Assembly (NCBI GenBank): GCA_963841435.1
Contig: CAWJCS010000002.1
Location: 544,001-608,000 of the forward strand
From: an uncultured delta proteobacterium
GTDB lineage: Bacteria; Myxococcota_A; Polyangia; Polyangiales; Polyangiaceae
Direction of reading: 5' to 3'
DNA length: 64,000 nt
Part shown: in pieces, positions 1 to 64,000 of the stretch
Position numbering within the stretch: position 1 is the stretch's first letter
Layout of the letters: every line of letters begins with the position of its first letter
The notes under the pieces: model-generated
What the model was told of the DNA's origin: nothing
The model's input: only the letters and a program-made list of their open reading frames with translations
The model's database searches: none
Translations under genes and position numbers: made by a program

Positions 1-623
1 GCGATCTTGTCGCCAACAAGGAGCCGCTCGGAGGCGTCCAAGCCCGAAGCGACGCGCTCGAATTCGACGTATCGCAGGAAATTCCGTGGGGCGAACGCGC
101 AGACCGCCTCGGTCTGAAAGCTCTCGAGAGGGGAGACGTCCTTGCGGCGGGCGACGGACCTCTCGCGCTCCCAGCCGTGCCACCCAAGCTGTCTCGCTCG
201 CTCGAGGTCGCCTTCCTTGAATTCAACTGACACCGAGAACCATGTCGGCGCGTGCATCAGCGGATCGACCGCGACGAACAGGTCCATCTCTTGGTGAACG
301 CCGAAGAAAAGCGTCGTCACCTTACGGGTGGGATCGACGTAGATGTCGTGGTAGCGGCTGAAGTCGCTGCCGTACTTGATCTGGAAACGGTGCTCGTCCT
401 TGGGTTAACCCTTGCCGTCGTTCTTGCGCCCGTACTCGTTCGCGGTGAACGCGTAGCAGATGATGGAGCGGCGCTCTCCGCTCGGTAGCTCGATCAGGTA
501 CTCGTACGGAGCCACCGTGGGGTTAGGGGATCGGAGCACGCGCGCTCCGCAGGTCACCAAGGCGGCCGTGATGCGCGCGACGTTCTGATGACCGTCCACC
601 CCGGAGTAGCGCTCGACCCGCAT
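1..623 (-). pseudogene. Putative restriction-endonuclease-like, methylase-associated protein; interrupted by an in-frame TAA at 405-407 and running off the window edge
   Basis: ORF 405..623 continues in the same frame past the TAA (PKDEHRFQIKYGSDFSRYHDIYVDP...WFSVSVEFKEGDL...GWHGWERER) with no further stop to position 1. It is divergent from a C5 MTase. Resemblance to the methylase-associated X1 (MTaX1) family is from memory, not a search. Confidence 0.55.
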
Positions 624-756
624 CCTTCCAGACTAAACCACAGGCTCGCCGGCCAAGCACCGAGCCCGTGGGGCTCCGCTCCGGTGTGACATTCAAAGAC
701 CCGGGAGCGGAATGCCGGCGACGTAGCCGAGCACCTCTGCTATACGCATGATCAGC

Positions 757-2000
757 ATGTCGAAGCCGCGGGTCATCAGCCTCTTCTCCGGCGCTGGCGG
801 GCTCGATTATGGCTTCGAAGCTGCGGGATTTGATACGGCCGTAGCTTTGGAGCTCGACCACGACGCCTGCGAAACCCTGAGAACCAATCGCCGTTGGGAG
901 GTCATCGAGCGGAGCATCTTCGAGGTGCCGACCGCAGAGGCCTCCTTGAGCGCGGGGGGCTGAAGAAGCGTGAGGCAAACGTCCTCATCGGCGGCCCGCC
1001 CTGCCAGCCGTTCTCGAAGGCGGGGTACTGGTCGAAGGGCGATTCGCTGAGGCTCGATGATCCGCGCGCGAGCACGCTGAGCGCGTACATGCGCGTCGTT
1101 GAGGAAGCGCTGCCGCAGGTGTTCCTGCTCGAGAACGTCGAGGGTCTTGCTTACGCAGGTAAGGATGAGGGGCTTCACCTGCTGCTCGAGTGCGTGAAGG
1201 ACATCAACGCGCGCACGCGGAGCAACTACAAGCCAGTGTTCAAGATTCTCCGCGCGGTCAACTACGGCGTCCCGCAGCAGCGCGAGCGCGTGATCATGAT
1301 CGCCTCTCGTGACGGGGAGCAGTTCAGCCACCCGACGCCGACGCACTGCGATCCGGACGCGCCAGCCCCTCTCCTCGCCAAAGTCAACCAACCGTTCTAC
1401 CGAACCGCCTGGGACGCGATCGCAGATGTGAAGCCGGATACGGACGAAGAGCTGGAGATGCGCGGGAAGTGGGCGGGCCTGTTGCCTTCAGTCCCCGAAG
1501 GTCAGAACTACCTTTGGCACACCGATCGAGGCGGAGGGCGACCGCTCTTCGGCTGGCGACGACGCTACTGGAGCTTCCTGCTCAAGCTTGCGAAGAATCG
1601 CCCGTCGTGGACGATCCAGGCACAGCCGGGTCCGGCAATCGGCCCATTCCATTGGGAGAATCGCCGCCTCAGCACGCGTGAGCTGTGTCGCCTGCAGACG
1701 TTTCCTGACGACGTGAACATCTGCGGCGGACGGACCTCGATTCAGCGCCAGCTCGGCAATGCCGTTCCGTCGCTCTTGGGCGAGGTTGTCGCGCGTGAGA
1801 TCGCTGTGCAGCTGCTCGGAAAGCGTCGCAACCGGACGCCTCCTCGTCTGCTTCCGCCGGATCGCTCCCCTGCTCCGCCTCCCGAACGGGTACGCGCTGT
1901 ACCCCGGGAGTTCATGGAGCTGGCGGGCGAGCACACGGCGCACCCAGGGACGGGGCTGGGCAACGCAGCGGTGCTTCGGCTCAGCGACTCTTGGGCCTGA
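757..2000 (+). CDS. DNA (cytosine-5) methyltransferase, Dcm-like, split by a frameshift near 935-945
   Basis: Motif I (LFSGAGGL) lies in ORF 748..963. Motifs IV (GGPPCQPFS), VI (LLENV), VIII (QQRERV), IX (RELCRLQTFPD) and X (QLGNAVP) lie in ORF 894..2000. Confidence 0.93.
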
Positions 2001-2655
2001 TCCGTTTCGCGCACAGCGGCTCGAGAACGCAGCGCTCGCACCGTGGGTGCACGCCGCACGTCTTTCGGCCGTGAGCGACCATGGTGACGTGCAACGAGTA
2101 GCGGAGACTCGGGTCAATCTTGCCCTCGAGCTCGGCGCTGCGACGCTCGTCCGGATGCTTCCCACCGGCCACCCATCCTAGCCGCTCGGAGACGCGCCAC
2201 ACGTGCGTGTCCACGGGCAGCACGTAGCGACCGAGCGAATACATCAGGACGCAGCGCGCAGTCTTGGGACCGACGCCGGGCAGAGACACGAGGTAGCTCA
2301 TGGCGTCCTCGTTCGACCAGGTGTGCAGAAAGCGCAGCGAGGTCGTTCCGCGATCCGCATGGATCTTCTTTAACAGAGCCTGAAGGAGCGCCACCTTCCG
2401 CTTCGCAAAGCCACCGAACCGGATCAGAGTCTCGACCTCTCCGCCCGGGGCTCGCCTGACCCGGTCCCAGCTTCGATACGTCTTCCAAAGCGCCGAGAAA
2501 GTACGCCGATACTCAGCCTCTCGCGTCTGTGTGGAAAGGACGATGAAGACAAGCTCAGCAAGCGGATCACGCTTGTTATGGAGCCGTGGACGGCCGTACG
2601 TCGAGCGGAGCACCTGCTCGATATCGTTGGGGCTGGGAAGGAGGTCCGCGGCCAA
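1981..2655 (-). CDS. Endonuclease III-like HhH-GPD DNA glycosylase with a C-terminal 4Fe-4S motif
   Basis: LSTQT, HhH motif LPGVGPKTA, PVDTHVWRV and C-x5-C-x2-C-x5-C; converges on and overlaps the MTase 3' end by 20 bp. Confidence 0.88.
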   Translation of the reverse strand: MAADLLPSPNDIEQVLRSTYGRPRLHNKRDPLAELVFIVLSTQTREAEYRRTFSALWKTYRSWDRVRRAPGGEVETLIRFGGFAKRKVALLQALLKKIHADRGTTSLRFLHTWSNEDAMSYLVSLPGVGPKTARCVLMYSLGRYVLPVDTHVWRVSERLGWVAGGKHPDERRSAELEGKIDPSLRYSLHVTMVAHGRKTCGVHPRCERCVLEPLCAKRIRPKSR

Positions 2656-2735
2656 CAGGCACGAGATCTAGCTGCCCCAGCGCGCCCGGTCACGCCACCT
2701 TGCGCCCGACCGAGAACCGGTGGAAGGCTCGACGG

Positions 2736-3011
2736 ATGAGCGCCGAGCTGCCCCGCGCCCCGCTCCTCGAGGCGCCCATCATCCAGTACCTCGCATCCAA
2801 GCCCGGCCCGCAGGAGATCGCGGAGATCGACACCGCCGTCGCGCGAGAGCTTGCGCTGACGCCCGAGCAACTAGCACTGCCGCACAACCCCGCAAAGGCG
2901 GGCGGGCGCAGCGAGTTTGCCTACCGAATGGCGTGGGCTCGGACCCGCCTGAAGGCGAAAGGCGCCATCGAGAATACGGGCCTCGGCAAATGGGCGCTGG
3001 TAAAAAAATAG
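2736..3011 (+). CDS. Stand-alone Mrr N-terminal (winged-helix) domain protein, 91 aa
   Basis: P...PIIQYL...EI...VA..L.LTPEQL...SEFAYRMAWARTRLKAKGAIENTGLGKW matches the Mrr_N pattern; no nuclease domain follows. Confidence 0.75.
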   Translation: MSAELPRAPLLEAPIIQYLASKPGPQEIAEIDTAVARELALTPEQLALPHNPAKAGGRSEFAYRMAWARTRLKAKGAIENTGLGKWALVKK

Positions 3012-3024
3012 GCCACCGTCTGCG

Positions 3025-5412
3025 CTAGCCGTCCTCTGCGTCAAGCTCCGCATCAAACATCGTCGCGATCTGCATGCGCCCGATCGCAATGATGGCGTGT
3101 CGCATCCAGATGTCCGACGGCTTCTCCTCGGGCGCGACCTTTCCCTTTGCGTCATTCAGCAAGAACATCCCGTACGACACTGCGCCGGCGTAGCGATCCT
3201 TCAGCGACTCCACCGCGTCTTTGGATCCGGACGCGCTGTCGGCGCGCCGTGTGATGGCCTTGCGCAGATCGGGGAAGCTCTCGTTGAGACGGAATACCAA
3301 CGATTCCGCGGAGTCCGTCACGTCTCCCGCTTCCTCGCCCGTCCATTCTGGCGGCCACATGCGCTTCAGCTCCTCGCGCTCCTCGTCGTTCGCTGCGTCG
3401 CGCTCGTGCCTGACCCACGTGATGTCGGGCACCCCGCTGTCGGCCGGAGGGACTGTATCCGGGCAGCTCGAGGGCTGAACTACTTGAATCGTAGCCGTGG
3501 CCACGAGTTCCCCCGCAGCAGCGTTGAGCAACCGAACGCGGACCGTGTACTCACCAGGCTTCGCTTCCTCGGAGGAGCCAAACACCAGCCGCGCGCGACC
3601 ACCTCGCACCGAGCCGGTCCCCTTGTGTCGCAGTCCGCCTGGATCGGGCCCGGCAATCTCCACGACGAGATCTCCGCTCGACTCGTCCAGATAGCCGTTC
3701 TTCGCGTCGATCGCGAGCACCAGATGCCCACCACGCCCTGCTCCGATCTCGTGGCGGGAGTTGATGATCTCGATCTTCGTGGGCACGGCTGGGAATGCGG
3801 AATCATCCATCTCTGGAGGCTTCACGCGCCCCCGAGGCTTGGTGATTGGCGGTCGATCCGCCCGACGACCGGGGCGAGCGCCACCGTCGGTCGCTCCAGC
3901 CAAGTTTCGCCCCATCCCTGCGAGATGGCGCCTGATAAGCGTTGCCACCTTCTTCCGCACGCTATCTTTCACCTTTGCCGAAGCTCGCGCTAGCTCCGCG
4001 TTCTTCGCTTCCTCTTCGAGCGCACGAAAATCCTCGCCCTCGAGGTATTCGGCCAGCGCATTGAAAATGGCATCGCTGACCTCGTTGTCTCGCTGCTGCT
4101 CGCGACCGGACGGGAACAGGTGCCGCTTCGCTTCAGCGGTGAGCTCATCAGCTGCAACTTGAACCACCATCCGCTTGGCTAGAAAGCCGAGCCGACACTC
4201 CTTGAGGAAGTCGCGCCCCCGCTGTCCGTGGCGTTGCCCGGACAACGTCAGAGTGATCGTGTGCTCAGCGCGAACGTAGCTCTCCGCGTTCGCCACTCCG
4301 CCAAGGACCCATGCGCGCACGCGGATCCGGCCCAGCGATTCGCCGGCATCCAACACATCGAGCATCAGCTCGTCCGAGAAGCGGAGGAACGGCCGCTCCG
4401 AGCCAGGATCCTCCACGTCGTCTCCAGCGCGCAAGCGTGGCTTCGTGGGCAGCCCGTCGAGCACCGCGGCGTTGCCCTTGATGATGCGGCCAGTGGACGC
4501 AGCCTTTGCATCCCCGTGCAGGTCCTTCTTCCTGTCGCCCGTGATGTGAATCGGAAGTGGCGGATCGTAGAGCGCCGAGTTCAGGAGAGCCCACAGACCG
4601 GTCTTCTGCTGGCGATACGCGGCAGAGTACCGATGGAGGTCGTAGCGGACGTGTGTGATCCGGGTGCCGTGGGCAAGCTCGAACGCACCAGCTACCTCGC
4701 GCGGCCGTGCACACAAGATCGCATGCTTGGGTCCGCATAGGTACTCGTATGTGCCGCCCTTGATCTTGCTCGGCGTGTAGCGCACCACGGTGAAGCCAAC
4801 GAGGTCGTCTTCACCATCGAGCAGCTGCTTGGCACGCCGCGAGGCGATGATGGTGTACTCGCTATGCATCAGGGTCGTCGCGCCGCCATGGCCATACTTT
4901 CCGATGAGGTACGGCTTCTCCCGCTTCTCGCTTTGGTGCAGGCTCAGCAGCGAGGTCGAGAACGCGCTCGGGTGCTGCCCCATCCCGTGGTCCTCAACCA
5001 AGATGGTGGGTCGATCAGGATCTCCGCTGTCCGTGAGGTGCACGTGCACGGCCCCCTCAGCGATGGAGCGGACCTTCTTATCGTCCTTCATTGCGGTGAC
5101 GCCCCGCGGCGGCAGGCCAAACCAGCGCGCACCGGCCTCCGCCGGCGTCCCAGGCCGATCCCTGGCGTGCAAGCGCGCCTCCAGCTCGAAGCACGCCTCG
5201 ATCCCGTTCACCACCCGCTCGATGAGCTGCGTTGGCGCGTCCTTACCTAGCTCGATGGGGCCGTCGTTCGAAGGATTGCCGCCGACCGGGCACCACGTGA
5301 AGTCCAGCTCTCCCTGGATCTCCTTGATCACCTCCCGCGTTGCGTCGTTCGTGGTGACGCTCAGCAGGCGAGCTGCGAGAGCCTTACCAAGTGGATGCAG
5401 GCGATCGGTCAT
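3025..5412 (-). CDS. GHKL (MORC/TopoVIB/Hsp90-like) ATPase, 795 aa
   Basis: Bergerat-fold motifs ERVVNGIEA, VEDHGMGQ, GKYGHGG and HGTRI; SD-like AAGGGGGA before the ATG. Confidence 0.8.
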   Translation of the reverse strand: MTDRLHPLGKALAARLLSVTTNDATREVIKEIQGELDFTWCPVGGNPSNDGPIELGKDAPTQLIERVVNGIEACFELEARLHARDRPGTPAEAGARWFGLPPRGVTAMKDDKKVRSIAEGAVHVHLTDSGDPDRPTILVEDHGMGQHPSAFSTSLLSLHQSEKREKPYLIGKYGHGGATTLMHSEYTIIASRRAKQLLDGEDDLVGFTVVRYTPSKIKGGTYEYLCGPKHAILCARPREVAGAFELAHGTRITHVRYDLHRYSAAYRQQKTGLWALLNSALYDPPLPIHITGDRKKDLHGDAKAASTGRIIKGNAAVLDGLPTKPRLRAGDDVEDPGSERPFLRFSDELMLDVLDAGESLGRIRVRAWVLGGVANAESYVRAEHTITLTLSGQRHGQRGRDFLKECRLGFLAKRMVVQVAADELTAEAKRHLFPSGREQQRDNEVSDAIFNALAEYLEGEDFRALEEEAKNAELARASAKVKDSVRKKVATLIRRHLAGMGRNLAGATDGGARPGRRADRPPITKPRGRVKPPEMDDSAFPAVPTKIEIINSRHEIGAGRGGHLVLAIDAKNGYLDESSGDLVVEIAGPDPGGLRHKGTGSVRGGRARLVFGSSEEAKPGEYTVRVRLLNAAAGELVATATIQVVQPSSCPDTVPPADSGVPDITWVRHERDAANDEEREELKRMWPPEWTGEEAGDVTDSAESLVFRLNESFPDLRKAITRRADSASGSKDAVESLKDRYAGAVSYGMFLLNDAKGKVAPEEKPSDIWMRHAIIAIGRMQIATMFDAELDAEDG

Positions 5413-5563
5413 CAGTTCCCCCTTCAGTGCAACAGGCGCAGGGTAGGCCAGCCACGAATTCTAGGGTGGACGCTCTGTGCGCCGCAAGAGGTGAGCCAGC
5501 CGCGTGCATGCGCTGCGCGGTCGAGTAATCGACACCGACGCCCAGGGAGCTAAACTTGTGACC

Positions 5564-5803
5564 ATGCGTTCCGTCGAAGCTATCGCCGTGGAGGCTCTGT
5601 CGCTGCCCGCCGACGACCGGGCCGCTCTCGTCTTGCGCCTTGCTGAGAGCCTCGACGAACAGCACGATTGCGACGGCGAGGATGCCTGGGCTGCTGAAGT
5701 GGCGGGACGCATCGAGACGATCACGGCGGGAACTGCCGAGACGATCACGATTGCCCAGGCGCTCGCCGGAGCTCGCGCCCGATTGTCGACGCGTCGTGGC
5801 TGA
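5564..5803 (+). CDS. Addiction-module antitoxin-like protein (TIGR02574 type)
   Basis: EALSLPADDRAALV..L.ESLD...AWAAEV..RI...AG is the family pattern; 79 aa. Confidence 0.8.
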   Translation: MRSVEAIAVEALSLPADDRAALVLRLAESLDEQHDCDGEDAWAAEVAGRIETITAGTAETITIAQALAGARARLSTRRG

Positions 5804-5989
5804 GATTCTCCGACCCCGCCCGCCTCCTCCTCTCCCCCAACCCCATCCGAATCAACCAATCCTTCCGCCCGACCAGCGCCCGCGCCGTCCCCGGCGATAC
5901 AGCGCGACCAGCTCCGCTTCAGGCTCGCACCGTGAGTCACCCCTCGCACCGTGCGTCGCGCGCATCACGCTCCGGTGACGCCGCCGGCA

Positions 5990-6480
5990 CCGGCGCCGCC
6001 GGGCGGGACCGCAGACAGCTCGAGCGTCTCTGTCGCTACGTCACCCGCCCGCCGGTCGCCCAAGACCGGCTCGAGCGGCTCGCCGACGGCAAGCTCGAGC
6101 TTCCGACTCAAGCACCCGTGGAAGGACGGCACGTGCGCGATCCTGCTCGAGCCCGATGACCTGTTGGTCCGGCTGGTCGCCGCGGTGCCCCACCGTACTT
6201 CCACTTGGTCAGGTACTTCGCCGTGCTCTCGAGCCACTCGCGACTGCGAAAAGAAGTCGTGCCACACCCGCCCGCTGATCCGAGCGCGGATGTTCCGCCG
6301 CCGGCGCCGGGCGACCAGCTCGAGCTCGACCTCGACGCCGACGGTGACGCGCCGGCTCCGAGAAAAAGATGGGCGTGGTTGCTGACACATGTGTTCGCTG
6401 CCGACCTTGATACGTGCCCCCCGACGAAGACGTCGGCTCCCCCGACGCGCGGGGTAGCTGCAACCGGTCGCGCCCGCTAG
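5990..6480 (+). mobile_element. IS91/ISCR-family rolling-circle transposase remnant (C-terminal part, frameshifted)
   Basis: Fragments across three frames: DRRQLERLCRYVTRPPVAQDRL / RLKHPWKDGT.AILLEPDDLLVRLVAAVP / HLVRYFAVLSSHSRLRKEVVP...RWAWLLTHVFAADLDTCP. Confidence 0.85.
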
Positions 6481-6753
6481 CGTGCGCTCTTGACGCCGAC
6501 CCGAGCGGGCGTCGAGGACGTGGCGCGCCGCACGGCAGCCGGTATCGAGAAATCCTCCGACCACGCAACCGTGCTCCACATCGCTCCTGTGTTCGGAGCA
6601 GCGACACCCGCCCACCTGCAGTCCCCTCCAATCCTGCCCCCGGGCTTCCTCTCGGTTTTCGCGGTTCGATTTTCTTATGCGCCAACCCAATTGGCGCCCC
6701 GGCGTCCCTCACCGGCGACGACCGATGAGCCCGGTCGGCAAGCAGCAGGCCGA

Positions 6754-9261
6754 TTACGGCTGATAGGGGCGTGGCGCCACCGCGGGCGTCGTGCCCTCGA
6801 CCCAGGCGGGGCTGCCCTGGGAGGTGATGGTCACGCTGGAGCTGGTCAAGCCCGGGCGACGTGGCCTCGATGACCGAGGTGCCGGAGTAGTAGGTGCGGA
6901 ATTCAATCGCGGCCTGGCCGTCGCGGATCGCGATGTCGGACGCCGAGCCGCTGCCGGGCGGCGTGAACGTGATGCTCGGCCCGGTCGGGAACTCGCCGGG
7001 GCCGGACTTGATCGTGAGCGTCACGGTGGCGGTGTTGCTGATCGGCTTGCCGTCCGAGTCCACGACGGTGACCAGGAGCCATGCGTCCTGCGTGCCGTCC
7101 ACCGCGGACAGCGTCGTCGTGCTCGACGTCAGATTCAGGCCCGCGGCCGTGCCCGCGGTCGGCCAGGTCGGCGGCGGGACGTTCGCGTAGGCGTTTCGAT
7201 ACCAGTAGTACGACTCGCTTCGGGATGCGGAAGTAGTCGACGATGCCCGAGTTGATGTACTGCGTGCCCATCTGGCTGCCGTAGTCGAACATGCACCACC
7301 GGGAGATTCCGCTGCGCCACGCGGGTTGGGCGGCCATGCCGTTCGACACCGTCAGGTTGCCCCAGCCCGGATCGTAGTTGCCCGGGCGAGTCGAGCTCAC
7401 GTCGGCGCCGTATTCGGACACCATGTTGGGTATGCCAGGGTCGTCGTAGCCCACGCCGTCGCCGTTGTAGCCGGCCACGTCGCCCAGCGTGCCAGGCTCG
7501 GTGCCGCCGATCTTGGACTGCGCGCCGCCGATGGCGGCCGGCCGTCCCGTGGGCGCGGGATCGAGCTGGTGGGTCAAGGCGACCGCCTTCTTGAGCAGCG
7601 CGATCACCCTGTCCGCCGGACCGCCGCCGTTGAAGAAGTCCTCGTTTCCCATGCTCCACACGATGATGCTCGGGTGATTGCGATGGATGCGGATCATCTC
7701 CGTGAGGCTCGCGAGAACGTTGGCGTCGTACTCGTCGAAGTCGGCGGACGTGCTCGGGTAGGCGCCGCTGTAGGACCAGCCGCCCGGGCCGCCGCCGAAG
7801 CCGCCCCAGAAGCAGTTTTCCGACCAGAACAGGATGCCGAGCTCGTCGCACGCGTCGGCGAAGGCCGGGCGCCTTCGGATAGTGCGAGCCGCGGATGAAG
7901 TTCATGCCCGCGTCCTTGACCATCTTGACGTCGCGGTAGAGCGCCGAGTCGCTCACGCCGATGCCCCAGCCGGCATGGTCCTGATGGACGTTGCCCCCTT
8001 GAATCCAATAGTGCGCGCCGTTCAGGGAGAATCCTTGTGTACGCCGACCAGCTGAACCAGCGAAACCCGAACGTGCGTCGTGAAGTCGTCGACGATCCCC
8101 ATGTCGTCGGACAGGTACGACAGCGCCCTGTACAGCGTGGGATGGTCGGGGTGCCAGAGCGACGGGCTGCTGATCGCTGGCGTGGTTTGGTCGAAGGTCA
8201 CCGTCTTGCCCGCGTCGATCTGTCTGCTGAGACGAGACGGTGGCGACCACCTTGCCGTCCTTGTCGACGATGTCGGTCTTCAGCGTGGCGTTGACGGCGG
8301 CGGCGCGGTCATGTTCTGCACCTCCGTCTTGATCTCCACGGTGCTGGACGAGCCCGAATTGGTCGCGAGCGTGGGCGTCGTGACCCACGTGCCGTACCAG
8401 GCGACGTGAAGCGGATCGGTAACGACGACGTTCACGTCGCGATAAAGACCGCCCTGGAACGTGTGGTCGCCGGTGATCGGCGGGAGCTGCGCGTTCCAGT
8501 TGTTGTTCAGGCGAACGGCCACGACGTTGTCACCGGTCTGGATGGCGGCGCTGATCGTCGATGGAGAAGCCGTTGTAGCCGCCGATGTGCTCTCCGACCT
8601 GCTTGCCGTTGACGTAGATCTGCGCCTGGTCGAACGCCGCCTGAAACTCGAGAAACACGCTCTTTTCCGCCCAGTTCGCCGGCACGGTGAAGTGCTTTCG
8701 GTACCAGCCGTACCCGACGTAGAACTTCGCGTTGATGAAGTACGGCAGATTGAACGAGTGCGGCAGGCCTATATCGTTCCACGAGGCATCGTCGAAATCG
8801 GTCGCGTCCGCGCCCGTCACGTCGCTACGTTTGAACTTCCACGATTGGTTGAAGTTCTGAATCTCGCGGGCGCCGGTGGGCTCTGCACCGCCAGTCCCCC
8901 CCGAAGCAGCGGCGCCCGCCTGTCCTCCCTCAGCGGCAGCGCCAGCCGCGCCACCGCTCCCTGAGAGCCCGCCCGCGGCCGCGCCGCTATTGCCGCCCGC
9001 GGCCGCGCCGCCGTTGCCGCCGCCGGCCGTGCCTCCGGAGGCGGAGACCCCGCCGCTGGCCTGGTTTCCCCCTGTGGACTGCATGCCACCGGCCGAACCA
9101 CCGGTGGCGGCGTTCGAGCCTCCGTTTCCCTGGGATTGGCCGCCGCTGCCGCCGGCAACGCCGCCATTGCCACCTGACGCTCCGTTTTGATGGCTGTCTC
9201 GCTTGGACCCACTGCAAGCAAGCAACGCCATTGCGATCATGAGGGGCAGTGCGCGATGCAT
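6754..9261 (-). CDS. Glycoside hydrolase family 2 (beta-galactosidase-like) lipoprotein, multiply frameshifted
   Basis: Lipobox LLAC and Gly-rich linker, then NFNQSWKF, GWYRKHF, YVNGKQVGEHIGGY, GGLYRDV, NVHQDHAGWG, GMNFIRGSHYP, RNHPSIIVWSMGNE and VSEYG spread over several ORFs. Confidence 0.85.
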
Positions 9262-9705
9262 CGGATTTCCCATCTCGTGTCGAGTCGAGCCCCTGGCGAC
9301 TACCGCAGGTCGAACACTTCGTCGGTCTCTTGGAACAACGTCGCGCCGCTCTTCTGGGCTGTCAGGACGAGGTAGCCGCCCCCCGGGACCTGGATCGGGG
9401 GCCTGGATCGCGGTCTCGACGAGCGAGTGCGGGATGGAGCGGCGCATGCCCCAGCAGAAACCCGCCAGCGCGGTCGGACGGGTCACTTTTCTCGGTGGGT
9501 GACCTGCAATCACGGGGCTGTGAACCCGGGATCTCGTGCGCGTAACATAGTGGAATAATGAAAGAAATCGTGGCCGCTTCTCGTTCGGTCGGTTGCGACG
9601 CGAGGGCGGTCGAGCGGCAGCTCGAGGCGGCGTTCACGCCGGCGGTGCATCGAAATCCCCGAGCCGTCGGTGGGACATGAGGGGTGTTGGTAGGAGACGG
9701 AAATC

Positions 9706-10311
9706 ATGGAAACTTCACGGTGGACCTTCGTGCGTGCTTTGTTGGCGTTTGCCGGGGCCCTGGCCGCCTGTTCCAGCACCGGACACGATCTTGGGGGGGC
9801 AGCGGGGGCGGATGAGACCGCGGGTGGAACGGGCGGGAGCCAAACACCGGGAGGCACCGGAGGTGCGGGAAAGTCGGGGGGCCAAGGGGGCGCCGGGGGC
9901 AGCGACGTTGGCGGCCGCGGTGGCGGCATGGGGGGCGGTACGGCAGGCGGCAGCTCGGGAAGCGCAGGTGCCGACCAGGGCACTGGCGGGGCCGACAATG
10001 GCGGAGCCGACGAGGCGGGCGCGGCGGGAACGGCCGGCGGCGCAGGGCGCGGCGGCGACGCGGGGACCTCCGGGGCGTCCGGAACCGCGGGCAGCGGGGG
10101 CATGGCCGGCGCTGGTGGAGACCCCAGACAGGGCTGCCTTGATTCGGGTGGCAAGGTGGAGTCGGGCTACTGTTGCGAGTCCGTCGATGACTTCGTCGAG
10201 TACTGCTCGGGTGTCATCGGGGCCTGCGGGTGTGGGCCGGCGAACAGCCACGAGGTGATGCTGTGCAGTTGTCCCGACGGGATGTGCTTCGACGGCGAGA
10301 GGTGCCGCTGA
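9706..10311 (+). CDS. Gly-rich lipoprotein with a C-terminal Cys-rich domain
   Basis: Lipobox LAAC, long G/A/S/T linker and a Cys-rich C-terminal ~60 aa; SD AGGAG upstream. Confidence 0.7.
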   Translation: METSRWTFVRALLAFAGALAACSSTGHDLGGAAGADETAGGTGGSQTPGGTGGAGKSGGQGGAGGSDVGGRGGGMGGGTAGGSSGSAGADQGTGGADNGGADEAGAAGTAGGAGRGGDAGTSGASGTAGSGGMAGAGGDPRQGCLDSGGKVESGYCCESVDDFVEYCSGVIGACGCGPANSHEVMLCSCPDGMCFDGERCR

Positions 10312-10383
10312 CGTGAAGCGACTGGATCCCGGTCATGTCAGCCGCGACCGGGCGCCGCCGAAACTTGGCGCTCGGGGCGGCCA

Positions 10384-11355
10384 TTGATCAAATCGGGCGC
10401 CGGCATTTGCGTTGGGCTCGCAGTGAGCGCGCTCGCCGCGACCGCTTGCGCGGATCCGCTCACCTTCACGCTCGCCTACACGGCCAGCACCAGTTGCCCG
10501 CACGAGCGCGACTTCATGCAGCGGCTCCGCAGCCGCACTTCCGCGGCGGAGCGGGTTTCGACCTCCGGCGATGTCGAGGTCGCGGTCAGCATGGAGGTAC
10601 TCGCGGGCGGGGCGCGCGGGTTCATCGCTTGGCGCCGTGGGACCGACCGCACACGCCGCGCGGTCAACGGGGAGAGCTGCTCCGAGGTCGCCTCGGCGCT
10701 CGCGCTGATTCTCGCTCTGGCGCTCGATCCGGATGCCGGCGCGTCGCCGGCGCCGCAGAGCCGCGAACCCGTCGAGCCGAAACCTGCCCCGAGCTCACGT
10801 CAGCCGCTACGAGCCACGGCGCCGGCACCGAGCGCTTCACGCTGGTACCCGATGCTCGGGGTCGCCGCCGGCGCTGCCGGTGGTGTTGCACCCGGACTCC
10901 GTCCGTACGTGGGGGCGCGCGCTGCGCTCGGACGGGACACCGGCGGGCTCTGGGCCCCCCGGGCTCAACTGGCGTTGAGCTATGCACGGGGTACCAGCCG
11001 AACCCCGGCAGGCAGCGCGGTTCTGAGCCTCTGGACGCTGCGCGCTGGACTCTGCCCGGTCAACTTCATCCACGGAGCATCGTTCGTTCGGCCCTGCGCC
11101 ACGTTCGACCTGGGACGTCTGTCCGCCCGCGGCTACGCCACCCGCGATGCGCGCGCTGGCGCCGCCCCGTGGTACGGGCCGGGCCTCGCCCTGGGCGTCG
11201 GACGCCGCGTGCTCGACGCCTGCTTCGTGGAGCTCGAGGGCGGCATGATTGCCCCGCTCGTTCGCGACTGGTTCTACTTCGAGCCGAACGAATCCGCCGC
11301 GCGCATCCCGAAGGTGACTGGGTACTTCGGCGTCGTGTTAGGAGCGGGAGGGTGA
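10384..11355 (+). CDS. Exported protein with a predicted C-terminal outer-membrane beta-barrel (ECF cassette 1)
   Basis: Signal peptide, SCP...C.EVASALALILALALDP domain, Pro-rich linker and amphipathic beta strands; paralogous to 39937..40921. Confidence 0.65.
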   Translation: MIKSGAGICVGLAVSALAATACADPLTFTLAYTASTSCPHERDFMQRLRSRTSAAERVSTSGDVEVAVSMEVLAGGARGFIAWRRGTDRTRRAVNGESCSEVASALALILALALDPDAGASPAPQSREPVEPKPAPSSRQPLRATAPAPSASRWYPMLGVAAGAAGGVAPGLRPYVGARAALGRDTGGLWAPRAQLALSYARGTSRTPAGSAVLSLWTLRAGLCPVNFIHGASFVRPCATFDLGRLSARGYATRDARAGAAPWYGPGLALGVGRRVLDACFVELEGGMIAPLVRDWFYFEPNESAARIPKVTGYFGVVLGAGG

Positions 11356-11897
11356 CGATAGCGTCCTCGTCTCTGGCCGTCGGCGAGCGCCGGTCTGCTC
11401 TCACGCTCGAGATGCTCTTCATCGCGCACTACGCTTGGGTGTGGCGCACGCTCCGGCGTCTCGGCGTGCCGGAGTCGGCCGTCAACGACGCTGCACAGCA
11501 GGTGTTCCTGGTCGCCGACGGCCAGCTGGCCCGTGTGTCGGCGGGCAGGGAACGCGCATATCTCACGGGCGTGGCGCTGCGCGTTGCCGCCAACCTGCGG
11601 CGCGCCGCGAGTCGATGTCGCGAGAGCCCGGACGAGGGAGTCGGCGACGCGGCCGCTGACCTTCGCGATCCCGAACAGCTGCTCGACCAGAAGCAGCGTC
11701 GCGAGCTGCTCGATCGCTGGCTGGATGGACTGCCCCTGGAGCTGCGGGCCCCGTTCGTGTTGTTCGAGCTCGAAGGGTTGGAGCTCAGCGAGATCGCCGA
11801 GTCGCTCGAGGTGCCACTCGGCACCGTGAAGACGCGCCTGCGCCGGGCGCGGCAGCTGTTCTTGGGCCGAGCCACCTCGGAGGGAGGCCATCCGTGA
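11352..11897 (+). CDS. ECF RNA polymerase sigma factor (cassette 1)
   Basis: Region 2 VWRTLRRLGV...DAAQQVF; region 4 LPLELRAPFVLFELEGL..SEIAESLEVPLGTVKTRLRRAR; GTGA overlap with the upstream gene. Confidence 0.92.
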   Translation: MTIASSSLAVGERRSALTLEMLFIAHYAWVWRTLRRLGVPESAVNDAAQQVFLVADGQLARVSAGRERAYLTGVALRVAANLRRAASRCRESPDEGVGDAAADLRDPEQLLDQKQRRELLDRWLDGLPLELRAPFVLFELEGLELSEIAESLEVPLGTVKTRLRRARQLFLGRATSEGGHP

Positions 11898-12727
11898 CCG
11901 ACGATCTGGAGCGCTTGCTGGAAGGAAAGCTCGACGGGAAGGTCCGCCGCGTGCTGGGGGCCGCGCTGCACGACGGACCGTCGCCGGAGAGCCTGCGCGC
12001 GGCCGCGCGAACGCTTGGGCTTTCCCCGGGCGTCGCCCAGCTTGCACGCGCAACGACTGCGCCTCATGCGGCGGTGACCGCCAAGTCGCTCGCGACCTCG
12101 GGCCTGCTCAAGTGGCTCGGGATCATTTTTCTGCTTGGCGGGGTTGCCGTCACTCTGGCCCCCGCTCGCGAGCCGCCTCGCATCACCGTCGCCTCGCGGC
12201 CGCGAGGGGAGCCCCCGTCGCCGCATCCGGATCGGATCGAGCGACGGCGGGCCGTTCCCGCCGTTCCTGCCGAACGTCCGCAGACGGCTGCGCCTGTCGT
12301 GAGCCCAGCGCAGGCGACGAGCGCGACGTCGCTGAGCGACGAAAATTCCGCAACCCAAACCCGCAGAGCCGAGGACCGGTCCAAGGACCCTTCCAGGAGT
12401 CGCGCGCCGGCCCTCGATTCCAACGTCAAAGGCGTCTCGCTCGGAGACGAGACGGCGATGCTCGATCGCGCGCGCCGCGCGCTGCGTGCAGGCGACGCGC
12501 AGGCGGCGCTGGCATCGCTCGAGCGCTACGACGCGGCGCCCTCTCGACACGTGCTCCGCAGCGAGGCTCTGTTACTCCGCGTGCGAGCACTCGCGACGGC
12601 CGGTCGGCGCGCGGAGGCATGTGCTCTCGTCGGCGACGTATCGGACCGCCCGGACGAAAGCTACGCCGAGCAGCTGAAGGCATTCTGCACGGAGCCTCCG
12701 CCCGCGCCGCATGACGAGACAGAGTAG
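11894..12727 (+). CDS. Putative membrane anti-sigma factor with a C-terminal TPR-like helical domain (cassette 1)
   Basis: Coupled to the sigma gene (GTGA overlap); one TM helix (WLGIIFLLGGVAVTL), Pro-rich linker and SLGDETAMLDRARRAL... helical domain. Confidence 0.6.
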   Translation: MTDDLERLLEGKLDGKVRRVLGAALHDGPSPESLRAAARTLGLSPGVAQLARATTAPHAAVTAKSLATSGLLKWLGIIFLLGGVAVTLAPAREPPRITVASRPRGEPPSPHPDRIERRRAVPAVPAERPQTAAPVVSPAQATSATSLSDENSATQTRRAEDRSKDPSRSRAPALDSNVKGVSLGDETAMLDRARRALRAGDAQAALASLERYDAAPSRHVLRSEALLLRVRALATAGRRAEACALVGDVSDRPDESYAEQLKAFCTEPPPAPHDETE

Positions 12728-12840
12728 GGTGCGCACCGTTGAGCTCGGGGTTGTGGCGCCAAAGGTGAAACGAACTGGGAAAGTCGGCAGCGAGCCGGGG
12801 TAGCGGGCCGGCAAGTAAGTAAGAAGAATCGGGATTGTCG

Positions 12841-13099
12841 GCGGAGAGGGAGAGATGACCTGCGGTGCTCGGCCGCTTCGCGGCCTGCGCTCCTCGGGAC
12901 CTTCGTGCGGAAGCGTGCGCTGTCCGCAGCTCGGTGCGCGGCGCGGTCCGTCGATGGGCCGACGGTGCGAACCCTCCACAACGCAGCCCAACGTGCGACG
13001 TGGCCCGTCAGCGGGCCAAGACGGTTCGAATCCCTCCTGGCGGGGTTCGGCGCTTGGAGGCGGAGCGCGGCGGGGTGCGGATTTGTTGCGGAGAGGGAG
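12841..13099. repeat. tRNA 3'-end direct repeat plus an inverted T-arm copy (att-like mini-element)
   Basis: GCGGAGAGGGAG occurs at 12841-12852 and 13088-13099. GGTTCGAATCCCTCC at 13023-13037 is the exact reverse complement of 13096-13110. Confidence 0.65.
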
Positions 13100-13175
13100 G
13101 GATTCGAACCCTCGGTACGGTTGCCCGTACACATGATTTCCAATCATGCACCTTCGGCCACTCGGTCACCTCTCC
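13089..13175 (-). tRNA. tRNA-Ser(GGA)
   Basis: GGAGAGG acceptor stem, anticodon arm CATGA-TTGGAAA-TCATG, long variable arm and GGTTCGAATCC; CCA not encoded. Confidence 0.97.
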
Positions 13176-13290
13176 TGGGGCCGGTCGGCCTCGCGGGGAT
13201 GCGGGGCCGGCCTTCGAACTAACGGGAGGAGCTCGCCTCCTCCCACGCGACGGCGCAGGCGTGCACGCACGCGTCCGCAACCACGCGCGG

Positions 13291-13377
13291 CGGAGAGAGT
13301 GGGATTCGAACCCACGGTACCCTTACGAGTACACCTGATTTCGAATCAGGCACCTTCGGCCACTCGGTCATCTCTCC
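13291..13377 (-). tRNA. tRNA-Ser(CGA)
   Basis: GGAGAGA acceptor stem, anticodon arm CCTGA-TTCGAAA-TCAGG, long variable arm and GGTTCGAATCC. Confidence 0.97.
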
Positions 13378-13479
13378 GCCGCGGACTATGAACGGCGAGG
13401 ATAGGGCTGTCAACGCGCTGAAAATCCTCGGAAAAACCAGGGTTTGCAGGGTGTGGGGGTTCCGCGCGATAGTCGGGGG

Positions 13480-14610
13480 ATGAGAACCGCCGCGGGCGTC
13501 GCCCTCGTTGCCGTGAGCGGCGCTTGGGCCGCGCTGGCATCGGCTCAGAGTGCGCCCGCGCCGAGCTCGCCGCCGCCTGCGGCTGAGCCGACGACGAAGC
13601 CGGCGCCGCCTGCGACGAAGGCACCGTCGGCACCTGCGCCGTCGGCCAGTGCGCCGCCTGCCGCACCCTCCGTTGGCGCGCCGCACGCAGCAGCGCCCGC
13701 ACCGACCACGAGCGCGTTGCCTGCAGGGGAGACGCCGCCGTCGACGCCTCCGACACCGCCACCCGCTGCGACGGCCGCGCCATCTGCCGCGACGACGACA
13801 ACGACGACGGCGCCGGAGCCCGCGGCTCCGCCGCCGCCTGCGACGCCGCCCCCGGTCCCCGCTCCCTCGACCACACCGCCGCCAGCGATGTCACCGGGCG
13901 CGCCGACGAGCGCACCACCGCCCGTGTCCGAGCGCGCGCCGCTGCCGCCGCCGTACGATCCCTGGCAAGACGGGCACGCGCTCGCCGTCGAGCTCGCGCT
14001 GCGGGGCGGCGGGCGGCTCGGTCCGTCGAGCGCAGGCGGAGAAGGGGAGGAAAGGGCCGGGCTCGGCTTTCGGCTCGCGGGGTTCTTCGCGCTGACCCCG
14101 GAATATTCGCTCGGCTTCGGTGTGACGCGCGCGGATCTCGGGCGCGTGCCGACGATCGACGGGCCGTACGCCGTCGATGCGGGCTATGCCGCCACGGCGC
14201 TCGAGCTTGCGGCGCGTGCCTTTCCGTTCCGGCGCTCGGGCATCGACATCTTCCTCGGGCTCCGCGCGGGCCTAGCGTGGCAAGACGTCGATGCGAAGGG
14301 GCTCACGGGCACGGGCGGTTTCACGCCTCCTGTCGTGTTCACTTGCTCGGACGTCTCGGGCCCCGGTTTCGCGCTCGGTGCGGAGGCCGGTGTCGGGCTG
14401 CAGATCACGCGGGCGCTCTGGTTCGATGCGAGCCTCGATTTCGCGGGGTACCGCTTGACGAGTGATCGTGTGGGAACCTGCGTCGGCGGGATCGGCTCGG
14501 TGACGACGCTCGCGCTCGCCGGTGGGCTTTTGTACGCGTTCGATCTCGGGCCGGGGTCGGGGCTTTCGGGCGATCGCTCGGCGAGCGCGCGGTCGCTGCC
14601 GTCGCGCTGA
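13480..14610 (+). CDS. Exported Pro/Ala-rich protein with a C-terminal outer-membrane beta-barrel
   Basis: Signal peptide ending ASA-Q, ~140 aa Pro/Ala/Thr linker and beta strands ending GLLYAFDL. Confidence 0.65.
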   Translation: MRTAAGVALVAVSGAWAALASAQSAPAPSSPPPAAEPTTKPAPPATKAPSAPAPSASAPPAAPSVGAPHAAAPAPTTSALPAGETPPSTPPTPPPAATAAPSAATTTTTTAPEPAAPPPPATPPPVPAPSTTPPPAMSPGAPTSAPPPVSERAPLPPPYDPWQDGHALAVELALRGGGRLGPSSAGGEGEERAGLGFRLAGFFALTPEYSLGFGVTRADLGRVPTIDGPYAVDAGYAATALELAARAFPFRRSGIDIFLGLRAGLAWQDVDAKGLTGTGGFTPPVVFTCSDVSGPGFALGAEAGVGLQITRALWFDASLDFAGYRLTSDRVGTCVGGIGSVTTLALAGGLLYAFDLGPGSGLSGDRSASARSLPSR

Positions 14611-14633
14611 AGACGCTTCGCTAGAACGCGCGC

Positions 14634-17247
<2,614 letters not shown>

Positions 17248-17323
17248 AACGGCCTCGTCGAAGGGCGCCTCGGTCTTTGCGCCCCTGGCAGCGACCACCC
17301 TCGGGTGGTAGGCTCGCCGCCCC

Positions 17324-17716
17324 ATGATTCGCGATGCGACGGATCTCGAGCGGGGGCTCGATCGGCTCGAACGAAAGTACGAGCGGCTGGCGGACGGCAC
17401 CTACCTGGTTTCGGTGGGGCCCGGCCGGCCACTCGTGGGAGTCAGGATGGCGCCGCCCGTGCTCGTCATCCAGGCGGGCGTCGGCAAGGTGACGGCGAAA
17501 GGGCCCGAGCGGCGTGCCGCGCTGTTTCAGCGCCTTCTCGAGCTCAACGCCAAGAGCCTGCTCCACGCGGCCTACGGGCTCGAAGGGGACACCATCGTGA
17601 TTGCCGCGGCACTCGAGCTCGAGAGCGCCGATCCGAACGAGGTCCAGGCCGTGCTCTCGGACATCGACATGGCGCTCGCGGAGCACGTCCCGGCGCTCCG
17701 CGAGCTCGTGGACTGA
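17324..17716 (+). CDS. CesT/YbjN-like (type III chaperone fold) protein
   Basis: LFQRLLELNAKSLLHAAYGLEGDTIV pattern; 130 aa, directly upstream of pspA. Confidence 0.65.
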   Translation: MIRDATDLERGLDRLERKYERLADGTYLVSVGPGRPLVGVRMAPPVLVIQAGVGKVTAKGPERRAALFQRLLELNAKSLLHAAYGLEGDTIVIAAALELESADPNEVQAVLSDIDMALAEHVPALRELVD

Positions 17717-17734
17717 GGAAGGGAGCGGAGGAAC

Positions 17735-18544
17735 ATGGGAATCTTCGCCCGACTGGCGGCGCTCATCAAATCGAACCTCAACGATCTGATCAATCGCTCC
17801 GAGGATCCGGAGAAGATGCTCAATCAGATCGTGCTCGACATGAATCAGCAGCTCATGGAGGCCAAGGGGCAGGTCGCGGCCTCTATTGCCGACGAGAAGC
17901 GGCTCGTGAAGCTCGTGGAGCAGGAAGCCTCCAATGCCGCCGAATGGGAGCGGCGCGCCATGCTCGCCATTCGCGCGAACGACGACTCGCTCGCCAAGGA
18001 AGCGCTCGCTCGGAAGAAGGAGCACGAAACGCTCGCGGCGTCCTACCAGGAGCAGTGGCAGAAGCAGAAGACCGCCGTCGACCAGCTCAAGCTCGCGCTC
18101 CGTGCCCTGAACTCGAAGATCGAAGAAGCCAAGCGCAAGAAGAACCTGCTCATCGCGCGCAAGAAGCGCGCCGAAGCGCAGCAGAAGATCCAGGAGACCC
18201 TGAGTGGTCTTCGCGAGGCGAGCGCGTTCGACACGTTCGATCGGATGGCCGAGAAGATCGATCGCATGGAGGCCGAGGCCGAAGCGCAGGCCGAGCTCCG
18301 CGAGGAAGCGAGCGGCGACGTGCTGGCGCACAAGATCGCGACGCTCGAGGCGACGCACGGCGCCGAGGAAGACCTGCTGGCGCTCAAGCGCAAGATGGGC
18401 CTCGCGCCACCCGAGCCGGCCGCTGCCCGCCCTGCGCGCGTCGAGACTTCGGATGATCTCGACGCCGCCGAGCAGGAAGAGCTCGCGCGCGCTCTTGCCG
18501 AGCTCGACGCGGCGGAGCAGGAGCCGCTCAGGGTCAAGACGTGA
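17735..18544 (+). CDS. pspA: PspA/IM30 family protein
   Basis: MGIFARLAALIKSNLNDLINRSEDPEKML, coiled coil and FDRMAEKIDRMEAEAEA. Confidence 0.93.
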   Translation: MGIFARLAALIKSNLNDLINRSEDPEKMLNQIVLDMNQQLMEAKGQVAASIADEKRLVKLVEQEASNAAEWERRAMLAIRANDDSLAKEALARKKEHETLAASYQEQWQKQKTAVDQLKLALRALNSKIEEAKRKKNLLIARKKRAEAQQKIQETLSGLREASAFDTFDRMAEKIDRMEAEAEAQAELREEASGDVLAHKIATLEATHGAEEDLLALKRKMGLAPPEPAAARPARVETSDDLDAAEQEELARALAELDAAEQEPLRVKT

Positions 18545-20511
18545 GGGCGCAGAGAGCGACGTGTCGCCGAGCGCGGGCGCTCTTTTCGCTCGCGCACCCT
18601 TTGGCGGGCTTTGGCCTGGTGCTCGCTCTGGCCGCGCCGGCGCACGCCGGCGGGCGCACGCTGTACGCCGAGCCGATGGCCGGCGAGAAGATCCGCATCG
18701 ACGGGGATCTGCGCGAGTGGCCGAGCAAGATGACCGAGCTCGGCGACACACTCAGGGGCTCGGTGGCGGGTGGCGAGCCCCACGCGAGCGCCGTGGTCGG
18801 CTACGACGATGCCGCGCTTTACGTCGTGTTGCGCGTGGTCGACAACAAGATCGCGCGAACACCCGCGGCCGGCAACGCCGAGGACCACGCCTCGCTCGTC
18901 CTCGCCTTCCCGAGGGGAAAGACCTACGTCGTGGATCTGTTCCCCGGCTCGCCGGGCAAGACGGCCGGGACGGTGAGGATCAAGGGCTCGACCGTCGCGG
19001 GCGCCAAGCTCGTCGAGGCACCGACGGACAAGGGGTACACGATCGAGGCTCTCGTCCCCTGGTCGGCCTTTCCCGAGGCCCAGCGGCAGCGCGTCGGGCT
19101 GCGCGGTGCCGTGCGCCTGACGGATGCCGACTCCCCGGGCTCGATCAAGGCGGTGATCGGGACTTCCACGGCGAGCGGCGGGCGGGCGCTGCCGCCGCTC
19201 ATGCTGTCGGTCGAGGCCGGTCTCGACCAGCTGCTCGTGCGCGAGAAGGGATTGTCGTCGAACCCCGCGCGCGAGGCGTACGGCAACGTCGCCGGCGACG
19301 GACAGCTCGAGCGCGTCGCGGTGTTCGGACCGTACCTCACGATCGTCGGGCCCAGGTTTCGCGGTGGCAAGGAGTTTTACTTCGGCGAGCTCGGCGTCGC
19401 CGACGCCTCGATGGTGACTCGCCTCGAGCTCGTCGACCTCGACGGTGACGGCCACGCGGAGATCGTGATCCAGAAGCGCTTCGGGGCCAAGGATCGCTAT
19501 CGCGAGGTCTTGCAGGTGATGAAGGTCGGTCGCGACGACACGCCGTTTGCCGCCTTCACGCACGAAGTCGGCATCAAGACACCCGAGGGCCACGTCGCCA
19601 ACAAGGTGTCGCTCCGCGGCGGCGTCATCGAGATTGCGCAAGGCGACGCCGAAGGCTTCGACCCGGCGACGTACGCCGAAACCATGCCGTCCGACATGGG
19701 AGCGGCGCTCCTACCCTGGGAAACCGTGAAGTCCCGCTCGTTCAAGTGGCAGGGCGACGGCTTCAAGCCGGCGGGCGAGACCAGCTGGACACCCAAGGTG
19801 ACGGCAGCGGGGCACGCGAGCGCGCAAGGCGCCCACAAGAAGAGCGCTCCGCGCGCCGCCGAGCCCCCGCCGCCCCGACCGCCGAGCGCCGACGAGCTGC
19901 TCGATCGGCTGTATGCGCTCTACCGGCGCGACCGCAGCGCGAGCGGCAAGCCGCGCTTCGATTTCGTCACGGATGTCGCCGGTGATTCGGGGCCGGAGCG
20001 CGTGCTGGTCCACGATCGGGACATCGTCGTGTTCGGCAAGGGATTCCGTTCGGGTACGAGCTACACGTTCATCACCGTCGGTGTCGCCGACGGTAAGGAC
20101 ATCGTCGATGCGACGGCGCGCGACCTCACGGGCGACGGTAAGGCCGAGGTCATCGTGCGCGGCGTGCTCCACGCCAAGGCGAGCAAGGGCCTCGGTGGCG
20201 GTACCGTCGATCGCTACGCCCTGTTCGTTTATTCCGTTCAGGGAGACAATCTCGTGCGCGTGTTCGCCGCCGAGACGGGGCGCGCCGTCGACGATCAGCG
20301 CGTGCTCGGCAGCGTCGCGTTCTTGCCGGCCGCGCGCGGCGGGAGCCGCATCGAGCTCCGGCCGGGCCGTGCCATCGGCTGGACGGAGAAGACGTACCCG
20401 TTCCCCGCGGACACGACGGCGGCAGGCGGCCTCGAACCGTTGCTGTTGCCGTGGGGCGACGCGTCGCCGCGGCCGTACCGCTTTAGCGGCTCGGCTTTCT
20501 CCGCCGAGTAG
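18541..20511 (+). CDS. Exported protein with a CBM9/DOMON-like domain and FG-GAP-like Ca-binding motifs
   Basis: Signal AHA, IRIDGDLREW...YDDAALYV...GYTIEALVPW, DLDGDGHAEI and DLTGDGKAEV. Confidence 0.6.
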   Translation: MRAQRATCRRARALFSLAHPLAGFGLVLALAAPAHAGGRTLYAEPMAGEKIRIDGDLREWPSKMTELGDTLRGSVAGGEPHASAVVGYDDAALYVVLRVVDNKIARTPAAGNAEDHASLVLAFPRGKTYVVDLFPGSPGKTAGTVRIKGSTVAGAKLVEAPTDKGYTIEALVPWSAFPEAQRQRVGLRGAVRLTDADSPGSIKAVIGTSTASGGRALPPLMLSVEAGLDQLLVREKGLSSNPAREAYGNVAGDGQLERVAVFGPYLTIVGPRFRGGKEFYFGELGVADASMVTRLELVDLDGDGHAEIVIQKRFGAKDRYREVLQVMKVGRDDTPFAAFTHEVGIKTPEGHVANKVSLRGGVIEIAQGDAEGFDPATYAETMPSDMGAALLPWETVKSRSFKWQGDGFKPAGETSWTPKVTAAGHASAQGAHKKSAPRAAEPPPPRPPSADELLDRLYALYRRDRSASGKPRFDFVTDVAGDSGPERVLVHDRDIVVFGKGFRSGTSYTFITVGVADGKDIVDATARDLTGDGKAEVIVRGVLHAKASKGLGGGTVDRYALFVYSVQGDNLVRVFAAETGRAVDDQRVLGSVAFLPAARGGSRIELRPGRAIGWTEKTYPFPADTTAAGGLEPLLLPWGDASPRPYRFSGSAFSAE

Positions 20512-20707
20512 CGCTGGGCGCGCGAGCGCCGAGACGCGTGAAGCAGCGGCGCGACTCCACGTCGCTGGGCGAAGCCGTTGCTTTGGCGCCACTCCAACGT
20601 TCTCATTCCGTACACTCTGCATCTTTCTACGGCGCAGGAGTCACTCCTGATGTTTATCATTTCTGCGCTATGATCGAGCGTGCGCCCTCGCGCATGAAAG
20701 GGATCAG

Positions 20708-21925
20708 ATGAGAACGCTTCGTGCGCGGTGGCTGCGGGACCTCGGGGTCGCCTCGTCCTTGTTCGTGCTGGCGAGCGGGTGCGTGTCGGGCGCCGCCGTC
20801 GACGACGAGATACCGCTCGAAGCCGGTGCCCCCGGGAGCGGAGTGGGTGGCACGAGCGCTGGTCTTGGTGGAAGCGGCGGCGCCGTGGCCGGGAGCTCGG
20901 CTGTCGGCGGCAGTGTGGCCAACGGCGGCAGTGTGGCCAAGGGCGGCACGAGCGGCGAAAAGAGCAGCGGCGGGTCGAGTGGAAGCGCGACGGGAGGCAG
21001 CTCGGGCACCGGCGCGACCAGCGGCACCGGAGGCGCGAGCCTCGGCGGTCAAGGCGGAGCGGGCGGTGGCGGCGGCTCGTCCGGGACGGCCGGCCTTTCC
21101 GGATCGGGTGGCAAGAGCGGCGGCCAATCGGGCGCCGGTGGCTCGAGCGGGACGTTCGGCGCGGGAAGCGGTGGCAAGGGTGGCGCGGGCGCCGCCGGGC
21201 AGTCGGGCTCGAGCGGGAGCGCGGGAGCGGCGGGCAGCTTCTCGAACTGTCCTGTTTGGCCGAGCTCGACCGGTTCGCAGAGCGTGTCGTCGACGATCAT
21301 GGTCTCGGGCACCTACGACGGGAGTCTCAAGCGCTTCACGGGTTCCGGTGCGCTCGGCACGAGCGGCCAGGCGGAAAACCAGGGTCCGCTGTTCCAGCTC
21401 TCGACCGGTGCGACGCTAAAGAACGTGATCCTCGGCAATCCTGCCGCCGACGGCGTGCACTGCGACGGCGCCTGCACGCTCGAGAACGTGTGGTGGGAAG
21501 ACGTGGGCGAGGACGCCGCGACGTTCCGCGGCTCGTCGAGCTCCCAGCAGATGACGGTGCGCTGCGGCGGCGCCAAGAACGCCGCGGACAAGGTGTTCCA
21601 GCACAACGGCGCAGGGACGCTCACCATCCAGGATTTCACGGTGGAAACCTTCGGTAAGCTGTACCGCTCTTGCGGCAACTGCAGCACCCAGTACGGGCGG
21701 CACGTCGTTTTGGACGGCATCGTCGCGCGGAGCGGCTCCACGCTAGTCGGCCTCAACACCAACTACGGCGACACGGCCGACTTCACCCGCATCACGACGT
21801 ACGGCAAAGTCTCGATCTGCGACCGCTACACGGGCAACAGCAGTGGGGCGGAGCCAGTCAAAACGGGTAGCGGCTCCGACTCCCAGTACTGCCGCTATTC
21901 CGCGTCCGACATCACGAGCAACTGA
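20708..21925 (+). CDS. Pectate lyase (PL3) lipoprotein with a Gly/Ser linker
   Basis: Lipobox LASGC; GATLKNVILG, ADGVHC, NVWWEDVGEDAAT, DKVFQHNG and GKLYRSCGNC. Confidence 0.92.
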   Translation: MRTLRARWLRDLGVASSLFVLASGCVSGAAVDDEIPLEAGAPGSGVGGTSAGLGGSGGAVAGSSAVGGSVANGGSVAKGGTSGEKSSGGSSGSATGGSSGTGATSGTGGASLGGQGGAGGGGGSSGTAGLSGSGGKSGGQSGAGGSSGTFGAGSGGKGGAGAAGQSGSSGSAGAAGSFSNCPVWPSSTGSQSVSSTIMVSGTYDGSLKRFTGSGALGTSGQAENQGPLFQLSTGATLKNVILGNPAADGVHCDGACTLENVWWEDVGEDAATFRGSSSSQQMTVRCGGAKNAADKVFQHNGAGTLTIQDFTVETFGKLYRSCGNCSTQYGRHVVLDGIVARSGSTLVGLNTNYGDTADFTRITTYGKVSICDRYTGNSSGAEPVKTGSGSDSQYCRYSASDITSN

Positions 21926-21953
21926 GCGGCGCCACCGCAAAAGCGCGGCGCGG

Positions 21954-23291
21954 TCAGCTTCCGGAGAGCGAGGTCAGGCTCACCGCGGCCCAGCCACCGG
22001 CCTGGAGCGAGAGCGGCCGGTCGCCCCGCAGGCGCCCCGCGGTGAGCGTCGCTTTGTGCGCGCCGGCGGGCAGGCGCAAGCGCCCCACGGCCACGCGCGC
22101 CGGCAGGGTTTCCCAGCTGCGCGTGTCGGGGGTGTCGACGGCCGTGAGGGTCGCCTGCGTCCCGAGCGACAAGAGCAGCCCCACGGTGCTGTCCTTCGCA
22201 GAGCGGCGCACGGCTTCGCCCGCCAGCACGCGAGCGATCATGCGCGTGATGGCGGACGCCACGATGGGGCCGCGCGCGTCGTCCCACGCGCGCCGCGCCT
22301 CGGCCGCGACGTCGAGCGCTCCCTCGAGGCCCTGCTGGCGCCCGTCGACGGAAAGCTGCGGCGTCGTGTGGGCGCCCGTGGGCTTGCCGAGCTCGGGGAA
22401 GTTGATCCACGTGACGAGCCCCTGCGCGGCGAGCGCGTTCGCCCGTGAGGCGTCGGTGGGGCTCATGGAGCCGCTCGCGTACGTGAGCGCGAGCCCGATG
22501 GGAATGCGGCGCGCAATCTTGGGCGGCACGCGGCCGTAGCCGATGATGACGAGCACGTCCGCGTCGCCCTCCTGGGTCGGGACGGCGGGCGCCTCGACCG
22601 CGCGGCGCAGGCGCGGCGTCATGACGCCGCTTCGTTGCGAAAGCCGCTGGATGGCGCCGGTGAGCGACGGGTAGTCGCCGTACTGCAGCGCCTCGTCGTA
22701 GTAGCGCAGCGCCTCGTCCGCGTTGCCGCTCTTCTCGAAGGTGAAGCCGGCAAGGTAGCTACCGAGGCCGACCAAGCTCTTGGCGCTGCCTTCGCTTTCG
22801 GCGATGAACTTCTGCATCACGGCGAGCCGTCGCGCTTCGATGCGCGCGCCCTGCAAATCCCCACGAACCAGGTAGTTGACCATGTTCATGGTGTTGATCA
22901 TCAGCTTCTCGTACGGGGGTGCCTTGTACGGGCCCACGTCGTCCGAGAACAGGTACTTCCCGATCTCGTGCGCGGCGTTTCGCGAAAGATCCAGGAGCTC
23001 GATGCGCTTGTCGCAAAACTCGAGGTCGCGGCTCGAGAGCTTGTAGTCGAGTAGCGACTGCAGCACCATCGCGCGATCGAGCAGGTAGAGCGGTGTGTCG
23101 CCACCGATCTCCTTCGGCAGCTCGCTCTTGCTCTTCACGTCGAGCTTTTCGTTGATCAGCCCGAGCGCATCACTCGCGCGATTGGCGTCCAACGCGGAGC
23201 GTATCTCTCGCGTCTTGTCGGAGTGGCTCGCGCAGCCGAAAAGCGCGAGCGCGAGGGCGATCCCGGAAACGGATCGAATCACGCTCGGCAT
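21954..23291 (-). CDS. COG3014-like TPR lipoprotein
   Basis: Lipobox LFGC; YKAPPYEKLMINTMNMVNYL..GD..GARIEARR and C-terminal PDTRSWETLP. Confidence 0.7.
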   Translation of the reverse strand: MPSVIRSVSGIALALALFGCASHSDKTREIRSALDANRASDALGLINEKLDVKSKSELPKEIGGDTPLYLLDRAMVLQSLLDYKLSSRDLEFCDKRIELLDLSRNAAHEIGKYLFSDDVGPYKAPPYEKLMINTMNMVNYLVRGDLQGARIEARRLAVMQKFIAESEGSAKSLVGLGSYLAGFTFEKSGNADEALRYYDEALQYGDYPSLTGAIQRLSQRSGVMTPRLRRAVEAPAVPTQEGDADVLVIIGYGRVPPKIARRIPIGLALTYASGSMSPTDASRANALAAQGLVTWINFPELGKPTGAHTTPQLSVDGRQQGLEGALDVAAEARRAWDDARGPIVASAITRMIARVLAGEAVRRSAKDSTVGLLLSLGTQATLTAVDTPDTRSWETLPARVAVGRLRLPAGAHKATLTAGRLRGDRPLSLQAGGWAAVSLTSLSGS

Positions 23292-23316
23292 GGAGTGTCC
23301 GACGCGGTACGACCGC

Positions 23317-23907
23317 TCAGATCAGCGCCTTGGTCACGGCGGTCTTGTGCTGGAACAGGATCTCGCCGGTTTCTACGTCGAGCACCTGGATGAACATGAA
23401 GTACTGCACGCGCCGCTCGCCGCTCTGGCGCTCGTCGGTGTTGTAGACCTTGCCCGTTACGATGTAGCGCGCGCCGACCTGCTTGCCCCAGGCGTTGACC
23501 TGGCTCTGGTCGAACGCGCCGGAGTACTGGCGCCGGATCTCCTCCACGAGCTTCGGCTGCTGCTCCATGCTGATGACGCGGACGTGCCCGGCATTGACGA
23601 GCGTGGTCTCGATGTCGCTGATGAGCGCATCGAGCGAGCTCTCGACGTGCTCGGTGGTCTCGTTGCGCAGCGGGATGACGGCGACGGCCGGCCGATCCTC
23701 GCTGGCCCAGCGCTGCACGACGGGCGCCTTCTCGAGCGCGTTCATGTTCTCGCGCAACATGCGCTCGAGGTCGCGACGGTCGAGGCCCGTGCTCATGGCT
23801 TCGGTGTCGAGGCCCTCGACGTCCGTGTCACGAACCGCCTTGGGCCCGCATGCCACGAACAGCGGGAGGCTTGCCACCGTCAGCGCCAAAAATCCGATTG
23901 ATTTCAT
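23317..23907 (-). CDS. LpoB/CsgG-like lipoprotein (PBP activator family)
   Basis: Lipobox FVAC; LRNETTEHV, WGKQVGARYIVTG and DVETGEILF. Confidence 0.75.
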   Translation of the reverse strand: MKSIGFLALTVASLPLFVACGPKAVRDTDVEGLDTEAMSTGLDRRDLERMLRENMNALEKAPVVQRWASEDRPAVAVIPLRNETTEHVESSLDALISDIETTLVNAGHVRVISMEQQPKLVEEIRRQYSGAFDQSQVNAWGKQVGARYIVTGKVYNTDERQSGERRVQYFMFIQVLDVETGEILFQHKTAVTKALI

Positions 23908-24074
23908 GAGACCACCCATTCCGGTCCGCTACGGGCTCGATTCGTGGACCTGATGACTTGGACGAGCGCGCGCTCGAATCCATCTGAATCCCCCCGCGTC
24001 CGGGCGCCAGCCCCCGTTTCGGGGCCAAACGAACCTGGGCCTCGAAGGGCACCAGGGCCGCTCCGACGTGCGGC

Positions 24075-24716
24075 TCAGCCCTGCCCCGAGCTTTCCGTGG
24101 CGGGGGAAGGCCGGCGGACCGGAATGATCTGCACCCGGCGGTCCTCGCCCTCGCCTTCGCTCTTCGTGATGACGCCCTCGAACTTCGCGAGCGCCATGTG
24201 CACGACGCGCCGATCGCGCGGATTCATCGGCTCGAAGGTGATGATCTTGCCGTCGTGGACGGCCTGCCGCCCGAGTCGGCGCGCCATGCTCGCGAGCGAA
24301 TCGTCGCGGCGCGCTCGGTAGCCCTCGGCGTCAACGAGGACGTGTCGCTTGTCGAGGCCCGGGCGATTGACGACCCGGTGGGTCAGAAACTGCAGGGCCT
24401 GCAGCACCTGCCCCTTCTTGCCGATGGCGAGCCCCGCGTCGTGGCCCTCGATCTCGATGTTGATCTCGTCGGGGGAATCCTCGTCGCTTTCGCGCAAGAC
24501 GACCGTGCACTCGAGCTCCATCTCGCGCACGACGTCGGTCACGAATGAAAGCGCCTGCCGCTGCCGGTCGTCCTTCGGCTCCATGCTGGGTGCCGTGCGG
24601 CGTTTCGGTTGCTCGCCACCGCCCTCCGCCGCCGCGGCGTCTACCTGGTCGAGCCCGACCTCGTCCTTGTCGTGCTCGCTCCCGTCGTTGTCGTTCCCTG
24701 ATTGGTCGTCGTGCAT
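24075..24716 (-). CDS. jag: Jag/EloR KH-R3H RNA-binding protein
   Basis: IGKKGQVLQALQFL, VDAEGYRARR, EPMNPRDRRVVH and SEGEGEDRRV; downstream of yidC. Confidence 0.9.
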   Translation of the reverse strand: MHDDQSGNDNDGSEHDKDEVGLDQVDAAAAEGGGEQPKRRTAPSMEPKDDRQRQALSFVTDVVREMELECTVVLRESDEDSPDEINIEIEGHDAGLAIGKKGQVLQALQFLTHRVVNRPGLDKRHVLVDAEGYRARRDDSLASMARRLGRQAVHDGKIITFEPMNPRDRRVVHMALAKFEGVITKSEGEGEDRRVQIIPVRRPSPATESSGQG

Positions 24717-24727
24717 GAAAGTGATTC

Positions 24728-26408
24728 CTAATTCTTCCGGTCGGCCAGCGTGCGCCGCGCATGCCATTCCACCGCCTGCTGCTGAAGGATGCCGAGGAGG
24801 CCGTTGGTGAACATGTAGACCCCGAGGCCGGACGGCAGAAATAGCATCATGACGATGAACATGCCCGGCATCAGGTAAAGCATCATTTTTTGCTGGGCGG
24901 GGTCGCCCTGCATGGGCATCAGCTTCTGCTGCAAAAAGTTCGTCCCGCCGATCACGAACGGCAGAATGAACATCGGGTCGGGCCCCGAGAGGTCCGGGAA
25001 CCAGAGAAAGGGGATGTTGTAGAGTTCGACCGCGGTCTGCAGCGTCGTGTAGAGCGCAAACCAGACGGGCATCGACGCGAGCTGCGGCAAGCAGCCCTTG
25101 AGCGGATTCACGTTGTGCTTCCGCCAGAGCTCCATCTGCGCGAGGCCCTTCTTCTGGGCGTCGTCCTTGAACTTCGCGTTCAGGGTGTCCATCTCGGGCT
25201 TGAGCTCGCGCATGCGGATCATCTGCTTGATCGAGGGCAGCGTGAGCGGGAACAAGAGCGTGCGCGCCGTCACCGTGAGCACGATGATGGCGATGCCCCA
25301 GTTCGGCACCACGCTGTGCACCTTGAGCAAGAAGGCAACGAGCACCTTGGCGATCGCGGAGAAGAATCCGAGATCGATGAGGTCGATCAGGCGGTGCCCG
25401 CCGCCGCCCGCCCCTTCGAGGACCTTGCGCTCCTTCGGTCCGAAGTAGCCGAGCAGATGGTAGGTCTGGGTCTTTTTCGGGTCGAGCTTGAGCGCCGGGT
25501 AGGCGAGCCGCGCGCGGAACATCGCCCCGCCGTGGGGGTCGTCCGAGCGTGACTTGTACTTCGACGGATCCCAGCGCTCCTCGACCTGGAGCTGGCACAC
25601 GGGCGACGCGGGAGCCGCGAGCGGCACGAGCGCGTGCGAGAAGTAGGCGTTCGAAACAGCGGCGAAGGCGGGCGTGCCGGGTGCTTCGAACCAGTCGCCC
25701 GAGGCGAGGCCCGTATGGGGGAAATCCTTGAAATGCGAGGCGCTAAAGTCCTCGGTGCGCTTGCGGGTGGCGGTGCCGTCGGCGCTCACGCACTCGACGT
25801 GGGTGGACAGCGGGCTGACGCCGAACCAGCCCGCCTTCTGCTCGTGGTCGGTGCGCCACGCGTCGGTGTGGATGGTGAGCGCCTGATAAAGCGGGCGATC
25901 GGCGCGGTTCTCGATCGTGGCCTGGACGTCGATTTCGTAGGGGCGCCCCGTCGTGGTGAAGGTTTCCCGGATTGCGACGCGCTCGCTCTCGTGCACGAAC
26001 TCGCACGTCGTCTTGGAGTTCTCGACGATGTGAAAATCGAGCAGATCCGTGGGGACGAGCCAGTCGGAGCTGTTCACGCCCGTGGCCTCGTTGCGCCACG
26101 CGAAGCGCAGCTGGCGCCGCGTCTCGAACGTCGGGCGTCGTCGAAAGGTCGATCGCCTTGCCGTTCTTGCGGTACTTCGCGCGCAAGAGCTCGAAGTGCG
26201 TCAGGGTCGCGCTGCGCGTCGAGAGCCGCGCGTGCATGTTGTCGCCCCAGAGATCGCAAAGCTGCTCGGGGAGGCGCGGCTCGGGCGCGACCGTTCCCTC
26301 GGGTGAAAGCGGTTGGCGCTCCGACGAGCCGTGGAACAGCTTCGGCAGCACGAAGAACGCGAGGAGGAGCCCTACGGCGATGAAGAGAAAACGTCCGGCT
26401 CGTTCCAT
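24728..26408 (-). CDS. yidC: Membrane protein insertase YidC (frameshift near 26100-26140)
   Basis: NWGIAIIVLTV, LFPL, ELWRKHNVNPLKGCLP, PFLWFPDLSGPDP and LPSGLGVY; N-terminal TM in ORF 25743..26408; canonical synteny. Confidence 0.93.
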
Positions 26409-26472
26409 GCGATGGGGGGCCTTGCGGCTGCTGAGGCCGCTCGCCCTCTACCACGCCCCAAGCCCGAGCGGA

Positions 26473-26706
26473 TCAGCCCGAACGGCCGTCCGGGAGCGGT
26501 GGCGGGTCGTGGCCGCCCGGGTGGAACGGGTGGCACTTCGAGAGCCGCCGGACCGCAAGCCAGCTGCCGCGCAGCGCCCCGTGGAGCCTCAGGCATTCGG
26601 CGGCGTAGTGCGAGCACGACGGCTGGAAGCGACAGACCGGCCCGAGCAGGGGCGACAGGGTCCACTGGTAGACCCGGATCAGAAAAATCAGCAGTCGCGC
26701 GAGCAT
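26473..26706 (-). CDS. yidD: Membrane protein insertion efficiency factor
   Basis: [22 protein letters not shown]...[12 protein letters not shown]. Confidence 0.95.
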
Positions 26707-26709
26707 GGA

Positions 26710-27129
26710 TCAGCCACCGCGGGCGCCCGGAGTCTTTCCCTCGCCGGGCGCCGGTGCAAGCTCCGCCAGGCGCCCCAGCTTTTTTCGAAGCGCCCCCGAG
26801 GCGGCTCGCCACTCGCGTACGACCTCCTCGAGCCTGGCGTCACCGAGGGGCTTGCGTACGACGACCACGAGGTCCACGAACGCGGGCCAGAGATCGCGCG
26901 TGGCCCGGAAGGCCTCACGCACCAGGCGTTTGGCGCGATTTCGCGTCACGGCGTTGCCGATCTTCCGCGAGGCCGTGATGCCGAGGCGAGCGACGGCGCC
27001 GCCGCCGGGAGCGACGATCAAAACGAAGCGTCGCGTGTCGATCCGCTCGCCGCTACCCTGGATACGCTGAAACTCGGCGCGCTTGCGGACGCGTCCGAGC
27101 TTCGCTTTCGAGGCGGCGCGAGGCGACGA
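26710..27129 (-). CDS. rnpA: Ribonuclease P protein component (start codon uncertain)
   Basis: RVRKRAEFQRI and RLGITASRKIGNAVTRNRAKRLVREAFR (RNR motif). Confidence 0.9.
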   Translation of the reverse strand, partial: SSPRAASKAKLGRVRKRAEFQRIQGSGERIDTRRFVLIVAPGGGAVARLGITASRKIGNAVTRNRAKRLVREAFRATRDLWPAFVDLVVVVRKPLGDARLEEVVREWRAASGALRKKLGRLAELAPAPGEGKTPGARGG

Positions 27130-27130
27130 G

Positions 27131-27280
27131 CTACTTCTCGTAGGTGGAGACCGTGAGGCGCCAGCGACCCTTGCGGCGGCGATTGGCGAGCACTTTGCGC
27201 CCACCCTTCGTGCTCTGACGCTTGCGGTAGCCGTGGGTTCGCAGGCGGCTGGTGTTGTGGGGCTGGTAGGTGCGCTTCAT
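27131..27280 (-). CDS. rpmH: 50S ribosomal protein L34 (not in the ORF track)
   Basis: Manual translation [49 protein letters not shown]. Confidence 0.96.
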
Positions 27281-27380
27281 GGCTCGACCCGGGGAATCAC
27301 GGGGGAGGCGGAATTAGCCACGAGGGGCCGAGCGAGTCAAGGCATCGGCCAGGTGTGACATTGTTTGTCAATCTGGCCGC

Positions 27381-28340
27381 TCAGGCGGGACCCACGAGGC
27401 GCTCGAGCAGCGCGAGGTCCAGGAGGCCCTCGTCGGGCGTGTAGCCGACGGGTCGCCGGCCCCGCGCGACCTCGACGAAATGGCGAAATTCTGCCTCGAA
27501 GCTGTTGGTCCGGGCTTCGAACGTCGTCACCTTGCCGCTCTCTTTCAGGAGGCAGGCACGGTCGTAGTGGAGCTCGGCGGTCGCGCGGCTGCCGAAGAGC
27601 CTCAGCAGGGGTCCCCGGTAGGGGACCGAAAAGCAGCTCGTCCAGGTGCCGACCGCGCCCGACGGGAAGCCGAGCGCCGCCACGACCGTGTCGAGGGGCA
27701 CGAGCGACGGCTCGAACGACGCCGTGAGGTTTTCGACGCGGCTCGGCAGCTCGAGCGCGCGCCGGAGCGCGCAGGCGACGTGGACCCCCGCGTCGGCGAC
27801 GAACCCCCCGACGTGACCGGGCTTTTCGCGCCACGACGTGTGAAAGTACGGGTTCTTCGCGTCCATGCGCGTCATCTGGGTGGCTTCGACGACACGCACG
27901 TCGCCGAGGCGGCCGCTCTTCACCCAGCGCGCGAGCTTCTCGACGTGCGGCATGAACGCGAAGTTCTCGCCGACGAGCCAGGGCACGTCGTGGCGCTTCG
28001 CGGCGCGCACCAGACGGCGCGCCGCAGCGACGGAGGGCCCCACGGGTTTTTCGCTGAGCACGGGTTTGCCCGCGCGCAAGGCCTCGAGCACGTAGCGGGG
28101 CTGGGCGTCGATCGGCAGGCTGATGACGAGCGCTTCGACCTCGGGCAGCGCGATGAGCGCCGCGGCGTCGTCGACGACCTTCGGAATGCGGGCGAGCCGC
28201 GCGTAGGCTTCGGCCTTCTTGCGCGTGCGGTTCGCGCAGGCAACGACCTCCAGGCGTCCGCGGAGCGCCGCGAACGCGGGGAGGTAAAGCTTCGTCGGTG
28301 CGAGCCCGGTGCCGAGCAACCCCACCCTGAGCGCGCTCAT
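27381..28340 (-). CDS. Gfo/Idh/MocA family oxidoreductase
   Basis: RVGLLGTG, GKPVLSEKP, VGENFAF and GGFVADAGVH. Confidence 0.9.
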   Translation of the reverse strand: MSALRVGLLGTGLAPTKLYLPAFAALRGRLEVVACANRTRKKAEAYARLARIPKVVDDAAALIALPEVEALVISLPIDAQPRYVLEALRAGKPVLSEKPVGPSVAAARRLVRAAKRHDVPWLVGENFAFMPHVEKLARWVKSGRLGDVRVVEATQMTRMDAKNPYFHTSWREKPGHVGGFVADAGVHVACALRRALELPSRVENLTASFEPSLVPLDTVVAALGFPSGAVGTWTSCFSVPYRGPLLRLFGSRATAELHYDRACLLKESGKVTTFEARTNSFEAEFRHFVEVARGRRPVGYTPDEGLLDLALLERLVGPA

Positions 28341-28615
28341 TGCGGCTTGCAGTCGGCGAGGCACACCGTTTGGATCTCGGAGCACTGGTGGTCGGAAACG
28401 CAGTTCGCGCAGTGCTCGCGACGCGAGTCGGGCACCTCGCGCTCCACTTGGGCCTCGCAGTCGTCCCGCGTGAAGCCGTTCGGATCCGCTGCCGTCACCC
28501 CGCCTTTGGGCAGGAGCCCGCATTCGTCGAGCCGCGCGCAAATCTCGGACGCGTCGCTCTGACAGCCGGAGGCGAGCGCGACCACCCCCGCGATAACGAA
28601 GCTTCGAAAGACCAC
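28337..28615 (-). CDS. Small Cys-rich lipoprotein
   Basis: Lipobox LASGC and eight further Cys; ATGA overlap with the downstream gene. Confidence 0.55.
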
Positions 28616-28721
28616 GCGAGCCCGAAAGGTAGCAGAAACCCCGCGCGGAAGGGTGCCGGCGGGCCCGGCGGCCGGGCCCGCTTGCTCGGCCCGGCGAGCG
28701 CGTGCTAAACGGAGCCCCCTC

Positions 28722-28889
28722 ATGCGCGAGAACATTCGCTTGGTGTCGTCGGCCGGTACGGGTTTCACGTACTACACGACCAAGAACAAGCGTACGCAGA
28801 CGAACAAGCTCGAGATCAAGAAGTACGATCCCGTGGTTCGTCAGCACGTCGTGTTCAAAGAAACCAAGATGCCGCCTCACTCGAAGTGA
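28722..28889 (+). CDS. rpmG: 50S ribosomal protein L33 (Cys-free form)
   Basis: [24 protein letters not shown]...[18 protein letters not shown]. Confidence 0.96.
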
Positions 28890-28976
28890 GCGCCGGGCCC
28901 CTCGGGGCCGGCACCGCGCGCTTCGGTGGTGGAGGTTGTCGTCGAGGGCCGCTGCCGATCGGGCGGCCGCCGACGC

Positions 28977-30707
28977 CTACTCGCTCAGGATCTTGAACTC
29001 GACGCGGCGGTTCTTGGCGCGCCCCTCGTCGGTGTTGTTGTCGGCGACGGGCTGATTGGGCCCGAAGCCCTGAGACTCGAGCCGGCTCGCGGCGATGCCG
29101 TGCGCCGAGAGGTAGTTCTTGCAGGCGGCGGCGCGCTCGCGTGAGAGCCGCATGTTGAGCTCGAGGGCGCCGTGGCTGTCGGTGTGTCCGTTGACGCCGA
29201 TGCGGATCTTCGGGCGCGACTTCATGAGATCGACGACCTCGTCGAGGATCGGGTAGCTCACGGCCTTGATCACGGCCCTGCCGAACTCGAACTCGATGGG
29301 CTGCAGGAGCTGGACGTTGCCCTCTTCGGTGACGTTCGTGAGCGGGCAGCCGTTGAGTTCGGGCTTGCGGGAGCGCTTGCCGGCCTTCGTCGGGCACTTG
29401 TCCTGGGCATCGGGGATGCCGTCGGCGTCGGCATCGTCTTCGGGGCAGCCGTCCTTGTCCTCGATGCCGTCCATGTCCTCCGGCTGGTCGGGGCACTGAT
29501 CGACGTTGTCCGGGATGCCGTCGTGATCGCGATCGGCGTCGGCGGGGCAGCCGTCCGAGGGATCGGGCGGCTTGCCGTCTTCCTTGACGGTCGGGCACTT
29601 GTCGATGCTGTCGGGATAGCCGTCGCCGTCGGTGTCGGGATCATCGAGGGGGACGTCGGAGGTGAATTGAACCTTGGGCGGCGGGCTATTCGCGCCGAAG
29701 TCCTTGAGCGTGAGGAACGTGCCGATCGAGAGGATCACGCGCAGGTCGGGCGCGCCGTAGCCCGTGAACAAGCGCGTGCCGGCGCCGCCCATGGCCCAGA
29801 TGCGCTCGCGCTTGCCGATGAGATAGCGGGCCTGCCCCATCCACTCGATGTCGGTGTTGGTGCTGCTGAAAAAGGAGCTCTCGTTCTTCGGTCCGAGCCC
29901 TTCGATGCCCGTCGTGCCGAGTAGCTCGATGCCGAGGCGTAGCTTGTTGCCGTGGAGCGGGAGGAACGCGCCGAGCGCGAAGCGCAGCTCGGAGCCCGTG
30001 TACAGGGTGCCCTTGGAGCCGCCGATGCTGCGCTCCGGGCGAAGCTGCGGGCCGATCATCCCGTTGACGAAGAATTTCTTGAAGTCGACCTCGCCCGACG
30101 CGTAGAGCATGCCGGCGATGCCGTTGTCGCCCGCGAAGGCGCCGGCGTTGCCCGTGGGTGCCCAGAGCGCGCCGCCCCCGCCCAGCCGGAAACGGCGCGA
30201 GTCGTTCTCGTAGAGCCGTACCCTCGCGTCGAAGCGCATGTCGTGGATCGCGATGCGATTGCCATCGATGCCGCCCGCGCCGACCCCCACCGACAGCGGG
30301 TCGGTGTTGGTGAATTTGTACCACATCACCGGCAGCGACACGTTGAGCGCGAAGCGCCGCGAGATCTCCGTGCCGAGCGTGAAGTAGCTCAGGATCTGTC
30401 CACGGACCGGATCCGACATGGAGTTTTCGGTCTCCGAGTCGGTCGTCACGGTCTCGTCGCGCAGCGGGTTGTGCGCGTAGCCGAGCGAGGCGAATCCGTA
30501 GAAACGCGTCTCGTCGTAGAGCGTCGGCCGCCAGACCATGAACCCGTCGTCCGGCGCGCCGGAGATCTGTGCGCGGTCGAGGTAGAAATAGGAGGCCTGG
30601 GCCCTTGCCGTGGAGGCCGTGCAGAGCACGAGCGCAGCGGCGAGCCCGACCAGGAAGGCTCGAATCAGGGTACGGACGGCTCGACCGAGGACGGGGCTCT
30701 GGCGCAC
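28977..30707 (-). CDS. Beta-barrel + thrombospondin type-3 repeats + OmpA-family protein
   Basis: Signal ARA-Q, DTDGDGYPDSIDKCP-type repeats and OmpA GHTD...NMRLSRERA...GRAKNRRVEF. Confidence 0.88.
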   Translation of the reverse strand: MRQSPVLGRAVRTLIRAFLVGLAAALVLCTASTARAQASYFYLDRAQISGAPDDGFMVWRPTLYDETRFYGFASLGYAHNPLRDETVTTDSETENSMSDPVRGQILSYFTLGTEISRRFALNVSLPVMWYKFTNTDPLSVGVGAGGIDGNRIAIHDMRFDARVRLYENDSRRFRLGGGGALWAPTGNAGAFAGDNGIAGMLYASGEVDFKKFFVNGMIGPQLRPERSIGGSKGTLYTGSELRFALGAFLPLHGNKLRLGIELLGTTGIEGLGPKNESSFFSSTNTDIEWMGQARYLIGKRERIWAMGGAGTRLFTGYGAPDLRVILSIGTFLTLKDFGANSPPPKVQFTSDVPLDDPDTDGDGYPDSIDKCPTVKEDGKPPDPSDGCPADADRDHDGIPDNVDQCPDQPEDMDGIEDKDGCPEDDADADGIPDAQDKCPTKAGKRSRKPELNGCPLTNVTEEGNVQLLQPIEFEFGRAVIKAVSYPILDEVVDLMKSRPKIRIGVNGHTDSHGALELNMRLSRERAAACKNYLSAHGIAASRLESQGFGPNQPVADNNTDEGRAKNRRVEFKILSE

Positions 30708-30778
30708 GCGCCGAACCTAGCCCGACCCGTTTAGCGATTGAAGCCGCAAGTTGCGCCGGCCCGTGGGCCGCCTCGAGG

Positions 30779-31999
30779 TCAAGGTATCGCGGGCGCCCGG
30801 GCTTCGGCACCGCGCGAAGCCCGCACGTCGGCGAAGAGCTCGCAGACCCAGAGCGTTTCGTCGTCGTCCCGCGCGGCGCCGATACCGATGGCGTCGAAGC
30901 TCGGCTCGAGCAGATTCGCTCGGTGCGACGGGCTCGCCCAGAGCATGCGATGGGCTCGCGCTGCGTCCGGCGCGTGCGCGACGTTCTCGCCGACCGCTCG
31001 CGCGACCAGCCCGGCACGTTCGGCGCGGTCGGCCGGCGACCCGTCGCCCACGTCGTGGGAAAGGTTCTGGCGGTCGCGCATGGCGGTGGCGTGTGCCCGC
31101 GCGAGCGCGTCGAGCGCCGGCAATCGGACGACGGCGGCGAGGTCCTCGCTTTCGCGCGCGGCGTTCACCATCCCGAGCAGTTGCTCGTCGGGCAGACCGC
31201 CGGGTGCAGCCACTTCGCCCGGCGCGGGTGTTTGCGAGAAATGGGTGGGCGGCTCCTCGCCGGCAAAGAGCATCGCCTCTGCGAGCGGACGCGGCCCGCC
31301 GTCAACGCGCGCCAGCAGCTGCACGAGCCACGGCCCGGCGCGATCGGCGGAAAAACGTGCCCGCACGACTCCGCCGTCGAGCGACGCGGGAACGGTGTGC
31401 GGCGCCCCGCGCGGCCCGAGCACGAGCACCTCCGCGTCACTGCCGGCGACCAGCAGCCGCGCCGTCACGCTCACCCACGTCCCCACGCGGACCGCGGTGG
31501 GCAAGGGATCGAGGTCCGCGAGCGCCGAAACAGCGACGACGGCGACGAGCTCGCGCTCCCCGCGCACGCGCACGAGAGCGCAGCGACGCTCGCCGCCTTC
31601 GTGGATGGTCGCGAGCCACGAAGGTAGCCGCGCCTCGGCGCCTCGCGTGGCGTCCGGTCCCGATAGCGTCCAGGCGTGCGGCCAGACGTACGGCGAGCCC
31701 TCGCTGCGGAGCGCGAAGCGCAGCTCGTCGGCGTCGAGGGGCGCGCCGGCCAGCTCGCGTTCGGCGACGCGCGCCGCCACGCGCGCGAGTGCGGCGTCCC
31801 CACGCTGGCAGGCGGCCGCGAAATCGCCGCTCGGTGGGTTTTCGCGTTGAGGCGAGCGCGTCGTGGGCTGCCAGCGGTACGGCCCTGGGGCGGGCGCGTG
31901 CACCGCCACTGGCTGAGGCTCGGGGCGTCGTGGCGGCACGCCGCATGCGCTCGCCGCGAGGCCGAGCCCCGCGCCGAGGGCCTTCCACGCGCGCTGCAT
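30779..31999 (-). CDS. CAP/SCP domain lipoprotein
   Basis: Lipobox ASAC; VNAARE, ARAHATAM, GENVA, WASPSHRANLL and IGIG. Confidence 0.82.
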   Translation of the reverse strand: MQRAWKALGAGLGLAASACGVPPRRPEPQPVAVHAPAPGPYRWQPTTRSPQRENPPSGDFAAACQRGDAALARVAARVAERELAGAPLDADELRFALRSEGSPYVWPHAWTLSGPDATRGAEARLPSWLATIHEGGERRCALVRVRGERELVAVVAVSALADLDPLPTAVRVGTWVSVTARLLVAGSDAEVLVLGPRGAPHTVPASLDGGVVRARFSADRAGPWLVQLLARVDGGPRPLAEAMLFAGEEPPTHFSQTPAPGEVAAPGGLPDEQLLGMVNAARESEDLAAVVRLPALDALARAHATAMRDRQNLSHDVGDGSPADRAERAGLVARAVGENVAHAPDAARAHRMLWASPSHRANLLEPSFDAIGIGAARDDDETLWVCELFADVRASRGAEARAPAIP

Positions 32000-32082
32000 G
32001 CCGCGAGCGTACTGCCGTTCCTGCTCGCGCGCGCGGTCATGGTAGAAGGGAGGCTCCCGAGGCCTTAGGTGAAGCACGCCCC

Positions 32083-33559
<1,477 letters not shown>

Positions 33560-33878
33560 AGGCGGCCGCAAGGCCCTCGCGAGACCGACGGGATCACGCG
33601 AGCACTGGGCTCTAGCCGGAACGCGGGTAGTACGGCGAAAATCCGCGAGATCTGCGGACCGAAGGTCCGCCGAAAAGATCCGACAGTCTTTGGAAGAACA
33701 GATCACGATCGGCACGAGCGGCAACGACACGAACAAAAGAACCGGCGGAACGGGCGCCGAATGTTGCGGGTCGGCCGGGATCGCCCAGCGGATCGATCGC
33801 GATCCGTGCAAAGGAGCTCGCGGAAGGCATCGACCTCCCAGTTTCGGACGTCGCTGACGAGCAACCCGCTCAGCCCGT

Positions 33879-35921
33879 CTATTGCGTCCCGTATTCGATC
33901 CAGCCCAGCAACTTGGCCGTGGCGACCGCGGCGGCGGCTTCGCGGATGCTGACAGGAGAGCCCTCGGGTGGGTCCGTCAGTGCCTTGAGAAGCCCCGAGA
34001 GGTCGAGGCGGCGATCCGCACGCCCGAGCACGGCCACGAGCGACGCGGGCGCTCGGCCGATTTCCTTCGAATCCTGGGTCTCCCCGAAGCGCCGACCCGG
34101 GACGACGCGCGTCGATTCCGGCGGCAGCGCGCGCAGTGGGTTGCCCTCGTGCGCGAGGATGACCCCCGCCATCATCGTGCTCGCGAGGTCGAGGTCGAGG
34201 GGGAACTCGACGCGGCCCGGCCCCGTGCCCCGGTAAAACGAGGCGATGCCCTCCTTCCACGTGCACAGGGCCGCCACGCGGTCTCGCCCCTGATCGCGAA
34301 TGGCGCGAAACACGTCGACCGCGTTGACCAGGCCGAGGGCGATCAGCGTGTCCCCGAGCCGCCCGTCGAACCGACCGAGCTGCGACAACGCCCGATCGAG
34401 CTTCTCGCGCGGGAGACTGCCACGGCGCACCAGGTACTCGCCGAGCAGCTCGTTCTTCTCGGAGCTCACCACGTGATGGAGCTTGCCCTGCTCGAGGTAC
34501 ATCTCCTTGCGCGTGCTGCGCCCGCTGCCCGAACGCACGATGAAAAGCGCGCCCGTTTCGCTGCGCGACCTGAGGAGCGCGAGCGCTTCGAGCATGGACT
34601 GATCCGAGAGTATGAACTGGTAGTCGGGAGCCCCGGGGCCAGCCACGCGCCCCGTCACGGCGGTCGTGGAGGGGAGCACGTGCCGGGCGAGCTCGTCGAC
34701 GTCGGCGATCTTCCTGAAGTCGCCCCCGAGCAGCGACACCTCGTCGTACCCGTGCAGCTCGCCCGTCGCGATGAGCTCGATCAAGCGCGCGAACGTGAGC
34801 CCATCGATGACTTCACCGTTGGCGCGCCGCACCTTTGGCGCCTCGTTGACCCCTGGCGACGCGGGCGGAGGCGTGTGCTTGGCCATGCCCCTGAGCTCGG
34901 GCACGCTGCTCGAAGCGCGCACGGCCTGCAGGTTCTGCGACGACGTGCGGATCTTGTGCTCGAGCTTCTTCGCGAGCTCTTTCTGGTCCTGCGCCCAATG
35001 CACCCACTCCGCGAGCTCCTTGATCAGCTGTTCCCTGGGCTTGTCCTGCAGCGGCTCGAGTGCCGCGCGAAACGCGGCCGCCGACTGGAACCGATCGTTC
35101 GGGTCGCAGGCGAGACCTCGCTCGCAAAGCTCGAACAGCCCGTTGGGCAGGCGCGTCGCCTCGCGCCGCAAGGGCTCGATGTTGCCGTCGCGAATGGCGA
35201 GCAGCACGGCGAGCTGCCCCCCACCCGGGAAAACCCGCTCGCCGATCGCGAGCTCGCCGAGGATCGCCGCGAGCGCGAACAGGTCGGCGCGGTGATCGAA
35301 TGGATCGCCCGACACCTGCTCCGGAGCGAGGTAGCCGAACTTGCCTTTGAGGCCTCCGAGCGACGAACGCGCCTCCTCCTCGATGCGCGCGATGCCGAAG
35401 TCGCCGAGCTTTACGTCCCCCTTGACCGACAGGTACACGTTCGACGGCGTCACGTCGCGGTGCACGAGATGGAGCAACCTGCCGTCGTCGCTCTTGGCGG
35501 CATGCACCGCCTCGAGGGCGTGCGCAACTTGAGCCGCGATGAAGATGCCGAGCTCGACGGGCAGCGACCGCGAGTCGGCGTCGAGGCGGCGCAGCATGCG
35601 GTAGAGGTCGAGCCCCTCGACGTACTCCATGGCGAGGTACGGCTCGCCACGCACCAGCCCCGCGCCGTACACCGCCACGACGTTGGGATGCCGCACCTTG
35701 CGGTGCAGCTCGGCCTCGCGCTCGAGTAGCTCGTAGCGGGAGGCTTCGCCGCTCGAGGGCAGCAGGCGCTTGACCACGAGGTGCGGCGCCGGCGCAATCC
35801 CGACTTTGGGGTGAGCCAGGAACACCTCCGCCGTTCCCCCCACCGCCAGGCGTCTTTCGAGCACGAACGGCCCGAACGCGGTGGGCCCCTTAAGCCTCGG
35901 CTCGCGTGGGTCGAGTGCCAC
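33879..35921 (-). CDS. Ser/Thr protein kinase with a C-terminal DUF4388-like region
   Basis: LAVGGTAEVF, VVKR, HRDVTPSNV, DFGIA, GKFGYLAPEQ and DLFALA; start uncertain. Confidence 0.9.
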   Translation of the reverse strand: MALDPREPRLKGPTAFGPFVLERRLAVGGTAEVFLAHPKVGIAPAPHLVVKRLLPSSGEASRYELLEREAELHRKVRHPNVVAVYGAGLVRGEPYLAMEYVEGLDLYRMLRRLDADSRSLPVELGIFIAAQVAHALEAVHAAKSDDGRLLHLVHRDVTPSNVYLSVKGDVKLGDFGIARIEEEARSSLGGLKGKFGYLAPEQVSGDPFDHRADLFALAAILGELAIGERVFPGGGQLAVLLAIRDGNIEPLRREATRLPNGLFELCERGLACDPNDRFQSAAAFRAALEPLQDKPREQLIKELAEWVHWAQDQKELAKKLEHKIRTSSQNLQAVRASSSVPELRGMAKHTPPPASPGVNEAPKVRRANGEVIDGLTFARLIELIATGELHGYDEVSLLGGDFRKIADVDELARHVLPSTTAVTGRVAGPGAPDYQFILSDQSMLEALALLRSRSETGALFIVRSGSGRSTRKEMYLEQGKLHHVVSSEKNELLGEYLVRRGSLPREKLDRALSQLGRFDGRLGDTLIALGLVNAVDVFRAIRDQGRDRVAALCTWKEGIASFYRGTGPGRVEFPLDLDLASTMMAGVILAHEGNPLRALPPESTRVVPGRRFGETQDSKEIGRAPASLVAVLGRADRRLDLSGLLKALTDPPEGSPVSIREAAAAVATAKLLGWIEYGTQ

Positions 35922-36009
35922 GTCTCGATTATGTGCCGACTCGCGGCACGGGTTCAATGTCGGCCTCATAAACCCGCCTTTCGTGCGGCCCGTGCTATGC
36001 GTGGCCGCG

Positions 36010-37620
36010 ATGCGACGGCGCTCGCTCCCCGCCTTCATCCTTTCTCTCGGGGCAATCCTCTTGGCGATCGGCGGGGGTTGTCGGTGCACGCGCAGCACGC
36101 CGCCAGCGGCCTCGGCCGGGGCGGCGCCGTCGGTGCGCTTCTATCTCGTGTCGTCCCTCGCTGGGGCGCTCGAGCCGTGCGGCTGCGTGAAGGACATGCT
36201 GGGTGGTGTCGATCACTTCGCCGCTCTGCTCCAGAACGACGCCGCCGCCGCGCCGCGGCGCCTCGTGCTCGGCGCCGGCCCGACGCTCTTCATGGGGCCC
36301 GAGCTCGACCCGAAGCGGCGCGAGCAGGACCTCGTGAAGGCGCGCGCGCTTGCCGACGTGCTCGCTGCGGTCGGCCTCGTGGGCTGGTCGCCTGCGGCCA
36401 ACGACTGGGCGGGCGGCTCGGCGCTGCTCGCCGAGCTCGCGGGCGATCGCCTCGCCCTGTTCGCGGCGAATCTTCCGGCCCCCGCCTTTGCCTCGGCGAG
36501 GGTTTATGACCTCGGCGGCGAGCGCGTGGGTGTCACCGGCGTCTCGCGGCCCACGTTCTCCGCCGGCGCTGCGCCCGCCGTGGCGCCGGGCGATCCGCGT
36601 GCCGCGCTCGAGAGCGCGCGTGACGAGCTCGTGCGGCAGGGAGCGAAGCTGCTCGTGGCGCTCGTGTCGCTGCCGCGCGGCGAAGCGCTCCGCCTCGCGG
36701 AGGTCGTGCCCGGGTTCTCGCTGTTCGTGCTCGGCAAGCCCGTCGAGCGCGGCGAGCAGAACGACCCCCCGACGCCGCCCGTGAGAATCGGCAATACGCT
36801 GGTCGTCGAGGGGCAAAATCATCTCCAGTCCGTGGCGGTCGTCGATTTCTTCGTGCGCGACGGCAAGTACACGTTCGTCGACGGCTCGGGCATCGCCGAG
36901 GAGGAGCGTCGCCTCAGCGTGAAAGGGCGCATCGACGAGCTCGAGCGCGCGATCGCGCGTCCGGGCGTGGCGGCGGCCGACCGTGAGGCGCGCCGCCGCG
37001 ATCTCCAAAGCCTGCGCGCCGAGCTCGAGCGCCTCCAAAAGCCGCGCCCCGAGCCGAGCGAGAGCTCGTTTTCGTACCGCCTGGTCGAGGTGCGCGAGGG
37101 GCTCGGTTCGGCGGCCGCCGCGAAGGACCGGCTCGCCGCGTACTATCGCGCCGTGAACGAGCACAACCAGCGCGCGTTCGCCGGCGCCATGCCGCCGCCG
37201 GTGCCGGAGGGAAACAGCGGATACGTCGGCGTCGCCGCCTGCACGAGCTGCCACCAGAGCGAGCGCGCGTTCTGGGACAAGACGCCCCACCAAGGCGCGT
37301 ACGCGACGCTCGCCCGCCAAGACAAACAGTTCAATCTCGAGTGCGTCGGCTGTCACGTGACGGGCTACGAGGAGCCCGGCGGCACGACGGTGACGCACGT
37401 CGAGAATCTCACGGCCGTGCAGTGCGAGGTGTGCCACGGGCCCGGCTCGCGCCACGTAAAAAGCCCCATAGACAAGACGCTCATCGATATTCCGGATCAG
37501 TCGTTCTGCGGGCCCAAGTGCCATCACCCACCGCACGTGCACCCGGGCTGGAGCGCGGCGGACGCGTGGTCGAGCATCGTCGGCCCCGGGCACCAGCTGA
37601 CCGCGCCGCCGGCGCGCTGA
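36010..37620 (+). CDS. UshA-like metallophosphatase-fold domain fused to a multiheme cytochrome c (c554-like)
   Basis: GALEPCGC..DMLGG, VLGAG and AANDW; heme motifs CTSCH, CVGCH, CEVCH and CGPKCH. Confidence 0.78.
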   Translation: MRRRSLPAFILSLGAILLAIGGGCRCTRSTPPAASAGAAPSVRFYLVSSLAGALEPCGCVKDMLGGVDHFAALLQNDAAAAPRRLVLGAGPTLFMGPELDPKRREQDLVKARALADVLAAVGLVGWSPAANDWAGGSALLAELAGDRLALFAANLPAPAFASARVYDLGGERVGVTGVSRPTFSAGAAPAVAPGDPRAALESARDELVRQGAKLLVALVSLPRGEALRLAEVVPGFSLFVLGKPVERGEQNDPPTPPVRIGNTLVVEGQNHLQSVAVVDFFVRDGKYTFVDGSGIAEEERRLSVKGRIDELERAIARPGVAAADREARRRDLQSLRAELERLQKPRPEPSESSFSYRLVEVREGLGSAAAAKDRLAAYYRAVNEHNQRAFAGAMPPPVPEGNSGYVGVAACTSCHQSERAFWDKTPHQGAYATLARQDKQFNLECVGCHVTGYEEPGGTTVTHVENLTAVQCEVCHGPGSRHVKSPIDKTLIDIPDQSFCGPKCHHPPHVHPGWSAADAWSSIVGPGHQLTAPPAR

Positions 37621-37647
37621 GCGCGCCGCTCGCCGTTTCGGGCTCGC

Positions 37648-39048
37648 TCACGCCGAAGCGAGGGCGATGAGGCACTGATACGCGGCGTACTTGTAGCTGT
37701 CGGCGAGCGTCGGGTAGTTGAACACCATGTCGATGAACACGTCGACCGTGCCACCGAGCGTGATGGCGACCTGCCCGATGTGCACGAGCTCGCTCGCGCG
37801 CTCGCCGATCACGTGCACGCCGAGGAGCTTGCGTGTTCCCTTTTCGACGACGAGCTTCGTCACTCCCTCGACGTCGCCCGTGATCTTGCCGCGCGGGTTG
37901 TCCGCGTAGAGCGCGCGGCCCGCGACGTAGCCGATGCCCTTCTCCTTGCAGGACTCCTCGGTCTCGCCAAAGCTCGAAACCTCGGGGATCGTGTAGATGC
38001 CGTAGGGCATCTGCGGCGCGACCTCTTGCTTGTAGGTGAAGCCGAAGGCCTGACAGACGGCGACGCGCCCTTGCTCCATCGAGACCGAGGCGAGCGCAGG
38101 GAAGCCCACGATGTCCCCCGCGGCGAGCACGCTCGGCACCTTGGTGCGAAATTGCGCGTCGACAGGCACGTAGCCGCGCGAATCGGCTTCGACCCCGGCG
38201 CGGGCGAGGTCGAGGTCCGCCGAGCGCCCCGTCCTTCCCGCCGCGAACAAGAGCTGCTGGGCCACGAGCTTGGACCCGTCGGAAAGCGTCGCCTCGATGC
38301 CGGCGGGCGTCCGCTTCACCCCGTTCCAGCGCTTGTTTTGCACGAGCTCGATGCCGAGCTTCTGCATGGCGTTCTTCAGCCGGCCCACGATCTCGAGATC
38401 CAGGAACGGCAAGATTTCGCTGCGCGCGTCTACCAGCGTCACCTTCGAGCCGAGCGCGGCGAACATGCAGGCGTACTCGCAGCCGATGACGCCGCCGCCG
38501 AGCACGATGAGCGAGGTCGGGAGCTCGTCGATGGTGAGGATCTCGTCGCTGTCGTGGATGTGCTCGTCGTCGAAATCGATGTCGGCGGGCCGATGGGGTC
38601 GCGACCCGGTGGCGATCAGCACGTACTCGCCGCGATGGCGCTTCTCTCCGGAGTCACTTTTGACGATGACCGTGTGGGCGTCCTCGAAACGGCCGCGCCC
38701 CCGCACGTAGGTGACGCCGTGGCGTTCGAGGTTGTTCCGCATCGACTGCGATTCGGCGACGGCGATGGCGACCTTGCGCGACATCAGGTGCTGCAGCGTC
38801 GCTGCACGGTCGAGCTCGACCGCGACGCCGTAGAGCGCCCGCGCGCGGTGACCCGAGAGGTAGAGCGCCGTCTCGCGCAGCGTCTTGCTCGGCAGGGTGC
38901 CGGTGTGTACGGCGGCGCCCCCGGGATCCGGCTCGCACTCGACGATCAGCACCTTCTTTTGGAAATAGGCCGCTTGCGCCGCGGCCTTCTCCCCGGCCGG
39001 GCCGGCGCCGATGATGATGAGATCGAAGTCGTACGCGGGCTCGGCCAT
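37648..39048 (-). CDS. sthA: Soluble pyridine nucleotide transhydrogenase
   Basis: GAGPAG, GGAAVHTGTLPSKTLRE (no redox CxxxxC), GFPALASVSMEQGR and VFNYPTLADSYKYAA. Confidence 0.92.
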   Translation of the reverse strand: MAEPAYDFDLIIIGAGPAGEKAAAQAAYFQKKVLIVECEPDPGGAAVHTGTLPSKTLRETALYLSGHRARALYGVAVELDRAATLQHLMSRKVAIAVAESQSMRNNLERHGVTYVRGRGRFEDAHTVIVKSDSGEKRHRGEYVLIATGSRPHRPADIDFDDEHIHDSDEILTIDELPTSLIVLGGGVIGCEYACMFAALGSKVTLVDARSEILPFLDLEIVGRLKNAMQKLGIELVQNKRWNGVKRTPAGIEATLSDGSKLVAQQLLFAAGRTGRSADLDLARAGVEADSRGYVPVDAQFRTKVPSVLAAGDIVGFPALASVSMEQGRVAVCQAFGFTYKQEVAPQMPYGIYTIPEVSSFGETEESCKEKGIGYVAGRALYADNPRGKITGDVEGVTKLVVEKGTRKLLGVHVIGERASELVHIGQVAITLGGTVDVFIDMVFNYPTLADSYKYAAYQCLIALASA

Positions 39049-39137
39049 GACCTCCGAGGTTATCCGGTTCGCTCGTGAGGGTCGAGGGCCCGACCCAAGC
39101 TTCGGGCTCTCGCGAGGTCGAACGCCTGGAGGTCAAC

Positions 39138-39443
39138 ATGTCGCTTTTTGCCCGCACGGTGCTCGCGGCGGCCACGGCCGTCCTCTTCCTTTCGACGAAG
39201 GCTTTCGCCCAGACCGAACAGCGAGGCACCTCGAGCGTGCGTGCGTCGGCCACGGGCGCCCGCGTGAGCGGCGTCGACGCGGAGCGCTATCGCATCGAGT
39301 TCGACGACAATCCGCTCGCAGCGCTGCCAAAGGACGGCACCGTGCCGAGCATCCGCGTGCGCCCCGTTCACTCGTCGGGCTATCTGCTTCGCCCGCGCAC
39401 GCACTTCGTATCGGAGATGCTGAAAAGCGTCGAGCGACTCTAG
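39138..39443 (+). CDS. Small exported CglF/GltF-like protein
   Basis: SD GGAGG and signal AFA-Q; C-terminus EFDDNPL...IRVRP...LLRPRTHFVSEMLKSVERL resembles myxobacterial CglF-type peptides (from memory). Confidence 0.55.
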   Translation: MSLFARTVLAAATAVLFLSTKAFAQTEQRGTSSVRASATGARVSGVDAERYRIEFDDNPLAALPKDGTVPSIRVRPVHSSGYLLRPRTHFVSEMLKSVERL

Positions 39444-39519
39444 TTCGGCCTCTAAGATTGGTGGGCGACCAGCGTGGCGCGGTGAGGGCGCCTCGGTACC
39501 GCGTCGTTCCACCCGCGCG

Positions 39520-39864
39520 TCAACTGCCGATCGTGCCGGGGCAACATTCGCGGGGCGGTCGGTCGCTGCAAGAGCCTGCGCCGCGCAGCGTCCAGATGCG
39601 CCGCACACAGCGGCCCGGCCCCGCCAGCGTCATGCCGAGCTCCCCGCTTTTTTGCTCGGTGTCGAGCGCCTCGCCCTCGCAGTGATCGCGCGAAAAGCAT
39701 TCGCGACACTCGCACAGTCGAGCCTCGGTGATGCTCCGACCGGGGCGATAGGCGGGGGGAGCCGGCCCGGCGGGCGGCGGCGAGGGCGCGGTGCTCAGGC
39801 AAGCGATGCAGAGCGGGGCGAGCCAGAAGAGCGTTCGCGCCGGCGAGCGAGTCGGGCCGTGCAC
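39520..39864 (-). CDS. Small Cys-rich exported protein
   Basis: Hydrophobic N-region ending CIAC and multiple Cys; fills the gap between neighbours. Confidence 0.4.
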   Translation of the reverse strand: MHGPTRSPARTLFWLAPLCIACLSTAPSPPPAGPAPPAYRPGRSITEARLCECRECFSRDHCEGEALDTEQKSGELGMTLAGPGRCVRRIWTLRGAGSCSDRPPRECCPGTIGS

Positions 39865-39936
39865 GCTGCTTCGACCGCCTCCGCTTGCGCGGCATTGGGT
39901 CGTGAAGCGAGAGGTCGGTCGCGTCTTCTGCTAAGC

Positions 39937-40921
39937 ATGAGCGCGGAGGCCGCCGATCCGTCTCGCTCGACTCCTTTCCGTCGGCGCCCTGTGGTTTTTG
40001 ACCGCGTGGAACGGCGTTGCCCACGCCTCCGCCGGGCCGCCGCCGCTCGACGAATACCGCGCTCCTCCGAGCTGCCCGGGCGCCGCGTCGTTCTCGGCGC
40101 AGGTTGCGGCGCGCACGCCGAAGTTCCGCGCCGAACCGGCGCGATTTCACGTCGCCGTCGAAATCGTGGAGCTCGAGGACGCTCTCGTCGGCCGGGTGCG
40201 TCTGTCACGAGAGGGCCACGAGAGCGTCCGCGAGCTCGGAGCTCGTCGCTGCGACGAGCTCGTTCGGGCGCTCGCGCTGATCGTCGCCATCCTCGTCGAT
40301 CCCAACGCTGACACGCGACCGCTGCCCGTCGCCGCCGCGGCGCCCCCCGCGCCCGCGCCGCCCCCGGCGCGACCGCCTCCCGCCGAGCTCGTCCGGTCGC
40401 CCGTGCTCGGCGCTGGGACGGGCGCCGTCGCCGACACCGGCATCCTGTCGAATCTCGCCTTCGGTCCCCGCGCTTTCGTCGAGCTCGTGTTCCCTCGTGA
40501 CAAAGCGCTGCCGAGCTCGCTGAGGCTCACCGTTTTGCGCGAGTGGAGCGGCAGGGTCGATGGGGGCGGGGGAGCATCGGTGACCGCCGACCTCACGACG
40601 GCGCGCTTCGACTTCTGCTGGAGCCGCCTGAGGCTAGGGAGCGTTGCGCTTTCGCCCTGCACGAGCGTCGAAGCGGGGGCCCTGCACGTCGAGGGGACGC
40701 ATCCCGTGCGCAACGGCGAGCACACGCTCTCCTGGGTCGCCCTTGGCGCCGAGGCGCGCGGGACGTATTCGTACCTCGGGGTCGCCTTCGTCGAAGCCGA
40801 GGTCGGGGCGACGCTGCCGCTCTCGCGCTACCGGTTCCGGTTCGAGGGGGAGCCCGCCCTCTACGTCACGTCGGTTCTGGGGGTTCACCTGGGGCTCGGC
40901 CTGGGGGTGCGTTTTCCCTGA
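39937..40921 (+). CDS. Exported protein with a C-terminal beta-barrel (ECF cassette 2; probable 1-nt indel just after the ATG)
   Basis: Signal LLSVGALWFLTAWNGVAHA, SCP...CDELVRALALIVAILVDP and terminal LGLGLGVRFP. Confidence 0.65.
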
Positions 40922-40949
40922 TCAGTCCGGACCCGCCGGCACATTGTTC
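40919..40949 (+). promoter_or_regulatory. Candidate ECF promoter TGATCA-N17-CATTGTTC (copy 1)
   Basis: The same bipartite motif with the same spacing recurs at 42329-42359. Confidence 0.55.
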
Positions 40950-40955
40950 AGCAAA

Positions 40956-41540
40956 ATGCCTGCGCCGAGCCTCGCCGCCCTTGCGCTCGGGGCGCCAACG
41001 GTGCCCGTGGCGCGCGCTCTGCGTCTCGAGGCGCTGGCGACGGACAATTACGCCTTCATTTGGCGGTCGCTGCGCCGGCTCGGCGTCCCACCACCCGCCG
41101 TCGATGACGCGGCGCAGCAGGTCTTCGAGGTGGCCGCCCGGCGGCTCGATGCGATCGAGCTCGGGCGCGAGCGCGCCTTCGTGTTCAAGACGGCGTTGCT
41201 CGTCGCGACCGAGGCGCGGCGGGGCTCGGCCAGGCAGCGGGCACTCCATCCCGACGAGCCCATCGAGCTGCTGGCCGATCCGGCGCCGAGCCCGGAGGAC
41301 GCGAGCGACTGGTCAGGGAAGCGCGCGCTGCTCGACGCGATCCTTTTGGCGATGCCGCTCGAGCTTCGCACCGTGTTCGTGCTGTTCGAGCTCGAGGAGC
41401 TCACGATGGCGTCGATTGCCGAGCTGCTCGAGCTGCCGCCGGGCACGGTCGCGTCGCGGCTCAGGCGCGCGCGAGAAGCGTTTCACCAGGCGGCCAAGCG
41501 CGCACGGGCGCGCGTTGCCCGCCGAGGAGGGCCACGATGA
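40956..41540 (+). CDS. ECF RNA polymerase sigma factor (cassette 2)
   Basis: FIWRSLRRLGV...DDAAQQVF and MPLELRTVFVLFELEEL...IAELLELPPGTVASRLRRAR. Confidence 0.92.
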   Translation: MPAPSLAALALGAPTVPVARALRLEALATDNYAFIWRSLRRLGVPPPAVDDAAQQVFEVAARRLDAIELGRERAFVFKTALLVATEARRGSARQRALHPDEPIELLADPAPSPEDASDWSGKRALLDAILLAMPLELRTVFVLFELEELTMASIAELLELPPGTVASRLRRAREAFHQAAKRARARVARRGGPR

Positions 41541-42331
41541 ACGAGCCGAGGCGCCTGAGCGAGCTCCGTACGGACGAGTTCGAGTGTGATTTGATCCTTT
41601 CCGCGCGTCGTGACGAGCCGAGCCCGCTGGCGATGCGCCGCGCGCTCGCGAGCCTCGGGATCGGGATCAGCGTCCCGTTCGGGGCCGCGGCGGCGCAGGG
41701 GGCCGTGGCGCCGGCCAAGGCGGGGGCCGCCGTGCTTTCGAAATGGCTCGTGACGGGCGTCGCGCTCGGCGTTGCGACGGCGGGCGGCGCGCACGTGGCC
41801 CAGCGCGCGTTCGACCCGCGTGCCGCGAGCCTTTCGGTCGCGGCAACGGCCGCTCCGCGCGCCCCCGCGGCTCGCGTCGAAAAGCGCGAGCCGCCGAGCC
41901 CCGCCGAAGCGCCGCCGCTCGAACGCGAAGCCACGCCGCCGGCGCCCCCGGCCATGCTGCACGTGGGGGCGCTACGCGGCGCGCCGGCGCCCCTGCCCGC
42001 TGTGACGGCGCCCCCGCCGTCGAGCGAGGTGATGCCCCGAGCGGCACCGGAGGCGGGCGACTCGCTCGCGCGCGAGGTCGCGGCGGTGGACGCCGCGCGC
42101 CAGGCGCTCTCGCGCGGCGCGCCCGTCGAGGCCGTGAAGCGGCTCGAAGCCTACGAGCGTGAGTTTACTGCCGGCGCGTTGCTCCCCGAAGCTCGCGTGC
42201 TCGAAGTGCACGCGCTGCTCGCCGCCGGGCAGCGCGCGCGGGCCGAGGCGCTCGCCGAGCGCATCATCGCAGCCGATCCGAAAAGCTCCCACGCCGAGGT
42301 GGTGCGCGGGTTGCTCTCGCACAATCGGTGA
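41537..42331 (+). CDS. Putative anti-sigma factor with a TPR-like C-terminus (cassette 2)
   Basis: ATGA overlap, TM KWLVTGVALGVA, Pro-rich linker and SLAREVAAVDAARQAL. Confidence 0.6.
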   Translation: MNEPRRLSELRTDEFECDLILSARRDEPSPLAMRRALASLGIGISVPFGAAAAQGAVAPAKAGAAVLSKWLVTGVALGVATAGGAHVAQRAFDPRAASLSVAATAAPRAPAARVEKREPPSPAEAPPLEREATPPAPPAMLHVGALRGAPAPLPAVTAPPPSSEVMPRAAPEAGDSLAREVAAVDAARQALSRGAPVEAVKRLEAYEREFTAGALLPEARVLEVHALLAAGQRARAEALAERIIAADPKSSHAEVVRGLLSHNR

Positions 42332-42359
42332 TCAACCCGCGCGCGTCCCGTCATTGTTC
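42329..42359 (+). promoter_or_regulatory. Candidate ECF promoter TGATCA-N17-CATTGTTC (copy 2)
   Basis: Lies just upstream of the AAGGAGG SD and ATG of the 42380 lipoprotein. Confidence 0.55.
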
Positions 42360-42379
42360 TCGCAAGGAGGCAACGATAC

Positions 42380-43273
42380 ATGCAACGTAAAACGGCGATG
42401 GTGGCGCTTTCACTCGGGTGGCTCGCGGGGTGCGGACCGCACAACGTCGATCTCGGCGGCGGTCAGCCGGGAACGGGGGGACGTGACGAGATGGGGATGG
42501 GCACGGGCGGCTCCGAAACGGCAGCGACGGGAGGAACTGGCGCCTACGCCACGACGGGCGGCACCGGAGGCGGCTATGCGACCGGCGGTACCGGAGCCCT
42601 GGGAGAGCCCGCAGGGATGGGCGCCGTGGGCGGCAGCGTCTCGACTGGCGGTGGCCCTGCGATGGGCGGGCAGGCCGGGAGCACGTACGAGCAGGTGTGT
42701 GGCGACGGCGTCGTCGAGCCGCCCGAGATCTGCGACGACGGCCTCGACACGAACGGCATGTGCCCGGCCGATTGCGGCGTCGGCGTCACGGGGACCGGCG
42801 GTGGTCCTGCGATGGGCGGCATGGGCGGCGTGGCCGGCACGACGGGCTCGCCGCTGTGCGGCGACGGCATCGTCGAAGAGCCCGAAATCTGCGACGACGG
42901 CAACACCGCCGACGGCGACTCCTGCGCCTCGGATTGTCTGAGCTACTGCCTGGATACCGCTTGCGTCGGAGGCACGGGCGGCAGTGGCGGTGGCCTGGGC
43001 GTCGGCGGTGGTCCGGCGATGGGCGGCATGGGTGGGAGCGGAGAGATCTGCATTGGCTCCGAGATTTCCCAGATCGGGGAGTGCCTGGAGTACGAGGTTC
43101 TCGTGCAGCGCTCCCTCGCCATCTGTGACATGCAGGGTGCGACGCTGAGGACGCTCTACTTCGCGTCGTGCCAAGAGAGCCCGTCGTACGCGTTCTGTTG
43201 CCGCGGTGACGGTGCCGGTACGGGTGGTGTTTCGGGCATGGGTGGCACCGGCACGGGCGGCACCGGCGGCTGA
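42380..43273 (+). CDS. Gly-rich lipoprotein with Myxococcus Cys-rich repeats (DUF4215-like)
   Basis: Lipobox LAGC; two CGDG.VE.PEICDDG repeats and three GGGPAMGG units. Confidence 0.8.
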   Translation: MQRKTAMVALSLGWLAGCGPHNVDLGGGQPGTGGRDEMGMGTGGSETAATGGTGAYATTGGTGGGYATGGTGALGEPAGMGAVGGSVSTGGGPAMGGQAGSTYEQVCGDGVVEPPEICDDGLDTNGMCPADCGVGVTGTGGGPAMGGMGGVAGTTGSPLCGDGIVEEPEICDDGNTADGDSCASDCLSYCLDTACVGGTGGSGGGLGVGGGPAMGGMGGSGEICIGSEISQIGECLEYEVLVQRSLAICDMQGATLRTLYFASCQESPSYAFCCRGDGAGTGGVSGMGGTGTGGTGG

Positions 43274-43296
43274 AGCCGGCGTCCCCGAGGCAAGCT

Positions 43297-44235
43297 TTAC
43301 GGCTCGGGTGTGTCGCGCTCGCGCTCGAAGCAAGCCTCGGGGACGCCGCGCCGTTTGCGGACGAGCGCGGTGCGCGCGACGAAGCCGGCCGTCACGGGGT
43401 CGTGGTAGCCGCTCGGGCGCGGGGCATCTTCTGGGGCCGGGTAGTGGCTCGCGATGCGCCGCATGAAGAGCTCGCGCACGTATTTACCCACGAGCGACGC
43501 GAGCATCACGAGCGCGTCGGTGCCGTCGGCGTCGCGTAGGAACACGAGCTCGCCGAGGCCCGGAAAGCGATAGGCGCTCCGCTTCCTGCCTTCGTCGACG
43601 ATCGCGTGCAGGTGGCCGCCGAGCGGTCCGAAGAAGCGCGAGTATTCGCCCATGCTCCCGACCTTGCCGCACACGGCGTGCACGTCGCAGCCGACCTCGC
43701 GCCGGAGGGCGATGACGAGCGACTCCATGGCGTGCAGATCCATCACGAAGCGGTTCTTGCCGGCGCGCCGCCCGACGTTGAGGCGCTCCGTGCACACGAC
43801 GCTCGTTCGCACGCCGACGAGCTCGATGCCGCGCTTGGCGAGGAGCGTGCGGTGTCGCGCCACGCGCCGCTGTTCGGCGGGCGTGGCCTCGAATGCTTCC
43901 TTGCTGCCGCTCCAGCATTGCGGCGCGGCGCTCTTCGGGCACGGCTCGCGAAGCTTCGCCGAGCCCTCGAGCGAAATCCGCTCGAAGAGCTGGGCCGGGC
44001 CGCCGGTGTCCGGCGCCGCGAGCTCACGGGCCCATGCCTCCCCGAGGCCTACGTCGGTGTGGCTCATGAGGCGCTTCGAATCGTCGACGGCCGAGCGCAG
44101 CCGTTTCGGCACGCGCCGCTCGAGGGCGCGCGCGCCTGCCGCGTCGACGCGAGCGAGCACTGCCGTCACGACCAGCGGGCCCAGGCGGGAGCCGAGCCCG
44201 TTTTCGTCAACTCCGATGCGGTAACGCGCGTCCAC
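43297..44235 (-). CDS. Divergent ribonuclease HII-like protein
   Basis: IGVDENGLGSRLGPLVV, DDSKRL, DAD...LASLVGKYVRE and SGYHDPVT. Confidence 0.7.
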   Translation of the reverse strand: MDARYRIGVDENGLGSRLGPLVVTAVLARVDAAGARALERRVPKRLRSAVDDSKRLMSHTDVGLGEAWARELAAPDTGGPAQLFERISLEGSAKLREPCPKSAAPQCWSGSKEAFEATPAEQRRVARHRTLLAKRGIELVGVRTSVVCTERLNVGRRAGKNRFVMDLHAMESLVIALRREVGCDVHAVCGKVGSMGEYSRFFGPLGGHLHAIVDEGRKRSAYRFPGLGELVFLRDADGTDALVMLASLVGKYVRELFMRRIASHYPAPEDAPRPSGYHDPVTAGFVARTALVRKRRGVPEACFERERDTPEP

Positions 44236-44327
44236 GGCCCGGCGGCGATGCTACACCCGCCCGCCGCGCGAGGCCCGAGCGGGCCCGGCGATTTTCGCCA
44301 GGCCCGAGTTGGTGTAAAGGGCATCCC

Positions 44328-44819
44328 ATGACGGAGGAAAAGACTCGCCTGGGTCGCGACGTGTACCTCGCTCTCGCTGCCGTGGGGTGGGCCGACGGCA
44401 AGCTCGACCAGGACGAGGCGGACGCCATCGTGCGCACCGCGCTCGACGAAGGGCTCGAGCTCGAGGAGATCGCCGAGATCGAGGACGCCACGAAGACGCC
44501 CGTCGATCTCAGCTTGATCGAGAAGCGCAACCTCTCGAAAGAGGATCGCCTCTACGTCTACGGCGTCGCGCGCTGGATCACGCGCATCGACGGCACCGTC
44601 AGCGAGTCGGAAGAGGCGGCGCTGAAGAAGCTCGGCGACGCACTGAAGATCCCGGAGCGCCCGCGCGAGATCGTCGAGCGGATCGTCGAGGACGTCGCGG
44701 CGATGTCGGGTGACGACCGGCCCGCTCGCTACGATCTCACGGGGCTTCGTCGCATCGTCGGCGAGCGGCTCAAGGCCGCCCAGGCCAAGCGCGCTCAGAG
44801 CGAAGGCTCAGGCGAGTAG
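44328..44819 (+). CDS. TerB-like/DUF533 family protein
   Basis: Two TerB-type motifs, WADGKLDQDE and IDGTVSESE. Confidence 0.65.
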   Translation: MTEEKTRLGRDVYLALAAVGWADGKLDQDEADAIVRTALDEGLELEEIAEIEDATKTPVDLSLIEKRNLSKEDRLYVYGVARWITRIDGTVSESEEAALKKLGDALKIPERPREIVERIVEDVAAMSGDDRPARYDLTGLRRIVGERLKAAQAKRAQSEGSGE

Positions 44820-45389
44820 CTCGATCTTCGCGACGGGGAACCCGTCGGGCCGGCGCACGGCGTACGAAAGCGCGAGGATCTCCACGAGAACCACGCGATA
44901 AACGCTGTGCACGTCGTCAACGTCGATCTGCTCGGCGTGCGCGTCGAGCGTGGCGTCGATGTGCTCGTGGATGAAGCCGAGCACGTGCGGCTGCTCCATC
45001 GCGATGACGTCGTCGGTGTCGAGCGACTCGGCCGGATCGGAGCGCCTGAGCTCCTCGTCGAGGCTCACGAGCTCGCCGGTGGCACGAATTTGCTCGTCGG
45101 TGACGGCGTCGACGTGCTGGCCGTGCGCTCGCTCGAAAGCCAGCCAAACGGTGAGGGCGAGAAAGTAGCCGAGCGCGAGCGCCGTCTCGTCGAGCGGCTC
45201 ACCCAGCACCTCGGCGAGGTGCGCGGCGAGCGACGGCTGCGAGCGCTCGAAGCGCTCGAACGCCTCGTCGAGCTGGGCTCTTGCTTCCTCGTCGTCGTCG
45301 GCCAGACTTTCGCGCACGCTTTGAAGCGCGTGAGCAGGTACGGTGGCGTACGCTGGAACGGGACGAATGGCCGAGCGTCGGACCCACAC
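44808..45389 (-). CDS. Hypothetical acidic helical protein
   Basis: 193-aa ORF with genome-typical codon usage; no family recognised. Confidence 0.6.
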   Translation of the reverse strand: MWVRRSAIRPVPAYATVPAHALQSVRESLADDDEEARAQLDEAFERFERSQPSLAAHLAEVLGEPLDETALALGYFLALTVWLAFERAHGQHVDAVTDEQIRATGELVSLDEELRRSDPAESLDTDDVIAMEQPHVLGFIHEHIDATLDAHAEQIDVDDVHSVYRVVLVEILALSYAVRRPDGFPVAKIELLA

Positions 45390-45519
45390 GATGTTCTCAA
45401 GCTAGCACGCCCCCACCACCCCATCGTCAAGCGCAAGATGCACCCGAAAGCGCACGTCATCGCACCTCCTTTGCACTCTGCTCGCGTACGGCACGGACAA
45501 TCGAGCACAATGGCTGGAA

Positions 45520-47415
45520 ATGGCTCAGGAAACGGAAAGCGCCGACGAGCGCGTTGAGCTCGTCGAGAGCCCGCCCGTCGGCCGCTCCGTGTCGAGCGGG
45601 CGTCGACGCCGAGCGCTTGCGATTGCGCTGCCGGTGGTCGCCCTTTTCGCGCTCTTCCTTCCGGCCGTGCTCGACGCGCGGTTGACGGCGGCGGGCCGGA
45701 CCCGCGGGGGCGTGTTGCTCTTCGGCAAGAGCGCGCGTGGCATGACCAGGCCGGAGCTCGAGCGCCAGATCGGCGAGCGCGGCCACGAGCTCGAGCGCGA
45801 GCGTTTCGGCGTGACCGTCGCTCGCAAGCGCTTCGAGGTCGACCCCGGGGCGGTCGGCGTGCGCGTGGACGCAAAGGCGAGCGTCAGGCGCGTGCTCGAG
45901 ATCGGCCGCGCCGAGGGGTTCTTTGGATCGCTCGCGGGCTACTGGAAGCGGCGCTTTTCGCCCGTGAGCCCGGCGCTCGCCGTCTCGCTCGACCGCGAGA
46001 AGGTCGAGCGGGCCCTCGCGGGCTTCGAAGCGGCGGCGCTCACGGATCGGCCGTTTTCGGGCGGTATCGCGCTCAGCGGCGGCGCCGTGCGTGCGCTTTC
46101 GCCGCACGGCGGTCGCATGCTCGATCGCAAAGGCTCGGAGGCCGCGATCGCGGCAGCGCTCGCGAGCGGAGCGCCACGCGACGTGGTCCTTCCCGTCGTG
46201 AGCGTCGGTCCGCCGCTACCCGTCGCAGCGGCCGAGGAGCCGGCGCGCCTCGCCCGGGCGCTCCTCGCGGGGCCCATCACGCTTCGCGCCGTCGATCCCC
46301 CCGCCACCGTGACGCTCGCGAGCGGCGAGCTCGGCCCGCTGCTTGCTGCGGAACCACGCGACGCGGGGCTCCGCCTCGTGATCGACCCGGCCGGCCTCGC
46401 GCGTGCCCTCGAGCGCTACAAGGGTAACATCGAGCGCGACGCGACGAACGCGAAGTTCGTGATCGATGCCAAGGGTGTGATTGGCATCGAGCCCAGTCAA
46501 AACGGCATACGCTTCGATCTCGCGCGCCTTCCCGCCGCGCTCGAGGCCGCCGCGGCGCGACCCGATCGGTCGTCGGAGCTGCCGCTGCTCGCCGAGCCGA
46601 CGCCCAAGCTCACCACGCAAGCCGCGCAGGGCCTCGGCATTCGCGGGCTCGTGAGCTCCTTCACGACACGTCACCCCTGCTGCGAGCGGCGCGTCGAGAA
46701 CATTCACCGCATCGCCGACCTGCTCGACGGCACCGTCGTCCTGCCGGGTCAGACGGTCTCCGTCAACGAGCTCGTCGGCCCGCGGACGGAGAAAAACGGC
46801 TTCGTCCCGGCGCCGACCATCGAGGAGGGCGAGATGGTCGACAGCGTGGGCGGTGGCATCAGCCAGTTTGCCACCACGTTCTTCAACGCCCTTTTTCACG
46901 GCGGCTACGACATCGTCGAGCGCCAGCCGCACAGCTACTGGTTTCCCCGCTACCCGATGGGGCACGAAGCGACCTTGTCGTGGCCCAAGCCCGACATCAT
47001 CTTCAAGAACGACACCGAGGCCGGGATGCTCATCAAGACGGCCTACACGCAAAAGAGCATCACCGTTACGATCTACGGGGACAACGGCGGCCGGAAGGTC
47101 ACCTCCTCGGTGTCCGGACGAAAGGAGGTCGTGCCGGCGCCGCTCGAGATCCTGCCGAACCCCAAGGTTTCGCCCGACAAGGAGCGCGTCAAAGAGCCGG
47201 GCAGCGTGGGCTGGTCGGTGATTGCCTCGCGCCTCGTGACGTTCTCCGATGGCACCACCAAGGAGGAGCGCCGCAAGGTCACTTACAAGGCGCGCCCGCG
47301 GCGCATCGAGGTGCACCCTTGCCGCATTCCGGAGGGCGAGAAGGGCTACACCGGCGAGATCTGCCCGGAGCCGGAGGGCGTGACGGAGCTGCCCGACGCG
47401 GGCTCGCCTGGGTAG
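45520..47415 (+). CDS. VanW family protein with a peptidoglycan-binding region
   Basis: N-terminal TM; RVENI, VGPRTEKNGF, VGGGISQFATTFFNA, ERQPHSY, YPMGHEAT and FKNDT. Confidence 0.88.
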   Translation: MAQETESADERVELVESPPVGRSVSSGRRRRALAIALPVVALFALFLPAVLDARLTAAGRTRGGVLLFGKSARGMTRPELERQIGERGHELERERFGVTVARKRFEVDPGAVGVRVDAKASVRRVLEIGRAEGFFGSLAGYWKRRFSPVSPALAVSLDREKVERALAGFEAAALTDRPFSGGIALSGGAVRALSPHGGRMLDRKGSEAAIAAALASGAPRDVVLPVVSVGPPLPVAAAEEPARLARALLAGPITLRAVDPPATVTLASGELGPLLAAEPRDAGLRLVIDPAGLARALERYKGNIERDATNAKFVIDAKGVIGIEPSQNGIRFDLARLPAALEAAAARPDRSSELPLLAEPTPKLTTQAAQGLGIRGLVSSFTTRHPCCERRVENIHRIADLLDGTVVLPGQTVSVNELVGPRTEKNGFVPAPTIEEGEMVDSVGGGISQFATTFFNALFHGGYDIVERQPHSYWFPRYPMGHEATLSWPKPDIIFKNDTEAGMLIKTAYTQKSITVTIYGDNGGRKVTSSVSGRKEVVPAPLEILPNPKVSPDKERVKEPGSVGWSVIASRLVTFSDGTTKEERRKVTYKARPRRIEVHPCRIPEGEKGYTGEICPEPEGVTELPDAGSPG

Positions 47416-47433
47416 CCGAGCGAAGCCGCCGTT

Positions 47434-48651
47434 TCAGCCGGGCGGCGTGTCGTTCACGCGTGCGCGGAACGCGGTGCCGTGACCCGTGAGCACGAGCGGT
47501 CCGCCCTCGGCCGCGACGAAGACCGCGCTGCCCGCTGCGAGCGCCGCGCGTTCGCCGCCGCGCTGGGCCTCGGCCGTTCCTTGCGTGACCAGGAGGATCT
47601 CGGGTCCCAGGATGGGGCCCACGGTGACGCTGCTTCCGTCGAGGTCGATGCGCGATAGCGCGAACTCGCGCGCGGGTGTGATGTAACGGAGCTCGCCATC
47701 GTGGTGCGTGCTCGGGACGAGCGTCGCCGGCGCCGCCTGGAAATCCAGCACCTCGAGCAGCTCGGGGACGTCAACGTGCTTCTTCGTGAGGCCACCGCGG
47801 AGCACGTTGTCCGAGCTTGCCATGATCTCGACGCCGGTCCCTTCCAGATACGCGTGGAGGTTGCCCGCGGGGAGGTAGAGCGCCTGGCCCGGCTCGAGCG
47901 CCACGAGGTTCAGCGCGAGCGCGACGACGATGCCGGGGTCACCCGGGTAGAGCGCACCGATGCGCGCGCCCCACGCGAGCTCGCGCGAAAACTCCGAGAC
48001 CGAGGACTGCCGTTCGTTGCAGGCGAACCGGGTGGCCTCGGCGAGCTCGCGGCGGTACGCGGGCGATGCCGTGACGGCGAGCGCGAAGAAGGTGTAAAGA
48101 GCGCGTTTCGGCGGCGAGAGGGCGAGAGCCTCGAGCAGCGGCGCAAGGGCCCGGACTTCGAGCGCTTCGAGCAACCGGCGCGTGTCGTCGATGGGTCGGA
48201 ATCCCACCAGCGCGTGGAAGGGTGTGAGCGCGCAGATGAGCTCGGGCTTGTGGCTGTCGTCTTTGTAGCTCCGCTCCGGCGCGTCCATGGGGGTGCCGCG
48301 GGCCTTTTCGCGCGCGAAGCCGAGCCGAGCCCGCTCGAGGCTCGGGTGCGCTTGCAGCGACAGCGGCTCGGCCGCCGCGAGGATCTTGAGCAAGAACGGC
48401 AGTCGCGGACCGAACGTGTTCGTCACGTCCTTGCCGAGCATCGCGAGCGGCGCTTCGGCGATCAGTTCGCCGAGCGGGCGTGGGCCGCTCGGCGTGTCAG
48501 CGAGTGAGGGCCCGCCCGGGTGCGTGCCCATCCAGAGCTCGGCTTCGGGGCCGCCGGGTGGCGCGACGCCGCGGATTAGGGCAAGCGAGGTGTGCGAGCC
48601 CCACGCATAGGGCTTGATGGGGCTGTGGAGCGGGAAGAGCGACGCCGTCAC
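47434..48651 (-). CDS. manA: Mannose-6-phosphate isomerase, class I
   Basis: YAWGS, AELWMGTHP, LPFLLKIL, LSLQAHP, HKPEL, HAYLEG and EIMASSDNVLRGGLT. Confidence 0.95.
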   Translation of the reverse strand: MTASLFPLHSPIKPYAWGSHTSLALIRGVAPPGGPEAELWMGTHPGGPSLADTPSGPRPLGELIAEAPLAMLGKDVTNTFGPRLPFLLKILAAAEPLSLQAHPSLERARLGFAREKARGTPMDAPERSYKDDSHKPELICALTPFHALVGFRPIDDTRRLLEALEVRALAPLLEALALSPPKRALYTFFALAVTASPAYRRELAEATRFACNERQSSVSEFSRELAWGARIGALYPGDPGIVVALALNLVALEPGQALYLPAGNLHAYLEGTGVEIMASSDNVLRGGLTKKHVDVPELLEVLDFQAAPATLVPSTHHDGELRYITPAREFALSRIDLDGSSVTVGPILGPEILLVTQGTAEAQRGGERAALAAGSAVFVAAEGGPLVLTGHGTAFRARVNDTPPG

Positions 48652-49607
48652 CCGGCTGCTCCTGGCTCGTGAGGGGCGTCTTTGGTGCGCGGGAAGACGA
48701 GCACGTAGGACGCCGCGCCGGTGCAATAGAGCATGGCGGCGTCTCCGTCCCGAGTGGCGTCGTAGCTCGAAAACCAGGGCAGGCTGAGCCAAGGCTCGGC
48801 GGGCTCGATGAACTCCGGCACGATGAGATCGACCTCCACGTAGCGCCCGCCCACGAGAGCCTGCAAGCGCGGCCCGAAGCTCCACGTCTCCCGCCCGGGT
48901 CGAGGGCTCAAATCGTTGTGCAGAAGGCCGCCGTAGGTCGCCACGCCGAGCGCGGGGTCGCCGTGCGCGAGGAACGCCTCGGTCTCGCGCGCCGTGAGAT
49001 CGGCGATGAGCGACAGCATGGCCGCGATGTCACCCTCGCCGGCTCGCACGACCTGACCGAGCTCGTCGCAGGTCGGCACGAGCGCTTCGGGGCGAATGCC
49101 GAGTTTTTTTGCAGCGAAGCCGAGCGTCACGAACTCGTTCTGGTTCGTCGCCGCCTGCGGCGCGGTCGCCTCCTCGGTGTGCTCGCGTGCGGCGCGATCT
49201 TCGCCCTTTTTGCAGGCCTTGTCGGGCACGACGAGCTCGAGCACGAGGTCTTTCACTTTCCCGCGCAAGCTCGGCAAAAGCTCCTCCCCGAAGCGCCGCG
49301 TTGCCGACGGGACGTTCGCTTTCGCCTTCTGCGCGTGGGCCTCGCCGACCGCGATGACGCGCGGATTGTCACGCAGGGTCGCCTCGAACGCATCGCGCAA
49401 CGTCGTGAAGCGACGCGCACCGGACGCGCCGCACGGCGTCGGCACCGCGTTCGACGCTGCCGGCGCCATGGCCGGTGCGTTCGGCGCGAAAGGGGCCGCT
49501 TCGTTCGCCGGCGGGGGTGCGCTCGGGGTCGTCGGGGGCGACACGGGTGCGCGGCCGCCGCAGGCCGTGGTGAGCGCCAGGATGCCGAGGGCTGCGCGCG
49601 GACGCAC
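48648..49607 (-). CDS. Hypothetical lipoprotein
   Basis: Lipobox TTAC; AVGEAH and YGGLLHND motifs; coupled to manA. Confidence 0.6.
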   Translation of the reverse strand: MRPRAALGILALTTACGGRAPVSPPTTPSAPPPANEAAPFAPNAPAMAPAASNAVPTPCGASGARRFTTLRDAFEATLRDNPRVIAVGEAHAQKAKANVPSATRRFGEELLPSLRGKVKDLVLELVVPDKACKKGEDRAAREHTEEATAPQAATNQNEFVTLGFAAKKLGIRPEALVPTCDELGQVVRAGEGDIAAMLSLIADLTARETEAFLAHGDPALGVATYGGLLHNDLSPRPGRETWSFGPRLQALVGGRYVEVDLIVPEFIEPAEPWLSLPWFSSYDATRDGDAAMLYCTGAASYVLVFPRTKDAPHEPGAAG

Positions 49608-49618
49608 GGCTCAGCGTA

Positions 49619-50437
49619 TCACGGAGTCGCGAGCTCGCGTACCTGTCCTTGGACGACCCAGGCGTCCAAGCTTCCCCATTCGACGCGCGCGAGGCCGCCC
49701 CGGTGCTCGATCACGTAAACCTCGGCGCCCTCGGGAGCAGCGTTGCCGTCACCGTCCTTGCTGGTGGGCAAGGGGCGCCCGGTTTCGTCGAGCAGCCGAG
49801 CCTCCGATGCCACGACGACGGCGGCCTTGGACGTGCGCCTGAAATCGCGCGCACCGGCAGTGAGCGCTCCCCCCGAGAACAGCAAAAGCGAGCCCACGCC
49901 GAGCGCGAGCGAGCCGGGCACGACGGTCGTGGGCCGGCGCACGATGAGACGCAGGGCGATGCCGATGGAGGCGACCAGCGAGCCGAGCAGCGCGATGCTC
50001 GCCCAGACGCGCTCGGGAGCGAGCCCGACGAGCGCGCGCGCGAGCCGCGGCCTTGCGAAAAGTGGCGCGCCGCCCACGCGTGCCTGCCGCCGACCGAGCT
50101 CGGAGCGTACGGCTTCGAGAGTGCTCGCTGCCTCGCGGTCGCCCGGGCGAAGCTTCAGCGTTTCCGCCAGGGCGGCCGCGGCACGACCGAGGTCGCCCGG
50201 CTGCTTCTGACTCGAGCGAGCGCGACCGAGGTACGCGACGGCGCGATCGAAGCTCGCGTCGGGGTGCACGAACCCTCGATCGGCGAGCAGCTCGAATCGA
50301 TCGACGGCGTTCGAGTACGCGCCTCGTTCCAACGCCTGCACGGCTTCCCCGAAGTCGGCTTCGTTGCCGTTCGCGAAGGCAAGGCCTGCGGCGCCCAGCA
50401 CCACCACGGCCGAAAGGACGGCCCGCAAAAAGCTCAT
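49619..50437 (-). CDS. BatE-like TPR/TM/SH3 protein
   Basis: TPR-like N-terminus, two TMs and SH3-like PEGAEVYVIE...WV; last gene of the Bat operon. Confidence 0.65.
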   Translation of the reverse strand: MSFLRAVLSAVVVLGAAGLAFANGNEADFGEAVQALERGAYSNAVDRFELLADRGFVHPDASFDRAVAYLGRARSSQKQPGDLGRAAAALAETLKLRPGDREAASTLEAVRSELGRRQARVGGAPLFARPRLARALVGLAPERVWASIALLGSLVASIGIALRLIVRRPTTVVPGSLALGVGSLLLFSGGALTAGARDFRRTSKAAVVVASEARLLDETGRPLPTSKDGDGNAAPEGAEVYVIEHRGGLARVEWGSLDAWVVQGQVRELATP

Positions 50438-52338
50438 GCCGCGCGGCTCCGTCGCGGTCGGCGCTGGCGAAGGATCTCGGCCACCAAGGCGCGACCCTCG
50501 CGGGCGAGCTCCCGGGGCGGCTTCTTGGGCGATTTGCCGGTGAAGCGCGCCGCCTCACACGCATCGAGCAGCGACAGGAGGCGCGTCGAAGTGGCTTCGG
50601 AAAAGCCTGCCTCCGCGAGCGCCGCTCTGAGCTCTTGTCTGAGGAGCGCCCTGGCGCGAAGGTCCGCCGCTGCTTCGAGCGCGGAGAACAGCGCGCGCTC
50701 GACGGCTGCGGCCGTCGTCGCGACCGCTTCGCGGCGTGCGGCGTCGTCGGCGGCCCGCAACGCGTCGTGTGCGAGCCGCTCGGGTCCGCCACGCTGGGCC
50801 GCGAGCCGCCGGCGCAGGCGGCCCCCGAGATCGAGGCCGAGACCGGCGAGCGCCACGAGCGCGGGCGCGCCGAACAAGAGCACGAAGAAGCGGGGATCGT
50901 CCGTGAAAGTCGCCCTTGCCGGCGTGTACGCTCCCAGCTTCGTGCGCGGGGCGAGCGCGAGCGCCTTGTCGCGCGCATCGTCGCGCGTGCGCTTTGGCTC
51001 GAGCTTGCCGGCGTTGGGGTTCTCGGCAACGTCCACGTTGCCGAGCGCGGCGCTCAGCGTCACGTAGGCACGCTTTCTCGTGTTGAAGTAGGGCAGCGTG
51101 AGCTCGCCGAGGTCGATCTTACCCGGCTCGTGCAGCTTCACGACGTACGAGAACGTCCGGTAGCCTTTGACGACGCTGCCCTCGGGCTCGACCTTGTCGG
51201 TGAGCGTCGGATCGAGCCACTCGACGCCTCGCCGCTCCGGCGTGACGAGCGAGAGCGGGATGTTCCCCGTGCCTTGGAGCTTCGCGATCACGGAGACGGC
51301 GTCGCCCGCGGTCACGCGCCGCGGGTCCACCGTCGCCTCGAGTGACAGCTCTCCGGCGTCGCCGAGCTTGTAGCCGGGCGGGCGACCTGCGAGGGGGGGC
51401 TCGCTCACGTCGAGGTCGATGGGGACGCTCGAGCGGACGATCGGCGCGCGCCCTCGGTAGTGGGGCCCGTCGAACGTCATCGTGAGCGCCCCGATCGTGA
51501 GCTTGCCCGCGTGTAGTGGAAACAGCGCGAGCTCGCGCAGCTTGACGGCGAAGTAGGTGGTGTCGCCGATGGGAACGCGCACGAAATCCTCGCCGTACGA
51601 CGACTCGACGACGCTGTAGCCGAGAAAATCCGCGCGGCTCGGCTCGGTGGGGTTCGCTTCCCGGAACGGTCCGCGGCTCCCGTACGCGTAGATGCGCAGC
51701 GTGACCTGCTCGCCGACCACGGGTCGTTTCGGCGTGACCACCGCACGCACGAACGCGATCGGATCGGGTGCGCGCTCCACGCGTAGCTCCTCGGGCACGG
51801 GCGGCGGCTCCTCGGGCTCGAGGCTCCGATCGTCGGGGCCGAGCAGGCCGGGCGGGAAGGGCGAGCCGCCGCCGAACGGATCGAGCCACCCGAACGGATC
51901 CAGGCCGGGGCGTCCGCCCGGGCGGCGCGGCAGCGTGCCCGGCGGGACGATTTCCACGGTGACGGGGTCACCGACGACGCGCGAGCCACCGAGGCGGACG
52001 CTCGGCGGTCCGAGCCGGAACGTGCCGGCGCGCGTCGGGGTGATGATCCAGGTGGCGGAGATGCCCGTGCGTTGCATGACCACCCCGCCGTTCATGCTCA
52101 CCTCGGTGCGCGATCCGATGCTCGGCCCTTGCACCTCGAAGCCCGGTGGCACGGGCAGCCTGGGATCGTCGGGGTTCACCTGACCCGAGCCGAGCGCGTT
52201 CACCTCGAGCTGGAAGCTCTGTCCGACCTCGAAGCGCCGCCCGCTCGCCTGCGTCTGCAGGCGCACCTGGCTGAATGCCGTGGACGGCAGGAAGCAGAAG
52301 AGCGCGACGAGGAGGCCGCAGAGGGCGCGCGCGCTCAC
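50434..52338 (-). CDS. BatD family protein
   Basis: Signal peptide, Ig-like repeats (PTRAGTFRLGP, VVGEQVTL, GTGNI, LPYFN) and a C-terminal TM. Confidence 0.8.
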   Translation of the reverse strand: MSARALCGLLVALFCFLPSTAFSQVRLQTQASGRRFEVGQSFQLEVNALGSGQVNPDDPRLPVPPGFEVQGPSIGSRTEVSMNGGVVMQRTGISATWIITPTRAGTFRLGPPSVRLGGSRVVGDPVTVEIVPPGTLPRRPGGRPGLDPFGWLDPFGGGSPFPPGLLGPDDRSLEPEEPPPVPEELRVERAPDPIAFVRAVVTPKRPVVGEQVTLRIYAYGSRGPFREANPTEPSRADFLGYSVVESSYGEDFVRVPIGDTTYFAVKLRELALFPLHAGKLTIGALTMTFDGPHYRGRAPIVRSSVPIDLDVSEPPLAGRPPGYKLGDAGELSLEATVDPRRVTAGDAVSVIAKLQGTGNIPLSLVTPERRGVEWLDPTLTDKVEPEGSVVKGYRTFSYVVKLHEPGKIDLGELTLPYFNTRKRAYVTLSAALGNVDVAENPNAGKLEPKRTRDDARDKALALAPRTKLGAYTPARATFTDDPRFFVLLFGAPALVALAGLGLDLGGRLRRRLAAQRGGPERLAHDALRAADDAARREAVATTAAAVERALFSALEAAADLRARALLRQELRAALAEAGFSEATSTRLLSLLDACEAARFTGKSPKKPPRELAREGRALVAEILRQRRPRRSRAA

Positions 52339-54383
52339 TTGTCCTCCATGCCCGGTCGACCCTGGACCTCGGCGGCGTGCTTCTTTGCGTCGTGCTCCTG
52401 GAGCGTCGGCGCTTGCTCCAACAGGTCGAGCAGTCGGTCGTCCTGGTTCTGATTCGAGCTCTGTGGCTCCTGCTTGTGCTGCTGATCCGGGGGCGGCTCG
52501 CTGCCTCCGTCGCCCCGGTCCTTGCCGGCGTCGGGCTTTTCCGGCTGACCCCCGTCGCTGCCGGCGTCGGGCTGGTCGTTGCCGCCGTCCTTTTCCTGGT
52601 CACCGCCGTCCGGTCCGGCATCGGGCGGACCCCCGTCGTCACCGGCGTCGGGGGGGCCCGAGTCGGGGCCGGCGTCCGGGGGGCCGGCGTCGTTTTCCTG
52701 ATCCTCGATGCGGCGCAGCGCCACGGCGCGATTGTACGCCGCATCGCGTCCGATGCCGTCCCCCGCGTCCTCGGGCAAGCCGGGCGTGAGCTTGAGCGAT
52801 AGATCGTAGCTTGCGACGGCCGAGCGGTAGTCGCGCCTCAGAAATTCGAGGTTACCCGCGAGGTAGAGCGCGCGGGCCCTGAGCTCGATGGGCAGCGAAG
52901 CGTCGCCGGCCGCGAGCCGCACGATGCGCAGCGCGCAATCGACCTCGGCACTGCGCTTTCCGAGGTCGGCCTCGTCGTTGGGCGCGAGGCCGCCGTCCAC
53001 CTTCGGGGGATCCTCTCCGAATCGCTTGCCGAAGCGCTCGGCGATCGTGAACAGCCCGAGGCCGAGGTCGAACGCCGCGTTCGGGTGCTCGCGCAACGAA
53101 TCGGGCGCGCCGATCGAGCCGTTTTCGCATTTGCCGGTGGAGAGGTACTCCTCGAGCAGCGAAACGGCGGCGCCCGCGTCCCCGCCGTCGAGCGCGTCGA
53201 TGGCCTCGCGCACCTTGGGCGAGTCGCGCATGAAAAGCTCGTTGGCCCGCTCGCAGCCGCCGAGGGCCGCCGGCAACGTGAGCGCCGCGAGAAGGCTCGT
53301 CGCGATCGTGCGTGCGACCCGCGGCTTCTTCCGCTTCGGAGGCGGAGCGGGCGGCACCGAACGGAGCTTGCGGCGGGGCCCTTCGGGCACGAGCGTCTCG
53401 ATCACGGCGAGGAAAAGCGCGAGCGCCAGGGGGTACGCGTAGACGTCGGCGTAGACCGTCTCCACGCGCTCCGAAAGCTCCTCGCTCATCATCTGCCGCA
53501 GGCGCGCAGCGATGCTCTCGATGCCCGTCTCGCCTTTTTCGCTCCGCGCGATGAGCCCGTTGGTCGTTTCGGCGATCTTGGCGAGCTCGGCCTCGCCCTC
53601 GGCCGACAGCGACGTCGTGACGGGCTTGCCTTCGGAGTCGGTACGCCAGCCCGTCACCTGACCGACCTCGTTCACTTCGGGCAGCGGCTCCGGCGTGCGA
53701 CCGCCGACCTGCACCACGTGGATCGTGATGTCGTCGTGCGAAGCCGCCTGCGCCACTTGTACCGGATCGCCTTCGAGATCCTCGCCGTCCGTGACGAGCA
53801 AGATCACTTTCCGATGATCCTTCGACAGCGGGTCGCGTGAGATGAGGTCGCGCCCGGCCTCCAACGCGCGCGCAATGGCCGTGCCGCCCACGGGCATGTC
53901 GTTCGGCGTGAGCTGCCGGAAAAACTGCGAGATGGCTGCCCCATCGCTCGTGAGAGGAAACGCCATCGCCTCGCCCGCGAAGGCCACGGCGCCGAAGCGC
54001 GCGCCCGGGAGATCGGCGATCAAACGCGCCACTTCCGCCTTGGCCCGCTCGATGCGCGACGGCCCGATGTCGCGCGCGTACATGCTCTTCGAGTAGTCGA
54101 GCACCACGACCACGTCGAGATTGGTGGCTGGGATCAAGCGCGTACCGCGCCCGTACTGCGGTTGGGCCAGCGACACGAAGAAGAGCCCGAGCGCGAGCAC
54201 GAGCAGCACGCCCTTGAGAGCGCGTCGGCCGCCCGCGCGCGCCGTGGCGAGCTCGAGCACGACGGGCTCGTCGCCGAAGCGCTTGAGCGCCCGTCGCCCG
54301 AGCACGCCGCCGACGGCGAGCAGCGCGCCGAGCGCGAGCGCGAAGAGCGCGCCGAAGAGCCACATCGACTCCGCGAACCTCAC
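52335..54383 (-). CDS. BatB-like VWA domain fused to a TPR (BatC-like) region
   Basis: MIDAS DYSKSM, FAGEA, PLTSD and VTDGED; TPR and acidic Pro/Gly tail. Confidence 0.85.
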   Translation of the reverse strand: MRFAESMWLFGALFALALGALLAVGGVLGRRALKRFGDEPVVLELATARAGGRRALKGVLLVLALGLFFVSLAQPQYGRGTRLIPATNLDVVVVLDYSKSMYARDIGPSRIERAKAEVARLIADLPGARFGAVAFAGEAMAFPLTSDGAAISQFFRQLTPNDMPVGGTAIARALEAGRDLISRDPLSKDHRKVILLVTDGEDLEGDPVQVAQAASHDDITIHVVQVGGRTPEPLPEVNEVGQVTGWRTDSEGKPVTTSLSAEGEAELAKIAETTNGLIARSEKGETGIESIAARLRQMMSEELSERVETVYADVYAYPLALALFLAVIETLVPEGPRRKLRSVPPAPPPKRKKPRVARTIATSLLAALTLPAALGGCERANELFMRDSPKVREAIDALDGGDAGAAVSLLEEYLSTGKCENGSIGAPDSLREHPNAAFDLGLGLFTIAERFGKRFGEDPPKVDGGLAPNDEADLGKRSAEVDCALRIVRLAAGDASLPIELRARALYLAGNLEFLRRDYRSAVASYDLSLKLTPGLPEDAGDGIGRDAAYNRAVALRRIEDQENDAGPPDAGPDSGPPDAGDDGGPPDAGPDGGDQEKDGGNDQPDAGSDGGQPEKPDAGKDRGDGGSEPPPDQQHKQEPQSSNQNQDDRLLDLLEQAPTLQEHDAKKHAAEVQGRPGMEDK

Positions 54384-55600
54384 GGAAACCTCCTGAGCAC
54401 GAGGGCTCGCAAGAGGCCGTCGAGCGCCATCAGGAGCACGCCCGGCAGGAGCAGGAAGCGGTACAGCTCCTCGAAATGGGCGGAGCTCGCCGACAGCTTG
54501 GTCTTCTCGAGGCGATTGAGCACGTCATGGAAGCTCGCCTGGAGCGACTTCGCGTCGCTGGCGACGTACATGTGCCCGTTCGTCTTTTCTGCGAGCGCCT
54601 TGAGCAGCTTCGGGTTGACGGGGTAGGGCACGCGCACGTAGCGGGGCTGCCCGAACAGATCGAGCCCGTCCTGCACCTCGGCGCTTTCACCCGTGCCGAT
54701 CTGAATGGTGTAGATGTGCGCGCCCACGACGTTCGCGAGCTTGGCCGCGTACTCGGGCGCGACGCGCCCGCCCTTGTTGTCGCCGTCGGTGAGCAGGATG
54801 ATCGCCTTGCTCTTGGCCGTGGAGCGCCTGAGGCGAGCGCTCGCGACGCCGAGCGCGTCGCCAATCGCCGTCGCATTGGGATCGATCAGGTTGATCTCCA
54901 TGCGCGAGACGAGCACGTCGAGCAGGTGGTAATCGAGGGTGGGCGGCGACACGACGTAGGCGCTCGAGCCGAACACGACGACCCCGATGCGGTCCGTCTT
55001 GCGCCGTCCGATGAAATCGCGCACCACGGCTTTCGCCACGTCGAGGCGCGTCGGCCGCACGCCGGGCCGTCCGCGCGGTAGATAGCTCGCGAGATCCTCG
55101 GGAACGTTGTCGAGCACGGCCCGCATCGACCCGGACATGTCGAGCGCGACGACGATGTCGATGCCTTCCTCGTCGGTGGTCACGGGCCTGAGCGTGTTGA
55201 GCGGCCGCGCGAGCGCGCCGATGCAAAGCACGAGACCGATCGCGCGCGCAATGCCGGGCAAGTCGCGCAGGTGGACGCGCGCTCCGGCAGGTCCGACAGC
55301 GAGCGCCGCGATCGTCCCCAGGCGCAGGCGCGGCGTGCGCCGATCGTCGCCGAGCACCGTGCGGTAGAGCACGATGGGCACCACGAAAAGCAGCGCGAAA
55401 GCCCACGGTTCCGCCCAGCGCGCCGCGGCGAGCTCGCTGCCCCGCGCGAGCGCAGGGTACGAAAGGCCGAGCGCGGCGAGCACGAGGAACGCGAGCACGC
55501 CGACGGCTGCGCGCACGAGCCTGCGCGCCCCGCGCGCCGACGGGCGCTTCTGCTCGAGCTCGGGGACCACGCTCGGACGGATCGAAGGGGCCGCGCTCAC
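54380..55600 (-). CDS. BatA-like VWA domain protein
   Basis: EGIDIVVALDMSGSM, DRIGVVVF, TAIGDALG and ILLTDGDN. Confidence 0.88.
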   Translation of the reverse strand: MSAAPSIRPSVVPELEQKRPSARGARRLVRAAVGVLAFLVLAALGLSYPALARGSELAAARWAEPWAFALLFVVPIVLYRTVLGDDRRTPRLRLGTIAALAVGPAGARVHLRDLPGIARAIGLVLCIGALARPLNTLRPVTTDEEGIDIVVALDMSGSMRAVLDNVPEDLASYLPRGRPGVRPTRLDVAKAVVRDFIGRRKTDRIGVVVFGSSAYVVSPPTLDYHLLDVLVSRMEINLIDPNATAIGDALGVASARLRRSTAKSKAIILLTDGDNKGGRVAPEYAAKLANVVGAHIYTIQIGTGESAEVQDGLDLFGQPRYVRVPYPVNPKLLKALAEKTNGHMYVASDAKSLQASFHDVLNRLEKTKLSASSAHFEELYRFLLLPGVLLMALDGLLRALVLRRFP

Positions 55601-56991
55601 GAGGTGCCTCCCTCGGGCGGCTTGGGCCCCCACTCCGCGGCTTCCTGCTGCGCTTGCTCGTCGGCGGGGCCGTCGGTGGCGCTCGGCGCCTGCTCTGCGG
55701 CAGCGTTCTGGTCGGGCCCCGGGGTGCCCGTGGGCCCAGCCTCGGGGGCTCGCGCTTCGCCGGGCAAGAGCGGCAGCGTCTGACGCACGATGTGCTCGGC
55801 GCGCACCAGGGCGAGCTCGCCGTCCTCGGCGCTCGGCACGGTCTTCGCGAATTTCACGAGATCCGCCTGACGCAGGAACGCTTCGATGGCGTCGAGCGGG
55901 TCGATGCGAGGCGTCGCCCTTCGGAGCAGGGAGAGCGCCTCGCGGGTCGTGCTCTCGAGCCCGTCGAACCCGAAGCGGGCTCCCAAGTACTTTCTCACGA
56001 TGTCCGAGACGCGGTCGAAGTGCTCCGCGAGGCGCCCCTCGGCGACGAGGCCGGCGTGACGCACGTCGAACAGCTCCTCGAGCGCCACCTCCCAGGGTGG
56101 TCGTGGCGGCGGCGCGGGCGGCGCCGGACGCGGACGGCGCAGCCAGCGACCGAGCAACCAGGCCGCCAGCAGGCCCACGGGGAGCGCGATCGCTGCGCCG
56201 AGCACCGCCTGCTTGAGCAGCGTCCACTCCTCGCGCTGCGGGCGCGCGGGCGGATTCGGCTTCGGCATCGGGTTCGAGACGTTCGCGATCGGGTCTTCGA
56301 TCGTGACCTCGTGCGGCGAGGTGCAGAGCACGAGCACGTCGCCGCTCGCGCGTGCCACGCTGAGCGGAAGGGCGGGGATCGTGATGCGGTTTCGCCCCGG
56401 CTTCTGCGGCAGCGCCACGAGCGAAAGCTCGATCGTCGTCGTCGCGCGATCGCCGTGCTCGGTGCGCTCGACCACGGGACCGGCGCCGCCATCGGGATCG
56501 GGCACGTAGAGCCCAAGGTGCTCGAGGGCGCGCCATTCGGTGCTGTCGCTCTGCGGCTGGAAGCCGCCGGGCAGCACCGTCTCGCCCTTGCCGTGCTCGA
56601 GCACGAAGCTGAGCGTGAGGGCGTGCCCGCTCTCGGCGCGCGACGGCACCTTCTCCGTGAGCTTCGGGCGATCCTTTCCAGCGGGCACTCGCTCGCGGCA
56701 CGTGTCGGAAGCAACGCTTGGCGCCTGCGGCGCCGCGCTTTGCGTCGCGGGCGCCGCGCTCGGAGTGGGTGGTGCCGGTGCGGAGCTTGCCGGCGGCGTT
56801 GCGCTTGCGGACGGAGCGAGTGAAGCGGCGCCGCTCGTGACGGGAGCCGGGGGCGCTCCGCTCGGCACCGGGGTCCAGCCCGGCGGCACCGCGACGGCCC
56901 CGCCGCCGGCCGTGCCGCTCGCCGCCGCCGCCGCCGCGCCGATGGCGCTCGAAAGCACGAGGCCGAGCCCGGCGAGCGCCCGTGGCTTCAC
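55597..56991 (-). CDS. Bat-operon membrane protein (DUF4381-like)
   Basis: Signal peptide, TM, PPWEVALEEL, IVRKYL..RFG...LESTTRE and ADLVKFAK. Confidence 0.7.
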   Translation of the reverse strand: MKPRALAGLGLVLSSAIGAAAAAASGTAGGGAVAVPPGWTPVPSGAPPAPVTSGAASLAPSASATPPASSAPAPPTPSAAPATQSAAPQAPSVASDTCRERVPAGKDRPKLTEKVPSRAESGHALTLSFVLEHGKGETVLPGGFQPQSDSTEWRALEHLGLYVPDPDGGAGPVVERTEHGDRATTTIELSLVALPQKPGRNRITIPALPLSVARASGDVLVLCTSPHEVTIEDPIANVSNPMPKPNPPARPQREEWTLLKQAVLGAAIALPVGLLAAWLLGRWLRRPRPAPPAPPPRPPWEVALEELFDVRHAGLVAEGRLAEHFDRVSDIVRKYLGARFGFDGLESTTREALSLLRRATPRIDPLDAIEAFLRQADLVKFAKTVPSAEDGELALVRAEHIVRQTLPLLPGEARAPEAGPTGTPGPDQNAAAEQAPSATDGPADEQAQQEAAEWGPKPPEGGTS

Positions 56992-57869
56992 CGGTGCGCC
57001 CTCCGCGCTCGCCGCGCGAAGAGCTCGCGCAGCGGGCCGACGTACGGCCGATCCGTCCGCACCACGCAATGATCGAGCCCGAGCTTCGTGAAGAGCCGGA
57101 TCGGTGTTTCACGTAGCGCGCGCATGCGCTTCTTGTAGTGGGCGCGCACGAGCTTGCTCGAGGTGTCGATGACGACGCTTTCGCCCGTCTCGAAATCCTC
57201 GAAGCTCGAGAGCCCGACGTCGGGCAGCTCCTCGTCGCGCGGGTCGACGAGCAGGATGGGGATCACGTCGTGGCGGGCCGCGGCGAGCGAGAGCGCGCGC
57301 TCGTAGCCGCTCGTGTAGAAGTCGCTCATCACGAACGCCACGCTGCGCCGCCGTGCCACGCGGTAGAGCGTCTCGAGCGTGACCTTGAGATCGGTGCCGG
57401 GGCGCTCGGGCTTGGCGCCGAGGATCTCGCGCACGACGCGCATCACGTGCTTCTGGCCCTTCATGGGCGGCACGATCTTCTCGATCTGGTCGGTGGCGAG
57501 GATCAGCCCCACGCGGTCGTTGTGGCTGATGGCGCTGAACGCGCAGAGCGCGGCGACCTCGGCCGCGAGGCGCGCCTTGCTGCCGCCCTGGGTGCCGAAG
57601 TTCTGACTCGCCGACAAGTCCACGACGAGCATCACCGTCATCTCCCGCTCTTCGACGAACACCTTCACGTACGTGGCGTTCATGCGCGCGCTCACGTTCC
57701 AGTCGATCGTGCGCACGTCGTCGCCCGGCTGGTATTCGCGCACCTCGCGAAACGCGAGACCCCGACCCTTGAACACGGACGTGTAGTTACCGGCAAGCTG
57801 CTCCGTCGCGAGCCGGTTGGTCGTGATCTCGATCTTGCGCAGGGCCTTGAGAAGCTCCTTGGGGATCAC
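56988..57869 (-). CDS. DUF58 family protein
   Basis: SVFKGRGLAFREVREYQPGDDVRTIDWNVSAR and EEREMTV. Confidence 0.93.
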   Translation of the reverse strand: MIPKELLKALRKIEITTNRLATEQLAGNYTSVFKGRGLAFREVREYQPGDDVRTIDWNVSARMNATYVKVFVEEREMTVMLVVDLSASQNFGTQGGSKARLAAEVAALCAFSAISHNDRVGLILATDQIEKIVPPMKGQKHVMRVVREILGAKPERPGTDLKVTLETLYRVARRRSVAFVMSDFYTSGYERALSLAAARHDVIPILLVDPRDEELPDVGLSSFEDFETGESVVIDTSSKLVRAHYKKRMRALRETPIRLFTKLGLDHCVVRTDRPYVGPLRELFARRARRAHR

Positions 57870-57872
57870 GAG

Positions 57873-58859
<987 letters not shown>

Positions 58860-59223
58860 CGTCTTCTTTCCTCGCCCGGCGCGTATAACGCGGTGGCCGG
58901 CCGCAAGACAATCCTCCAAAGCCGCCTATTCCCGGGGGTTTGCGGGATTTTTGCCCCTCGGCACCGGCGCGGGCGATATAATCGAAAGAGCCGGGGCGCG
59001 CAGCGGGACGCAGGGTCAGCACGCGGGAGGCTTTGGTGGTGGGTCGGCAAGCGTCAGTGCCCGGCGGCTTCCGCCGTGGGTGGAGGCTCGCCCGTCGGGC
59101 GCGGGGCAGGCTTGGGCACAAACCGCGCTTCCAACTGCCCTGCCCGCGGTGTGCCCGGCGGATTGGCGGAAATAGGCTAGAACGCGGGGTGCCCGTGACC
59201 GTCGGGTGTCCGAACGAGCACCG

Positions 59224-59922
59224 ATGAGCGCCCGCCGCCCACGCCGCTTTCTGGTGCGGCTCTCCGTGATCGCCGGCGGGCTCCTGCTCCTGCTCGTCGC
59301 CGTGCCCGCGTACTACTACGTGAAGCTCGTGGTCCTCGCGAAGAAGTACGACGTGGTTTCGATCAAAACCGCGCCTGTGTACCAGTCGACCGCGCTCGTC
59401 GAGCGCGCCTGGCAGCTTCCGGTGGCGCGCACCTACCGCGCCGGGCTCGTCTATCAGAAGAACGACTCGTTCTGCGGTCCTACGACGCTCGCGAACGCCG
59501 TGCTCTCCTTCGGCGGCACGGCGACGCAGCAGCAGATGGTCGAGGGGACGGGCAAATGCTGGAGCGGCCTGTGCCTCGGCGGGCTGTCGCTCGACAACGT
59601 CGCCGCGCTCGCACGCGAGAAGACCGGGCGCAAGGTTAGCGTGATCCGCGGCCTCGACTACGCTGCGTTTCGCGAGCTGTTGCCGCGTTTCAATGACCCG
59701 TCGCGGCGCTACCTCGCGAATTTCCACCGCGGTCCGCTGTTCGGGAAGGGCGGCGGACACCACTCGCCGATCGGCGGCTACCTCGAGCCCGAAGGGCTCG
59801 TCTTCGTGCTCGACGTGAACGAAGCCTACGAGCCGTGGCTCGTCAACCCGAAGCGCCTGTTCGAGGCCATCGACACCGAGGCTGCCCCCGGCAAGAAGCG
59901 CGGCCTTTTGCTGCTCCAGTGA
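59224..59922 (+). CDS. Phytochelatin synthase family (papain-like) protein, membrane anchored
   Basis: Q...FCGPTT, GGHHSPIGGY and VLDV give a Cys-His-Asp triad; N-terminal TM. Confidence 0.85.
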   Translation: MSARRPRRFLVRLSVIAGGLLLLLVAVPAYYYVKLVVLAKKYDVVSIKTAPVYQSTALVERAWQLPVARTYRAGLVYQKNDSFCGPTTLANAVLSFGGTATQQQMVEGTGKCWSGLCLGGLSLDNVAALAREKTGRKVSVIRGLDYAAFRELLPRFNDPSRRYLANFHRGPLFGKGGGHHSPIGGYLEPEGLVFVLDVNEAYEPWLVNPKRLFEAIDTEAAPGKKRGLLLLQ

Positions 59923-59929
59923 CGCTTTT

Positions 59930-61009
59930 TCACATGAAGCCGAGGTCGTCGATCGCGATGTCGAAGGCGCCCGCTTCGGGGATGTAGGTCCCGCCATCGT
60001 CGGCGGGATTCGGCACGTAGCTCATCTGCGCGCCGAAGCTGAGCCCCGTGATCTTGTCGCCCGTCGCCGGTACGGCGACGCCCGAGGCGCCCACGCCCGC
60101 CGTGAACATGCCCCAGGGCAGCGTGATCTGCGTCCAGTCGGCCGTGACGGCCACGCTCGCCGAAGGGCCGGCGCACGAGCCGGAGGTGGGCGCAGGATCA
60201 CAGGTGCCACCTTTGCGCGGATCGGTCGCGTCGGGGGGCGTGGTGTCTTCGGTCGCGAGCGCCACGCTGATCATGGCGGTCGGCGTCGTCCCGCGCACCC
60301 AGAACGTGAGCCCAGCGTACGAGGAGGCGTTGATGCAGCCCATCCAGAACCCGATGCCGCCGCCCCAATCCGCCGTGGCCGTGTTCACGGCGTGCACCGC
60401 CCAGTTGCTGGCGTTGGCACCGGCGGCAAAGTTCAACGTGTAGGTCGGCGCGCGCGTATCGGAGCCGGGAGGGGTGCTTTCCGAGAGTGGGTAGAGCCCC
60501 GCGTAGGCCGTGTCGATCGTGAAGGTCCACGAGCCGTCGTCGAAGGCGGGCAGCACGCCGTCGTAGCTTTCGAAGTCGGTGAGCAGGGGCGTCGCCACGG
60601 TCACCTTGTTGAAGCAATCCTTGACGGGGTCCCCGGCGCCCGCGGTCCCCGCCGAGCCCGCGTCCGAGCCGCCGATGCCGGCCCCGGCGCCGCCCGCGCT
60701 CGCTCCCGCAGCGGGCGTTCCGGCCGTGCCCGCGGCGCCGCCGATTCCCGTGGCGCCGCCGACGCCCGTGGCGCCGCCGACTCCCGTGGCGCCTCCGACT
60801 CCCGCGGCGCCGCCGACTCCCGTGGCGCCGCCGACGCCCGTGGCGCCGCCGACTCCCGTGGCGCCGCCGACTCCCGTGGCGCCGCCGGTCATGGGCGGCG
60901 GCACCGTGTCGTCGTCGCCCGTGACCGCGGGGGTACAGGCAAGCGCCGTCCAGACGGGCGAGCCGAAGGCAAGAAGGGCGATAAAAAGGCGTGAAGAAGA
61001 TAGGGTCAT
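59930..61009 (-). CDS. Lipoprotein with GGATGV repeats and a CBM11/CIA30-like carbohydrate-binding domain
   Basis: Lipobox ALAC; LLTDFE, DWGGGIG, NASSYAGLTFWVRG, DWTQITLPW and IAIDDLGF. Confidence 0.7.
   Translation of the reverse strand: MTLSSSRLFIALLAFGSPVWTALACTPAVTGDDDTVPPPMTGGATGVGGATGVGGATGVGGATGVGGAAGVGGATGVGGATGVGGATGIGGAAGTAGTPAAGASAGGAGAGIGGSDAGSAGTAGAGDPVKDCFNKVTVATPLLTDFESYDGVLPAFDDGSWTFTIDTAYAGLYPLSESTPPGSDTRAPTYTLNFAAGANASNWAVHAVNTATADWGGGIGFWMGCINASSYAGLTFWVRGTTPTAMISVALATEDTTPPDATDPRKGGTCDPAPTSGSCAGPSASVAVTADWTQITLPWGMFTAGVGASGVAVPATGDKITGLSFGAQMSYVPNPADDGGTYIPEAGAFDIAIDDLGFM
60729..60887. repeat. 18-bp coding tandem repeat, about 9 copies (CCCGTGGCGCCGCCGACT)
   Basis: Units read directly from the sequence; encodes (GGATGV)n on the minus strand. 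Confidence 0.9.
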
Positions 61010-61023
61010 CGAATCGGCTCCGG

Positions 61024-62730
61024 TCACTGAACGCGACAATAAAATCCGTTCGTCGTAAGGCTTCCGCTCCCCGAGTAGACCTCGGTGCCCGCCTGCACGG
61101 ACGCGAGGTACTTGCTGTTCTGCATCCACCCCCTCGAAACGAGATCGCTCATGAAGCTCATCATGTCGTGCACGGCGGTCGTCGCGTTCTGGGTGCGCAC
61201 GTAGGAAAACACGTTGGTGCCGCCGTTGTTGCCTCGGTAAAGGTCGAACGACGAGCCCCCGATCGTCACGGTCGTTTGCAGCGTGCCGATCGGCCCCGCA
61301 CCGCCCGCACGGTAGAGCCAGACCATCACCTCGTCGCTCGGGGTCGAGCTCGAGTCCGGGTTCAACGTCGTATGGACCCACATGTCGTACGACACGTTGA
61401 TCGTCCCGCTCGCGGTGACCGAGTAGCTCCAACCGCAGTTGACGTGCTTGCCCGACGAAAGCTGCACGGGCAGGCCCGTGTTGGTGACGCGCCAGCCCCA
61501 CTGCCAGCCGAAGACCAGGCTCACGTAGGTTTTGACCCCGCCCGAGCCGCCGGTCCACTGCCAGTCCGTGCCCCAGCCCACGAGATCACCGGTCTGGCAG
61601 GTGCCGAAGATGCACTGCTGGCCGCTCGCTCCGCTGATGCCCCACTGGTTGTTGTTCACCCAGTATTTCCCGAGCATCACGTAGGCGTCCTTCGTGCAGC
61701 TCCGGTTCATCTCCGAGCCGCCGCCGCAGCTCACGCTGTTCGGATCGATGCAACCGCCGAACAGGCAGCTCGTGCCGCCGCCGCACGGCGTGCCGCATTT
61801 GCCGCAGTTGCTCGCGTCGGAGGTGAGGTCCTTGCAGGTGCCGGAGCAGTCGGTGCCGCTGTTCGGGCAGACGCACGCACCGTCGGTGCACATGGCGCCC
61901 GTCGCGCACTTCTTGCCGCAAGCGCCGCAGTTCGACGTGTCGCTCAGCACGTCCTGGCAAGCACCGCCGTTGCACGATGCCTGCCCCGTGCGGCAGCGAC
62001 AGGCGCTCATCGAGCACATCTGGTCGGACGGACAGGCGTTGCCGCAGGCGCCGCAATTGTTCTGATGTCCCGTGGTATCGACGCACGCGCCGTCGCAGCG
62101 CGTGAGCCCGGCGGCACAGCCGGCCCCGCATTTCCCCTGCGAGCAGACCTGGCTCGACGGGCATGCCGTGCCGCAGGCGCCGCAGTTCATGGGGTCCGAC
62201 GAGGTGTCGAAGCACACTCCGTTGCATTCCATCTGTCCGGCGGAGCACGCACACTGGCTGTCGGTGCAGCTCTGATCGGCGCGGCATGCCGTGCCGCAGA
62301 CGCCGCAGTTGGTGACGTCGATCGCGAGGTTCTTGCAGCCGCCCGGGCATTCGCTCGTGCCCGCGGGGCACGTCCCGCTGCCCGCGCTGCCGCCGCTGCC
62401 CGACACGGCACCCGCGCCGCCCGAGCCCGCGACCGGTGGTGTGCCTCCCGTCGTGCCGCCGACGCCACCCGTCGTGCCACTGACGCCGCCCGTACCGACG
62501 CCGCCCGTCGTGCCGCTGACGCCGCCCGTGCCCGAGCCCGATGCCACGCCGCCGGTGGAAACACTTCCAGCACCGCCGCCCACGCCGAGGGCGCCGCCCG
62601 TCGATGGGGTGCTGACGTCCCCCGCGCGCTCGGGAGGCTGTGCGGAGCACGCGGCACCGACGACCGCCACGCAAAGTGCCGCCAGCATCATGCGGAGGAG
62701 CTCTCGAGGGGCGAGGCGCGGGCTGAGCAT
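61024..62730 (-). CDS. GH12 endoglucanase/xyloglucanase lipoprotein with a Cys-rich repeat stalk
   Basis: Lipobox GAAC and five D..NCG.CG..C repeats; GH12 motifs VNNNQWG, SYDMW, DEVMVWL and VQAGTEV. Confidence 0.88.
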   Translation of the reverse strand: MLSPRLAPRELLRMMLAALCVAVVGAACSAQPPERAGDVSTPSTGGALGVGGGAGSVSTGGVASGSGTGGVSGTTGGVGTGGVSGTTGGVGGTTGGTPPVAGSGGAGAVSGSGGSAGSGTCPAGTSECPGGCKNLAIDVTNCGVCGTACRADQSCTDSQCACSAGQMECNGVCFDTSSDPMNCGACGTACPSSQVCSQGKCGAGCAAGLTRCDGACVDTTGHQNNCGACGNACPSDQMCSMSACRCRTGQASCNGGACQDVLSDTSNCGACGKKCATGAMCTDGACVCPNSGTDCSGTCKDLTSDASNCGKCGTPCGGGTSCLFGGCIDPNSVSCGGGSEMNRSCTKDAYVMLGKYWVNNNQWGISGASGQQCIFGTCQTGDLVGWGTDWQWTGGSGGVKTYVSLVFGWQWGWRVTNTGLPVQLSSGKHVNCGWSYSVTASGTINVSYDMWVHTTLNPDSSSTPSDEVMVWLYRAGGAGPIGTLQTTVTIGGSSFDLYRGNNGGTNVFSYVRTQNATTAVHDMMSFMSDLVSRGWMQNSKYLASVQAGTEVYSGSGSLTTNGFYCRVQ

Positions 62731-62840
62731 TTTTGCGAAGTCTAGCCGAACTCGCCCTACGAGGCCGCCACAAGAAGTTCTTTTATTTACGAATGCTTAG
62801 GTTCATTTCCCGCGACGGTAGCATTTCATTGCTGCTGTTT

Positions 62841-63119
62841 CTAGCCCGGCTCCAGGAGTGACAGGAAGAACGTCGGCCCGAGGATCCACGCTTCGGCCCA
62901 GGCGACGGCGAGGATGGCCGCGAGCAGCGTGCGACGCGTTCGCACGAGGTGCAGGCTCACGGCGAGCGGGCCGATCAGCGCGACCGCGACCCACACCGAC
63001 GTGTCGGGCCAGGCTCGCTCGCGGGCGCGCGGCGGCAGGTGCCGGATGTCGCGCCGGAGCACGAGCGCCGGGACGACGAGCGCCACGACGAGCTGCAGAG
63101 AGAAGAGGAGCACGTCCAC
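62841..63119 (-). CDS. Small membrane protein
   Basis: 92 aa with three hydrophobic segments. Confidence 0.5.
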   Translation of the reverse strand: MDVLLFSLQLVVALVVPALVLRRDIRHLPPRARERAWPDTSVWVAVALIGPLAVSLHLVRTRRTLLAAILAVAWAEAWILGPTFFLSLLEPG

Positions 63120-63137
63120 GGCATGCTCCGGGGCCCG

Positions 63138-64000
63138 CTACTCGAGGCGCTTGACGAGCTCGAGGAACGCAGTGTCCTCACCGCCCGCGGGGCGCTCCGA
63201 GCGCCTTAGCCACTTCGCTCCGCCGCGATTGAGCTCGCAGTGGATGCTCTCGGTGTACTCCTTGAGCGGCTCGACGAGAATCACGCGTCGCGGTGACCGC
63301 CTCGCCGACGCTGCGCAACGCCGTGGCCATGTCGCACTTCGAGTCGGGCAACGACAGCGGCGGCGCCTCGGGGCAGCATCCCGCTCGAACGACGGCGAAG
63401 GCTGCCATGTCGTACCAGCCGATGCGCGAGAAGATCTTCATCGCTTCCGTGGGTGGGCCCTTCGGCGCGCCCGTGACCACCGCGACACGCAGCTTGTCGG
63501 CGCCGGCGCGAGGATCCGTTTCGGAGCACAGCCACTCGAGCTCCGGTGCCTTGCCGAAGGCGCCGTCCGGCAGGTAGCCGGCCATGCACGCGGCAACCTT
63601 GCTACCGAAGTTGGTTGAACGCGGCGGCCATCGCGACATCGCCGACCTTCACCGCGGAAGCGCGCGGGGGTGCCTTGGGCCCTGCCTTCGGAACGGAGAC
63701 GAGCTCGACGCGCTTGGGGCGCAGGAACGAGGCGACGCTACCAGCGAGCAGGCCGAGCCCGATGGCAGCGGCAGCGAACAAGACGAGCCGCCGACCGCGC
63801 GGGGCAGCGGGCGCCATGGTGCTCATCGCGCCCGGCCGCAGACTGCTCGGCGGTCGCACGCTGTGCGGCAACGGCGGGGGTGCCTTGGAATGCGCGCCCT
63901 CCGGGATCGGCTCTTCGCCGGCGTGCTCGACGAACCAGCGCGCGAGCTCTCGGCGCAGCGGTCGGAGGTTCGTTTGCCGCTCGGTCGGGTCCGCCGCGAG
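63138..64000 (-). CDS. 3' part of a membrane-anchored protein with a Cys-containing extracytoplasmic domain (frameshifted, truncated by the window; possibly a Ser/Thr kinase tail)
   Basis: ORFs 63602..63871 (TM) and 63178..63639 plus a third frame ending ...TAFLELVKRLE* join into one plausible gene; no kinase motifs lie inside the window. Confidence 0.45.

Follow-up and report, generated by a model that had tools for sequence, protein, structure and literature searches.

Six closely packed genes occupy coordinates 1 to 5803 of the window, the 64,000-nucleotide stretch of DNA that was analyzed, and they raise the question of whether they belong to one defence system and, if so, of what kind. 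The initial annotation took them for an undescribed locus of extended restriction-modification (R-M) type. Its description of tightly packed genes on alternating strands is borne out by gene positions and family matches, the orientation being strictly alternating (Table 1). Its placement of an IS91 remnant beside the locus was also correct: the fragment covers ∼40 of the 183 Y2_Tnp profile positions and forms the island's right-hand boundary. The adjacency to tRNA genes was loosely put, as the two tRNA-Ser genes lie at 13088 to 13377, 7 kb distant. With somewhat better than even confidence, we read the DNA between about −513 and 5412 as a horizontally acquired, partly decayed R-M island whose two modules recur elsewhere: a type II-like R-M cassette in decay, whose repair glycosylase is Vsr-like, and, coupled to it, an ATPase module that is (para)MORC-like.

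Table 1. Positions, strands, and supporting matches of features at the left end of the window
Feature	Position	Strand	Support
MTaX1 + PD-(D/E)xK restriction endonuclease pseudogene (R)	1..623 (whole gene G000:C2:543488-544623)	-	Pfam MTaX1 9e-11
C5 cytosine DNA methyltransferase, frameshifted (M)	748..2000	+	Pfam DNA_methylase 5e-11 and 1e-37, two frames
EndoIII-family HhH-GPD glycosylase, intact	1981..2655	-	Pfam HhH-GPD 4.7e-9
Solo Mrr_N winged-helix protein, 91 aa, intact	2736..3011 (ATG 2736; listed ORF from GTG 2586)	+	Pfam Mrr_N 3e-11
GHL-type ATPase, 795 aa, intact	3025..5412	-	Motifs and fold
Orphan antitoxin, Unstab_antitox/TIGR02574	5504..5803	+	Pfam 9e-10, NCBIfam 3e-8
Y2_Tnp (IS91/ISCR-type) transposase fragment	5932..6159	+	Pfam Y2_Tnp 1.2e-5, NCBIfam ISCR 1.7e-5

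The first gene had been annotated as a putative nuclease. It is a nuclease gene, but the window holds just the first 207 of its 381 codons; the remainder extends 513 nt to the left of base 1. Its layout combines an N-terminal MTaX1 domain, proposed in the literature to tell modified DNA from unmodified and perhaps acting likewise here, with a C-terminal PD-(D/E)xK domain. The gene aligns in a single frame with an intact 398-aa open reading frame (ORF) of genome G228 (50% identity over 393 aa; tblastn). In an AF2 model of this orthologue (pLDDT 89), residues 233 to 377 resemble I-Ssp6803I (Z 13.8, with an rmsd of 2.9 over 129 aligned) and also Hjc (Z 10.0), and D272 and E286-C287-K288 are invariant in all 26 nuclease relatives. 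Model and alignment thus point to a PD-(D/E)xK fold with an invariant D...ExK signature, for which DNA cleavage is predicted. The copy in the window retains PDF...ECK despite two in-frame TAA stops, at 405 to 407 and 234 nt to the left of base 1.

The methyltransferase (MTase) gene, with PADLOC matches to MTase_II/DruM, carries a single frameshift near 937 to 945 that separates motif I (FSGAGG), read in the frame of 748, from motif IV (PPCQPFS) and the remainder, which are read in the frame of 894. Neither frame of this copy holds the complete catalytic motifs that characterize the methylase of a type II R-M system. Against the G228 enzyme, identity is 60% over 351 aa and, in the other frame, 55% over 66 aa (tblastn); the orthologues in G228 and in genome G198 are intact. 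The target GTCGAC/GTYRAC, with both nuclease stops arising there through deamination of 5-methylcytosine (5mC), was considered and set aside: the island contains 0 GTCGAC and 2 GTTAAC sites, but neither the orthologous loci nor the genome has such a skew.

With two TAA codons in R and a frameshift in M, both genes appear to be inactivated and the locus, judged from its sequence, should be unable to work as it stands; restriction would therefore be off in this genome, while the glycosylase, Mrr_N, and ATPase ORFs remain open. The proposal of an extended R-M-type module is partly supported, as the recurring gene set described below and not as a working system. The breaks are known from the assembly consensus, and a neighbouring GH2-like gene changes frame several times, possibly because of locally poor sequence, as would suit an intact and active locus in which faulty assembly had produced the TAA codons and the frameshift or translation passed through them. 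We nevertheless hold this to be highly improbable, given that the genome has 2,385 clean ORFs of at least 300 aa and 130 of at least 1000 aa, that the stops are substitutions rather than homopolymer indels, and that no base run of >2 occurs at the frameshift site. The first stop, moreover, stands where 26/26 relatives have an Arg, and joint loss of R and M is the expected death route for an R-M system.

The glycosylase gene shares 20 nt with the 3′ end of the MTase gene. Its product matches NCBIfam models MonDNAglycDR2438 (2.8e-40) and nth (1e-23) below their cut-offs, has an Fe-S Cys cluster, and has kept Lys in GVGPKTA and Asp in VDTH. A homologue directly adjoins a C5 MTase gene in three genomes (G198, G086, and G021), so that, with the window, 4 of the 12 best loci have this pairing. 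None of 29 genomes of the host family has a match at an E value of ≤1e-25, which indicates that the gene is foreign to that family. The gene occupies the place held by Vsr in Dcm-type systems, and we predict that the EndoIII-family glycosylase most likely removes T or an oxidised pyrimidine, derived from 5mC, opposite G; such base removal would limit the mutagenic cost of methylation. The arrangement, with a DNA-repair enzyme gene beside a C5 methylase, is like that of Dcm-Vsr and of M.MthTI-Mig, both cases of methylase-linked T:G repair, and Mig belongs to the same HhH-GPD/Fe-S superfamily. The protein is, however, only distantly related to Mig (structure 1KEA, 1e-5), its nearest solved structures being Deinococcus EndoIII-1 (2e-33) and EndoIII-3, and it keeps the EndoIII Lys; for these reasons, its substrate is a prediction and T:G specificity is just a guess. 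If this prediction is right, the cassette would offer a clear example from nature of an EndoIII-type glycosylase replacing Vsr beside a cytosine methylase.

Glycosylase-based defences excise bases from invading DNA, and the plant enzymes ROS1 and DME remove 5mC. By comparison, the protein could be offensive or regulatory rather than a repair enzyme, excising modified or unmodified bases of invading DNA, or 5mC itself, and the cassette would then be a methylation-plus-base-excision restriction system. The retention of both the catalytic Lys and the Asp of bifunctional glycosylase/lyases is compatible with such a role, as are a PDB match to ROS1 (7e-14) and weak PADLOC matches, one to an “OGG” model for defence (7e-5) and another to a model for nicking enzymes of REBASE type (5e-6). 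We regard it as quite improbable, because an enzyme that excises 5mC, encoded next to the methylase that makes it, would act against the host's DNA and because the recurrent pairing with C5 MTases, including a position between M and R in the G198 operon, is the context of Vsr in Dcm-type systems, as set out in the available text of Iyer, Abhiman & Aravind (PMC2292703). A repair function is therefore preferred.

The 795-aa protein is a GHKL ATPase, as originally annotated, by motifs and fold, although not by family libraries, since it has no match in Pfam, NCBIfam, or PADLOC. A Bergerat ATPase domain and transducer (residues ∼1 to 470) are followed by a coiled/disordered linker, an Ig-like domain (541 to 648), and a C-terminal alpha/beta domain (660 to 795); the invariant residues of the ATPase are E65, N69, D141xG143xG145, G171, and G176. 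For the structure model, whose pLDDT is just 67, the top Foldseek matches are Topo VI-B, GyrB 43K, Hsp90, and MLH1 (1e-7 to 4e-5), with alignments of 330 to 750 columns to GyrB 43K, Topo VI-B, MutL, and Hsp90. VIA matches include TRAP1/HtpG (Z 11.5), SMCHD1 (10.4), MutL (9.6), and MORC2 (9.2), and VIA also matches residues 541 to 648 to Ig-like domains (Z 9 to 10) and lists no structural match for the last domain. On this combination of motifs and modelled fold, we assign the protein to the GHL ATPases with Bergerat motifs I to IV and an S5-type transducer. Its C-terminal half has no invariant acidic or His residue and no conserved nuclease signature.

A profile of the ATPase family retrieves 2,587 clusters (50% identity) at an E value of ≤1e-3, with proteins of ∼750 to 800 aa. 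Twenty-five representatives matched no PADLOC model (E ≤1e-3), and HATPase_c_3 was found in two of these relatives at scores below threshold (19.7 and 22.9 bits versus a cut-off of 25). A tblastn search of the phage collection with the ATPase returned no match; a pattern search gave 9 matches in genome contigs and 57 in viral contigs, none of which was confirmed.

A chance assemblage of genes should not be found together in other genomes, yet the nuclease and MTase types and the ATPase family of the window are reunited in G228. There, the ATPase (30% identical), a convergent C5 MTase (60%), and a divergent MTaX1-nuclease (50%) mirror the window order, with a gap of 236 nt; a 78-aa ORF also belongs to this locus. 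Two further contexts argue for a nonrandom set. In G198, MTase, glycosylase (45%), and MTaX1-nuclease genes follow one another on one strand in one operon lacking the ATPase, and in a metagenome (L003/L004, the same sequence on two contigs) an MTase gene is divergent from an operon of HARE-HTH and ATPase genes, the MTase being of the same subtype (51% identical to its G228 counterpart over 114 aa). Among PADLOC models, none names this gene set. Elsewhere, the ATPase partners differ: in L005 and G368, the gene is convergent with an N6_N4 MTase gene, with overlapping ends, and four of five plasmid relatives, which are 24 to 26% identical over the N-terminal half, adjoin SspB/SspD or DndB-like genes. 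A second plasmid search with another query from the family returned three of the same plasmids. Overall, a DNA-modification gene lies within the flanks in 9 of 11 ATPase contexts, the window included; the remaining two are a contig too short to tell and Pontibacillus, whose ATPase has no modification gene nearby. Across a phylum sample of 401 genomes, the ATPase family occurs in 3 and MTaX1 in 12, and the two occur together in 2, ≤3 kb apart both times, against ∼0.09 expected if they were independent; the numbers are small and the relatives are not independent.

The same survey bears on whether the two modules belong together. The ATPase family is absent from G198, G086, and G021 (E ≤1e-3; genomes 97, 95, and 97% complete), so the R-M cassette works without it. 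The ATPase might then be an independent, self-contained gene for defence or DNA maintenance that became a neighbour of a separate R-M cassette through the clustering of defence genes, and Tiamat, a GHL ATPase, was first described as such a gene. The solitary cassette of G198 and the solitary ATPase of Pontibacillus fit such accretion, as do the four unrelated kinds of modification module near the ATPase, and both G228 and G198 clearly have defence islands, where GmrSD, REase-ARP, and additional MTases are close by. Adjacency is less telling than it seems, because ATPase partners differ by context and islands gather defence genes in any case. Against accretion, the ATPase family and the same C5 MTase subtype are found in three gene orders (the window, G228, and L003/L004), and the ATPases of the window and G228 are far less alike than their MTases (30% versus 60% identity), which would not be so had one island been inherited whole. 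The short gap in G228, the overlap of gene ends seen in both L005 and G368, and an ATPase without a conserved nuclease motif that would let it act alone likewise favour coupling. On balance, independent accretion is unlikely, if not negligibly so, and we retain a coupled ATPase module.

The remaining two genes do not share in this recurrence. The solo Mrr_N protein is well identified (43.7 bits versus a Pfam cut-off of 29.5), but its PADLOC match to mREase_IV is confined to the N-terminal 76 positions, and the ORF has no Mrr catalytic domain, as a type IV Mrr enzyme would. It ends 14 nt from the convergent ATPase gene. No homologue occurs in related loci L017 to L030; relatives of the ATPase have a HARE-HTH or a 336-aa protein instead, and by BLASTP Mrr_N resembles none of the HARE-HTH partners. 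Its proposed membership of the module was therefore not sustained. A predicted complex of the ATPase and Mrr_N scored 0.03 against a mark of 0.32 and carries no weight either way. The protein upstream of the Devosia ATPase has no BLASTP similarity to the 336-aa partner in L005, and an ORF of 172 aa that precedes the ATPase gene of G228, considered as a further partner, was judged spurious from its composition (no Pfam match; BLASTP similarity to other small partners at chance level). The antitoxin, also proposed as a system component, has no toxin partner, only the IS91-type fragment downstream, and thus forms no type II toxin-antitoxin pair; its gene is absent from every related context viewed, and the IS91 fragment has no counterpart there either. 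Antitoxin and IS91 fragment are unrelated debris, neighbours rather than members of the module.

How might the two modules act in their intact form? In the type II-like cassette, M would mark host DNA and R would cut unmarked DNA. The second module would comprise the GHL ATPase (an Hsp90/MutL/MORC-like ATPase with transducer, Ig-like, and C-terminal domains) and, in relatives, the product of the small DNA-binding partner gene, HARE-HTH or the 336-aa protein. The ATPase is most likely an ATP-driven dimeric clamp that, with a winged-helix partner, would bind to unmodified DNA and there license the nuclease to cut or extend its cutting, by analogy with the proposals for MORC and paraMORC. Tentatively, and with well below even confidence, we suggest that the GHL family may be a general and interchangeable “restriction engine” or sensor for unrelated self-marking modules. 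Such an engine would plug into C5 methylation, N4/N6 methylation, or Ssp/Dnd phosphorothioation, with swap-in DNA readers (HARE-HTH, Mrr_N, or the 336-aa protein) supplying the discrimination of modification, and the family would then be a widespread defence family so far without a name. A large, unannotated ATPase family beside three chemically different DNA-marking systems provides a handle on how clamps are coupled to the sensing of modification. For this purpose the copy in the window is mostly a fossil, and the intact versions are the G228 and G198 loci.

GHL ATPases (MORC, Tiamat, and Hsp90-like) are emerging as immune proteins common to bacteria and eukaryotes. The plasmid relatives resemble the partners of SspABCD and Dnd systems (SspE, SspFGH, DndFGH, and PbeABCD) in adjoining SspB/SspD or DndB-like genes; they differ from them in matching no PADLOC model (E ≤1e-4), and the window has no phosphorothioation genes. 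Like the ATPase here, Tiamat is a GHL ATPase in a defence setting, and the available text of bioRxiv 10.64898/2026.09.30.754977 often places its gene near methyltransferases and nucleases. Tiamat's own features in that text are a C-terminal PD-(D/E)xK (NOV_C/DUF3883) nuclease and DUF3684; neither the window ATPase nor 25 relatives have Pfam or PADLOC matches to these domains, and the nuclease here is a separate, MTaX1-fused protein.

The closest parallels are with MORC and paraMORC, and here the description of the locus as undescribed was overstated. A computational study of 2008 (Iyer, Abhiman & Aravind, PMC2292703) had already described R-M operons in which GHKL+S5 ATPases accompany cytosine methylases, Vsr-type repair nucleases, and RE-fold nucleases. 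In the available text of that study, as in the window, an N-terminal GHKL ATPase is followed by a transducer-type middle region and a family-specific C-terminal extension, the gene has cytosine methylase and RE-fold nuclease genes and a gene for repair of 5mC damage as neighbours, and the distribution is patchy and laterally mobile; the G228 repeat and the 9 of 11 contexts noted above show the neighbourhood typical of this group. The comparison with paraMORC1 to -5 was made with their published description (PMC2292703) rather than with member sequences. Unlike ∼70% of the MORC operons in that text, the window has no SF2 helicase partner. Further differences from the systems as described there are the lack of a Pfam HATPase_c_3 match in the window ATPase, the HhH-GPD glycosylase in place of Vsr, the Ig-like domain of the ATPase, and the pairing of its relatives with Ssp/Dnd phosphorothioation genes as well. 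The genes form a genuine module that recurs, a variant of the kind of system predicted in 2008 rather than a new category.

Six closely packed genes in alternating orientations, as described in the initial annotation, were borne out by ORF listing and by three family libraries (Pfam, NCBIfam, and PADLOC), and the reading frames of the glycosylase, Mrr_N, and 795-aa genes are open. The G+C content of the region is 62 to 66%, compared with 68 to 72% farther right in the window and ∼68% in the 7.78-Mb host genome. The region had also been called tRNA adjacent; tRNA-Ser genes are present, but 7 kb beyond the Y2_Tnp fragment. They form a pair (GGA and CGA anticodons) on the minus strand at window 13088-13377, with 114 nt between the genes.

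Features of the six-gene region and the transposase fragment that follows it
Feature	Position	Strand	Basis
MTaX1-domain gene	1-623	-	Pfam
C5 DNA methyltransferase	748-2000	+	ORF listing, family libraries
HhH-GPD/EndoIII-family glycosylase	1981-2655	-	ORF listing, family libraries
Solo Mrr_N winged-helix protein	2736-3011	+	ORF listing, family libraries
795-aa protein (ATPase)	3025-5412	-	ORF listing; no family-library match
Unstab_antitox/TIGR02574 antitoxin	5504-5803	+	family libraries
Y2_Tnp (IS91/ISCR) fragment, ∼40 residues, after antitoxin gene	5932-6159		family libraries

The gene previously listed as a putative nuclease is real and is now identified, but it does not end at base 1 and extends beyond the window's left edge. 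MTaX1 is the sole Pfam match of the window copy. In an AF2 model (pLDDT 89; input of 26 relatives) of the orthologue from G228, a genome of the same phylum as the host but a different family, structure comparison, including Foldseek, identified residues 233 to 377 as a PD-(D/E)xK domain. The best match was I-Ssp6803I (Z 13.8; rmsd 2.9 over 129 residues), with further matches to Hjc (Z 10.0) and many restriction enzymes (Z 5 to 8). D272 and E286-C287-K288 are invariant among the 26 relatives, and PDF...ECK is retained in the window copy (tblastn alignment). The family is common: of the proteins scored, 990 reach E ≤1e-3.

Both the nuclease gene (R) and the methylase gene (M) are broken in the window. 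In a one-frame tblastn of the left flank (L001) against the intact 398-aa ORF of G228, R spans window 632 to −513 (negative positions lie left of base 1), with 50% identity over 393 aa and two in-frame stops. Both stops are TAA. The first is at window 405-407 (L001 15405), where all 26 relatives have Arg (CGA in G228); the second lies 234 nt to the left of base 1 (L001 14766). In M, the frame changes after motif I, near 937-945 in a region without homopolymers, and motif IV and all that follows are read in the new frame. Because 130 clean ORFs of ≥1,000 aa occur across the genome, we read the stops and the frameshift, judged from the assembled sequence, as real mutations; R and M are dead here, and the window copy is a fossil. 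A secreted GH2-like glycosidase gene with a Gly-rich N-terminal linker (window 6900-9520, minus strand) is also a pseudogene, its GC3-supported reading frame shifting at least four times, and since it is likewise frame broken, the whole ∼10-kb stretch looks like a decaying insert.

The two stops share 10 of 11 bases of context, AAG[G/C]GTTAACC, in a genome in which GTTAAC occurs just 106 times and TTAA 449 times. The shared context may be coincidental, or it could mark a target site of the methylase at which 5mC deamination is frequent. The first stop would result if a former GTCGAC had changed from CG to TA on both strands.

The gene set co-occurs elsewhere in parts. The G228 order (ATPase, 78-aa ORF, convergent C5 methylase, and divergent MTaX1-nuclease) mirrors that of the window, with identities of 30% (ATPase), 60% (methylase), and 50% (nuclease). 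The 78-aa ORF (11990-12226 of the G228 locus) has no family match and begins 3 nt past the ATPase stop; GmrSD and REase-ARP genes (15573-18247) follow the nuclease gene, placing the locus within a defense island. In genome G198, methylase (58 to 66% identity), glycosylase (45%), and MTaX1-nuclease (47%) lie in that order on one strand, and the entire genome has no member of the ATPase family. The surroundings form a methylase-rich island: just upstream (2358-7505 of the G198 locus) are a gene for a D12-class adenine methylase and two for N6_N4 methylases. In genomes G086 and G021, the glycosylase homologue adjoins a more distant C5 methylase. Neither the antitoxin nor Mrr_N was found in any related locus examined (G228, G198, G086, G021, metagenome, G368, and plasmid contexts), and the antitoxin, proposed as a module member, is unrelated.

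In the glycosylase, the HhH-motif Lys, the Cys cluster, and the catalytic Asp are all retained. Among solved structures, the closest are Deinococcus EndoIII-1 (2e-33) and EndoIII-3; the score is 7e-14 for ROS1 and just 1e-5 for the T:G glycosylase Mig (1KEA). No close homologue (E ≤1e-25) occurs in 29 genomes of the host's own family, which indicates that the gene and the island arrived together. Its regular position next to C5 methylases favors a putative Vsr-like role against 5mC-derived damage; Vsr is described in such restriction-modification (R-M) operons (PMC2292703).

The 795-aa protein had no match in Pfam, NCBIfam, or PADLOC. A word-indexed search returned just 13 relatives, and a profile built from these matched 2,587 clusters at E ≤1e-3 (1,049 at E ≤1e-30), the best 150 being mostly full length (750 to 800 aa). 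Among 25 sampled clusters, none had a PADLOC match and two had subthreshold HATPase_c_3 matches; the ESM Atlas holds similar unnamed clusters of 750 to 800 aa, in some of which 26 to 30% of members carry HATPase_c_3. Bergerat motifs are kept (E65, N69, D141xG143xG145, G171, and G176). An AF2 model (pLDDT 67) resembled Topo VI-B, GyrB 43K, Hsp90, and MLH1 in Foldseek (1e-7 to 4e-5) and TRAP1/HtpG (Z 11.5), SMCHD1 (10.4), MutL (9.6), and MORC2 (9.2) in VIA, which also identified residues 541 to 648 as an Ig-like domain (Z 9 to 10) and found no structural match for the last domain (660 to 795). The family alignment has no invariant acidic or His residue in the C-terminal half, and therefore no built-in nuclease is seen.

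DNA modification genes lie near the ATPase in 9 of 11 contexts, including the window; one context is too short, and one lacks such a gene. On two metagenome contigs of identical sequence (L003 and L004), a coiled-coil HARE-HTH gene, with its stop directly at the ATPase start, points away from a methylase of the window subtype (51% identity to the G228 enzyme over 114 aa); HARE-HTH also precedes the ATPase on a short contig (L002). In metagenome contig L005 and genome G368, a shared 336-aa protein precedes the ATPase, with which an N6_N4 methylase is convergent. The ATPase gene is in two frames in both (L005 1713-4006; G368 locus 8553-11972); in G368, the gene for the 336-aa partner that precedes it is broken as well. 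Such frequent broken copies, including R and M in the window, may point to a fitness cost.

Five plasmids carry relatives with 23 to 26% identity. These adjoin SspD (Ensifer), SspB and a cysteine desulfurase-type gene (Devosia), or SspD-like, DUF262, and SIR2 genes (Hymenobacter), or lie directly 3′ of a DndB-like gene (Rhodococcus); no DNA modification gene lies beside the Pontibacillus relative. Near the Ssp genes of Ensifer (L006 2327-6702) and Devosia (L009 9446-13948), the relative accompanies a two-gene pair: a ∼780-aa protein annotated as a sensor histidine kinase, with weak PADLOC REase_II matches, and a ∼635- to 680-aa hypothetical protein. Together, the three genes may form a restriction partner that recurs with Ssp systems and has no PADLOC name. 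Of 401 genomes in one sample of the phylum, 3 carry the ATPase family, 12 carry MTaX1, and 2 carry both, within 3 kb of each other each time, although these numbers are small, the relatives are not independent, and defense genes cluster anyway.

The outline of the initial annotation was right, subject to the important corrections given above, and its extended R-M-type module gains partial support from recurrence, if not as an intact copy in the window. What is of value here is the unnamed ATPase family, along with the methylase-glycosylase-nuclease operon; both are better studied in the intact loci of G228 and G198. The gene set was not found under any name in the literature searched, which does not disprove that one exists.

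The kind of system is already known; the ATPase family and its gene combinations are a new variation on it. A 2008 study placed GHKL+S5 ATPases (MORC and paraMORC1 to -5) in R-M operons alongside cytosine methylases, RE-fold nucleases, and Vsr, and proposed that they loop or clamp the DNA that separates the recognition site from the cleavage site (PMC2292703). Later work has added Tiamat and a GHKL-Shedu fusion (bioRxiv 10.64898/2026.09.30.754977, PMC12137116). By fold and context, the present family fits this kind, the comparison with paraMORC families being by description. Relative to these precedents, it lacks a helicase partner and HATPase_c_3 or PADLOC matches, an EndoIII-type enzyme replaces Vsr, and the ATPase has an Ig-like domain, a small wHTH partner, and links to phosphorothioation modules.
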